Shown: positions 1-33,742 of the stretch, in pieces
Numbering within the stretch: the first letter of the stretch is position 1
How the letters are laid out: every line of letters begins with the position of its first letter
Virus record (IMG/VR): IMGVR_UViG_3300031766_000033
Location: 1 to 33,742 of that record
Direction: 5' to 3' (one strand)
Length of the DNA: 33,742 nucleotides
Source of the DNA: a virus
Taxonomy: Duplodnaviria > Caudoviricetes
Made by a program: the position numbers and the translations under genes
The notes under the pieces: model-generated
Databases searched by the model: none
What the model was told of the DNA's origin: nothing
The model's input: the letters and a program-made list of their open reading frames with translations, nothing else

Positions 1-64
1 TAGTGTTTCGCGCCGCGATCTTTTCGTAGCGATAGAAAAAATAATTTCACTTTAGCCGAATCAT

Positions 65-73
65 TGGTAGAAT
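65..73 (+). promoter_or_regulatory. Extended -10 promoter (TGgTAGAAT) for the terminase operon, probably leaderless
   Basis: TG-n-TAGAAT at 65-73. The ATG at 80 lies 7 nt downstream of the hexamer end and has no Shine-Dalgarno in front of it. Confidence 0.5.
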
Positions 74-79
74 CGATTT

Positions 80-649
80 ATGCCTAAGAAAAAAGACAGA
101 TTTGACATCCAAGGCGATCAATTGATCGTCAATTCAGACGTAATGCTTGAGATCATGGACTGTACTCCCACTATGCTGACTCAGTATAAGAAGGACGGAG
201 TGATGGTTCAGCCGCTTTACGGCGTATACGACCTCATACCAAGTATGCGTAACTACTTGAAGAAGCTAAAGAATAAGGCTTCAGCGGTAAGTACCGAGGG
301 CGTGTTAGACTTCCACGAAGAAAAGGCTCGTTTGACTAAGATGCAAGCGGATAAAGCCGAGATGGAAGTGTTAGAGATGTCTGGCGAACTGGTTCGTGTA
401 GACGATGTATTGCAGGATTGGGAGTCTATCCTTATGGATTGTAAGGGTAAGCTGTTATCCATCCCAAGCAAGTTAGCTACGTTAGTAACTGACATTGAGA
501 ACCCTGCTGAAGCGCAGGAGTTGATTGAAGACCATATCAGAGAGGCTCTGGAGGAACTAGCCAACTATGCAGCCATTCGGGAACGTCAAGGAAATACTAC
601 TGAAGGGGATGGACGTACTGCGGCCTCCTCCGAAGTTGACAATCTCTGA
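80..649 (+). CDS. terS: Terminase small subunit, lambda Nu1-like
   Basis: N-terminal HTH-like region followed by EKARLTKMQADKAEMEV...GELV and KLLSIPSKLA, which are typical of Nu1-like proteins. Overlaps the start of the gpA-type terL. Confidence 0.85.
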   Translation: MPKKKDRFDIQGDQLIVNSDVMLEIMDCTPTMLTQYKKDGVMVQPLYGVYDLIPSMRNYLKKLKNKASAVSTEGVLDFHEEKARLTKMQADKAEMEVLEMSGELVRVDDVLQDWESILMDCKGKLLSIPSKLATLVTDIENPAEAQELIEDHIREALEELANYAAIRERQGNTTEGDGRTAASSEVDNL

Positions 650-2399
650 GTGGGCTGACAGAGAGAGAAGGCTAGATAGTCAATCAAGCGCAGAGCCTGG
701 TCGTTGGTATACTTCGCGAGCGGAGTACCAGCGCGGCATGATGGATGCTTGTAGCGACCCTAAGAACAAAGAGGTCGTCATTATGTCTGCGGCGCAGCTT
801 GGCAAGTCAGAAGCTCTGCTGAATATCATTGGTTACCACATAGACAACGATCCTTGTCCTATGCTGATGTTGCAGCCTAGCTTGGACATGGCACAGGCGT
901 TCTCAAAGGATCGTGTAGCTAATGGTCTGCTTGCGTCCACTCCCTGCTTACAGGATAAGGTTAGGTCGCCTCGCTCAAGGGACTCCGGTAACACTACGCT
1001 ACATAAGATGTTCCCAGGCGGCGCAATTACTTTGGTAGGAGCGAACAGCCCATCTAGCCTTGCTTCGCGTCCTGTGAGATTGGTTCTATGTGATGAGGTT
1101 GACAGATATCCGGTCTCTGCTGGATCTGAAGGTGATCCTATCCAGCTTGCTAGAAAGCGCGCCTCTACGTTCTGGGACAGGAAGATCGTCATGGTATCCA
1201 CTCCGACGATCAAAGGCGCTTCTCGCATTGAGGAAGCATTCGAGAAGTCTGACCAGCGCCATTATCACGTTCCGTGTCCTCACTGCGACCATAAGCAGAA
1301 GCTAGATTGGGGTCATGTCATCTGGACTGACAATGATCCAGAGACAGCAGGTTATCGCTGCGAGTCTTGCGCTGTCATCTGGTCAGACTCAGATCGTCGT
1401 AAGGCTATTCGCAATGGTGAGTGGATAGCAGACGAGCCATTTAATGGCATAGCTGGTTTTGCCATCTCCGCGCTATACAGTCCTTGGACACCTCTTTCTG
1501 ACGGCGTTAGGGAATTCTTATCTGTAAGGAAGAATCCTGAGCAGCTTAAGGTTTGGAACAATACTTACCTGGGGAAAAGTTGGGAGGACGAAGGTGAAAG
1601 TCTAGACCTCTATAACTTACAAGAGAGAAGAGAAGACTTCGCCAATAAGATACCTGAAGAATGCATACTTCTTACGGCAGGAGTTGACGTTCAGGATGAC
1701 AGACTAGAGGTTAGTGTAATTGGCTGGGGAAGGGACGACGAAAGCTGGGTCATTGACCATGAAGTCATGTACGGAGATCCATCTACGCCTCATCTTTGGA
1801 CTAGTTTGGATACTCATATCTTTCAGACCTTTGAGACTCACGATAACAGACAATTACCGATACGAGCCATCTGCGTGGATTCCGGTGGTCACTACACAAA
1901 CTCTGTTTATGCCTATGCCAAGAAGAATGCTGGGCGTAGAGTGTTTGCAATCAAGGGTGTTGGCGGCGAAGGCAGAGCAATTGTGTCTAGGCCATCTAAG
2001 AATAACATCGGAAAATGTCCACTATTCCCTATCGGTGTAGATACCGCTAAAGACTTGTTATTTGCAAGACTTAGGATTAATGATCCTGGCGCGGGATTTA
2101 TTCACTTTTCTGATACACTTAACGACGAATACTTTAGACAACTCACGGCAGAGAAGATTGTTACTAGGTATCATCGTGGATTTAAGAAGCGGATGTTCCA
2201 GAAAATGCGACCTCGTAATGAGGCTTTGGACTGCTTCGTCTACGCAATAGCTGCTTATGCTATAATCGGGATCAATATAAATGCGCTTTCTGACAAATTG
2301 AGTCAGACAGAGCAGGAGCAGGAAGAAAAGCCCAAAGCTCCTATACGTCAACCGTTTATACCCAAGGTTGGCAGGAACTTCGTAAATTCTTGGCGCTAA
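567..2399 (+). CDS. terL: Terminase large subunit, lambda gpA family
   Basis: PPPKLTISEWAD, Walker A-like SAAQLGKSE, Walker B LCDEVDRYP, VSTPT, CPHC...CESC zinc motif, nuclease motifs LTAGVDVQDDR, CVDSGG and RNEALDC. Confidence 0.97.
   Translation: MQPFGNVKEILLKGMDVLRPPPKLTISEWADRERRLDSQSSAEPGRWYTSRAEYQRGMMDACSDPKNKEVVIMSAAQLGKSEALLNIIGYHIDNDPCPMLMLQPSLDMAQAFSKDRVANGLLASTPCLQDKVRSPRSRDSGNTTLHKMFPGGAITLVGANSPSSLASRPVRLVLCDEVDRYPVSAGSEGDPIQLARKRASTFWDRKIVMVSTPTIKGASRIEEAFEKSDQRHYHVPCPHCDHKQKLDWGHVIWTDNDPETAGYRCESCAVIWSDSDRRKAIRNGEWIADEPFNGIAGFAISALYSPWTPLSDGVREFLSVRKNPEQLKVWNNTYLGKSWEDEGESLDLYNLQERREDFANKIPEECILLTAGVDVQDDRLEVSVIGWGRDDESWVIDHEVMYGDPSTPHLWTSLDTHIFQTFETHDNRQLPIRAICVDSGGHYTNSVYAYAKKNAGRRVFAIKGVGGEGRAIVSRPSKNNIGKCPLFPIGVDTAKDLLFARLRINDPGAGFIHFSDTLNDEYFRQLTAEKIVTRYHRGFKKRMFQKMRPRNEALDCFVYAIAAYAIIGININALSDKLSQTEQEQEEKPKAPIRQPFIPKVGRNFVNSWR
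2256..2266 (+). promoter_or_regulatory. Candidate internal extended -10 promoter (TATGcTATAAT) for the head genes
   Basis: Full TRTGnTATAAT consensus inside the 3' end of terL, about 150 nt upstream of the ATG at 2415. Confidence 0.45.
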
Positions 2400-2414
2400 A
2401 CAAAGGATCAATTC

Positions 2415-2996
2415 ATGGCGAATGTATTTGACGCGACAAATGCGCCAGAGGGAGAACCTCTAGAGATAGTAGCGGGCGATTTTGTTCAGTGGAAGATATC
2501 AGATCTAGTTGCCGACTATCCTACCGCTGATTATACACTTATTTACACAGCTCGAATATCGGGTAAGCGTGATGAGTTTCAGATTACAGCCACTGGTCAA
2601 TCAGACCATTACTTAGTTTCAGCGACTAGTTCATCAACCGGATCTTACACACCAGGCAAATATGAATGGCAGCAGGAGATCGTTAGAAATAGCGATTCTG
2701 CTCGTCGCATACTTTCGCGTGGTCAATTTACCGTTTTAGCTGACTTAGATATACCAGGCACTGACCTAAGAAGTCATGCGGCAATCATGGTAGAGAAGAT
2801 TGAGAGCATCTTAGCGGGTAAAGCCGACTCAGATGTGTCTTCTTACTCAATTGCAGGTCGCTCTTTAACTAAGATGTCCTTTACCGAGCTTTTAGACGCT
2901 CGTGATTACTATAGGGCTGAGGCAATCAAAGAGAAAGCGGCTGAAGACGCTAAAAACGGTCGTAAAGGCGTTTCTACAATAAAGGTGAGGTTCTAG
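2415..2996 (+). CDS. Head-tail joining / head completion protein (gpW-like C-terminus)
   Basis: Lies between terL and the portal. The C-terminal SYSIAGRSLTKMSFTELL resembles lambda gpW-type proteins. There is an extra N-terminal beta-rich domain. Confidence 0.7.
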   Translation: MANVFDATNAPEGEPLEIVAGDFVQWKISDLVADYPTADYTLIYTARISGKRDEFQITATGQSDHYLVSATSSSTGSYTPGKYEWQQEIVRNSDSARRILSRGQFTVLADLDIPGTDLRSHAAIMVEKIESILAGKADSDVSSYSIAGRSLTKMSFTELLDARDYYRAEAIKEKAAEDAKNGRKGVSTIKVRF

Positions 2997-4469
2997 ATGG
3001 CGATTTTCGACATATTCACTAAGAAAGTGAAGCCAGAGCCTAAAATATTCAAACGAGCTTACGCTGCTGCCAATCCTGGTCGTTTGTTTGCCGACTTTAA
3101 GTCATCTGAGCGTTCCGCTGACTCTGAATTAAGCCCTGTCCTGAAAGTTATACGCAGCCGTTCTAGGGATTTAGTACGCAATAACCAATATGCAAAACGC
3201 TATATGAACTTGCTTAAGACCAATGTGATTGGCGGTAAGGGATTTGGCTTGCAGGTTAAGGCGCTAGATACAGTTGGTAAGCTCGATGAGACAGGCAATT
3301 CTGCGGTAGAACAGGCATTTATGCAGTGGGGTAAGCTAGGAAATCCTACTGTAGACGGCAGAATGGCTTGGGCTGACGCTCAGAGGCTGTGTTTAGAGGC
3401 TTTGGCGCGTGATGGCGAGGTCTTTGTAGTAAAACATCGCGGAAACGGCTTTAAAGACTCATTTGCAATAGAATTCATTGAGTCTGATCAGGTTGATGAG
3501 ACCAAGAATGAAAAACTAGCCAATGGTAACGAAATTCGCATGGGCGTTGAGCTGAACAAGTTCAAGAAGCCAGTTGCGTACCATTTCCTTAGCTACCATC
3601 CAGGCGATTACGACTTTACCACGATGTCTGTTTCTAAGAAGACGATTCGTATTCCTGCGGACAAGGTAATTCATGTATTTATGCCTTTACGCTCTGGTCA
3701 GACGCGAGGCGAGCCTTGGATGTCGCCAGCAATGTCTGGACTTAAGCAGTTAAGCGCTTACATTGAGGCTTCATTGGTTGCTGCTCGTGTTGGCGCGAGT
3801 AAGATGGGATTCTTTACTAGCCCAGGCGGTGATGGGTTTATTGCTGACGACCTAGATGGTCAAGTGCCAATCATGGACGCAGAACCTGGCACGTTCCATC
3901 AACTGCCTACAGGCGTAGACTTTAAGACATTTGACCCGCAGAACCCAAACAATGAGTTTGAGAGCTTCCATAAGTCAGTACTAAAGTCGGTCGCATCTGC
4001 TTTAGGTATCTCTTATACCTCTCTCAGCAACGATTTAGAGGCTACTAGCTACTCTAGTATTCGCCAGGGCGCGTTAGAAGAGCGTGATTATTACCGTGAT
4101 ATCCAGCAGTTTATGATAGATCACTTCGTTCGGCCTGTGTTTGAAGGATGGCTAGAAAGCGCGATGGAGATCAATTCATTCGGTATCCCGCTGCGCCAAT
4201 ACGACAGATTCTCTAATTCTGCTGAGTTCAGGGGTAAGGGATGGTCTTGGATTGACCCTCTGAAAGAGATGAACGCCTCGGTAGTTGGTCTTAAGAGCGG
4301 AATACTCTCTATTCAGGACGTAGCAAGCCAGTATGGGAAAGATGCAGAAGAATTAATGGCTCAGATACAACGCGATAAGAATCTTGCTGATCAGTTTGGC
4401 ATTAAGTACGCATTAGAGCCTTACGGAGCGCAGTTCGTACCACAAGAACCGGATTTGACTGATGACTAA
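2997..4469 (+). CDS. Portal protein, lambda family
   Basis: RSRSRDLVRNN, RDGEVF, GVELNKFKKPVAYH, GQTRGEPW, YSSIRQGALE, WSWIDPLKE. Confidence 0.97.
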   Translation: MAIFDIFTKKVKPEPKIFKRAYAAANPGRLFADFKSSERSADSELSPVLKVIRSRSRDLVRNNQYAKRYMNLLKTNVIGGKGFGLQVKALDTVGKLDETGNSAVEQAFMQWGKLGNPTVDGRMAWADAQRLCLEALARDGEVFVVKHRGNGFKDSFAIEFIESDQVDETKNEKLANGNEIRMGVELNKFKKPVAYHFLSYHPGDYDFTTMSVSKKTIRIPADKVIHVFMPLRSGQTRGEPWMSPAMSGLKQLSAYIEASLVAARVGASKMGFFTSPGGDGFIADDLDGQVPIMDAEPGTFHQLPTGVDFKTFDPQNPNNEFESFHKSVLKSVASALGISYTSLSNDLEATSYSSIRQGALEERDYYRDIQQFMIDHFVRPVFEGWLESAMEINSFGIPLRQYDRFSNSAEFRGKGWSWIDPLKEMNASVVGLKSGILSIQDVASQYGKDAEELMAQIQRDKNLADQFGIKYALEPYGAQFVPQEPDLTDD

Positions 4470-6939
4470 GTATAAAGGCGTAGATATCAATACAAAGCCA
4501 ACTGACGGCATGGTATCTGCTGCTCGCAAGGCACTTGATTGGCGTAAAGAATACGGCAGGGGTGGTACTGCGGTAGGAGTTGCTAGAGCTAGAGACATAA
4601 TCAATGGTTCTAATCTTAGTATTAGTACTGTAAAGCGAATGTACTCGTTCTTTGCCAGGCATGAAGTAGACAAGAAAGCAGAAGGCTTTAACTCTGGTGA
4701 AGAAGGATTCCCTAGCGCAGGAAGAATTGCTTGGGGTCTCTGGGGTGGTGACGCAGGACAAACATGGTCTAAGCGCATCGTGGATAGGATCAACTCTATT
4801 GACGATCGTAGCTATGATATAATCAACGACATAGCTGAAGAGGATTCAGACATGACGGATTTAGTAAACGAGGTGTTGATTGACGACACCGAGGAAGAGA
4901 TCGAGCAACGCGCTGAACCAGACGCTTTAAATGTCGGCGACTTTGTGAGCTGGAATAGTTCAGGCGGTCGCGCTCGTGGACGCATTGTTAAAATTGAAAG
5001 AGACGGTGAAATTAATGTCCCTGACTCTGATTTCAGCCTTGAAGGCACTGAAGAAAACCCAGCGGCCTTGATTAGACTTTATGATGGAGAGGGCGAGGAG
5101 ACAGATCGCTCTGTCGGTCACAAGTTTTCTACGTTAACTAAAATCGACCCTATTCGCGGCAATTATGATGAAGATCGTAAGGGTGATGTAGAAGTTCAGC
5201 ATCGCGCCATGTCGCTAGATGCGTCTCCTATTGATGAAGAGAAGCGCACAGTTAAGATTGCTATCTCATCCGAAGAGCCTGTATCTAGGTCATTTGGTAA
5301 TGAGGTATTAGAACATTCAGCCGAAGCGATTGATTTATCATTCCTCGCTTCAGGCAGAGCGCCACTGTTGCTGGATCATGACCCAGAGAAACAGATAGGC
5401 GTAATAGAATCGGTAGACCTTGATGGCTCGGCTCGTAGACTGCGAGCGACAGTACGCTTTGGAAAAGGCGCACTTGCTAGAGAGGCGTTCGATGATGTGT
5501 TGGACGGTATCCGCGCTAATATCAGTGTTGGTTATTCGATCAGCAAGATGCAGAAAGATGCTAGGGATGGCGAAACGTATATCGCTAAATCCTGGCGACC
5601 AATGGAAGCAAGTTTGGTGTCTATTCCTGCCGATGTGACAGTTGGCGTTGGACGGTCGAGCGAGCAGCCAAAGAAACCCGAAATCGTAACTTATGTGGAG
5701 GACAGTAAAATGTCTGAAGTAGATATCGCGGCTGTAGAGGCTCAAGCCCGTCAATCAGCCAGTAAGAATGCAGCTCAAATCCTTGAGCTTGGTCAGCGTC
5801 ACGGTCAGAGCGAGCTTGCTCACAAGGCTATTGCTGAAGGTACATCAATCGAAGAGTTCCGTGGTTCGGTTCTTGAGAAGATCGGTAGCGAACGCGCTCT
5901 CGAAGCTCAAGAGATCGGATTGACTAAAGAGCAGACTAAGCGCTTCTCACTAGTCAAGGCTATCCACGCTCTTGCAAACCCAACTGATCGCCGCGCTCAA
6001 GAAGCTGCTGCGTTTGAGTTCGAGGCTTCACGCGCTGCTGCTGAGCAGTACGGTCGCTCAGCTCAAGGCATCATGCTCCCTGCGGAAGTAATGAAGAACT
6101 GGAAGCGTGACCTGAACTCTGCTGATGATTCAGCGATCTTCGGTGATGATTTCCGTGGCGGTGACTTCATCGACGTACTGCGTAACGCTTCAAGCGTAAT
6201 GCAAGCTGGCGCAACAATGCTGTCTGGGCTCTCTGGCGATGTCAAAATCCCTAAGAAGACTGCTGCTGCAACTGCTGCTTGGATTGCTACTGAAGGTGGC
6301 GCGGCTGCTGAGAGCGAAATGACAGTTGGTCAGGTCTCAATGACTCCTAAGACTCTTGGTGCGTTCACTGACGTTACTCGTCAGCTACTCATCCAAAGCT
6401 CTTTGGACGTTGAGGCTCTTATCCGTAACGACCTCACTTCTGCTATGGCTCTTACTATTGATAAGGCTGGCTTGGAAGGCGCAGGTACAAGCGGAGCGCC
6501 TACTGGTATCCTGAGTACTTCTGGTGTGAACACTGTCTCTGCATTCGCTGCTGCTAACCCAACTTTTGCGGAAGTTGTTGGCCTTGAGACAGCAATTGCA
6601 GAAGACAACGCTCTCATGGGTAACCTTGCTTACATCCTCCCTGCGGGTATGTACGGCGCTCTGAAGACTACTGAGAAGGCTTCTGGTACTGCTCAGTTCG
6701 TCATCGAGCCAGGTGGCACTATGAACGGCTACCGCGCAATCGTTTCTAACCAAGCGACTGCTGGTAACCTTTACTTCGGCAACTTCTCTGACCTCCTTAT
6801 TGGAATGTTCGGTGGACTAGATATAGTAGTAGACCCATATACAGCGTCTACAACTGGTACTATCCGAGTAGTTGCTCTGCAATCAGTAGACGTAGCAGTA
6901 CGTCACGCTGTGAGCTTCGCCTTCGGTAACGACGGCTAG
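4462..6939 (+). CDS. Fused head polyprotein: unknown N-domain + Tudor/SH3-like domain + prohead protease + HK97-fold major capsid protein
   Basis: Protease motifs LLLDHD, ISVGY and EASLVSIPAD (about 5240-5660). Capsid motifs FIDVLRNAS, AWIATEG, QLLIQSS, YFGNFSDL and DVAVRH (5710-6939). Confidence 0.93.
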   Translation: MTKYKGVDINTKPTDGMVSAARKALDWRKEYGRGGTAVGVARARDIINGSNLSISTVKRMYSFFARHEVDKKAEGFNSGEEGFPSAGRIAWGLWGGDAGQTWSKRIVDRINSIDDRSYDIINDIAEEDSDMTDLVNEVLIDDTEEEIEQRAEPDALNVGDFVSWNSSGGRARGRIVKIERDGEINVPDSDFSLEGTEENPAALIRLYDGEGEETDRSVGHKFSTLTKIDPIRGNYDEDRKGDVEVQHRAMSLDASPIDEEKRTVKIAISSEEPVSRSFGNEVLEHSAEAIDLSFLASGRAPLLLDHDPEKQIGVIESVDLDGSARRLRATVRFGKGALAREAFDDVLDGIRANISVGYSISKMQKDARDGETYIAKSWRPMEASLVSIPADVTVGVGRSSEQPKKPEIVTYVEDSKMSEVDIAAVEAQARQSASKNAAQILELGQRHGQSELAHKAIAEGTSIEEFRGSVLEKIGSERALEAQEIGLTKEQTKRFSLVKAIHALANPTDRRAQEAAAFEFEASRAAAEQYGRSAQGIMLPAEVMKNWKRDLNSADDSAIFGDDFRGGDFIDVLRNASSVMQAGATMLSGLSGDVKIPKKTAAATAAWIATEGGAAAESEMTVGQVSMTPKTLGAFTDVTRQLLIQSSLDVEALIRNDLTSAMALTIDKAGLEGAGTSGAPTGILSTSGVNTVSAFAAANPTFAEVVGLETAIAEDNALMGNLAYILPAGMYGALKTTEKASGTAQFVIEPGGTMNGYRAIVSNQATAGNLYFGNFSDLLIGMFGGLDIVVDPYTASTTGTIRVVALQSVDVAVRHAVSFAFGNDG
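4813..4823 (+). promoter_or_regulatory. Candidate internal extended -10 promoter (TATGaTATAAT)
   Basis: TRTGnTATAAT consensus, followed by GAGGA (4840-4844) and an in-frame ATG at 4852. Confidence 0.5.
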
Positions 6940-6951
6940 TAAGACTTGAAT

Positions 6952-6981
6952 AGGGGCGGGTTTAGGCTCGCCCCTTTTCTT
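6952..6981 (+). terminator. Rho-independent terminator after the capsid gene
   Basis: Stem GGGGCGGG / CTCGCCCC (one G-U pair), loop TTTAGG, followed by TTTTCTT. Confidence 0.85.
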
Positions 6982-6992
6982 ACGAGGTATTT

Positions 6993-7199
6993 ATGAAATA
7001 CGAAGTCTTAAAGAATTGCGTCATCGACCGAGTAGCTCGGAAAAAAGGTGATGTAGTAGAAGTAGTAGAAGATATAAATGGACTACTGGGTATGGGACGT
7101 ATTATCCCTGCTACAGAGCCAGAGATTAAGGTTGACCGATCAGTAGGTCTTGAGACCTCTATTGAGCAGCCTAAGCGTCGAGGAAGAATCGCCAAGTGA
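6993..7199 (+). CDS. Small head-associated hypothetical protein
   Basis: GAGGT RBS. Directly follows the capsid gene, with a KKGDVVEV motif and a basic tail as in small post-capsid phage proteins. Confidence 0.65.
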   Translation: MKYEVLKNCVIDRVARKKGDVVEVVEDINGLLGMGRIIPATEPEIKVDRSVGLETSIEQPKRRGRIAK

Positions 7200-7501
7200 C
7201 AGTAGAAACCGCAGCAGAGAGAAATGCAATGTTAGCCGACTTTGGTGTTGATGCTATCTTTGATCCTGCTACGAGTTCTCACCGGACGGTAAAAGGCATC
7301 TTCGATAATATCTACGAGGAGGTTGAGGCGGGTGGTCGCGTTGGTATTGCGATGCAGCAGCCCAGGTTCTTTTGTAAGACAGCCGATATTTCTGGCGCTG
7401 TTGAAGGTGACGCTTTAGAAATTGGCTCAGTTCCATATACAATTAAGGTTATCATGTCTGATGGTAACGGAATGAGCGAATTAGTATTGGAGCTTGATTA
7501 A
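7196..7501 (+). CDS. Head-tail joining protein (gpFII-like head closure)
   Basis: Position, about 100 aa, beta-rich with VKGIFDN, EGDALEIG and DGNGMSELVL. Confidence 0.75.
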   Translation: MTVETAAERNAMLADFGVDAIFDPATSSHRTVKGIFDNIYEEVEAGGRVGIAMQQPRFFCKTADISGAVEGDALEIGSVPYTIKVIMSDGNGMSELVLELD

Positions 7502-7944
7502 TGGCTCATATGCGAAAGCAAATACGAGATGCTGTGATTACATTGTGTACTGGTCTTACTACGACAGGCACTAAGATATTTAATCACCGAGTCTATCCGC
7601 TAGGTTCTAACAAATTACCTGGCCTTTGCGTATATACTCAGGACGAGAGTACGATCTATCAATCGATCAGTCCTCCTCGCTCTGTTATGCGAACATTGAA
7701 CGTAGTGGTTGAGTCTTATGTTAAGGCGACGACAGGCTATGATGATACAATAGACCAAATTGCGCTTGAGGTCGAAGAGGCTATAACCGCAGACGTTACA
7801 TTAGGCGGTCTAGCTAAAGATACTAAGATTCTCGGATTCACCAGCGAAGTTTCAGGTGATGGCGAACAACCTGCGTGTGTAGGCATCATGCAAGTCCAAG
7901 TCACCTACTGCGTGGCTGAGAATGACCCAGAAACGAGTGTTTAG
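7501..7944 (+). CDS. Tail terminator / completion protein (gpU-like)
   Basis: MAHMRKQIRDAV, LPGLCVYT, IDQIALEVEEAI, DVTLGGLA; located before the major tail protein. Confidence 0.7.
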   Translation: MAHMRKQIRDAVITLCTGLTTTGTKIFNHRVYPLGSNKLPGLCVYTQDESTIYQSISPPRSVMRTLNVVVESYVKATTGYDDTIDQIALEVEEAITADVTLGGLAKDTKILGFTSEVSGDGEQPACVGIMQVQVTYCVAENDPETSV

Positions 7945-7952
7945 GAGGTATA

Positions 7953-8126
7953 ATGGCTAAACGCATTACGATCTACAAAGGCAGCAACACTCAGATAATA
8001 TGGGAAGAAGATCTGCCTAACATGGAGCGAAAGGGTTGGTCTGATGAACCTGCTACCGCTCATAAGAAACCTAAAGCTGTTAAAGTAATTGATATTATTG
8101 AGGAAATAGAAGATGGCGACATTTAG
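7953..8126 (+). CDS. Small hypothetical protein, 57 aa (not in the ORF track)
   Basis: AGGAGG RBS at 7943-7948 and ATG at 7953; MAKRITIYKGSNTQIIWEEDLPNMERKGWS...EEIEDGDI. Fills the gap and overlaps the major tail gene start. Confidence 0.7.
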   Translation: MAKRITIYKGSNTQIIWEEDLPNMERKGWSDEPATAHKKPKAVKVIDIIEEIEDGDI

Positions 8127-8505
8127 CGGAAGTGGCGGGACAGTATTGGTTGGAAGCGATCCTATCGCTGAGATCAAGAGCTATTCCGTTGAAGAAAGCA
8201 TGGACACACTTGAGGATACTTCTATGGGCGACACTAGTCGTACATACAAGGCAAGCCTTAAGACTTTCTCTGGTTCATGTGATGTCATGTTCGATGACAC
8301 AGATACGGCGGGTCAAGGCGCGCTGACGGTTGGCTCTGAAGTGACTATGTCATTCCAAATGGAAGGCAACACTACAGGCGACCATCGTTTGTCAGGAACT
8401 GTGTTAGTAACTGGTCGTACCATTAATTCATCATTTGACGGACTAGTTGAAGCTAGTTTATCATTCCAAGGCACTGGAGCATTAACAGAGGGTACAGTAG
8501 CCTAA
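8113..8505 (+). CDS. Major tail tube protein
   Basis: IAEIKSYSVEES, LEDTSMGDTSRTY, FDGLVEASLSFQGTGAL; located upstream of the chaperone and tape measure genes. Confidence 0.85.
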   Translation: MATFSGSGGTVLVGSDPIAEIKSYSVEESMDTLEDTSMGDTSRTYKASLKTFSGSCDVMFDDTDTAGQGALTVGSEVTMSFQMEGNTTGDHRLSGTVLVTGRTINSSFDGLVEASLSFQGTGALTEGTVA

Positions 8506-8506
8506 T

Positions 8507-8833
8507 ATGAAATTAATCGATGCAGCGGTCACTCATTTCAGTTCTCGCGCGATTCGCACAGTAGAAGTACCAGAGTGGGAGACTACGCTTTATAGCAAGA
8601 ATCTCACTTTGGATGACAAAGCCAAGTGGCTTTCTAGAGCGAACAGCGATACTACTGATTACATGGTTTATGCCGTAATCTTTGGACTCACCGATGAAAA
8701 GGGTGACCCTGTATTTACGATTGATGACAAGATTAAAATCAGGAAGTCAGTTGATCCTGAGATTATTCAGCGTCTAGCAAACTTCGTTCTAATACCTGAC
8801 CCAGAGTCAGAGGATGATCGAAAAAAAAGCTAG
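8507..8833 (+). CDS. Tail assembly chaperone (gpG-like)
   Basis: Lies between the tail tube and tape measure genes and ends in an A8 slippery run (8821-8828). Confidence 0.8.
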   Translation: MKLIDAAVTHFSSRAIRTVEVPEWETTLYSKNLTLDDKAKWLSRANSDTTDYMVYAVIFGLTDEKGDPVFTIDDKIKIRKSVDPEIIQRLANFVLIPDPESEDDRKKS

Positions 8834-9018
8834 TAGATAATCAGGGAAAGCCAACGGAGCTTTACCTTATGTATGAGTTGGCGTATGAACTGCGCCAGCC
8901 GCTGTCAGCCATTTTTGAGATGACCACTGAGGAGTTCACTCATTGGTTTACCTTCCTTAAGATAAGACACGAGAGAATTAAAAATGGCGGCAGACCAAAA
9001 CATAATCCTAGGAATTAA
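8821..9018 (+). CDS. Tail assembly chaperone gpGT extension (-1 frameshift product)
   Basis: The -1 frame is open from the A8 run to TAA at 9016-9018: KLVDNQGKPTELYLMYELAYELRQPLSAIFEMTTEEFTHWFTFLKIR... Confidence 0.8.
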   Translation, partial: KKKLVDNQGKPTELYLMYELAYELRQPLSAIFEMTTEEFTHWFTFLKIRHERIKNGGRPKHNPRN

Positions 9019-10885
9019 AGGCCAAGACCAAGGCGCTATAGCTTTATTCCAGGCCGTCCAAAAAGAGCTTGCAGACAGTACAGCAGAGCAAAAGCGACTA
9101 AATACCCAAGTCAAACAATACGACAAGATTGCTCAACAAGCCAACAAAGTCACTCGTAATTCCAACGGCAACTACAAAGAAGCTAACCGTAGTATGCGTA
9201 CAGCTCGTGGCGCTGCTGGTCAACTTGGTTACCAAATTCAAGATATTGCTGTACAACTTCAAGGTGGACAGAACTTAGGGCTTATTATAGGTCAGCAGGG
9301 TTCTCAAATAGCATCTGTGTTTGGTACTGGCGGTATTGTTGCTGGTGCGATTATATCTATTGGCGCATTGTTTGCGACCATGATGGTTCCTAAGCTATTC
9401 GAAGCTGGACAGGAAGCCAAGAACCTAGAAAAGATATTTAAAGACCTAAACGACACATTGCTAACAGTTAGCGATGAGGGTGTAAGTGTACTTGCTGATG
9501 ATTTTGTAAAGCTCGCTAAAGCTAATAAAGACTTTGCTGAAGTCGCGCTTGCTGCTGGATTAACTAAGGCAGTAGAGGGATCTACAGTTGCGTTTGAAGG
9601 GTTAAGTAGAGCTGCTGGCGAATTTAACTTTGTTATTGATAATGTAAGTAATCAGAATGATACAGCGGCAGTACAGGCTAGAGCAGCTCAGCTTCAGTTT
9701 GCAAATTATGCTAAACAACTGGGAATTAGTACCGAGCAAGCTGTTGCATTAAAAGCAGCTTCTGAAGCGGTAATTAGTGGTGTAGATGGGTCTTCTGAAT
9801 CAATTAGCGAAATGTTGGCAGAGCTTGTTATGCTTCCTGGCGCTACTGATAAATTCAAAACGCTTGCCAATGAAGTTGTTCAGTTTGCTTACTCTCAAAT
9901 TGAAGCTCAAGATAATGTAGACCGACTTACAGAGCTACTAAATAATCTTGATGTAGCTTTAGACGAAAACACTTCAAGCTACGTTGATCAGCAAAAAGCG
10001 GTTGAAAAGACGCTTGAAACCATGCGCTTAGAAGTTGGCGCTTATGGTATGAGCGCACGAGTTATTGCTTTGCGTGATGCTGCAATAGAAGGCGCTAATG
10101 CTACTCAGTTGCGTGAGATAGACATTCTGCAAGAACGCTTAGAGGTTATGAAACAGCAGGAGGATGCTGAGAAACTCATGACTGATATTCTAGGCAAGAC
10201 AGGAACAGCTAGAGATCAGTACCTTAATAAATATCGCGAGCAGTTAGATGAGTTAAATCAGTATCGTGATGACGATATTATTAGTGATGAAGAATACACT
10301 AGGACTATCAACAATCTAGCTAAGCAGCGATCAGATAACCTAGCTAAGTATGCAGAACAAGACAGAAAGACCAGAATGGAGTCTATAAACTTCATTGGTC
10401 AATCTGCTTCTATTCTTGAGTCAGCGTTTGAGGAAGGATCTAAAGCGCAGAAAGCTGCATTCCTTGTAAACCAAGGTGTGGCAATGGCTAATGCAATTGT
10501 ATCTACAGAGCAAGCCGCCGCTCAGGCTCTAGCGACATTTGGAGCAGGTGGCGTTGCAATGTCTGGCGTAATCAGAGCAATGGGTTACGCAAGTGTCGCA
10601 GCAATCGCTGGTCAGACTTTAGGCTCGTTTGAAGGCGGCGGCTTTACTGGCATGGGTTCTCGCACTGGAGGCGTAGACGGTAAGGGTGGATTTGCTGCCA
10701 TATTGCATCCAAACGAAACCGTTATTGATCATACTAAGGGTCAAGGCTCTGGAATGAACGTCACTGTCAATATAAACGCAGTGGACACCAAAGGCTTCGA
10801 TGAGCTGCTGTACAAGCGCCGAGGTCAATTAGTCAGTATAATCAACCAGGCCGTAAACAATAGAGGCCGAGCGTCAATAGTATGA
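8984..10885 (+). CDS. Tail tape measure protein
   Basis: Ala/Gln-rich helical protein with GQLGYQIQDIAVQLQGGQ...GQQGSQI and a C-terminal FEGGGFTG...LHPNETV motif. Confidence 0.93.
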   Translation: MAADQNIILGIKGQDQGAIALFQAVQKELADSTAEQKRLNTQVKQYDKIAQQANKVTRNSNGNYKEANRSMRTARGAAGQLGYQIQDIAVQLQGGQNLGLIIGQQGSQIASVFGTGGIVAGAIISIGALFATMMVPKLFEAGQEAKNLEKIFKDLNDTLLTVSDEGVSVLADDFVKLAKANKDFAEVALAAGLTKAVEGSTVAFEGLSRAAGEFNFVIDNVSNQNDTAAVQARAAQLQFANYAKQLGISTEQAVALKAASEAVISGVDGSSESISEMLAELVMLPGATDKFKTLANEVVQFAYSQIEAQDNVDRLTELLNNLDVALDENTSSYVDQQKAVEKTLETMRLEVGAYGMSARVIALRDAAIEGANATQLREIDILQERLEVMKQQEDAEKLMTDILGKTGTARDQYLNKYREQLDELNQYRDDDIISDEEYTRTINNLAKQRSDNLAKYAEQDRKTRMESINFIGQSASILESAFEEGSKAQKAAFLVNQGVAMANAIVSTEQAAAQALATFGAGGVAMSGVIRAMGYASVAAIAGQTLGSFEGGGFTGMGSRTGGVDGKGGFAAILHPNETVIDHTKGQGSGMNVTVNINAVDTKGFDELLYKRRGQLVSIINQAVNNRGRASIV

Positions 10886-11460
10886 GTGGAACTTACCCGA
10901 CAAGTCCTGTTTTCACATCTGCAAACTTCCGCAGCGAGTTCTTTAATCTGAGCAGCCAGACAATCTCTGGTCGCACTCAGGTAAGGAACATCGGCGGTCA
11001 GCGGTTTACGTTTACGGCTGCTTATCCTCCTATGACCAGGACTGAGTTCTCTCCTGTCATGGGGTTCCTTATGGCGCAACGAGGAATGGCTGAGACCTTC
11101 ACTATCGTTTTACCGGAGGTTTCTAGCTCCTCTGGGAGCGTCTCAGGAACGATCTCTGCTGCTGCTTCTGGTAGTATAGGTGATACGTCAATTGCCGTAG
11201 ACGGCTTCACAGGCACGATAAAGGCGGGTGATGTGTTTAAGTTCGCCAATCATGTCAAAGTCTACATGGCTACCGCTGATCTAACAGGCTCTGGGACTCT
11301 AGCCTTTCAACCTGCCTTAGTAGCGGCAGTCTCTGATAATGAGGCGATTACGCATGATGACGTACCGTTTACTGTACGCCTTAACAATGATGTCCAAGAA
11401 TACGGTATTGCTACCGACCTATCCTATAGCTACGAAGTAGACTTTATTGAGGCAATATGA
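10882..11460 (+). CDS. Distal tail protein (Dit-like) / minor tail protein
   Basis: Immediately after the tape measure gene; SGRTQVRNIGGQRF, IKAGDVFKFANH. Confidence 0.7.
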   Translation: MSGTYPTSPVFTSANFRSEFFNLSSQTISGRTQVRNIGGQRFTFTAAYPPMTRTEFSPVMGFLMAQRGMAETFTIVLPEVSSSSGSVSGTISAAASGSIGDTSIAVDGFTGTIKAGDVFKFANHVKVYMATADLTGSGTLAFQPALVAAVSDNEAITHDDVPFTVRLNNDVQEYGIATDLSYSYEVDFIEAI

Positions 11461-12011
11461 GCAGAGAGATAGATTCGGCAACGATTACTGCGCTGAATAG
11501 CGATAATCTCAATATTGCCAATTTAGTACAGATGGATTTTGACACGCCAATCAAGATTACTAATTGGGCGCGTGATGTTGTGGCTCTTAGTACTACTTTT
11601 GATAGCAGCTCTGATTTACTAGAGATTGATCAATTTACCGAAAGTTCAGAGCTTCAGGTTAACTCTTCTACGCTTAGATTCTCAGGTGTTAGCCAGACGT
11701 TTGTATCTCTATTCTTAACTAATGATTACATTGACGTTAGAACTAGAATATGGAAAGCAGTATTAACAAATTCTGACACCGTTATTGGTTCTCCAATATT
11801 AGTTTTTGATGGCAGGATTACATCTTACTCTATCGTAGATAGCCAAAATGACAGCGCTGTTTCTGTAGAAATCGCAAGTCACTGGAAGGATTTCCAACTT
11901 CGTAACGGAAGGAAAACAAATAATAATACGCAACAGCTTTATTTCTCTGGAGATAAAGGTTTTGAGTTTGCCTCAGAGACAAATAAAGAAATTAAGTGGG
12001 GTAAATCATAA
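11457..12011 (+). CDS. Tail hub / minor tail protein
   Basis: Position before the J-like gene; FDGRI, IASHWKDF, GRKTN, GDKGFEFA...IKWG. Confidence 0.7.
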   Translation: MSREIDSATITALNSDNLNIANLVQMDFDTPIKITNWARDVVALSTTFDSSSDLLEIDQFTESSELQVNSSTLRFSGVSQTFVSLFLTNDYIDVRTRIWKAVLTNSDTVIGSPILVFDGRITSYSIVDSQNDSAVSVEIASHWKDFQLRNGRKTNNNTQQLYFSGDKGFEFASETNKEIKWGKS

Positions 12012-15000
12012 TGTGGCCTATTTTAGCTGCAATCTTTGCTGTTGCAAGTGGCGCGGTATCTTATGTACAAGCTCGCAAGGCTCAGAAAGCAGCCAAGAAG
12101 GCGAATGATGAGCAGCGCGGTGTACTGGTCAACAAAGAAAGTAACATCGAGCAGATCCCTGTTATCTATGGCGAGCGCAGGGTCGGCGGTGTTCGTGTAT
12201 TCGTATCTACTGACGGTACATACAAGACCGTAGGCGGCTCTACAAGCTGGTATGCTGGCTACCATCCTGACACTGATAGCTATGATGATGTTAGCCCTAC
12301 TCCAACGAATGAGTATCTTTACATCGCATTGGTTATGGCTGAGGGCGAAGTAGAAAGCATCACGGATTTTATCATTGATGATCTTCCTATTACTGACCCT
12401 AAGTATTCAGGCTTGGTAGGCATCGATGTGTATCTCGGCGGCGATGATCAAACCATGCCTGATACAGCGTTGCTTAGAGAGGCAAACGAGTTCTGGACGG
12501 CAGAGCATAGACTTAGAGGCGTGGCTTTTATTGGGGTCAGGCTAAAGTGGGACGAAGAGGCATTCTCAGGCATCCCCGATATTACTGCTGTCGTTAAAGG
12601 TAAAAAGGTATATGACCCGCGAACAGCTACTACTGCTTGGTCTGACAACCCTGCTCTGTGTATTCGTGACTATCTCACCAACACTCGATACGGAAAGGGA
12701 TTACCAGTTAGCGCCATTGACGATGTGGCAATAGCTGCCGCTGCTAACGATTGCGATGAGTCAGTTACTCTGTACGATGGTGGCGGCTCTGGGAAGCTAT
12801 TCACCTGCAACGTAGTCTTAGACACTTCTAAAACGCTCTTTGATAACCTTGGTACTTTGCTTTTAGGATGCCGTGGCTTTCTTCCTTACTCTCAGGGTAA
12901 GTATCGACTTAAGATTGACGGTTCGCGTAGCAGTGAATTCACGTTTACTAATGACACGATCATTGGCGGGATTGAGATCCAGGGCGAAAGCAAGGACGAG
13001 AAGTTTAATCGCGTTACGGTTAAATTCCCTAATCCTGATGCCAACTGGCAACCTGACACTGCGATATGGCCTCCTGCTGACTCTGCCGAGGAAACAGCTT
13101 ATCTTGCTGAGGATGGCGGTGTTCTGCTGCATGAAGAGATTGATCTAGACACTATAACTAACTACTACCAGGCTAGAGACCTGGCTAGGGTTATCTTGCT
13201 GCGTTCCAGAAACGCAATAACCTGCGCCCTAACTACAACTTCAGAGGCGTTGCAGCTTGAGGTAACAGACGTAGTATCTGTTACTCACTCTACTTTAGGC
13301 TGGGTAGCAAAGCCGTTCCAGGTCATTGGTATGCAACTCAATGATGACGGAACAGTAGCCCTGGCATTGCTTGAGTACGACTCCACAGTCTACACATGGG
13401 AAGAAGGCACAGAACAGACTGCGTATCCAGATACGAGTCTGCCTGATCCGTTTACGGTTGGCGTGGTATCTAACATCACGGTTACTGAGACCACTACGCT
13501 AAGTTCTGACGGTACAGTTATACCTACTGGTTTGATCGAGTGGGACACATCATACGACCGTCTGGTTAATCAGTACGAGATACAGTACAAGCTGACCTCT
13601 GAGGCTGACACAGAGTTTAAGAGCCTGTTTACTAGTGTGCCTAAGTACGAGTTCTACAATGCGGAAGTGGGTACAAGCGTTACGATTCGTATCAGAGCGA
13701 TCAATACGCTGAACGTGAAAGGCGAGTTTACTACTGCTACGTTTACGGTAAATGGCGATCAAGACGCTCCCTCTATCCCATCCAGCTTAGCTGCTACAGC
13801 AGGGGCTTCCAATATTCGCTTGGATTGGACAAACCCCACGGAGACAGACCTGAAGATTATTGAGGTGTATCGGCATACCTCTAATGTCTCAGCGTCTGCA
13901 ACTAAAATTGCTAGTATTAATTCGGATTATTTTGTTGATCAAAACATAGCAACCGCGACTACTTATTACTACTGGGTCAAGGCAGTGGATTTCTCAGGCA
14001 ATGCGTCTGGGTTTTCTGCTTCTGCAAATGCGTCAGCTACTACCCTGACCGCTGACCTTGGCAGCATTGAAACTGATATCAGTACATTGCAAACGAATGT
14101 CGGTAGTTTGCAAGGCTCGGTCATTAATTTAAATTCTAATGTCAGCACTGCTCAATCAAATATTACGCAAGCGCAAGCCGATATTAATGCCGCTGAAAAC
14201 GACATTGTTAGCTTAGAAACGATAAGCAGCAGTCATACGTCTTCAATTAGCAATTTGAATACTACGGTAGGTAATAACAGTAGCAATATCACCACTCTTC
14301 AAGGCACGACTGCTACGAATGCATCTGATGTAACGGCGCTTGAAACCAGAGCGACCAATATTGAAGGTGATATTACTGCCACATCTACTGCTCTCAGCTC
14401 CTTAGACACGCGAGTAACTACGGCTGAAGGGACAATCACCACTCAAGCCTCTAGTATTACGTCTTTGGAATCTGATTTAACTAGCTTGGATGGGACAGTT
14501 TCAGGGAACGCGACAGCTATTAGTGGCTTAGATACACGAGTGACTAGCGCCGAGGGTACAATTACTTCTCAGTCTAGTGACATTACGACTCTGGAAAGCA
14601 ATTTAACAACAGCAGAAGGAAATATTACTGCAAACGCCACAGCAGTGGGCGGCTTAGACACTCGCGTAACATCAGCAGAAGGGAGTATCACAAGTCAAGC
14701 TAGTGATATTACTACGCTAGAAAACACAGTTAACGATCCGACGACAGGATTAACCGCAACAGTAACAGCAGTCGGTGGATTAGATACACGCATCACTTCT
14801 GCTGAAGGAACTCTGACTTCTGTATCAAGCGACGTAACAACACTTGAAAACACAGTTAACGATCCGACCACAGGAGTATCAGCTACGGCTACAGCGGTTG
14901 GTGGCTTAGATACTCGCATCACAACGGCAGAAGGCACGATAACTTCTCAATCTACTGACATCACAACGCTAGAAACCACTGTCTTTAATCCTACCATCGG

Positions 15001-16585
15001 CGTGACAGCTACAGCTATCGCTGTCGGGGGGCTAACGACTAGAGTGACATCGGCAGAAGGTACGATTACTTCGCAAGCCAGTGACATTACTACTTTAGAA
15101 ACCACTGTAAATAATGCGACCACCGGAGTGGCAGCTACAGCTACCGCTGTAGGAGGTTTAGATACTCGTGTAACGACTGCTGAGGGAACGATAACTTCTC
15201 AATCTACTGACATTACTACTTTAGAAAACAGTGTCTTTAATCCGACCACAGGAGTATCAGCTACGGCTACTGCTGTAGGCGGGTTAACTACTCGTGTAAC
15301 GACTGCTGAAGGCAATATAACTTCAATCGCATCTGATATTACTACGCTGACAACGACTGTAAACGGTAACACGACTAGCATCACCACTAACGCAAGCAGT
15401 ATCAACGGCGTAGAGGCGAAGTACACAGTAAAGATAGACAATAATGGTCACATCTCTGGTTACGGTCTTATCTCTACGGCGAATAATGCCACGCCAACTT
15501 CAACATTCTCTGTCAATGTTGATGCGTTCAAAATCACTAATGCCGCTCAAACGTCTACCCCTTTTGAGGTACTTACAACCGCCACCACGTTAGCTGACGG
15601 TACGACAAAACCTGCGGGGGTTTATATAAAGACCGCAAATATCGGGGTCTTAAATGCCAATCAGCTTACAGCGGGATTCATCAACGCTGATCGTATTAAC
15701 GCCAGTACCATTACTGCGTCAAAGCTACAATATGGCACTTCTCTGAGTTCTGGCAGCACTACTTGGGGCATAGGAGCAGGAGCTAGTGTAGCGGGTGTCA
15801 CAGGGGTGGGGGCTTTTGGTACAGGAAGTTCAGCCGCAGCTCTAGCCGCAGGGTCAAATGGTGGTTTGTTCGGCGGGTCTGTTGGCGCGACAGGATATGG
15901 TAATGCGAGCATCTCTGGGGGAACATGGACTACAGCAGGTGTTTTAGGTAACGGGTCAGGTGCGGGTGGGTACTTTGTTAGAACAGGGAGTACGAACGTC
16001 ACTCTCGCCAATGCAAGCTACGGACTTGAAACCGCATCAAGCATTTATGTCGGCGGCTCTTACCTGCCATTCACCGGAAGTCACGAGGCTATTGTCAGTG
16101 ATACCGTGAGCTTGGAGGCAGGAGACATCATGGTAGATGTATCTGTAATAGCTTCCTTGGGAGTGTCTACAGTATTAACTGAGGTATCTTTGTCGAGCGC
16201 TCCTAATCAAAAGACTGCAATTGGCGTGTTTAGCTATGCCGCTGAATCAGATTACGTCTCACCTACACTGCAAGAAGATATAACGGTACTTTCTGAAATT
16301 GAGGTTGTCACTCCTGTATATCAGACCAAAGCTGAATACACAGACACTATGGCTGGGAAGAAAACTGTCTATATCAATGCGGTCGGTGAAGGCATGATTA
16401 ACGTCTGCGGAGAAAGCGGCGACATTGAGCAAGGAGACCTGATCGTCACCAGTTCTATAGTTGGGAAAGGCATGAAGCAGGGAGATGATATAATACGCTC
16501 ATATACCGTGGCTAAGGCTCGTGAGAGCGCTACATTCTCATCCAGCGAAACCAAAACTATCGCTTGTATATATTTATGTGGGTAA
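12011..16585 (+). CDS. Tail tip / host-specificity protein (gpJ-like) with FN3 domains, a coiled-coil repeat stalk and a C-terminal chaperone-like domain
   Basis: IPVIYGERRVGG, VKGKKVYDPR, WSDNPALCIRDYLTNTRYG, FN3 motif YYYWVKAVDFSGN, heptad repeats, YTVKIDNNGHISGYGL. Confidence 0.92.
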   Translation: MWPILAAIFAVASGAVSYVQARKAQKAAKKANDEQRGVLVNKESNIEQIPVIYGERRVGGVRVFVSTDGTYKTVGGSTSWYAGYHPDTDSYDDVSPTPTNEYLYIALVMAEGEVESITDFIIDDLPITDPKYSGLVGIDVYLGGDDQTMPDTALLREANEFWTAEHRLRGVAFIGVRLKWDEEAFSGIPDITAVVKGKKVYDPRTATTAWSDNPALCIRDYLTNTRYGKGLPVSAIDDVAIAAAANDCDESVTLYDGGGSGKLFTCNVVLDTSKTLFDNLGTLLLGCRGFLPYSQGKYRLKIDGSRSSEFTFTNDTIIGGIEIQGESKDEKFNRVTVKFPNPDANWQPDTAIWPPADSAEETAYLAEDGGVLLHEEIDLDTITNYYQARDLARVILLRSRNAITCALTTTSEALQLEVTDVVSVTHSTLGWVAKPFQVIGMQLNDDGTVALALLEYDSTVYTWEEGTEQTAYPDTSLPDPFTVGVVSNITVTETTTLSSDGTVIPTGLIEWDTSYDRLVNQYEIQYKLTSEADTEFKSLFTSVPKYEFYNAEVGTSVTIRIRAINTLNVKGEFTTATFTVNGDQDAPSIPSSLAATAGASNIRLDWTNPTETDLKIIEVYRHTSNVSASATKIASINSDYFVDQNIATATTYYYWVKAVDFSGNASGFSASANASATTLTADLGSIETDISTLQTNVGSLQGSVINLNSNVSTAQSNITQAQADINAAENDIVSLETISSSHTSSISNLNTTVGNNSSNITTLQGTTATNASDVTALETRATNIEGDITATSTALSSLDTRVTTAEGTITTQASSITSLESDLTSLDGTVSGNATAISGLDTRVTSAEGTITSQSSDITTLESNLTTAEGNITANATAVGGLDTRVTSAEGSITSQASDITTLENTVNDPTTGLTATVTAVGGLDTRITSAEGTLTSVSSDVTTLENTVNDPTTGVSATATAVGGLDTRITTAEGTITSQSTDITTLETTVFNPTIGVTATAIAVGGLTTRVTSAEGTITSQASDITTLETTVNNATTGVAATATAVGGLDTRVTTAEGTITSQSTDITTLENSVFNPTTGVSATATAVGGLTTRVTTAEGNITSIASDITTLTTTVNGNTTSITTNASSINGVEAKYTVKIDNNGHISGYGLISTANNATPTSTFSVNVDAFKITNAAQTSTPFEVLTTATTLADGTTKPAGVYIKTANIGVLNANQLTAGFINADRINASTITASKLQYGTSLSSGSTTWGIGAGASVAGVTGVGAFGTGSSAAALAAGSNGGLFGGSVGATGYGNASISGGTWTTAGVLGNGSGAGGYFVRTGSTNVTLANASYGLETASSIYVGGSYLPFTGSHEAIVSDTVSLEAGDIMVDVSVIASLGVSTVLTEVSLSSAPNQKTAIGVFSYAAESDYVSPTLQEDITVLSEIEVVTPVYQTKAEYTDTMAGKKTVYINAVGEGMINVCGESGDIEQGDLIVTSSIVGKGMKQGDDIIRSYTVAKARESATFSSSETKTIACIYLCG
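14390..15400 (+). repeat. Eight tandem 126-nt (42-aa) coding repeats
   Basis: The L(D/T)TR(V/I)T(S/T)AEG unit recurs every 126 nt (e.g. 14402, 14528, 14654); TTAACGATCCGAC occurs at 14730 and 14856. Confidence 0.9.
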
Positions 16586-16588
16586 TCT

Positions 16589-16921
16589 ATGGACACTTTG
16601 TACTTAGTTCAATCGGACAATGGCACTCAGCTTAAGGTTGAAATAACCAGGGATGACACAGGCTTGCCTGTAGATTTAACTGGAGCGACTCCAACATTAA
16701 GATTTAAGAAAAAGAATACCGGAGTCATACTGACTGACATTAATTCCTCTTCTTTCAGTTCTAATGATCTTGAGGCTGGAATAGCTGTGTTTCAGTTTAA
16801 TGCGGCTGCATTAGCCATTACCGCAGGGGATTATGTGGCAGAGATTCAGGTCACATTTACTGATGGCACTGTCGAGACAGTATATGAAGAGCTGCAATTC
16901 GTGGTAAGAGAAGATTATTAA
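16589..16921 (+). CDS. BppU-N-like Ig-fold baseplate/fibre adaptor protein
   Basis: PVDLTGAT, GDYVAEIQVTFTDGTVETV...FVVREDY. Confidence 0.6.
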   Translation: MDTLYLVQSDNGTQLKVEITRDDTGLPVDLTGATPTLRFKKKNTGVILTDINSSSFSSNDLEAGIAVFQFNAAALAITAGDYVAEIQVTFTDGTVETVYEELQFVVREDY

Positions 16922-18459
16922 TGGCTAAGATGCATATTAGCAAACTGTTATCTCAGAGGCTGCGCTTACAGGCTACCTCTCAGCGACTGCGTATTGTTGC
17001 CGAAGTAGTCTTAGGTTCGTTTATTGGTCAAGGAATGAACTTGATTCATACGGCGACAGCTACTGACTTGCTTAGCTTTATCCTCAACAAACTTGCCGCT
17101 GATTCTGTCGGGACAACTGACCAAGCAAACTTTGCAATAGCTAAGGGCTTAAACGATCTTGCTGGCGTGACGGACAGCACATCTTTTGATGTATCTAAAC
17201 CTGCTGTAGACTTGTTCGCTGCTAATGATGAGTCGGCTATATCAACAGGTAAGATAGCAGAAGACACCTTTAGCATGACCGATAATGCCTTTTTTGGTAT
17301 TGGGCGCAATCCTGCTGACACAGTTTCATTGAACGAACTGCTTTCGTTCGATGCTGGTAAAACGCTGTCTGATTATTCCATAGCTTCTGATGTGGCTGGA
17401 TTATCACTTGCAAAGTCGTTTGCCGATACCGTGGCTATGACAGACTCTGTAGAAGCGTTGTTGTCTACTCTTCAATCCGCTACTGATGCAAGCTCGATCT
17501 TAGATCAACAAGTATTGTTACTCGGTAAAGGCGCTACAGATTCAGCTAGTGCTATCGACGAACAGTTGTTTGTCGTAGGTAAATTGTTTAATGACGCTCC
17601 GGTGGCGATTGATACTTTAGGTGTCAATTTGACTAAAGTGCTAGTGGACTCTGTTGCTATGTCAGACACATTGTCCGAGCTGTTGACGCGAGAGCAAGCG
17701 GCTTCAGACTCCGGTGTGTTGACAGATACCAATGTCTTGCTTGCAGGGAAGAACCCTGAAGACGTAGTTGGCACGATTGATACGCAAGCATTTGCGGTAG
17801 CCAAAGCCATTACCGATACGCCTATAGCTAGTGAGCAAATTGGGTTAAGCCTAGCTAAGACCTTGTTTGATGTAGTCAGTATGACTGACTCGCTCACAGC
17901 CTTGCTGTTGAGAGAGCAATCGGCCTCAGATTCTGGAGCGGTGACTGACGCTAACGCGCTGACCTTTGGGAAGCAGCCGCAAGAAACAACTATCACAACG
18001 GACACGCAAGCGTTTGCAATTACCAAGGGTCTGAATGATGCGGTGTATGCGACCGATGACATTGGCGCAGAAGCTACGCTCGATGATGATCAAACCCTGC
18101 AATTCCAAAAGCGACTGATTGATTTTGCAGGAATTAGCGACTCTGCGGAATTGGAAGCTGCTTTCACTAGAGGTTTTGCTGACGCTGGATCTATCACCGA
18201 TTCTGTAAATGTCTTTTTACAGTACGCCAGACCACAGGTAGATGCGCTGTCTGCGTATGACTCTGTAAGCATCAGTGCTGAATATGACAGGCAGATCGGG
18301 GATGGCACGACTACTCAAGACAATTTGGTCTCATTGGTTGGAAAAGTGAAATCTGATATACTTGGCGTAGAGGATTCTGGCTTTCTATTAAGTCAGGACT
18401 ATATTGACAACAACCTGTACTTTGCTAACGATTATGTTGGTGAAAAACGTACTTTTTAG
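16921..18459 (+). CDS. Repetitive acidic virion structural protein (probable fibre/whisker)
   Basis: About 18-aa D-x5-D...K-x3-D units organised into three 74-aa (222 nt) super-repeats (ATG codons at 17437, 17659, 17881). Located in the tail module. Confidence 0.6.
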   Translation: MAKMHISKLLSQRLRLQATSQRLRIVAEVVLGSFIGQGMNLIHTATATDLLSFILNKLAADSVGTTDQANFAIAKGLNDLAGVTDSTSFDVSKPAVDLFAANDESAISTGKIAEDTFSMTDNAFFGIGRNPADTVSLNELLSFDAGKTLSDYSIASDVAGLSLAKSFADTVAMTDSVEALLSTLQSATDASSILDQQVLLLGKGATDSASAIDEQLFVVGKLFNDAPVAIDTLGVNLTKVLVDSVAMSDTLSELLTREQAASDSGVLTDTNVLLAGKNPEDVVGTIDTQAFAVAKAITDTPIASEQIGLSLAKTLFDVVSMTDSLTALLLREQSASDSGAVTDANALTFGKQPQETTITTDTQAFAITKGLNDAVYATDDIGAEATLDDDQTLQFQKRLIDFAGISDSAELEAAFTRGFADAGSITDSVNVFLQYARPQVDALSAYDSVSISAEYDRQIGDGTTTQDNLVSLVGKVKSDILGVEDSGFLLSQDYIDNNLYFANDYVGEKRTF

Positions 18460-18468
18460 GGATTTATT

Positions 18469-18915
18469 ATGATTAACAGCGAAATTAAAGCTACAGGTCG
18501 TCTTTCTGTAGTTCTGAAAGATTTAGACGGCAACATCAAAGATTCTAGGGATATCAATAACCTAGTTGTAACTTCTGGGTTAGGGTTTATTGCTTCACGA
18601 ATGAAAGATACCACTGCTGGCGCTATGTCGTACATGAGTATCGGAACAGGTACAACTGCTGCCGCTGCTGGTGATACTACGTTAGCAACAGAGCTAGACC
18701 GCAACGCTATTACTTCTACGACCGTCACAGGTAATGAAATTGCCTATGTCTCGTCTTGGGCGGCTGGTGATGGCAGTGGCGCTATCACGGAAGCGGGTAT
18801 CTTTAATGATTCTTCAGCCGGAACTATGCTTGCTCGCACCGTGTTCTCTGTCGTCAACAAGGCTGCTAACGATACGTTAAGCATTACTTGGACAATTACA
18901 CTGTCAGCATCTTAA
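18469..18915 (+). CDS. Tail collar / fibre-anchor structural protein
   Basis: NLVVTSG, MSIGTGTTAAAAGDTTL, GAITEAGIFN, MLARTVFSVVNK, TLSITWTI. Confidence 0.7.
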   Translation: MINSEIKATGRLSVVLKDLDGNIKDSRDINNLVVTSGLGFIASRMKDTTAGAMSYMSIGTGTTAAAAGDTTLATELDRNAITSTTVTGNEIAYVSSWAAGDGSGAITEAGIFNDSSAGTMLARTVFSVVNKAANDTLSITWTITLSAS

Positions 18916-18934
18916 TATTTGAAATGAGGCGAGC

Positions 18935-19564
18935 ATGGCTACAATTACCACAAGGGCGGGTAAAGGCTCGCCTCTAACAAATACAGAGGTTGATGCTAAT
19001 TTCACCAACCTCAATACTGACAAGCTGGAGGCGGGGGACGACTTAGGGACTCCCTCGGCTGTAGTTCTCACTAATGCTACAAGTTTGCCTAGCGGCTCTC
19101 TAACAGGGACTGTCGCGGTAGCTAATGGCGGCACAGGCTCGTCTACTGCTTCTGGGGCGTTAACGAATCTGGGGCTTACAGCCACGGCAGTAGAACTAAA
19201 TTATATTGACGGCGTTACCTCCGCAATTCAGGATCAGCTAAATTACTCTGATGACCGCACCATCAATGCGCTAGGCAGTGTCAGCGGCACTACTGACATT
19301 GATTTAGCTGATGGAACTAACGTCACTGCGACGATAGCCGCAGCCACTACATTTACGATTAGCGGCATTACTAGCGGGTCAGTGAATACAGTGACCTTGT
19401 ATCTCACGAACGCAGGGGCTTACACAATTACATGGCCTTCCGGTACGACATTTAATAGGAATGCCGCGCCTGTTCTACCTGCTTCCGGTGATACGATCAT
19501 CGTTCTTGAAACTTATGACAATGCTACTTCTTACGCAGGTATACAGGTCTGGAGAAGTGTTTAA
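18935..19564 (+). CDS. Tail fibre protein with a C-terminal adaptor domain
   Basis: N-terminal RAGKGSPLTNTEVDANFTNLN; fibre motifs VAVANGGTG and ELNYIDGVTSAIQDQL; C-terminal DLADG...TITWPSG domain. Confidence 0.7.
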   Translation: MATITTRAGKGSPLTNTEVDANFTNLNTDKLEAGDDLGTPSAVVLTNATSLPSGSLTGTVAVANGGTGSSTASGALTNLGLTATAVELNYIDGVTSAIQDQLNYSDDRTINALGSVSGTTDIDLADGTNVTATIAAATTFTISGITSGSVNTVTLYLTNAGAYTITWPSGTTFNRNAAPVLPASGDTIIVLETYDNATSYAGIQVWRSV

Positions 19565-21042
19565 TGAGTCGCAATTTATTGGCAGGAGGTGACTTTCTTA
19601 CAACTTTTGATACGAGTTGGGTGACTTCGTTTAATACTCTTAGAGCCACAAACACTAGCTACAACACTAATCGTGTTACTACCTTTGCGACATCTAACGC
19701 CACTACAACAAGCTATGCGACAAATGTAACGACTACGTTCTCAACTCTTGTCCCGACTAGCACAAGCAACTCAACTAGCCGTGTGACCAGTTATCTGACT
19801 GCCGTACCCGCGACATACGCCAACACTTCGCGTGTTACGACTATCACAACAACTTACAATACTACTGTCCCTGCGGTTAATCAAAATACAAGTCGTATCA
19901 CACAAATAACGACAACGTATAACACGACAGTCCCTGCTACTTACGCGAATACTTCTAATGTAACGAATTTCACAACAAGTTATTCTACCTATGTGCCTCC
20001 GACGTACAGGGCAACAAGTCATGTTACGTCCTACACTACAACTTACGCGACAACCTATCCTGCTGTGTATAGGTCAACAAGCAACCCGACAGGAGTAGCG
20101 GCCTCTCGCATTACGTCATATTTAACATATTACACAACAACGTATTCAACATTGGTAACTGCTGCTTCCACAGTTTCTACGTCTAACGCGACGACTAGAA
20201 CTACGACATTCAACACAAGTTTTACCGGCACTGCTTATAGATATTTTACAGACTCAGGTTGCGGCTCAGAAGCAGGGTTTAGTCCTGTCTTTAGCGGTTG
20301 TTCGGGAACTAAATCACCAGGCGGCTGCGGCGGCTGTATTCCGACTCCTGGCGGCAGCGGTTATGAGTCTATTCAATCATGCTCTTCGTCTACCTGTACG
20401 AGCAGCACTAGCAATTCAACAAGCTACACAACAACTTACAATACAACTGTTCCTGCTGTTTATCGAAACACTAGCCATGTTACGTCTAAGACCACTTCAA
20501 ATAGCACGGCATACACTAGCACTATCACGACAACCTATAGCACATTAGTCAGCGCGGCATACAGCCAGAACACAAGTCACACAACTAGCAAAACAACTAG
20601 CTACAGCACACAGACTGCCGCAGGATACAACAGAACAACGTCTCATGTTACAAGCAGGACAACAACTTACAGCACTCAAACTGCTGCTGCATTTGTTCGT
20701 AGCACTAGCAATGTCACTGACATTACCACGACCTTCAGCACTGAGGTTGCGGCATCGTTTGTTCGCAGCACTAGTCACGCAACCACGATTACGACAACTT
20801 ACAGCACTCAAACTGCTGCGGGATTTGATAGGACTACAAGTCATACTACGACTTATACAACGACCTTCAATACTGATGTTCCGCAGAACACCTCTAGGTT
20901 GACTGCTAGAACAACAAGTAACGCTACAACGACAACTTATAACACAAGCAACACCACTACGTTTGCTACGTCACGCTCTACGAATACCAGTGTTTTGACT
21001 AGCCGCACAACCACTTTCTCAACATCCAACTACACAGGTTAA
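19564..21042 (+). CDS. Thr/Ser-rich fibre/adhesin protein with a central Cys/Gly-rich knob
   Basis: Thr at roughly every fourth residue, 21- and 22-aa repeats, and six Cys confined to aa 233-278. Translationally coupled (TAATG) to the fibre gene. Confidence 0.7.
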   Translation: MSRNLLAGGDFLTTFDTSWVTSFNTLRATNTSYNTNRVTTFATSNATTTSYATNVTTTFSTLVPTSTSNSTSRVTSYLTAVPATYANTSRVTTITTTYNTTVPAVNQNTSRITQITTTYNTTVPATYANTSNVTNFTTSYSTYVPPTYRATSHVTSYTTTYATTYPAVYRSTSNPTGVAASRITSYLTYYTTTYSTLVTAASTVSTSNATTRTTTFNTSFTGTAYRYFTDSGCGSEAGFSPVFSGCSGTKSPGGCGGCIPTPGGSGYESIQSCSSSTCTSSTSNSTSYTTTYNTTVPAVYRNTSHVTSKTTSNSTAYTSTITTTYSTLVSAAYSQNTSHTTSKTTSYSTQTAAGYNRTTSHVTSRTTTYSTQTAAAFVRSTSNVTDITTTFSTEVAASFVRSTSHATTITTTYSTQTAAGFDRTTSHTTTYTTTFNTDVPQNTSRLTARTTSNATTTTYNTSNTTTFATSRSTNTSVLTSRTTTFSTSNYTG

Positions 21043-21047
21043 GACTT

Positions 21048-21539
21048 ATGCTTTATTTAAAGCTCAACGCAGAAGGTCAGCCTAGCGAATATCCATTTAC
21101 GGAAGAGCAGGTCAGGGCTGATTTATCTCATGTAACTTTAGCTGAATTAACTGATGCCAATTTAGCCGCTCATGGATATGCTCTGCTGCATCCGACATCA
21201 GTTACTCCTCCTGCTCCTTCCAAAACGCACAGAGTGATTGTAAATGGCGCTGAATTTGATGGCGGGAAGTGGGTACGAACTTATAGCTCAGAAGAGATAA
21301 CTAGTGACCAGATTAAAAACCTTCGCATGGAGAATAAATGGAAATCTATTCGCCAACTGAGAGATCACTACATGGCTATGACTGAGTGGCGTATACAAAG
21401 AAATCTACGAGAGACTCGCATGGGAATCACTGTCACGGAGCCTATAGCTGATCTTGATGCTTTGATGCAGCGACTTGCTGATGTTACTAATGTTGATGAC
21501 CCTTATTTGGTTAATTTTACGGATGTAATTAACGGATGA
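21048..21539 (+). CDS. Tail fibre assembly chaperone-like protein
   Basis: EYPFT, GKWVRTY and KWKSIRQLRD...TEWR...Q+LAD+T resemble phage tail assembly chaperones encoded downstream of fibres. Confidence 0.65.
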   Translation: MLYLKLNAEGQPSEYPFTEEQVRADLSHVTLAELTDANLAAHGYALLHPTSVTPPAPSKTHRVIVNGAEFDGGKWVRTYSSEEITSDQIKNLRMENKWKSIRQLRDHYMAMTEWRIQRNLRETRMGITVTEPIADLDALMQRLADVTNVDDPYLVNFTDVING

Positions 21540-22441
21540 GATTAGCCCACGAACGAATGGCTGACCAAAACATTCAGGAGTCTAAAATAGGCTCCTTGGT
21601 GCGATCTGCTCGCAATTCTTGGGCTGAAAGCATTGAGGGTATTATTCGTAAGCATAGCCCTTACCCTATCACTTATGATGTTGGGCAAATACAGACCACA
21701 CGTTTTACTGAATACACCTACACTGAGCTATTATCAGGGGCATGGATAGCCACGCAGTCTAGGGAGATGAATTGTCGTATTAACAGCTTACTAATTAACG
21801 CTGACGAGACAATTAAACTGGATGATTTGGCAGCTTGTCTAACGGATAAGTACAACTTAAAAAGTGTAGAGCATACTCACAGTGGCGCTAAAAAGGTCGT
21901 GTTTATTCCCGGTCATAATATGCTAGATGTTTCATCTGTGGAGCTAATAACTCGGCTTGTACATGAAGACCAAGATGTAGTTATCAAGCCTCACCCACTG
22001 ACTAATGATGAGGCTTTAGGTTTTCTAGGTACAAGGTTTGGTTGGAACCGCATGGCTGACAAAATGGCAAGTGGTCACAAGATGCTATTAGATGCTGACA
22101 TTGTATATACAACCTCTGCGTCAGAGTTCTCGTTATCAGCTACCGCGCTTGGCAAGAAGGTTGTTAATGTCTCCAACTTCTTTAATGAGTTGGTAGGCGC
22201 TTATTATCCCATATCACGCTTCTTGTTTCTGGCGCACAAGGAATCAGTGGCTAAGGCACAGTCTGTCCTGAGCTGCTTAGTTAATTCTGACAAAAGCGGC
22301 TTAGTATTTCCGTGGCAGGACAACATAGAAAACCGGATTGAGTCGTACTATGCCAATAGCTTAGATGTGAAGCAGCGTTATCAATGCTTCACTGATAAGA
22401 GCCAGAAGAATGTTATTCAAGGTGAGAAAGTTAATGTCTGA
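21536..22441 (+). CDS. Putative GT-B glycosyltransferase, KpsC/KpsS (capsule synthesis)-like
   Basis: LTDKYNL (compare SKYN), VVIKPHP (HP motif), LLDADIVYTTSASEFSLSATALGKKV (compare VxTxxSxxGxEAxxxGKxV). Confidence 0.55.
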   Translation: MRLAHERMADQNIQESKIGSLVRSARNSWAESIEGIIRKHSPYPITYDVGQIQTTRFTEYTYTELLSGAWIATQSREMNCRINSLLINADETIKLDDLAACLTDKYNLKSVEHTHSGAKKVVFIPGHNMLDVSSVELITRLVHEDQDVVIKPHPLTNDEALGFLGTRFGWNRMADKMASGHKMLLDADIVYTTSASEFSLSATALGKKVVNVSNFFNELVGAYYPISRFLFLAHKESVAKAQSVLSCLVNSDKSGLVFPWQDNIENRIESYYANSLDVKQRYQCFTDKSQKNVIQGEKVNV

Positions 22442-22604
22442 CAAAAACCCACAAGTGGCAAAACGAATCGCTATCTGTAAATCATGCCCAGAGCTTACGA
22501 TTATAAAGACCTGCAAAAAGTGCGCTTGCTTTATGCCAGCCAAGATTCGTATTCCTTCAGCTTCATGCCCAATGCTGAAATGGCTTCCTGCTGAAAAGCC
22601 GTAA
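22434..22604 (+). CDS. Small Cys-rich protein (DUF6171-like)
   Basis: RIAICKSCP...CKKCACFMPAK...ASCPMLKW. The ATG at 22434 overlaps the upstream stop. Confidence 0.65.
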   Translation: MSDKNPQVAKRIAICKSCPELTIIKTCKKCACFMPAKIRIPSASCPMLKWLPAEKP

Positions 22605-22623
22605 ACCTTAAGGAAAACAGCTA

Positions 22624-23814
22624 TTGGTATCTTTAATTGATTACGCAAAGACAGAACGCCAACGCGAAGCAATAAAAGCGTGGCAAGACTGCGGAGAAGT
22701 GGTTGCTCAAGCGGCGGGGGTTTTGGGTATTTCTCCGTCTACCCTGCGCGACCACATTGGTGCGGTTAAAAACTATGCCGCCAGTGCGGGTTACTCAAAC
22801 AACTGGGATGCGACTCGACACGTTCCTGAAGGCGAAGTGGTCATCGGTCGTTCTATCTACACCTCAGATGATGAAGGTAACAAGGCGTGGCTGAAGACTA
22901 AGCGTACTATGACCGAGGCAGCGCGAGACAAAGCTCTGCAAGGTTTTGTTGACGGCCTGGTTAAAGGTCTTCCCAAGTACAAGCCTAAAGCCAAGCCAAA
23001 GACTGAGAAGTTTGCGACAGATTTATTACCTAGCATTATCATAGGTGACGCACATTTCGGTATGAGGGCTGACTCTCGTGAAACTAAAGAGCAGGATTAC
23101 GATACCAAGATAGCGGCCAAGTCTCATCTTGAGGCTATAGACTATCTGGTCAGCGTATCTAGTGCTTCTGAGCATTCTCTGTTAGTAAACGTGGGCGATT
23201 TTATTCACGCTAACGGATCAGCAGGTACTACTTTTGGCGGCACTAGACTAGATGTAGACACGCGCATTGAAGTTGTTCTTGAGACTGCGGCTCAGACGTT
23301 TATATTTGCGATAGAGAAAATGCTATCTAAGCATAAAAACGTCAGCGTGATAATGGCTCGTGGTAATCACGACTCGGATACAGCTATCGCTCTTGCTCTT
23401 ATACTGAAGTTTTACTACGCAAAAGAACCAAGGGTAACGATCCTAGACCCTCACGGATTCTTCCACACACTTCAGTTTGGGGCTACTTTGATTGCTGTAC
23501 ATCACGGCGATAAAGTTAAAGCGCCTAAGCTAGCAGCTATTTTGCCAAGGATGTTACCGGATCAATGGTCGTCTACTAATTACCGAAAATGGCTAGTAGG
23601 ACATATCCATCATCAGAACGCGATAGAGACGGATAATGGTGTATTTGTGGAATCCTTCGGGACGTTAGCTTTTCCAGACTCTTACCATGCAAGTCACGGC
23701 TATTCCGCATCTAGCGTAATGACACAGATTACTTTTCATCGTGATGGAGGAGAGGCGCTTCGTCACGTTTACCAAATCAGGGCTTCTCGCAAAGTCCCTG
23801 ACCTGACGCTATAG
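22624..23814 (+). CDS. HTH-fused calcineurin-like metallophosphoesterase
   Basis: N-terminal HTH (QAAGVLGISPSTLRDHI) and all five MPE motifs: GDAHFG, VGDFIH, GNHD, HHGD, GHIHH. TTG start with AAGGA RBS. Confidence 0.85.
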   Translation: MVSLIDYAKTERQREAIKAWQDCGEVVAQAAGVLGISPSTLRDHIGAVKNYAASAGYSNNWDATRHVPEGEVVIGRSIYTSDDEGNKAWLKTKRTMTEAARDKALQGFVDGLVKGLPKYKPKAKPKTEKFATDLLPSIIIGDAHFGMRADSRETKEQDYDTKIAAKSHLEAIDYLVSVSSASEHSLLVNVGDFIHANGSAGTTFGGTRLDVDTRIEVVLETAAQTFIFAIEKMLSKHKNVSVIMARGNHDSDTAIALALILKFYYAKEPRVTILDPHGFFHTLQFGATLIAVHHGDKVKAPKLAAILPRMLPDQWSSTNYRKWLVGHIHHQNAIETDNGVFVESFGTLAFPDSYHASHGYSASSVMTQITFHRDGGEALRHVYQIRASRKVPDLTL

Positions 23815-23816
23815 GC

Positions 23817-24074
23817 ATGAAGATGGAAGACCGATTACACCGAGTAGAAGCTAAAATTGACAAGCTACAGGAGGCGGTTATCTCTTTAGCGCGTGTTGAG
23901 GAGCAGTTAGTGACTGTGTTTAATCGTCAGTCTTCCATTGAGTCTAAGGTAAACGGTCTCGATGATAAGGTAGATCGCCTATCCGAAAGCGTGATAAAAG
24001 GTAAGTCAGCCGAGCGTATTGTATGGCTAGTCGTAGCTGCCGCGATTGGCGCAGCGTTTAGATTCTTAGGATAA
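23817..24074 (+). CDS. Coiled-coil protein with a C-terminal transmembrane helix (XhlA-like lysis accessory protein/holin)
   Basis: Heptad region followed by IVWLVVAAAIGAAFRFL; first gene of the lysis cluster. Confidence 0.55.
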   Translation: MKMEDRLHRVEAKIDKLQEAVISLARVEEQLVTVFNRQSSIESKVNGLDDKVDRLSESVIKGKSAERIVWLVVAAAIGAAFRFLG

Positions 24075-24076
24075 CT

Positions 24077-24271
24077 ATGGAAACCATCCCTTTCCCAGAC
24101 AAGATAAGCGACAGATTGACCGAGGAAGCGATGGATAAGCTCGGTGAGTGGGTCGAGGAGTATGTAGAAAAAGGGGTGAATCAGGTTAGCCTTATAGGTC
24201 TGATGGAGATATACAAGACCTCTCTGGCTTATAATCTGCTAGAGGACGAATACGATGATGAAGAAGATTAG
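24077..24271 (+). CDS. Hypothetical acidic protein
   Basis: AGGA RBS; tightly packed between its neighbours. Confidence 0.55.
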   Translation: METIPFPDKISDRLTEEAMDKLGEWVEEYVEKGVNQVSLIGLMEIYKTSLAYNLLEDEYDDEED

Positions 24272-24509
24272 AACGGCGTTTAAGGCGCTACAGAAGGGTA
24301 AGGCAGTTGCTGACCCAGCTAAGTGGAAGAGTCGTCAGATAACCGCTACAGCGCTCACAGGGGCGATCTGGGCGGCTATACAGGCTGCGGAGGCATTTGG
24401 GTATGCGATACCAGTGGACGAGACTACCGTTGATTCTGTGGCTGTTGGGGTTCTTGCTTTGGTCAACTGGCTGCTCACACTATCAACATCTGAAAAGGTC
24501 GGGGTGTAG
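24255..24509 (+). CDS. Putative holin (two hydrophobic segments)
   Basis: KWKSRQI followed by two hydrophobic helices and a basic N-terminus; in the lysis cluster. Confidence 0.55.
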   Translation: MMKKIRTAFKALQKGKAVADPAKWKSRQITATALTGAIWAAIQAAEAFGYAIPVDETTVDSVAVGVLALVNWLLTLSTSEKVGV

Positions 24510-24612
24510 TCTCGGCGTTAAGCCTGTAATCGTGAACCCTCACTGGGTTGAAGTCGTACCAAACATCTATGGCATTGAGGCCATCTTATTAACTGTGGAG
24601 TGTAAGATATGA
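24403..24612 (+). CDS. Putative lipoprotein overlapping the holin in another frame (spanin candidate)
   Basis: GGAGG at 24389-24393 and ATG at 24403. Signal peptide MRYQWTRLPLILWLLGFLLWSTG-C. The stop overlaps the next ATG (ATGA). Confidence 0.5.
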   Translation: MRYQWTRLPLILWLLGFLLWSTGCSHYQHLKRSGCSLGVKPVIVNPHWVEVVPNIYGIEAILLTVECKI

Positions 24613-24869
24613 GTTTATTTGAATACTTAGGTTGGGTTAAACGTCTCTGGTCAATGGTAGTAGAGATCGTCAAATTGATAGAGGAGACTATCCCTGATGA
24701 TGGAGCTGGTAAAGAAAAGCTCGCTGCTTTTGATCTCATGCTTAAGGCGGCTATTGAAAAAGCTGATGATATTGACGCTGAGTTTGATAAGTTGCAGCCT
24801 GTTGCTCACGATATCGTTTCTAGCGTTATTACTCTCTTTAATACCGTGGGAATATTTAAACGATCCTAA
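24609..24869 (+). CDS. Hypothetical lysis-cluster protein (weakly LL-H holin-like)
   Basis: GGAG RBS, amphipathic helices and a GAGKEKL motif; coupled to the endolysin start. Confidence 0.5.
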   Translation: MSLFEYLGWVKRLWSMVVEIVKLIEETIPDDGAGKEKLAAFDLMLKAAIEKADDIDAEFDKLQPVAHDIVSSVITLFNTVGIFKRS

Positions 24870-25288
24870 TGACTAGACTAGAAAAGCTACTCATCAAGCG
24901 TGAGGGCTACCAGAAGAAAGCATATGAGGATTCTGTCGGCGTAGTCTCCATTGGAGTCGGCAGAAACCTTGATGATCTGGGTTTATCTGACGAAGAGATC
25001 ATGTATCTATTGAACAACGATATTATGCGTTGCGATAAAGAGCTGATTAATTGCTTCCCTTGGTACTCACAACTGAGTCGGGTTCGTCAGGAAGTCATGT
25101 TAATGCTTTGCTTCAACCTTGGATTGACTCGGCTGCGTAAGTTCGTCAAGGCTCTGTCTTGCATGGAGCGTGGAGAATTCAGCCTAGCTGCTGATCATTT
25201 CCTAGACTCCAAGTGGGCGAAGCAGGTCGGGTACAGAGCAGTAGAGCTGACTGAGATGCTTATTACCAACAGGTATCCTACAGAGTAA
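24869..25288 (+). CDS. Endolysin, GH24 (T4-type) lysozyme
   Basis: REGYQKKAYEDSVGVVSIGVGRNL (E-x8-D catalytic motif), FNLG, LDSKWAKQVGYRA. Confidence 0.92.
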   Translation: MTRLEKLLIKREGYQKKAYEDSVGVVSIGVGRNLDDLGLSDEEIMYLLNNDIMRCDKELINCFPWYSQLSRVRQEVMLMLCFNLGLTRLRKFVKALSCMERGEFSLAADHFLDSKWAKQVGYRAVELTEMLITNRYPTE

Positions 25289-25505
25289 CCTTCTTAGACT
25301 TTTCTATCTCAGATTCGATGATAAAATCGCAGAATTGCTTAATCTTGCGTAAATCCTCAATCCCGCCCTTATCTCTCCATCGAGTAGCGTACTTCACTAT
25401 ACAGCCCTCTGCGAACGGTAGCTGATTCGCCATAATGTATTCTATGGGTTGAATCTTTAGCTTCTTGTAGTGATCGCCAGCTACCTGATAGTCAGTCGAT
25501 TTCAT
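25278..25505 (-). CDS. DUF3310 / SaV-like protein
   Basis: QVAGDHY, IQPIEYI, EGCIVKYATRWRDKGGIEDLRK. Confidence 0.85.
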   Translation of the reverse strand: MKSTDYQVAGDHYKKLKIQPIEYIMANQLPFAEGCIVKYATRWRDKGGIEDLRKIKQFCDFIIESEIEKSKKVTL

Positions 25506-25989
25506 TAGTCACCTTTGTGTTATTAATGAGTTTCTCTATGGGCTGTATATACTTCGCGGATGCGCTAAGGCAGTCGTAGTGTGTTGGTTTTGCGTATTTT
25601 ACAAATCGTTCCCGACTCATGCAGCCTAAAATATTAACGCAGTTCTCTTTTTTAAATTGCGCTAGTATTGCAACTTCAGCCTTGAATGCTGATTGACGTT
25701 TAAACACTAGGTCATTATTGGGATAAGACCTAGTTTTGACATCTACAGTGTAGTTGTTATAAATAAAATCAATCCCATAGTCTACGCCTACCTTTTCAAA
25801 GTCCATGTCAAGACCTAATGCCTTTGCTACAGCCAGTTCTCCGACCATGCCTATATAATCAACATCCTTATCCGACTTAGACTGATCTACTCTTTGGTTT
25901 TTGATTTTGCTAGATCTGGCGTAATTGCTTCTATTTGATGCTGCGTGTTTACATTGGTCTAATTCGTCTTGAGTTAGAATTACTTGCAT
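25492..25989 (-). CDS. PD-(D/E)XK nuclease-fold protein
   Basis: GELAVAK...DYGIDF...TVDVKT pattern. Confidence 0.55.
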   Translation of the reverse strand: MQVILTQDELDQCKHAASNRSNYARSSKIKNQRVDQSKSDKDVDYIGMVGELAVAKALGLDMDFEKVGVDYGIDFIYNNYTVDVKTRSYPNNDLVFKRQSAFKAEVAILAQFKKENCVNILGCMSRERFVKYAKPTHYDCLSASAKYIQPIEKLINNTKVTNEID

Positions 25990-26414
25990 TAAATAATTAT
26001 CCTTTGCTCGTGGTATTTAATTTGCTGTTGAAGGTGGGACAATATGTCTTCGTACTCTGGCAGAGATATCTTCTTGACGACATTAGGACGGCTGACCATA
26101 TCGTCTACATAGTCTTTCCCATAGTAGTCATACATGAACTTCTGGTAGTTATGAGCTACTGTCCCTGCGCCCTTACCCATCTGTAGATTGCATCCTGCGC
26201 ACTGGGGATGGACGTTCTCTATCTCTAACGCGAGATGGTGAGTACCTCCTTTGCCCTTTGCAATGTAGTGACCGCCATGCATCCCATCCCGATAATGCTT
26301 AACCACTCCGCAACTGACGCACTCTACATAACCGTATTCGTCAGCAGCAGATATCCTAGCTAACAACTGGATAGCCACTAAGCATTTCTTTCTTACCTGA
26401 GCTAGAGTCGGCAA
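25989..26414 (-). CDS. ninG: NinG/Rap-like recombination endonuclease
   Basis: ECVSCG, HGGHYI, ENVHPQCAGCN, YGKDYVD. Confidence 0.85.
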   Translation of the reverse strand: MPTLAQVRKKCLVAIQLLARISAADEYGYVECVSCGVVKHYRDGMHGGHYIAKGKGGTHHLALEIENVHPQCAGCNLQMGKGAGTVAHNYQKFMYDYYGKDYVDDMVSRPNVVKKISLPEYEDILSHLQQQIKYHEQRIII

Positions 26415-26623
26415 AAGTAACCTGTCCTTAGCGCGTCCATAACCTTCAGCGCTCGTCTTTGTGTCTCATCATCAAACTGATTAAATCGCATAGACAACAG
26501 TTCTAGTGAGAACTGACGCTTTGTCACTGGTACAATCTTTTCGAGCTGTCTAATATCTCTGGGTTTAGTCCAGGTTATCTTAGATTCATTTCCGCTCTTG
26601 TCGTTGCCTGAGTTGATCGCCAT
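26402..26623 (-). CDS. Hypothetical protein
   Basis: Fits the tightly packed minus-strand operon. Confidence 0.55.
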   Translation of the reverse strand: MAINSGNDKSGNESKITWTKPRDIRQLEKIVPVTKRQFSLELLSMRFNQFDDETQRRALKVMDALRTGYFCRL

Positions 26624-26919
26624 TGCTCAAACCTCATGTTAAATACTTGTATCTTATGTTTAAGCATTACTGCTTGTTCTATTGCTACCTTAAGACCTTC
26701 AAGCAATTGTAGGTACTCAGGATGCGAATAGGCGTAACGCTCTTGTTTAGCTATTGGCATAGAAGGGTTAGTCCTTTCTGCCTCTGCCATAAGTATAGCC
26801 TTTTTGGACTTTCTGAACTCCATAAGATACATTCTGTTGGCTTCAGCCTCAGAGTATTGTCTGGTGATCTTCTCAAGCTCTGCGAGAGTATTTCCTGCGC
26901 TCGAATTCGTTTCTGACAT
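26575..26919 (-). CDS. Hypothetical helical protein (possibly a UvsY-like recombination accessory); start uncertain
   Basis: All-helical: EFRKSKKAILM, QERYAYSHPEY, FEQWRS. Located in the recombination operon. Confidence 0.55.
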   Translation of the reverse strand: MSETNSSAGNTLAELEKITRQYSEAEANRMYLMEFRKSKKAILMAEAERTNPSMPIAKQERYAYSHPEYLQLLEGLKVAIEQAVMLKHKIQVFNMRFEQWRSTQATTRAEMNLR

Positions 26920-27043
26920 ATAGTTCAACTCGTTCACGTTGCTCTGTAGGAACTTCTTTTAGAGCAGCCCTTCGCTCTTCTACTGTCTTAAGATCAAGGA
27001 TCTCAGCAGCGTAATGCCTTGGGCGTTTTTGGTTATTAAACAT
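26873..27043 (-). CDS. Hypothetical protein
   Basis: Likely start at 27043 (MFNNQKRPRHYAAEIL...), overlapping the upstream stop. Confidence 0.55.
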   Translation of the reverse strand: MFNNQKRPRHYAAEILDLKTVEERRAALKEVPTEQRERVELYVRNEFERRKYSRRA

Positions 27044-27233
27044 CAGGCGGTCTACCCAGCGTAGCGTATTTAAATCCAACTTCGATATGCGTAGTCTGGA
27101 AGCGTATAGAGTTATGTTTCTTACGCACCACATATCTATTGTCTCTTTGAAATACATAGTATTTGAAACGCTCTGTTTCAGCGCAGTATTTGGCTTCCTC
27201 TAACGCTGACTCAAGATCGTCAAATGTCTGCAT
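27036..27233 (-). CDS. Hypothetical protein
   Basis: AGGAG RBS; FDDLESALEEA motif; operon packing. Confidence 0.6.
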   Translation of the reverse strand: MQTFDDLESALEEAKYCAETERFKYYVFQRDNRYVVRKKHNSIRFQTTHIEVGFKYATLGRPPDV

Positions 27234-27441
27234 TGTTGACTCCTAGTCGCAAGAACTCTATAGGGCTGAGTTCTAATTCAGTCGCCACTTTGCAGACTAG
27301 CGACAGAGGCGCGTCTTCCATATGCCTCCATCGCGAGATATGCTGCTTTCGCACATCAAATCGCTGCGCAAGATCAACAGACTTAATGCCGTTGATCTCC
27401 TGAGCGATCTTCAGTGATTTGCCGAAGTTAAACTTGTACAT
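27220..27441 (-). CDS. Cro/CI-like (XRE) HTH regulator
   Basis: FGKSLK...VDLAQRFDVRKQHISRWR...LELSPIEFL. Confidence 0.8.
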   Translation of the reverse strand: MYKFNFGKSLKIAQEINGIKSVDLAQRFDVRKQHISRWRHMEDAPLSLVCKVATELELSPIEFLRLGVNNADI

Positions 27442-27734
27442 CAGAATGGCAGGTCGTCGTCAAAGTCTACTTCAGCAGACGGAGCGGCCTGAGCAACTGG
27501 AGCAGGAGCAGCGTCTCGTGGCGGCATCCACTTAACAGAAAAATAAGAGCTGCCTCCTCCTTCTGGCTTATTTACATACACCTTAAGAGAAATATTACCG
27601 TTTTTATTTAGGGATACCTGATTAGTATCTAACGCTGCAACAAGCTCGCGCAAAGCGTCAGGCGTTATCTGACCGTAGTAGGAATCATCGTAAGTGGATT
27701 TATTGATGCTTGTTAGCGTTTTGAATTGACTCAT
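27441..27734 (-). CDS. Single-stranded DNA-binding-like protein
   Basis: Pro/Ala linker and acidic C-terminal DFDDDLPF tail; next to the exonuclease and ERF genes. Confidence 0.65.
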   Translation of the reverse strand: MSQFKTLTSINKSTYDDSYYGQITPDALRELVAALDTNQVSLNKNGNISLKVYVNKPEGGGSSYFSVKWMPPRDAAPAPVAQAAPSAEVDFDDDLPF

Positions 27735-28324
27735 AACAACCTCTTGGTTTCGGATTTTATAATTTCAGCAGTCTCTATTAGTAAAGGCTCTGCCAGTTTT
27801 AACAGTTTGTCGTCTCTCTTTACCTTTATTAGAAGTGGCTCTAAGTCAGGATGGTATGAGAGAAACCAGTATTCGGATAAGTCCAAAACGAGCATAGTTC
27901 CTTGGACTTGCTGTGTATAAATTGTTGGCAACTTACCCTTACGCAAGTATGCAACGTGAGTACTAGCGTTAGGACATTTGATCTCGATGCCTGTGTCATT
28001 GAACAGGCCGTCAACTGAGCAGCCTATCTCATGGTCGTCCATCTTAATCAGACCAGTTTCTTCTATGTCTACCCCTAGCATCAATTCTGCTAACGCTCTA
28101 GCCTCTGGCTCCAAGTCGTTACCTCTTTGCATCGCGTCCGACTTAAACGTCTCTGTCGGCTTCTGTAGCAGGTTCTCGGCAATCAATTGATTGATTAGTC
28201 CGTCACGGCTAGTAGACAGTTTCCCTGCGGTAGTAAATACCTTAGAGAAGTTACTCGCTGTCACGACACCAATGCGTTGGATGAGCCAATCGGTCGTACC
28301 CTGTACTGCCATAGATATTCTCAT
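27731..28324 (-). CDS. Lambda-exonuclease / YqaJ family 5'-3' exonuclease
   Basis: QGTTDWL, VTASNF, MQRGNDLEPEAR, GCSVDGL, IEIKCP, YTQQVQG. Confidence 0.93.
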   Translation of the reverse strand: MRISMAVQGTTDWLIQRIGVVTASNFSKVFTTAGKLSTSRDGLINQLIAENLLQKPTETFKSDAMQRGNDLEPEARALAELMLGVDIEETGLIKMDDHEIGCSVDGLFNDTGIEIKCPNASTHVAYLRKGKLPTIYTQQVQGTMLVLDLSEYWFLSYHPDLEPLLIKVKRDDKLLKLAEPLLIETAEIIKSETKRLL

Positions 28325-28436
28325 TTGGTTTCCATAAGCTGTTAAGTAAACGATAGAGCCTTAGACAGTTCTTACACATGGTGTCTAATGATGCTCTTCT
28401 CTCTGAGCAAGCTCGGCACTTTATCTGGTCGGTCAT
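28251..28436 (-). CDS. Small CxxC-CxxC protein
   Basis: CRAC...CKNC; the start overlaps the ERF stop (ATGA). Confidence 0.5.
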   Translation of the reverse strand: MTDQIKCRACSERRASLDTMCKNCLRLYRLLNSLWKPNENIYGSTGYDRLAHPTHWCRDSE

Positions 28437-29017
28437 TGTAAGTTCGCTATAATTTCACAGGCAGTATCGTAGTCTGTCACGCGAAGCTCAGTGAGGTTCT
28501 TGATGTTTTTCCACTTGAGGATTCGCTTTTCATCAATGCTTTTAGCTGCCAAAAGATTCTGGATTTTACCCACTTGTTCGGCGCTGATCGTAGGAGATGG
28601 CGACTCATGCGACACTTCGTCAGCGTCAGTGTCTTCCTGCGTACTTACTCCAGCAGCAGCCGCTAGGGCAAATTTGCGAACGTAAGTCAGCAGTGATCCG
28701 TATGCTTGTGGGTCATGCTTAGAAGATGGAACGCCAAATCGTGAGCGCATCCACTGACCGCTAGAGTGGATAAGCATAGTCTCTACGCCTACTTCTCCGT
28801 TAATAGAATAAGGGTGTTGGGTATAGCTGATGCCGTTCGCAGTGAGAGTTTCTTTAACCGCATCACGGATATCATCAAGGGTGGCGTAAGCGCCAGTTTT
28901 GCCAGTTGCCTTGTCAGCGAACCGACTATTGATGCCAGACATCTTAGCCTTTGGCATGACTGATTGAGCCTTGGCGAGTGCCGCTGCAAGTTCGTTTATT
29001 TGTTCTGATTGCTTCAT
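28433..29017 (-). CDS. erf: ERF family ssDNA-annealing recombinase
   Basis: INELAAALAKAQ, YATLDDI, LIHSSGQW, QAYGSLLTYVRKFAL, QEDTDA. AGGAGA RBS upstream of the ATG at 29017. Confidence 0.93.
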   Translation of the reverse strand: MKQSEQINELAAALAKAQSVMPKAKMSGINSRFADKATGKTGAYATLDDIRDAVKETLTANGISYTQHPYSINGEVGVETMLIHSSGQWMRSRFGVPSSKHDPQAYGSLLTYVRKFALAAAAGVSTQEDTDADEVSHESPSPTISAEQVGKIQNLLAAKSIDEKRILKWKNIKNLTELRVTDYDTACEIIANLQ

Positions 29018-29039
29018 AAGTAATCTCCTTGAGTAGACT

Positions 29040-29068
29040 AATCTACCTAATATGATTACCAACTGCAA
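29040..29068 (-). promoter_or_regulatory. Sigma70 promoter for the leftward early operon
   Basis: TTGCAG-17 nt-TAGATT on the minus strand, just upstream of the erf RBS. Confidence 0.65.
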
Positions 29069-29125
29069 GAAGTTTTTAGGAGGCAAAACTAATTATTTTT
29101 GTTTTGTTTTGTCCCTACTATAGAT

Positions 29126-29164
29126 AAAAAAAAGCCCTGAGCGTTTCACAACGTGTCAGGGCTT
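29126..29164 (-). terminator. Rho-independent terminator for a minus-strand RNA
   Basis: AAGCCCTGA (29132-29140) pairs with TCAGGGCTT (29156-29164), with an inner GCGTT/AACGT stem. A8 on + is U8 on -. Confidence 0.8.
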
Positions 29165-29191
29165 GCAAATCTAACTCAAGGGGACTACTAT
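29163..29191 (+). promoter_or_regulatory. Sigma70 promoter for the rightward RNA
   Basis: TTGCAA-17 nt-TACTAT; predicted start about 29198. Confidence 0.7.
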
Positions 29192-29194
29192 TGG

Positions 29195-29610
29195 CTTGTC
29201 GGTGGGTTAGCAGCCCTAAATTCTGACTTGACTAAGGAGAAGTAGAAACCCGACAAGGGATATTCTACACCATCCTGTAAGATCCTACCAAGTCCTATAC
29301 CGAACGTGTGGCAAAGCCTGACGTACTCTGGCTCATGTGGTAGCTGACCCTGAAATTAGCCGCAGAAATGTGAGAAGCAAGTGACCTAACAACCTGCGCT
29401 GACTCGCCCATGTCAACAGGTAACCGCAAACACACACAACCAGGTCGCGAGCTAGGCATTGAAATAACTTCCAGTTAAGTCTGGCGGGGGAGCGGTTCAC
29501 CACTGTGGATCGTTGCAATGAGTACCAAGTCTTCGGACTTTCCGTTTTGGAGCGCTAGGACACCTAATGCCGTGGGTGTGTTTGCGGGGGAAAATGGGCG
29601 CTTGTGCCTG
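29195..29610 (+). ncRNA. Putative large structured RNA (about 410 nt)
   Basis: Perfect 12-bp long-range helix (29424-29435 with 29576-29587), cUUCGg and GAAA tetraloop hairpins, many further stems with G-U pairs. No credible ORF. Confidence 0.7.
29262..29291 (-). promoter_or_regulatory. Promoter for the antisense RNA
   Basis: TTGGTA-18 nt-TAGAAT on the minus strand. Confidence 0.55.
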
Positions 29611-29626
29611 TAATTTGGAGATCAAA

Positions 29627-29803
29627 ATGGACGACCTATCAGAGAAGCCATGCCGCTGCGGCGAAGTCATGGGAGAAGTCATAGGCTTCAACCATCGTCA
29701 AACAGATGACACATATCAAATGTACCGAGTCTGTTGGTACTGTCCAGAGTGTCACGCCACTGAACAGGCGATTGGTAGAGAACGAGTTGTTGATACAAAA
29801 TGA
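29627..29803 (+). CDS. Small zinc-ribbon-like protein
   Basis: GGAG RBS at 29617-29620 and ATG at 29627; CRCG...WYCPEC. Confidence 0.7.
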   Translation: MDDLSEKPCRCGEVMGEVIGFNHRQTDDTYQMYRVCWYCPECHATEQAIGRERVVDTK

Positions 29804-29825
29804 TATAACAAGTAAACAAAATATG

Positions 29826-29857
29826 TTGACTCCTGTGTTTTTGGTAGGCAGTATTAT
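29826..29857 (+). promoter_or_regulatory. Possible promoter for the helicase operon
   Basis: TTGACT at 29826 preceded by an AT-rich tract. The -10 is either CAGTAT (17-nt spacer) or TATTAT (20-nt spacer); neither is ideal. Confidence 0.4.
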
Positions 29858-29877
29858 CCCAACCAAAGGAGAACGAC

Positions 29878-30258
29878 ATGACTTTAATTGACGCGATTGA
29901 CGAAAATCTGGACGACTTGGTAGACCCAAAGAACCGATGTGTAGAAGCAACGGACGCAGCAGCTAACGCGCTAGTCATTGCCTGGACTGAGGAAACCCCT
30001 TACGAATTGCAAGAGATGATGTTTTGCGACAGCTCAGAAGCTGACTGTCAGCAGTTCCATGTTGACATGGCAAAAGCATTCGCTGGCGAGATCACGCATG
30101 ATCAGTTCTTCATTAAGTACGAAAAGTTCTATGACATCGCTAAGCGCGAAATCATGGATGACCTAGATTCTAAAATCTGGAATAGGTACACAGACCTAAA
30201 CGACGTACCGCCACTAGATATGTATGACTACAACGGCGTTCGCAGGGAGGACTTCTAA
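29878..30258 (+). CDS. Hypothetical acidic protein
   Basis: AAAGGAG RBS; coupled to the next ORF. Confidence 0.7.
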   Translation: MTLIDAIDENLDDLVDPKNRCVEATDAAANALVIAWTEETPYELQEMMFCDSSEADCQQFHVDMAKAFAGEITHDQFFIKYEKFYDIAKREIMDDLDSKIWNRYTDLNDVPPLDMYDYNGVRREDF

Positions 30259-30494
30259 TGTGGATTTTAACGAGAAATGGTCAAAAGTTTGGTTATGCAA
30301 CAACTGATAAGGCCGCGATAGAAAAGTACCGTGGATGGTACATCGAAGACCATTATAAAGCCGAGGCTGCTCAAGTTCAGCTAAGGCTGTGGAATGCTTC
30401 AAAGACTACCATTCTACAGTCAGATGCAGAGCAGATAGCTCGTGACACGCTTGAAGAGGAAATCGGCGTAATGCAGATCAAGCAGCATGATTGA
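30258..30494 (+). CDS. Hypothetical protein
   Basis: GGAGG RBS and TAATG coupling. Confidence 0.65.
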   Translation: MWILTRNGQKFGYATTDKAAIEKYRGWYIEDHYKAEAAQVQLRLWNASKTTILQSDAEQIARDTLEEEIGVMQIKQHD

Positions 30495-31992
30495 ACTAAG
30501 ACCTCACCAAGAGTCTGCCGTAGAGCAGATCAGGCAGTCTCTGAGAAAGGGGAATAAACGCCCTCTCTTGGCAGCTCCTTGTTCTATGGGTAAGACAATG
30601 ATAGCTGCGTTTATCATGATGAGGGCGGCAGAGAACGGCGTTAGAAGTATCTTCTTCTGCGACCGAGTTAAGCTCGTAGGCCAGACGGTTGAGACGTTCG
30701 AGAGGCTCGGCGCTGACTTTAGCGTAATGCAAGGCGATGACCCCAGGTACGACCCTAACAAAATGATACAGATCGCATCTATTCAGACAGCGGTTCGCAG
30801 AAAGCATCTAAACTTTGGCCTGGCGATAGTAGATGAATGTCACACAATGTATAAGGGTCTGGTAGACGGCTTTATGACCAGGTATGACAACGTACCATTT
30901 ATAGGGCTGTCAGCTACCCCTTACTCTAAGGGTCTGGGTAAATACTGGGACGATTTACTCGTACCCATCACGCCAAGGCAATTAATCGACCTGGGTTACC
31001 TATGTCCCACTGATTACTACGTTGGTGAGACCATTAGTACCAAGGGGATCAAGAAGAAAGCCTTGCCTACAGGCGGTAGCGACTTTGATGCAGAATCTCT
31101 TGGCGCTGCGATGATTGATTCAGAGACTTTCAACGGTGACGTAGTAGAGAACTACCGTGTCCACTCTGGCGACCTCACTAAGCGAGCGATAGCGTTCAGT
31201 CCTTCCGTGGCGCACTCCAAAGCATTAGTAGAGAAGTTCAACGCAGCAGGAATCCCAGCTCTACACATAGACGGCTATATGCCTGAAGAAGAGCGCAAGT
31301 ATATCTACTCAGATCATCGAGCAGGTAAAGCGCTTGTACTGTCATGCAGTCGATTGCTCGGTACTGGCTACGATGACCCCTCAGTAGAGATATTGATAGA
31401 TTGTTTCCCTACGTCTAAGAACTCTAAGATAAGTTGGATACAGCGAGCAGGTCGCATATGGAGAATAGCGCCAGGAAAGGAACGCGCTATCTACTTAGAC
31501 CACGCAGGTAACCTTCATCGCCACGCTATGTTCCCAGAGGATGTTATCCCTGACTCTCTTCATAGCGGAGACAAGAAGTTCGATGAGCGAGAGCAGACTA
31601 AGAAGGAAGAGAAAGAGCCAATCATGCGTGACTGTCCGGTATGCTCCGCGACATTCACTGGGCGTAAGTGCGCCTGTGGCTATGAACTGGCTATGACAGA
31701 GCCTGTATTTAAGGACACAGGCGGTCTGTTGAAGAAGGTAGACAAGCTGACCTTGAGCCAGGACAAAAACAGATGGTACGGAGAACTGCTCTATCACGCC
31801 AGGTCTCGCGGATGGTCAGATGGATGGGCGGCTCACGCTTATAGGGATAAGTTTGATGTCTGGCCTCGCAACGTAGATAAAGTTCCAGTAAAAACAGAAT
31901 CTAAGGACGTAAAGAATTGGATACAAATGCTGACGATAAGAAGGGCTAAAAGCAATGCTAAATATCTCAATAGTTCTAGAGCGATTAGATAA
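30487..31992 (+). CDS. Superfamily 2 DNA helicase (DExH, RadD/YejH-like) with a C-terminal zinc ribbon
   Basis: LRPHQ, APCSMGKT, IVDECH, GLSATP, GTGYD, QRAGRIWR, LDHAGN, CPVC...CAC. Confidence 0.93.
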   Translation: MIELRPHQESAVEQIRQSLRKGNKRPLLAAPCSMGKTMIAAFIMMRAAENGVRSIFFCDRVKLVGQTVETFERLGADFSVMQGDDPRYDPNKMIQIASIQTAVRRKHLNFGLAIVDECHTMYKGLVDGFMTRYDNVPFIGLSATPYSKGLGKYWDDLLVPITPRQLIDLGYLCPTDYYVGETISTKGIKKKALPTGGSDFDAESLGAAMIDSETFNGDVVENYRVHSGDLTKRAIAFSPSVAHSKALVEKFNAAGIPALHIDGYMPEEERKYIYSDHRAGKALVLSCSRLLGTGYDDPSVEILIDCFPTSKNSKISWIQRAGRIWRIAPGKERAIYLDHAGNLHRHAMFPEDVIPDSLHSGDKKFDEREQTKKEEKEPIMRDCPVCSATFTGRKCACGYELAMTEPVFKDTGGLLKKVDKLTLSQDKNRWYGELLYHARSRGWSDGWAAHAYRDKFDVWPRNVDKVPVKTESKDVKNWIQMLTIRRAKSNAKYLNSSRAIR

Positions 31993-32380
31993 GGTTCGCA
32001 AGACCCCTAATGGATGGACTGCTTGCTGTCCTGTTCATGGTGACAGAAATCCCTCGATGAGCATTACTGAGAAAGACGACGTTATCCTATGTCACTGTCA
32101 CGCCTGTGGCGCTAACGGCGTTGACGTAGTTGCTGCGGTTGGTTTGAAGCCAGAGGTCTTGTTTGATAAGCCGTTTGAACGAGAGGAAGACAAACACTGG
32201 CTGCTCAATAAAAAGGCTGATTGGGATGAGTGTATAATAGCTATGGCAGATGAGACGATTAAGCGAGGCGAGAGGATTGCTTACGGTGACTACAAAACTA
32301 TCAAAGAGTCTCTAGCCAGGCGAGAGCAAAGAAGGAAGATTGGCCTCCCGATAATTTTTAATATGGACATAATCCTATGA
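31955..32380 (+). CDS. Stand-alone primase-type CHC2 zinc-finger protein (no TOPRIM domain)
   Basis: WTACCPVHGDRNPSMSI...CHCHACG; only 141 aa. Confidence 0.85.
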   Translation: MLNISIVLERLDKVRKTPNGWTACCPVHGDRNPSMSITEKDDVILCHCHACGANGVDVVAAVGLKPEVLFDKPFEREEDKHWLLNKKADWDECIIAMADETIKRGERIAYGDYKTIKESLARREQRRKIGLPIIFNMDIIL

Positions 32381-32601
32381 GTCTTGCAGATATAGATAAA
32401 AACACAGTCATCCTTAGCCGCACTCCCTACAAAAGCGAAATAACCGAAGCGAGTAAGACTGAGCTGCAAGCAATCATCGATGCAGACATTGCTCGGTTTC
32501 TCAAAGCTGGCGGTAAGATACAGAAGATAGATTATCAGCTAACTAATATGAAGCAGAAGGAAGGGCGTTCGACTTTGGACTTCAGGAATAAGTTCTTGTA
32601 G
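32377..32601 (+). CDS. SutA RNA-polymerase-binding-domain-like protein
   Basis: IDADIARFLKAGGKIQKI resembles the SutA FLxxGGKVQxI motif. Confidence 0.55.
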   Translation: MSLADIDKNTVILSRTPYKSEITEASKTELQAIIDADIARFLKAGGKIQKIDYQLTNMKQKEGRSTLDFRNKFL

Positions 32602-32667
32602 TTGCGCGTTGGCTGGGTAGGCCACAAAGAGTAAAAGGAAGGCAAAACTCACCGCGCATAATTAATT

Positions 32668-33375
32668 ATGCCTATACGGAATAAGGATAGCAAGATGTTT
32701 CATGTCACAATGGACACAAGACGAATGCATAAGTTCTTGGATGACCACTCTAAGAACCAAGTTCCTTATGCTACCGCCCAGGCCATCAATAAGATGCTAT
32801 TTCAGGGTAAACAAGGCACTAATAAAGACATGGATAGGGTTTATGATGGGGGAGCTACTAGATGGACTAAATCGGCTGTACAGTACCTAAAAGCGACCAA
32901 AGAGTTGCCATTTGGGTTCTTGTACATTAAAGATGATCGGCCTTATGTGATGACTACCATTGATGGAGGTCAAGTCACGCCGAGTAAGCAGGTATTGATT
33001 AAGCCGATGAATATCTCTACAAACCGCTACGGAAACATAGCTAAAGGCGCTATTGCAAAGCGGTACGATAACCCTAAGTTCTTCTCAGGCAAGCCATATA
33101 GAGGCACAGCTCCTAACTCTGCTCGTAAATCAGTATCCCATAGCGCTGATGACCCAGATGTTGGCCTTTGGGAGAGAATGGGTAGAAAGGGTAAACGTGG
33201 CGGTATCGCTCGGCAAACCATTAGAATGGTAGTAAAGTTCGGTAACACGAGAATGCAAAGGCGATTCTTTGATGCCAGGAAAATGGCAAAGACTAGATTC
33301 CAAAAAGATTGGCGCAAGACATTCGCTAGAGAGTTAGTGAAAGCTAAGGTCAAGGCGCTCCAGCGTGGCAGGTAA
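32668..33375 (+). CDS. Basic tail completion protein (gpZ-like), displaced upstream of the terminase
   Basis: QVPYATAQAINK, ATRWTK, VGLWER, RRFFD; very basic. Confidence 0.55.
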   Translation: MPIRNKDSKMFHVTMDTRRMHKFLDDHSKNQVPYATAQAINKMLFQGKQGTNKDMDRVYDGGATRWTKSAVQYLKATKELPFGFLYIKDDRPYVMTTIDGGQVTPSKQVLIKPMNISTNRYGNIAKGAIAKRYDNPKFFSGKPYRGTAPNSARKSVSHSADDPDVGLWERMGRKGKRGGIARQTIRMVVKFGNTRMQRRFFDARKMAKTRFQKDWRKTFARELVKAKVKALQRGR

Positions 33376-33376
33376 G

Positions 33377-33628
33377 TATCCCATGGCTATCCCATGGTTA
33401 TATATAGGTGAACAGGTATGAGTAAAGGTTCAAAACAGCGACCCAGGAAGGTGAAGAAGAGCCAGTTTGAAGAGAACTGGGATAAGATATTTGGCAAGCC
33501 TGGTGAAAAGAAGCCGCCGAAGAAATCGTGAGTATCCCATGGCTGCGGGTGAGCATCCCATGGCTATGGTTCAGCATCCTATGGCTATCCCATGGCGCTA
33601 TGTGGCTATCCCATGGCTATCCCATGGC
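33377..33628 (+). repeat. Eight copies of the 11-mer YATCCYATGG(C/T)
   Basis: Copies start at 33377, 33388, 33533, 33554, 33575, 33586, 33607 and 33618. Confidence 0.92.
33418..33531 (+). CDS. Small basic protein, 37 aa (not in the ORF track)
   Basis: AGGTG RBS; MSKGSKQRPRKVKKSQFEENWDKIFGKPGEKKPPKKS. Confidence 0.65.
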   Translation: MSKGSKQRPRKVKKSQFEENWDKIFGKPGEKKPPKKS

Positions 33629-33742
33629 TTTTTTGGTCGGATCGACCTCGGATCGGCCTCCGCAAGCGACCCTGAACGCGAATTATTCGCATTCCGCTTT
33701 GAAGTCCTGTCCTCGAAAAGTCTATATAAAACAAGCGCTTAG

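Follow-up and report, generated by a model that had tools for sequence, protein, structure and literature searches.

A Thr-rich protein of a lambda-like siphophage, a candidate folded-back beta-ribbon with a variable cysteine knob

The thrombospondin type 1 repeat alternately stacks aromatic and Arg side chains of antiparallel strands into a Trp/Arg ladder, with cross-strand disulfides and glycosylation, in a three-stranded module of about 55 residues that is repeated as beads. The primary study of mycobacteriophage glycosylation reportedly found capsid or tail-tube subunits to be modified. Glycosyltransferase genes of mycobacteriophages have been proposed to modify virion proteins (PMC11256854). 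Among phage fibres, the needle of T4 gp37 runs outward from residue 882 to 931, carries the receptor-binding tip at 932-959 and runs back from 960 to 1009 (PMC6957217), and gp38 is described as monomeric (PMC12032242).

The stretch of DNA analysed here, called the window, comprises positions 1 to 33,742 (33,742 nt) of the virus record IMGVR_UViG_3300031766_000033 (Duplodnaviria; Caudoviricetes). By gene content it is a lambda-like siphophage, with recognised genes for terminase, portal, protease-capsid fusion, tail tube, tape measure and distal tail protein. Among the side-fibre genes 3' of the J-like central fibre lies an ORF (19564-21042, plus strand) for a protein of 492 aa, called the stalk protein in the following, which is present in a single copy in the record and has no match in Pfam or PHROG. 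The features of this region are:

12011-16585: J-like central fibre
18935..19564, plus strand: side-fibre protein, 209 aa (PHROG 9017 tail fibre, E 3.8e-6)
19226-19561, plus strand: conserved tip domain of about 105 aa at the C-terminal end of the 209-aa side-fibre protein
19564..19593, plus strand: N-terminal leader of the stalk protein, aa 1-10, short and unpaired, putative anchor
19594..20238, plus strand: predicted outbound Thr-rich strand, aa 11-225, with 21-aa units and Pro kinks
20239..20397, plus strand: Gly/Cys knob, aa 226-278, with six Cys, variable
20398..21042, plus strand: predicted return Thr-rich strand, aa 279-492, with 22-aa units and Ala-Ala kinks, complementing the outbound strand
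21048..21539, plus strand: Tfa-like tail-fibre assembly chaperone, 163 aa (PHROG 4912; PF16778 in homologues)
21536..22441, plus strand: probable GT-B glycosyltransferase with a CMP-sugar as donor, KpsC-like, 301 aa (PHROG 26179)
22410..22604, plus strand: small Cys-rich DUF6171-like protein, 64 aa (PF19668, E 3.4e-5, 24.6 bits, below the cut-off of 27)

Thr (n = 155) and Ser (n = 77) are abundant in the 492-aa protein and together account for 50% of its arms. A preliminary description of this DNA had proposed a mirror-symmetric protein that folds back at a Gly-rich, Cys-bearing centre, and the underlying pattern was confirmed, apart from small corrections. All six Cys (233, 246, 255, 258, 273 and 278) and 11 of the 19 Gly lie within residues 233-278. 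The five Pro kinks of the N-terminal arm (82, 103, 124, 145 and 166) are separated by four intervals of 21 residues each, and the reciprocal order of kinks is as described, with LVTAA (197-201) in the N-terminal and TVPAV (P297) in the C-terminal arm and with LVPT (P64) and DVPQ (P440) at the outer ends. The five Ala kinks of the C-terminal arm are present (starting at 331, 352, 374, 396 and 418), but their spacing is not the uniform 22 residues claimed, since the first of the four intervals is 21 (21, 22, 22 and 22). The recurrence of Thr at every fourth residue is seen in the autocorrelation at lag 4, which is 0.42 in the N-terminal and 0.28 in the C-terminal arm. The positions of paired kinks sum to 497-504, and this places the fold-back centre near residue 250 and not at residue 255 as first proposed. 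A DNA palindrome as source of the symmetry is excluded, since the gene has no inverted repeats; direct DNA repeats occur at 63- and 66-nt steps. N-glycosylation sequons include 26 of the 33 Asn, but Ser or Thr follows Tyr (24/34) and Arg (19/21) equally often, and the sequons are therefore rejected as a glycosylation signal and regarded as a by-product of the four-residue beat.

Relatives were hardly accessible with the stalk protein itself. Used as a direct query, it retrieved no homologue at E 1e-10 from 7999 candidates, viral scans gave two loci, and phmmer against 1.84 billion representatives gave five weak matches, none annotated; the best Atlas feature score (0.80) was in the chance range and structure matches had a TM of 0.27 or less. 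Profile searches may miss the module because of its low complexity. The family was reached via a profile of the neighbouring 301-aa enzyme, which led to 60 viral and 73 metagenome loci; 137 enzyme loci were counted, four of which came through the stalk (L005 and L006, without a match, were dropped), and many of these are repeats of a contig or near-identical viruses. A Thr-rich ORF ends at most 900 nt upstream of the enzyme gene in 116 of the 137 loci. The other 21 include 18 that are cut within 800 nt and two cut within 1600 nt; in the remaining one, L060, each of the two neighbouring genes terminates in a mirror stretch of about 130 aa rich in Thr and Tyr. Altogether, 61 distinct full-length stalks of 141-1032 aa were obtained. 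A genome scan gave two loci only, a contig of a Polynucleobacter MAG and a Caulobacter chromosome. As far as our searches reach, the stalk family is widespread and was previously unannotated and undescribed.

Paired indels in both arms had been predicted for homologues of a folded-back chain, and they were found. The closest relative, L001 (363 aa), lacks three 21-aa units of the N-terminal arm and three 22-aa units of the C-terminal arm (492 - 63 - 66 = 363). Among the 55 Cys-bearing stalks, the segment N-terminal of the first Cys and that C-terminal of the last one are correlated in length with r = 0.97. On an enzyme tree of 52 loci, from which stalks with fewer than four Cys, truncated enzymes and L134 were excluded, 36 of 51 contrasts change by at least 5 aa, and the arms change with the same sign in 34 of these 36; the contrast correlation of arm lengths is 0.99 raw and 0.83 standardised. 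Arm lengths that vary independently would speak against the fold-back, and such behaviour was seen in two one-sided changes (L022 versus L023, 0/26 aa; L029 versus L050, 0/10 aa). Unequal paired indels occur as well, for example 64/50, and assembly errors are possible among the odd cases.

Every fourth residue of the arms is either aromatic or aliphatic or one of Arg, Lys, His, Asn and Gln, and when the strands are read antiparallel, a residue of one class faces a residue of the other. This was scored with a matrix in which the N-terminal arm is compared with the reversed C-terminal arm, aromatic:cation pairs being rewarded and like:like pairs penalised. Because the matrix was set after the window protein, L173 and the Cys contexts had been seen, the other members of the family are the fairer test. 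The window protein has an antiparallel score of 56.7 and a parallel score of 17.3, and none of 100 block shuffles (14.1 +/- 5.0) reached the former. Its pairs comprise 19 aromatic:cation, 12 aromatic:Asn/Gln, 7 aliphatic:cation, 1 aromatic:aromatic and 0 cation:cation, and one register holds R90/Y413, I94/I409, Y98/H405 and V102/R401. The antiparallel score exceeded the parallel score in all of the 38 representatives, with z >3 in 30 of them for the antiparallel and in 5 for the parallel arrangement. The cognate C-terminal arm ranked first of 38 in 32 cases, a rank to which length matching contributes, and the cognate score exceeded both self-arm scores in 30 of 38.

The strongest evidence for pairing comes from split forms, in which the strands reside on two genes and which bear on the window by homology of the pattern, not by alignment. 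They were obtained with a DNA motif scan that did not use the enzyme. In L173, a one-way Thr strand of about 110 aa leads into a PF21722 glycine-rich domain (above cut-off), and a separate pure Thr ORF encodes 111 aa; the two can be paired with 23 matches, no clash and no internal gap. L179 (1211 aa) and L181 (1042 aa), which are adjacent genes, give 182 aromatic:cation matches with 1 clash and 2 gaps (score 716), and L188 and L189 give 152 matches with 2 clashes and 2 gaps (score 627); when the partners are crossed, the scores are 392 and 373 and the gaps number 19 and 17. A register kept between two genes over 900-1000 residues is hard to explain without antiparallel contact along the length. 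As judged from the sequences, it is highly probable that two strands pair in antiparallel orientation.

The cysteines point in the same direction. Their number is even in 52 of 55 Cys-bearing relatives (in three, trimming of the start had removed upstream Cys), as expected for a disulfide-type knob, the proposal having been a disulfide- or metal-bound tip. A first test for a Cys ladder (constant i+j, gap shuffling) gave p <0.05 in only 1 of 38 stalks, being swamped by the Cys of the knobs. A nested-pair test counted from the outside, devised post hoc after this failure, gave a depth of 41 compared to 23.1 in shuffled sequences (maximum 36 in 10,000 shuffles; p 1e-4), a result from 17 clusters that is driven by L031, L021 and L103. 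The outer mirror Cys pairs are 67-277 residues apart, and in 26 of 27 relatives the two positions of the pair add up to 7-17 more than length+1. In the window protein, where Cys are confined to the knob, P64 and P440 sum to length+1+11. Together, these offsets indicate that about ten N-terminal residues are unpaired; Arg3 in this segment is nearly invariant (28 aligned stalks). A register scan of the terminal 40 residues has modes at offsets 11 (12/61) and 15 (9/61), which are aliased by the four-residue beat. In 18 of 44 pairs, with 6.6 expected, the residues that follow the mirror Cys are complementary, a cation on one strand being matched by an aromatic or acidic residue on the other; this is the best of 15 offsets tried, and the pairs are not independent. 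The DUF6171-like gene is found beside 48 of 50 stalks with at least four Cys and beside none of 7 with fewer, a distribution confounded with clade. Since the gene tracks Cys-rich stalks, this suggests a thiol-handling role, though the distribution follows the tree.

Paired indels, mirror Cys pairs and the complement code uphold the long-range antiparallel fold-back that was originally proposed. The composition of the arms would also suit a Thr-rich beta-solenoid or a mucin-like, disordered and glycosylated tether with a folded knob in mid-chain. The repeat units are partly self-complementary, the chain halves of split forms alone scoring z 10-17, and an AlphaFold2 model of the relative L214 made without alignment is solenoid-like with short strands every 10 residues, at a low pLDDT of 40.6 and a pTM of 0.31. 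For the window protein, the Atlas model reaches a pLDDT of 0.38. However, neither state explains the paired indels, the constant register of Cys that are far apart in the chain or the two-gene complementarity with 2 gaps. As to short coils stacked in parallel, as in Thr-rich solenoids of the ice-binding type, the parallel score was above the antiparallel one in none of the 38 representatives, while the low-confidence L214 model is solenoid-like. Both states are considered very improbable.

More weight has to be given to a trimeric needle. Here the path would be the same, but three or more chains would form a bundle of the kind seen in T4 gp37 or lambda Stf, and the Tfa-like protein would be the chaperone of their trimerisation. 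The gp37 needle is a stem-tip-stem, six-stranded antiparallel trimer that requires a Tfa-type chaperone (PMC6957217, PMC9659904), a Tfa-like gene lies 3' of the stalk gene in the Cys-rich clade, and the evidence from paired indels and code is compatible with such a bundle. The earlier statement that the protein is unlike trimeric phage fibres was thus too strong, since the gp37 needle also runs out and back (PMC6957217) and the stalk ORF is followed by a Tfa-like gene. The Tfa-like protein of the window itself matches nothing in a Pfam scan; its homologues L004 and L075 pass the PF16778 cut-off and L049 and L017 match below it (2 of 5 homologues scanned are above). The chaperone may, however, serve the upstream fibre, and the Cys-poor clade, Lullwater included, has no Tfa-like gene between stalk and enzyme. 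HxH iron-binding motifs of the gp37 type are absent from all 61 stalk proteins, in which His amounts to 0.4%, and the alternation of Arg and aromatic residues on one face would be easier to accommodate in an exposed ladder than in a three-fold core. The absence of HxH leans to a ribbon and the Tfa-like gene to a trimeric needle; on balance we regard the bundle as unlikely and moderately favour one ribbon.

Where the ribbon would sit is suggested by the order of the genes, from which we infer that it is mounted on the tip domain of the 209-aa fibre. A domain of about 105 aa similar to that of the window ends the upstream gene in most relatives (38 aligned); two of the 38 matched the beta-sandwich PF25692, and a PDB search gave no match below E 0.12. 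In L063 and L064, the upstream gene ends in a peptidase S74 chaperone instead, and their stalks begin with a different leader. A complex prediction with three tip domains of the window and one L001 stalk had a score of 0.00 and gave no answer.

The knob had been proposed to be variable, and it does diverge faster than the arms: in 12 of 14 close pairs, which overlap, the identity over the Cys span is lower than in either arm, with the arm identity inflated by low complexity. Between the window protein and L068, identity is 49% in the knob, 81% and 80% in the arms and 90% in the enzyme. The tips are interchangeable between members of the family and comprise Cys knobs (2-24 Cys), turns without a knob, a glycine-rich domain and Hint-like modules (below cut-off). 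The tail fibre gene upstream, PF21722 on the L173 strand and the lower conservation of the knob make it likely that the stalk is a fibre-tip probe. Alternatively, the filament could be a passive appendage for drag, shielding, spacing or decoy, with the knob as a stable turn only. L057, L064 and L219, which are without a distinct knob, would fit, as would phage ERS: its host range is narrower than that of most of its cluster (PMC11053796, section 3.3), but its stalk differs from that of BL199 in one residue, located in the return arm, which counts against a simple host-range role of the knob. However, the knob diverges fast, its place is taken in relatives by a glycine-rich domain of the gp38 type or by Hint-like modules, and the stalk gene adjoins a tail fibre gene in siphophages as well as in podo- and myophages. 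This makes a merely passive role quite unlikely compared to that of a probe.

The 301-aa neighbour is probably a KpsC-like CMP-sugar glycosyltransferase, as far as sequence comparison can tell. PDB matches to KpsC were weak (E 0.058-0.17) and ranked among chance matches to kinesins, and PF05159 was found in 3 of 31 enzyme members at E 0.019 or worse; in the Atlas cluster of the protein (score 0.94, 179 shared features), 58% of the members have PF05159. The CMP site of KpsC includes an HP motif, a Tyr and a Lys-Tyr (PMC10148158), and the enzyme carries the HP motif and the Tyr and Lys-Tyr donor-site residues in the same order; the positions were matched through their order and spacing and not on a structural basis. 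Y62, N128, K151, H153 and P154 are present in 28 of 28 sequences and D104-K105-Y106 in 27 of 28. The nucleophile Asp of the QXXXD motif is absent, position N128 +4 being mostly Val, Ile, Leu or Met in the 28 sequences (Asp is found at N128 +3 in 17 of 28), and for this reason the enzyme was not placed in GT107. As the HP motif is common to CMP-sialic-acid enzymes (PMC10148158), an inverting CMP-sugar enzyme is likelier.

Stalk and enzyme genes are coupled in both directions. The enzyme-independent DNA motif scan gave 131 loci, and the first 80 examined contained at least 19 distinct Thr-rich ORFs, 17 of them with at least 1500 nt downstream; in 14 of these 17, one of which repeats L010, the enzyme gene is present. 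The Thr-rich ORFs of the other three have 75 aa, 178 aa (Cys-rich) and 438 aa (cut). It is nevertheless conceivable that the stalk is real and the KpsC-like protein does not glycosylate it, acting on a host or phage glycan or as a non-catalytic, strand-binding folding partner. The missing nucleophile Asp, the KpsC matches below significance and phage DLP6, which has the enzyme but no adjacent Thr-rich stalk in the stretch read, fit this possibility. The stalk just upstream in 116 of 137 enzyme loci, with most of the others cut short, the enzyme beside motif-found stalks and the almost invariant HP and Lys-Tyr residues make it doubtful, though by no means far-fetched; glycosylation of the stalk is, in our estimate, an evenly balanced matter. 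A tblastn search with the enzyme led to 45 phage records. The order annotated tail fibre, Thr-rich protein, enzyme is seen in Lullwater, Quill, BL198, BL199 and ERS, and shorter Thr-rich versions are found in Cr30 (116 aa) and KVP40 (197 aa). As the cassette is carried by cultured Caulobacter phages (Lullwater, BL198, BL199, ERS and Cr30), each step of the mechanism proposed below is testable.

According to this mechanism, opposite residue classes at every fourth position would fix one antiparallel register in a zipper-like manner. One face of the ribbon may be a cation-pi ladder of stacked code residues; the other face would be formed by Ser, Thr and Asn, plus cross-strand Cys pairs in relatives, and the difference between 21- and 22-residue units would give one bulge per unit. 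The leader of about ten residues would dock on the tip domain of the upstream fibre and the Tfa-like protein would assist assembly, as gene order suggests, while the knob would bind the host surface. With regard to two-way gene coupling, it is tempting to speculate that the Thr/Ser face receives an acidic sugar from the enzyme, either Kdo or a nonulosonic acid in its CMP-activated form, and that this would keep the edge-exposed ribbon soluble and stiff. A beta-strand rises 0.30-0.34 nm per residue, and about 215 residue pairs would then give a stalk of 65-73 nm under this assumption. That this account holds as a whole, with a folded-back ribbon on the side-fibre tip that presents a variable knob some 65-70 nm out and is possibly O-glycosylated, seems to us somewhat more plausible than not. 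A further generalization is tentative and falls a little short of an even chance: a new fibrous class, the sequence-programmed beta-zipper, in which a two-letter code of aromatic versus cationic at every fourth residue would permit a single antiparallel register along 50 to 1000 pairs, in one chain or between two chains from separate genes. Phages would thereby gain modular filaments about 15 to 300 nm long whose tips could be exchanged (Cys knob, polyglycine domain or Hint-like module) and which would be O-glycosylated by a CMP-sugar transferase of their own. If true, pairing partner and register of a protein fibre could be read from sequence, like base pairing, and protein design would gain from nature a programmable beta-zipper whose tip can be replaced. 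"Hypothetical" genes common to sipho-, podo- and myophages would acquire a role, as an overlooked host-recognition module, and the enzyme would be a candidate for a phage glycosyltransferase dedicated to a fibre.

No description of family, code or cassette was found in the open-licence literature searched, and neither was a counterpart of the register-setting code and the two-gene form. To our knowledge, the predicted lengths of the stalks would exceed those of the two-stranded ribbons known. Unlike the thrombospondin type 1 repeat, the stalk would be one continuous strand pair in which the order of classes sets the register, also between two chains. In contrast to the mycobacteriophage case, one enzyme is tied to one Thr-rich fibre gene. 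This enzyme resembles the CMP-Kdo transferases KpsC (GT107) and WbbB (GT99) in its HP motif and in a Tyr, a Lys-Tyr and an amide residue 23 later, in the same order (PMC10148158), but is without the Asp four past the amide residue, has a single domain and presumably uses a protein as acceptor.

Like bovine ultralong CDR H3, the stalk would end in a variable disulfide knob (PMC5994613, PMC10523490); the whole loop of the former has up to 70 residues and is part of an antibody, so that this is an analogy only and no homology is expected. With T2/S16-type gp38, it shares a separate gene 3' of the fibre gene and, by inference, the capping of the fibre tip via its N-terminal part, and the gene order of the cassette fits a gp38-style placement. 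However, gp38 is compact, with attachment domain, beta-helix and polyglycine sandwich (PMC12032242), whereas the window protein would be a long paired stalk and has no match to the polyglycine sandwich or beta-helix, PF21722 being found only in the relative L173. The needle of T4 gp37 and lambda Stf has the same arrangement of stem, tip and stem, with both ends at the base and the tip at the turn, and a Tfa-type chaperone gene downstream (PMC6957217, PMC9659904). Its stem has 50 residues and the trimer is held by seven His-bound irons, whereas the stalk arms have 45-500 residues (about 1000 in split forms), are Thr-rich and carry an aromatic/cation code and disulfide-type Cys. Homology to the collar or needle of gp37/Stf was found neither in Pfam or PHROG nor among annotations of the phmmer matches. 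Apparently, the stalk would work like a fibre-tip adhesin and yet stand outside the gp37 needle and gp38 families.

Hint-like domains recur at the tips of the related stalks or beside them:

L179 3222-6857 and L188 3102-6452 (loci of split-form stalk chains), the protein P0041, and L143 177-1655 (a T4-like phage): Hint-like domain at or near the tip of the stalk or of a neighbouring protein

A short and often Cys-rich peptide lies C-terminal to the Hint-like domain, and the tip may be processed by these domains.

The annotated stalk gene of phage Quill (gp41, L148 1528-2082) loses its Thr-rich frame close to the 3' end and looks frameshifted, which is either real or a sequencing error. The near-identical viruses L022 and L023 differ by 26 aa confined to the return arm; this is either an exception to the paired change of arm lengths or an assembly error.

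The surroundings of the KpsC-like enzyme gene vary. On a 228-kb contig (L060) it lies between two 422-aa paralogues (3621-4889 and 5877-7145), each terminated by a mirror stretch of about 130 aa and differing in their middles. T4-like phages (L063, L064, L142, L143) have a second conserved gene (210-280 aa) downstream of the enzyme gene; two of its products were scanned against Pfam, without a significant match. A Caulobacter chromosome (L150 2719-4978) carries genes for the tip domain, the stalk and the enzyme beside an insertion sequence; this cassette is probably a prophage remnant.

Two further genes of the window were noted:

16921-18459: Asp/Ser/Thr/Ala-rich protein (512 aa), between the BppU-like gene and the side-fibre genes
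4462-6939: protease-capsid fusion (825 aa) with an additional Hva1 Tudor-like domain

The former has short imperfect repeats, matches nothing in Pfam or PHROG and is kept in the close relative L001. In the latter, the Tudor-like domain (aa 159-205, match above the cut-off) is N-terminal to the protease.

Variant and stalk-like architectures were also seen. A permuted form (L163 3402-3944) has the attachment-like domain in its centre, an N-arm rich in aromatics, a C-arm rich in cations and three Cys at the C terminus. P0040, a protein of 946 aa with carbohydrate-binding and propeller-like matches, has at its C-terminal end four Thr units of 22 aa, which a short turn separates from four units that look complementary to them. 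L134 (2016-3995) has a different architecture next to the same enzyme: an extended region of Thr-Pro-Ser repeats that contains Cys clusters, and after it, at the C terminus, a Thr-rich mirror segment.

Follow-up and report, generated by a model that had tools for sequence, protein, structure and literature searches.

A predicted antisense RNA convergent with the 5' end of a large structured early RNA in uncultured marine phages

Introduction

The countertranscripts of ColE1-type systems bear stem-loops with variable loops, which set the specificity of these systems, and ColE1 RNA I folds as three tandem stem-loops. In phages, sar and OOP are small RNAs that target protein-coding mRNAs, those of ant and cII, respectively. 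A further known class is formed by the trans-acting base-pairing sRNAs, which combine an anti-Shine-Dalgarno seed with a Rho-independent terminator.

RNA I of ColE1 is described as binding the 5' end of RNA II and altering its folding, P22 sar and lambda OOP as phage cis-antisense RNAs, and RNAIII of pIP501 as a plasmid antisense RNA of the attenuation type (PMC5415839). RnaG and icsA of Shigella are transcribed from convergent promoters, and the antisense RNA pairs with the 5' part of the nascent sense RNA (PMC2879508). The convergent promoters pR and pL of coliphage 186 show interference of ~6-fold, attributed mainly to a 'sitting duck' mechanism (PMC6593788).

Here we describe a phage locus in which a predicted antisense RNA of ~130 nt, read leftward from a promoter denoted P_as, would overlap by 57 nt a structured RNA of ~420 nt that is read rightward from the early promoter P_R. 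Judged from the DNA and its relatives, these features are best read as encoding a countertranscript that converges on the large RNA and covers its 5' end.

Comparison with described systems

The sequence-only reading from which this work started had likened the locus to the RNAI/RNAII layout of ColE1. This comparison holds for the geometry, with facing promoters and a predicted antisense RNA that is the complement of a long RNA's 5' end; it does not extend to a match with RNAI in Rfam. The function assigned in that reading, a replication or immunity switch, gained no support from the analysis. As in ColE1 (PMC5415839), a short cis countertranscript would start inside the 5' end of a long structured RNA and end near the promoter of that RNA. 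The phage RNA differs from its ColE1 counterpart in overlapping its target by only 57 nt and extending ~70 nt past the target start, and in its predicted fold, which is a two-hairpin three-way junction and not three tandem stem-loops. Nor were a priming function, an origin or Rom recognised at the phage locus, and there is no sequence or Rfam similarity to ColE1.

The locus resembles coliphage 186 (pR/pL) and P2 (PMC6593788) in having, at the head of the early region, a pair of sigma-70 promoters that face each other across a few tens of bp, a geometry that causes transcriptional interference. In 186 the leftward transcript encodes lysogeny genes, whereas the P_as transcript is predicted to be non-coding and only ~130 nt long, and Pfam found neither a repressor nor an integrase among the 45 ORFs of the phage. 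Like sar and OOP, the predicted molecule is a small, terminator-ended phage RNA with its promoter inside the opposed transcription unit; unlike them, it would be directed at the 5' end of a ~420-nt structured RNA, and neither family is matched in Rfam. Convergent promoters and an antisense RNA complementary to the 5' part of the sense RNA are also features of RnaG and of pIP501 RNAIII. However, attenuation of the pT181, pIP501 and RnaG kind needs an attenuator in the sense RNA, and the large RNA is without a terminator-like site in a scan of 28400-30300. The resemblance to anti-Shine-Dalgarno sRNAs lies in a C/U-rich segment, predicted to be unpaired and complementary to a ribosome-binding site, ahead of a long-U terminator, and the difference lies in the same predicted molecule also being a perfect cis-antisense RNA.

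In the literature searched and in Rfam, no description was found that combines a 5'-5' overlap with a large structured RNA, a predicted target in the opposite operon and natural cassette variants. The small RNA is placed, as a prediction, in a cis-antisense RNA family that is not catalogued in Rfam and is of the known countertranscript kind.

The phage genome and its early region

The window, by which we mean the whole stretch of DNA analysed, is 33,742 bases long and constitutes the entire virus record IMGVR_UViG_3300031766_000033, rated complete by CheckV. The genome is siphovirus-like by its Pfam domains, which include a lambda-type terminase and portal, a capsid-protease fusion, a tape measure protein and a lysozyme. 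Among its 45 ORFs, Pfam recognised no integrase, no repressor and no DNA polymerase, and in place of a replication initiator found only a helicase and a primase zinc finger. Nor was a Rom-like gene recognised in the genome.

A single non-coding region of 610 nt separates two diverging early operons. The leftward operon begins with erf (ATG at 29017), followed by genes for a YqaJ-type exonuclease and a NinG-like protein. The rightward operon begins with an ORF of 58 aa that is zinc-ribbon-like (ATG at 29627) and has no Pfam or PHROG match, and continues with an SF2 helicase, a primase zinc finger and a protein with a SutA RNA polymerase-binding domain. The features of the region are collected in Table 1.

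Table 1. Predicted features of the early intergenic region and its flanking genes, in coordinates of the window
Feature	Coordinates	Strand	Basis
erf, ssDNA-annealing protein, leftward gene 1	28433..29017	-	PHROG phrog_155 1.2e-33; Pfam ERF 3.8e-18
erf translation start region: Shine-Dalgarno AAGGAG 29030-29025, ATG 29017-29015; predicted trans target of the linker	29015..29034	-	duplex and inverted-repeat predictions
P_L of erf: TTGCAG 29068-63, 17-nt spacer, TAGATT 29045-40; downstream of the terminator	29040..29068	-	promoter-like site
Predicted non-coding antisense RNA, ~130 nt, from P_as start to U8 end	29126..29255	-	boundaries inferred from promoter and terminator
U8 tract of the terminator (plus strand: A8)	29126..29133	-	sequence and alignment
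Terminator hairpin of the antisense RNA	29134..29164	-	fold -18.1 kcal/mol, z -4.32
P_R, rightward early promoter: TTGCAA 29163-29168, 17-nt spacer, TACTAT 29186-29191; predicted start ~29198	29163..29191	+	sequence and relatives
Linker of the antisense RNA, predicted single-stranded, C/U-rich, complementary to the erf ribosome-binding site	29165..29197	-	inverted repeat and RNAduplex
Start-to-start overlap, 57 bp, inverted repeat GTCGG/CCGAC at its ends; can fold as a three-way junction (P1, P2, P3)	29198..29254	either	folding and alignment
Large structured RNA, ~420 nt, followed by the 58-aa zinc-ribbon-like ORF	29198..29616	+	conservation and compensatory changes
P_as -10 hexamer TAGAAT; predicted start ~29254-29255	29262..29267	-	consensus scan and matrix scoring
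P_as -35 hexamer TTGGTA	29286..29291	-	sequence and consensus scan; 18-nt spacer to the -10
First rightward ORF past the large RNA, 58 aa, CxC...CxxC motifs	29627..29803	+	translation

Relatives and database searches

Relatives of the locus were gathered with several probes. A search of IMG/VR with the Erf protein gave 23 loci, the intergenic region being common to 7 of them. Also in IMG/VR, an exact 25-mer of the conserved core gave 29 loci, a word from the 5' domain 23 loci (1 new) and a 17-mer 36 loci (7 new), and a 21-mer gave 28 loci among metagenome contigs. After removal of duplicates and truncated copies, the relative set consists of 32 distinct sequences of 570 nt, all of which come from marine metagenomes (IMG/VR and metagenome contigs). 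The new contigs found with the 17-mer were analysed apart from this set, and the module is present in 6 of the 7; the 17-mer match in L114 was rejected as a chance match in unrelated GC-rich coding sequence, with none of the features of the module.

Outside these collections the module was not found. An exact 21-mer scan of the GTDB species genomes gave 0 matches, and so neither a prophage copy nor a clue to the host, and blastn of 28900-29900 against 50,697 phage records gave no match. Two cultured-phage comparisons, Pseudoalteromonas phage Pq0 (Erf 44.7% identity) and Roseobacter phage CRP-811 (TerL 56.6% identity), each have a divergent intergenic region of only ~140 nt, from which the module is absent. 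Rfam gave 0 matches for the whole window at gathering scores, and for 28950-29900 at E values of up to 10 it gave only six sub-threshold matches, all to unrelated families and none to RNAI.

Facing promoters

The sequence-only reading had proposed a plus-strand promoter (TTGCAA-17-TACTAT), a minus-strand promoter (TTGGTA-18-TAGAAT) and a minus-strand terminator with U8, and had looked to homologous loci for their conservation. Each of the three was found where it had been placed, and promoters and terminator recur at homologous places in 32/32 relatives. With starts placed at the usual 7-nt distance from the -10 box, the predicted starts (~29198 on the plus strand, 29254/5 on the minus strand) face each other 57 bp apart.

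P_as has 9 of 12 consensus matches and was listed by the consensus scan; P_R, with 8 of 12, fell below the cut-off of the scan and hence was unlisted. Each position on both strands was also scored with a sigma-70 weight matrix, the frequencies of which are approximate and may differ from the promoter preferences of the host. By this approximate matrix P_R scores 10.3 bits and P_as 10.1 bits, which makes them the two top sites of the window on both strands of the 570 nt, and only 0.26% of 34,752 scored positions reach 9 bits or more.

P_R is present in all 32 relatives, with a spacer that is always 17-18 nt and a -10 box that is always TAnnnT. P_as is the top minus-strand site in 30 of the 32 and the second in the other two (L031 and L042), and it lies within the four best sites of both strands in every one; its -35 box is TTGnnn at the homologous place, with letters that vary by lineage. 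The hexamers of P_as have turned over among lineages while form, spacing and place are retained, giving eight different pairs: TTGGTA, TTGGTT or TTGGCT-18-TAGAAT (the window having TTGGTA), TTGTGA-18-TATACT, TTGCAG-16-TAGAAT, TTGCGT-17-GATAAT, TTGTCT-17-TAAAAT (L098, 13.8 bits), TTGTCT-18-TGnTAGAAT (L099, 13.6 bits), the extended -10 TGnTACTAT (L006) and TTGATT-16-TAAACT (L135, 12.9 bits). Such turnover with promoter quality retained is what a real promoter predicts.

In the window clade, part of the P_as -10 region is also readable as an arm of a plus-strand helix. Since the -10 region can pair in this way, some of the conservation of P_as in that clade could stem from the large RNA.

The predicted small RNA unit and its terminator

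The minus strand of 29126-29255 contains no ORF of at least 30 aa. The terminator hairpin at its end has a loop of more than 8 nt and for that reason was overlooked by the scan for terminator-like sites; its folding energy (Table 1) is equalled by none of 200 shuffles. A GC-rich stem followed by a minus-strand T-run ends 31/31 aligned units, in several versions of stem and loop; on the plus strand no T-run comes after the stem. Stem changes in L002 and L003 leave the minus strand paired by G-U but give the plus strand C-A mismatches.

The terminator lies directly upstream of the -35 box of P_R in every copy, and its distance from erf ranges from 54 to 581 nt. A separate promoter-like site precedes erf in all 31 erf-bearing relatives, with a -10 box that ends 22-28 nt before the ATG at any terminator distance. 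Because the terminator stays with P_R over this range while erf retains a promoter of its own beyond it (31/31), it is read as the end of a small transcription unit in its own right and not as an attenuator in the erf leader. Homologous units are 105-139 nt long (34 representatives). The locus thus has what characterises a terminator-ended sRNA gene, namely its own promoter, no coding capacity, a GC-rich hairpin with a U tract and conservation in relatives, and the minus strand from 29255 to 29126 is likely to be a small RNA gene with a non-coding transcript of ~130 nt.

The overlap and its possible three-way junction

The RNAs predicted from the two strands each begin with GUCGG, and the 57-nt overlap is conserved in 32/32 relatives. 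At its borders CTTGTCGG (29195-29202) is complementary to CCGACAAG (29250-29257). It had been proposed that the antisense RNA covers exactly the 5' domain of the large RNA, which stands for the 57-nt overlap and not for the whole of the ~130-nt antisense RNA.

The proposal that the overlap forms a three-way junction was likewise borne out in part. The isolated 57-mer (29198-29254) folds in this manner on both strands, at -13.9 and -11.2 kcal/mol, but these energies are no better than those of shuffles (z -1.14 and -0.19), and in the full 130-nt RNA of the window the minimum-energy fold differs, with the linker paired with the P2 region. The closing stem of the junction is invariant in the relatives and hence uninformative. 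In the minus-strand alignment, junction and terminator together have 92.2% of cells paired, with 5 pairs changed on both sides as against 1.0 in shuffles (0/500 reach 5), and the covariation falls mostly in P3 and P2. The minus RNA of the divergent L098, L099 and L135 has the three-way junction as its minimum-energy fold, and the junction is not formed on the plus strand of L098. As judged from folding and alignment, the junction is modestly supported, and it appears to fit the minus RNA better in the divergent lineages.

Several pairs within the overlap work on one strand only. In L045, L098 and L135 the minus strand has a U-G wobble as the middle pair of P3, where the plus strand has C-A, and in the L026 clade the middle of P3 has one wobble and one mismatch on each strand. 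The fourth pair of P2 (29207/29213) is a wobble U-G that works only on the plus strand in 28/32 relatives. The plus strand can also form a competing 5' hairpin (29198-29202 with 29223-29227), which is kept in 32/32 and in which the pair 29201/29224 is G-U, on the plus strand only, in 10/32. Both strands look constrained as RNA, which fits a sense/antisense pair, on the evidence of few positions.

Within the unit, conservation is lowest in the loop and upper stem of P3 (~29229-29244) and in the loop of P2 (29209-29211); the hairpin loops are the variable positions, as the sequence-only reading had predicted. L005 and L006, which are ~86-94% identical to the window in the aligned flanks, have ~29203-29303 replaced by a shorter cassette of the same geometry, with a GUCGGC...GCCGAC hairpin and a facing extended -10 promoter. 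An asymmetry of folding energy between the strands, with minus better over 29205-29420 and plus better over 29445-29640, was set aside, as base composition confounds it.

The large rightward RNA

The large RNA is strongly conserved. Compensatory changes are found, for example, in its helix formed by 29424-29430 with 29581-29587, with up to five pair types at one position. This helix crosses another that is invariant (29323-28 with 29520-25), so that a pseudoknot is likely. A helix proposed by RNAalifold (29249-29259 with 29579-29588) was rejected: it shows no covariation and fails in divergent members, whereas its rival, the helix of 29424-29430 with 29581-29587, covaries.

In most relatives the large RNA runs into the zinc-ribbon ORF or another small ORF, and in L043 and L077 no small ORF follows it. 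The scan of 28400-30300 listed no plus-strand terminator-like site within 29198-29616, and no T-run was seen after any plus-strand hairpin in 29255-29626. The large RNA has no match in Rfam.

The linker and the start of erf

The linker of the small RNA is the complement of the spacer and -10 box of P_R; its complementarity to erf was not part of the sequence-only reading. An AAGGRG motif is present in this spacer in most lineages and absent in L098 and L099, and the erf start (29019-29034) and the linker (29174-29189) form an inverted repeat of 16 nt at 88%. In duplex predictions with 40-nt targets (RNAduplex), the linker pairs with the erf start at -26.4 kcal/mol, which is the best of 46 gene starts (next -20.6, mean -11.9, sd 4.3 kcal/mol). 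Among 6742 genome windows the erf site again ranks first once self sites are set aside, with a lead of only 0.7 kcal/mol.

For window-type and L040 linkers the best-pairing erf leaders are their own, whereas L030-type and L052/L086 linkers pair better with the leaders of other clades. As a general rule, a preference of the linker for the erf leader of its own clade was therefore dropped, being true for two linker types and failing for two. That erf may be a second, trans target of the linker is a lead and not a result.

Expression data

Public metatranscriptomes gave 19 runs matching parts of the region, of which 8 were examined, all as contigs of depth 2-10 and all unstranded; the contigs are identical between X1 and X2 and between X5 and X6, so that each pair looks like one data set deposited twice. 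The RNA-labelled runs have 0 contigs over 29029-29216, which is uninformative. In two RNA runs, from two studies, contigs start at 29263 and 29264 with no loose ends, and a contig from a run of unknown type reads through 29263/29264. At most, these contig starts hint weakly at an RNA end slightly past the overlap of sense and antisense RNA.

Proposed mechanism and alternatives

Putting these elements together, a minus RNA would be made from P_as and end at the U8 tract, and its 5' 57 nt would fold as a three-way junction, the two loops of which would start pairing with the 5' end of the large RNA. This pairing would change how the ~420-nt rightward RNA folds, how stable it is or how it is processed, and the polymerases from P_as and P_R might interfere with each other. 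The C/U-rich linker could in addition pair with the erf mRNA from the Shine-Dalgarno sequence to the AUG and damp the leftward recombination operon. The net effect would be that one small RNA tunes or times both early operons, with the loop sequences setting the phage strain acted on. On balance we consider it somewhat more likely than not that the small RNA is a countertranscript of the rightward early RNA, one that would tune both early operons through its junction and linker.

Two alternatives would dispense with a functional small RNA. The polymerases from P_as and P_R could act at the DNA level, colliding with or dislodging each other, with the RNA as a by-product and the terminator as a shield for P_L and erf. 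The 57 bp between the starts and the terminator between P_as and the independent P_L are as such a device would have them, and interference is strong at the closely spaced convergent promoters of coliphage 186 (PMC6593788). It is nonetheless an unlikely explanation: conservation of the linker and of the 57 transcribed nt goes well past what a promoter spacer needs, loops vary while stems stay, P3 has wobbles specific to the minus strand, and the Shine-Dalgarno-like motif in the P_R spacer of most lineages makes sense only for a minus RNA. We think it very unlikely that there is no minus RNA at all, the hexamers being side effects of the sequence of the large RNA, and the hairpin with its A-tract a DNA- or protein-binding element of P_R. 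The pairing of the -10 letters in a plus-strand helix of the window clade would be in keeping with this, as would the confounding of the local folding asymmetry by base composition. Yet the eight hexamer pairs keep promoter form, spacing and position even in lineages with unrelated sequence around them; the GC-rich stem, though its letters change from lineage to lineage, invariably has the T-run on its minus-strand side; and the chance match in L114 shows none of the features.

If a minus RNA is made, its target might be other than proposed. The linker could block the ribosome-binding site of erf mRNA in trans, the rightward overlap being merely a consequence of gene position, and the inverted repeat between 29019-29034 and 29174-29189, the top rank of the erf start among 46 gene starts and 6742 windows, the AAGGRG-like letters in the P_R spacer of most lineages and the fit of window-type and L040 linkers to their own leaders all point in this direction. 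Any C/U-rich stretch, however, pairs with any strong Shine-Dalgarno sequence, and the narrow genome-wide margin (0.7 kcal/mol), the better fit of L030-type and L052/L086 linkers to leaders of other clades and the absence of the motif in L098 and L099 make a role confined to erf improbable. A closer ColE1 analogy would have the ~420-nt RNA as a replication pre-primer or origin transcript and the small RNA as an inhibitor governing copy number and incompatibility. It would draw on the layout, in which a long, structured, non-coding RNA is opposed at its 5' end by a countertranscript, on RNA I binding the 5' end of RNA II and changing its folding (PMC5415839), on the Pfam result, without a replication initiator or DNA polymerase in 45 ORFs, on the large RNA of L043/L077, which stands without a following small ORF, and on the variable loops and the cassette swapped in one relative. 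We rate it as highly improbable, given that there is no sign of an origin here and no Rfam match to RNAI, that the overlap is only 57 of ~130 nt, that the large RNA of most relatives leads straight, in leader-like fashion, into an ORF with its own Shine-Dalgarno sequence, and that no Rom-like gene was recognised.

The reading preferred here, a countertranscript of the rightward early RNA, can be carried further, to an RNA-only circuit of repressor-less marine phages. In such a circuit a three-way-junction countertranscript with hypervariable loops would exert strain-specific, heteroimmunity-like control over a pseudoknotted RNA that licenses or primes replication, the linker would restrain the recombination operon, and the cassette swap between phages with flanks ~90% identical would be the trace of an escape from cross-inhibition; we regard this extension as speculative and doubtful.

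Significance

If the RNA is made, the locus would be a compact RNA-and-promoter switch at the point where both early operons meet, in widespread uncultured marine phages in which no repressor was recognised, and the antisense layout probably serves as a switch on early gene expression. The small RNA would also be a handle on the function of an uncatalogued large RNA, since refolding, cleavage or silencing would be directly readable. The variable loops and the swapped cassette amount to natural specificity variants, which could be used to probe strain-level exclusion by countertranscripts, as in plasmid incompatibility.

Large rightward RNA

Within the large rightward RNA, a predicted structured plus-strand transcript (29296–29616, + strand, in the portion considered here), a 33-nt block at about 29305–29337 is invariant across all relatives, and the RNA has no match in Rfam. 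Compensatory changes were found in the helix formed by 29424–29430 and 29581–29587; as this helix and that formed by 29323–29328 and 29520–29525 cross each other, the RNA is likely to contain a pseudoknot. Metatranscriptome contigs from two runs, belonging to two studies, start without loose ends at 29263–29264, about 9 nt past the sense/antisense overlap. These starts hint weakly that the large RNA is processed to a 5′ end here, and they could also reflect an assembly break in a variable region; one contig, from a run of unspecified type, reads through this position.

The overlap cassette and the predicted antisense RNA

L005 and L006, and also L034, L048 and L085, carry a different, shorter overlap cassette at the place homologous to 29203–29303, consisting of one hairpin and a facing promoter with an extended −10, and the flanks of these relatives are ~86–94% identical to the window. 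The 5′ domain together with P_as, the leftward promoter of the predicted antisense sRNA, behaves as a swappable module. In the minimum-energy fold of the full 130-nt window sRNA, the linker (29166–29197) pairs with the P2 region (29204–29216, − strand) and this pairing replaces the three-way junction; as modelled, it could represent an alternative sRNA conformation that masks the anti-SD segment, i.e. the part complementary to the erf Shine–Dalgarno sequence.

Between the sRNA terminator and erf, GTAGAC/GTCTAC inverted repeats are present in the window (29030–29046) and in L030, L031, L036 and L050; they overlap the spacer, −10 box and start of P_L, the promoter of erf, and look like operators for some DNA-binding regulator. 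Insertions of 130–500 nt lie between terminator and P_L in L026, L027, L033, L037, L042, L047, L091, L097 and L101 and contain direct repeats of ~12–14 nt that, by eye, are iteron-like; in some relatives these insertions hold erf and terminator apart.

Other genes of the phage

Protein-coding features of the phage
Feature	Position	Strand	Description
First rightward ORF	29627–29803	+	Conserved 58-aa protein, CxC...CxxC motifs
74-aa early protein	32377–32601	+	Match to the RNAP-binding domain of SutA (PF20661 in Pfam, E 4.8e-08)
Single 825-aa ORF	4462–6939	+	Prohead protease (Peptidase_S78), Hva1_TUDOR-like segment and major capsid domain, fused

Pfam and PHROG searches with the 58-aa protein returned no match; its position is taken by an unrelated 74-aa ORF in some relatives, and it is missing in L043 and L077. 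The early protein that matches the SutA domain may allow the phage to modulate the RNA polymerase of its host.

What the first reader, a model, noticed from the sequence alone, without database searches (positions are those of the whole stretch)
29195..29610. Large, probably pseudoknotted non-coding RNA at the position of the missing replication initiator
Seen: about 410 nt without a credible ORF but dense in helices. Long-range: CCGCAAACACAC (29424-35) with GTGTGTTTGCGG (29576-87), 12 bp perfect, and GGCATTG (29455-61) with TAATGCC (29565-71). The second helix closes a multiloop containing CCAG/CTGG, GCGGTTCAC/GTGGATCGT (29492-513), AAGTC-TTCG-GACTT (29527-40, cUUCGg) and TCC/GGA. CGCA-GAAA-TGTG (29361-72) is a GNRA hairpin. 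A hairpin ACCTG..TGAC/GTCA..CAGGT (29392-421) has the loop CGCCCAT, complementary to ATGGGCG (29594-600), a potential pseudoknot. GTGACCT (29381-87) can also pair with AGGTCGC (29442-48). Frequent G-U pairs and the tetraloops point to the + strand RNA. Two G5 tracts (29486-90, 29586-90) could favour R-loops. I do not recognise it as a known family. Inference: a pre-primer/origin RNA, or a ribozyme-like or scaffold RNA acting with the downstream helicase and zinc-finger proteins.
Basis: partly seen in the sequence, partly recalled or inferred. Interest (0 to 1): 0.88.

Follow-up and report, generated by a model that had tools for sequence, protein, structure and literature searches.

The report
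Multi-pseudoknot phage RNA, likely replication primer
This phage carries a conserved 305-base element, absent from Rfam, whose paired sequence changes predict an RNA with at least five pseudoknots and an antisense partner, and which likely primes the phage's DNA replication in place of an initiator protein.

Summary
The feature is real. It does not fold better than shuffles, but it covaries strongly: 52 pairs, 95.6% paired, 31 with changes on both sides against 17.6 in shuffles. The stretch holds two units: a 63-nt 5' module and a 305-nt RNA (29305-29609) with five covarying pseudoknots and a sixth that is only conserved. Its core recurs in 45 divergent clusters of phage and bacterial loci. 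No Rfam family matches, and ColE1 RNA II shows no profile similarity. Relatives keep facing promoters and a terminator that predict a ~130-nt antisense RNA. 18 of 65 rows have tandem NrdR boxes just 5' of the RNA; this window has none. Seven loci run straight into initiator proteins lacking their N-terminal half. Best reading (0.5): a ColE1-like but unrelated primer/origin RNA. Against: transcription is not shown, 36 of 38 such stand-alone initiator domains lack the core, some copies precede terminase genes, and dispersed chromosomal copies occur in two Bacteroidales.

The parts
29126..29164 (-). Intrinsic-terminator-like hairpin with U tract, predicted end of the antisense RNA; overlaps the rightward -35
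   Evidence: Inverted repeat I7; similar hairpin found in 23 of 29 module-A loci
29163..29191 (+). Sigma70-type promoter (TTGCAA, 17 nt, TACTAT) predicted to start the long transcript near 29197
   Evidence: Equivalent promoter in 27 of 29 module-A loci; too weak for the scan
29195..29257 (+). Module A: three-way junction at the 5' end of the long transcript, variable loop; predicted target of the antisense RNA
   Evidence: present in 29 of 34 loci examined; separable from module B
29126..29255 (-). Predicted ~130-nt antisense RNA (RNA I-like); its 5' ~60 nt are complementary to module A
   Evidence: Inferred from promoter and terminator positions; no transcript data
29262..29291 (-). Leftward promoter (TTGGTA, 18 nt, TAGAAT). 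In relatives the first of two NrdR boxes lies in its spacer; this window has lost the boxes
   Evidence: leftward -10 in 29 of 29 module-A loci; boxes in 18 of 65 rows, window best score 14 of 22, p 0.43
29305..29609 (+). Module B: ornate RNA of about 305 nt with at least five pseudoknots
29305..29333 (+). 5' hairpin AGCC/GGCT; its loop pairs with the 5' end (29305-07/29321-23) and, through ACT, with AGT 29521-23
   Evidence: First pair C-G 18, G-C 8, A-U 7 of 33; ACT/AGT conserved but without double changes
29339..29374 (+). Small H-type pseudoknot (29339-41/29348-50 with 29343-46/29357-60), then a GNRA hairpin with a bulged GA
   Evidence: Helices 4-6 (79.6%, 97.7%, 100% paired)
29376..29453 (+). 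Helix P5: AGC/GCT, tandem RA/GA loop, GTGAC/GTCGC; crosses P7
   Evidence: 7-8 of 8 pairs in 33 of 33 rows
29393..29420 (+). Core hairpin P6: invariant CCTG/CAGG, C(G/T)C opposite A, TGAC/GTCA, loop
   Evidence: Search seed; inner stem covaries
29424..29587 (+). Core helix P7, CCGCAAAC 29424-31 with GTTTGCGG 29580-87, enclosing the variable domain
   Evidence: 6 of 8 pairs change on both sides
29455..29579 (+). Pseudoknot GGCATT 29455-60 into the loop of hairpin 29560-79; between them hairpins 29472-83, 29492-513, 29527-40, 29541-51
   Evidence: Loop pairing of 4 bp or more in 29 of 33 rows (no shuffle control; short ones are individually weak)
29484..29491 (+). Internal G tract GCGGGGGA, direct repeat of 29584-91
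29584..29600 (+). End of P7, second G tract, A-rich linker and the strand ATGGGCG that pairs with the P6 loop (terminal pseudoknot)
   Evidence: Helix 9; core test passed by 56 of 66 viral hits against 3.5 expected
30487..31992 (+). SF2 DNA helicase of the downstream operon
   Evidence: phrog_16, ResIII/Helicase_C
31955..32380 (+). Stand-alone primase-type CHC2 zinc finger, no catalytic domain
   Evidence: PF01807 residues 3-55 only; no Toprim_3 in this record

Best explanation
The element is a conserved, multi-pseudoknot structure that likely acts as a pre-primer/origin RNA: transcribed from the promoter at 29163-91, it would fold so that it stays hybridised to its own template at the second G tract, open the duplex and prime phage DNA synthesis with host enzymes, under control of a predicted antisense RNA. 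Shown: the fold, the facing promoter motifs and terminator, the direct repeat, NrdR boxes in many relatives, and gene context. Inferred: transcription; that the internal G tract pairs with the template C tract as in ColE1; processing by RNase H and extension by Pol I; that the displaced strand is loaded by the phage helicase and zinc finger or, in other members, by a stand-alone initiator C-terminal domain; that NrdR bound to box 1 represses the antisense promoter so that priming rises when dNTPs are plentiful. It would work like ColE1/MRB RNA I-RNA II but is not a member of either family.
For: Layout of long RNA plus short 5'-overlapping antisense RNA: module A in 29 of 34 loci, rightward promoter 27 of 29, leftward promoter 29 of 29, terminator 23 of 29; this is the layout described for ColE1 and MRB origins. 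Tandem NrdR boxes 31-32 bp apart at a fixed place just 5' of the RNA in 18 of 65 rows (consensus, spacing). First downstream gene matches only the C-terminal part of initiator profiles in L097, L224, L231, L238, L279; in the reverse test the core precedes 2 of 38 short and 0 of 31 full-length O-like genes. DnaB or primase-helicase follows in L225 and L152. Of 23 pattern-bearing viral records (11 at least 90% complete), 0 have HTH_36, 0 PolA, 2 Toprim_3. The 11-nt junction at the end of P7 has a cognate internal direct repeat over 45 clusters, 271 against 230 +/- 5.5 when permuted, three control windows not significant; an rG/dC pairing of this kind is reported as essential in ColE1.
Against: No transcript shown. 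2 of 38 against 0 of 31 is not significant, and 36 of 38 stand-alone initiator domains have no core. The repeat signal vanishes when only the linker (207 vs 207) or only the P7 strand (203 vs 199) is tested, so it may be an alternative RNA partner. This window and its nearest kin lack the NrdR boxes, as do all core-only loci, and NrdR may simply regulate neighbouring genes: L006 and L017 keep boxes without module B. First downstream genes are terminase small subunit, RusA, HNH or unknown in many loci. Two RNA-bearing phages keep a Toprim primase. RNA-less relatives lack HTH_36 as well. Four and two dispersed chromosomal copies in two Bacteroidales genomes are hard to square with active origins. 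No profile similarity to ColE1 RNA II.
Confidence: 0.5

Rival explanations
1. An antisense-controlled leader: the fold gates translation or transcription read-through of the downstream replication genes, like the rep-activating pseudoknots of IncI/IncB plasmids (mechanism recalled, not looked up).
For: The terminal pseudoknot ends 2-45 nt before a start codon in many loci; antisense layout; NrdR boxes fit control of a replication operon.
Against: The next gene is 400-670 nt away in L181, L282, L285 and on the opposite strand in L176, L179, L198, L212; downstream genes differ widely; a 305-nt fold with an invariant core is more than a switch needs.
Confidence: 0.22
2. A catalytic or mobile RNA: the invariant P6/P7/terminal-pseudoknot core is a ribozyme active site (self-cleaving, processing or ligating), and the element can move as a unit.
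For: Invariant unpaired residues and ribozyme-like complexity; an ORF-poor, promoter-bearing element with the core lies at 4 and 2 dispersed sites in 2 of 41 Bacteroidales genomes, similarity ending just after the terminal pseudoknot; different RNAs occupy the same slot in L006 and L017.
Against: No Rfam ribozyme or intron hit; no interrupted reading frame, reverse transcriptase or nuclease seen beside the loci inspected; the phage position is fixed. Self-cleavage to make a primer end would be compatible with the best explanation.
Confidence: 0.15
3. A trans-acting scaffold or RNA-polymerase-binding RNA (antiterminator or host-factor sponge) made early in infection.
For: Own promoter; location at the divergence of early operons; ornate fold as in GOLLD/ROOL-type phage RNAs; a SutA-type RNAP-binding domain is encoded downstream.
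Against: No conserved terminator after the RNA was seen; does not explain truncated initiators or the direct repeat.
Confidence: 0.08
4. The structure works as single-stranded DNA (a primosome or primase signal), not as RNA.
For: Replication context; plasmid motifs of this size may act as ssDNA.
Against: GNRA/UNCG loops, G-U pairs and tandem GA loops are RNA features on one strand; conserved promoters.
Confidence: 0.05

Closest known systems
ColE1 RNA II / RNA I replicon
   Same: Long structured RNA with a short antisense RNA over its 5' end; two G tracts, the first followed by a hairpin, the second after a terminal helix (by eye); no origin-binding initiator
   Different: No profile similarity either way (E>=2.3); look-alike motifs vary among five ColE1-type origins; no RNAI hit; antisense RNA overlaps only ~60 nt; G tracts 100 nt apart, not about 245; lies in tailed phages; NrdR boxes
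MRB (pB1067) RNA-based replicon of Vibrionaceae
   Same: Rep-less origin with RNA I and RNA II on opposite strands in marine bacteria
   Different: pB1067 itself could not be fetched; no hit in pPS41 or pJM1 1-50,000; no plasmid hit for three queries
ARRPOF, GEBRO, PAGEV plasmid motifs
   Same: 223-349-nt motifs tied to plasmid replication, function open
   Different: No Rfam 15 match at gathering or E-value level; that these three are among the Rfam models is recalled
T4 R-loop origins (oriF, oriG)
   Same: Phage replication primed by a transcript
   Different: Promoter plus unwinding element; no ornate RNA or antisense control described in the passage read
GOLLD and ROOL large phage RNAs
   Same: Large ornate RNAs in phages
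   Different: No Rfam match; smaller; not beside tRNAs; modular core of about 100-300 nt

Membership tests
ColE1-type replicon | Sequence homology to RNA II | tested here: not met
   Profile of 5 ColE1-type origins against 45 representatives, and two profiles of this RNA against those origins: best E 2.3
ColE1-type replicon | RNA I of family RF00106, three stem-loops, fully complementary to RNA II | tested here: not met
   RF00106 hits ColE1 only; predicted antisense RNA overlaps about 60 of 130 nt
ColE1-type replicon | Facing promoters giving a long RNA and a short terminated antisense RNA | tested here: met
   Motif level only: 27 of 29, 29 of 29, 23 of 29
ColE1-type replicon | rG tract in the RNA pairing with a dC tract in the template | tested here: inconclusive
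   Cognate direct repeat p<1e-5, but linker-only test null
ColE1-type replicon | Persistent hybrid, RNase H cleavage, Pol I extension | not testable with these tools
   Needs experiment
MRB replicon | Homology to the 488-bp origin and 68-nt RNA I | tested here: inconclusive
   Type plasmid not in the collection; origin position in the two substitutes not verified; blastn of plasmids negative
Any Rfam 15 family (ribozymes, introns, riboswitches, large RNAs) | Covariance-model score at the gathering cut-off | tested here: not met
   0 hits in the window and in 29 RNA-bearing or pattern-bearing loci; only chance hits by E-value
NrdR regulon | Two boxes 31-32 bp apart | tested here: inconclusive
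   Met in 18 of 65 rows at a fixed place, not met in this window; binding untested
Protein-coding gene | Conserved open frame | tested here: not met
   0 of 33 rows open; 309 of 365 indels shift the frame

The most novel reading that the evidence does not exclude
A widespread RNA fold that serves as the replication initiator of tailed phages: it has replaced the origin-binding half of lambda-O-like initiators, or the primase catalytic domain, in several lineages, may cut its own primer end, is gated by antisense RNA and the host dNTP sensor NrdR, and can move between phages and chromosomes.
Probability: 0.3. Interest if true: 0.95.

Novelty: new variant of a known kind. Interest (0 to 1): 0.85.

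Why it matters
RNA-initiated, Rep-less replication has been described for two plasmid families. An unrelated, heavily pseudoknotted RNA doing this in tailed phages would explain how small phages with no initiator, primase domain or polymerase start replication, and would tie initiation to dNTP supply through NrdR. Natural versions from about 100 to 300 nt give a compact handle on the open question of what makes a transcript stay on its template. Whatever its function, the fold is new to Rfam, among the most ornate for its size, and a ready target for probing and cryo-EM.

Tried and rejected
Folding energy as evidence: not above shuffles. Homology to ColE1 RNA II: several motifs looked alike by eye but vary among ColE1 relatives and give no profile hit. 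A GTG/CAT helix at the 5' end: replaced by the covarying CGT/ACG pairing. A pairing of 29310-13 with 29606-09: plausible in many rows by eye, not among the top covarying pairs, left out. Expression: 18 of 20 listed runs hold part of the stretch; contigs of 8 RNA runs cover it patchily like the rest of the genome and cannot show strand or ends; one joint 29273-29393 in a single contig is probably a strain difference. blastn of isolated phages and plasmids: chance hits only; ColE1 origin in 11 phage records looks like vector or co-assembled plasmid. DnaB_C search: 3 of 24 records over the cut-off, the weak hits fall on the SF2 helicase-length frames. DnaT identity of the L154/L106 proteins: no Pfam or PHROG hit, Atlas lead at 0.92 only. 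Atlas search of the zinc-finger protein's C-terminal part: nothing above 0.86. No covariance model was built: a 305-position model exceeds the calibration limit and cannot hold the pseudoknots. Earlier findings of this scan: none returned.

Full report
Setting. The window is a 33.7-kb lambda-like tailed phage record rated 100% complete. The finding lies between a leftward ERF/exonuclease operon and a rightward operon of three small genes, an SF2 helicase and a stand-alone CHC2 zinc finger. Of the 45 ORFs listed, 41 were scanned; none hit an initiator, polymerase or primase catalytic domain, and several had no hit at all.

Observation. The region folds no better than shuffles. Relatives whose helicase is about 68-70% and whose ERF is about 40% identical keep the intergenic DNA at 66-72%. 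On a 33-row alignment, 52 pairs in 12 helices are 95.6% paired, 31 change on both sides against 17.6 in shuffles, and slid controls fall to 33-47%. These shuffles ignore relatedness, so I also ran a G-test against a home-made tree-based null of 30 replicates: 9 pairs reach E<=0.13, all fully canonical. No frame is open in any row and 309 of 365 indels shift the frame. G-U pairs and GNRA/UNCG loops point to + strand RNA.

Anatomy. Module B (29305-29609) has these crossing pairings: 5' end to the first loop (C-G 18, G-C 8, A-U 7 of 33); that loop to AGT 29521-23 (conserved, no double changes); a small H-type pseudoknot; helix P5, which crosses P7 (7-8 of 8 pairs in 33 of 33 rows); GGCATT into the loop of hairpin 29560-79 (29 of 33, no shuffle control, and for L014, L026, L073 and L165 the parser chose a different closing helix); and the P6 loop to ATGGGCG. 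Five of the six covary. Module A (29195-29257) is a separate three-way junction; L005 has another sequence there and L006 lacks module B. Among 34 loci, 29 have module A; of these 27 have a rightward promoter before it, 29 a leftward -10 just after it and 23 a leftward terminator upstream (permissive motif rules, no shuffle control). This predicts a long RNA and a ~130-nt antisense RNA overlapping its first ~60 nt.

Family. A pattern for the P6 hairpin alone gave 92 viral, 42 genome and 120 metagenome stretches (the last scan stopped at its limit). A test for P7, a purine linker and the loop complement, none of which beyond three bases was in the pattern, was passed by 56 of 66 distinct viral hits (3.5 expected) and 9 of 41 genome hits (2.4 expected), and by 50 of 59 further metagenome hits (no control). 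113 passing sequences (L244 dropped for a wrong partner) form 45 clusters. The P7-enclosed part ranges from about 45 to 220 nt. The invariance of CCTG/CAGG is partly built in by the search. Rfam gives nothing.

Context. In L097, L224, L231, L238 and L279 the next gene matches only the C-terminal part of initiator profiles (phrog_270 positions 178-253 of 383; phrog_678 positions 216-316 of 346) (35 proteins chosen by hand). L106, L154 and L152 have DnaT-like proteins by eye, with an Atlas lead only. Starting from the protein instead, the best 80 of 129 relatives gave 69 distinct complete cases: the core precedes 2 of 38 short genes (L387, L424) and 0 of 31 full-length ones. The direction fits but the difference is not significant, and stand-alone domains are common without the core. 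Among 23 pattern-bearing viral records none has HTH_36 or PolA and 2 have Toprim_3; of 3 RNA-less helicase relatives 2 have Toprim_3 and none HTH_36. Single families were searched, so other initiators or primases could be missed. Other loci put the RNA before terminase small subunit, RusA, HNH or unknown genes. In 2 of 41 Bacteroidales genomes an ORF-poor element with the core lies at 4 and 2 dispersed sites, 73-81% identical, with similarity ending just after the terminal pseudoknot.

NrdR. Two palindromes 31-32 bp apart lie just 5' of module B in 18 of 65 rows (p<=0.033 on 60 shuffles; a 19th, L307, lies elsewhere), from several clades. They match the published consensus (PMC4009431, passages) and spacing (PMC2892513, passages). 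Box 1 falls in the spacer of the leftward promoter (by eye). This window's lineage has a shorter spacer and no boxes; core-only loci have none; L006 and L017 have boxes with a different downstream element.

Direct repeat. The 11 nt spanning the end of P7 recur inside the same RNA more than in other members (271 against 230 +/- 5.5, p<1e-5; three control windows not significant), but the linker alone and the P7 strand alone show no excess. In ColE1 an rG stretch of the RNA must pair with a dC stretch of the template (PMC4412123, passages). The repeat fits that, or an alternative partner for P7.

Mechanism. I commit to a primer/origin RNA (0.5): the long transcript folds, stays on the template at the second G tract, and primes synthesis through host RNase H and Pol I; the antisense RNA inhibits; NrdR, where present, represses the antisense promoter when dNTPs are high. 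Only the fold, motifs and context are shown. Rivals are an antisense-controlled leader (0.22), a catalytic or mobile RNA (0.15), a trans-acting scaffold (0.08) and a DNA structure (0.05). Contigs of eight RNA runs neither show nor exclude transcription.

Comparison and novelty. It works like ColE1 or MRB replicons on this reading (PMC5043065, passages; PMC3035462, parts 2-4 of 6; PMC8683028, passages) but fails the homology tests. ARRPOF, GEBRO and PAGEV are comparable in size and suspected role (PMC5737381, passages and section 24) and do not match. Searches listed no description of this family; PMC10085705 (abstract and passages) is unrelated. PMC10690425 (passages) lists 8,495 viral candidates of 29-151 nt; its alignment files could not be read, so a fragment of this RNA may be among them. 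Subscription journals were not searched. I rate it a new variant of a known kind at the level of mechanism, with a fold new to Rfam; interest 0.85.

Noticed in passing
L006:2600-2900 and L017:1810-2110: Helicase relatives with a different ORF-poor, hairpin-rich element in the same slot, also behind tandem NrdR boxes; the first 43 nt of the L017 element resemble the 5' hairpin of module B (E 0.034).
   Followed up: partly
L432-L437 (G026, G027): The core sits in an ORF-poor element of over 800 nt with a Bacteroidetes-type promoter motif (recalled) and short upstream repeats, dispersed in two Bacteroidales genomes; one copy (L176) lies among phage-like genes.
   Followed up: partly
L224, L225, L279, L330, L334, L387, L424, L395, upstream of the core or of the gene: A shared motif CACTC, hairpin, GAATGA; L395 has it without the core.
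   Followed up: no
L340, L350, L353, L356, L384, L395, L398, L409, 500 nt before the match: Other ORF-poor, apparently structured stretches before stand-alone initiator C-terminal domains; possibly further RNA classes in this slot.
   Followed up: no
window 29816-29831: The best NrdR-like single site of the window (17 of 22, tied with one at 6814), in a stretch 95-100% conserved in distant relatives, before the p126-helicase genes; no second box seen.
   Followed up: partly
window 32377-32601 +: 74-aa protein with a SutA RNA-polymerase-binding domain.
   Followed up: no
L181, L236, L285, inside P7: Long AT-rich inserts within the RNA, in Bacteroidetes-type loci near recombinase or restriction genes; candidate unwinding elements.
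   Followed up: no
window 19564-21042 +: 492-aa Thr/Ser-rich repetitive protein among tail genes, not scanned against families.
   Followed up: no
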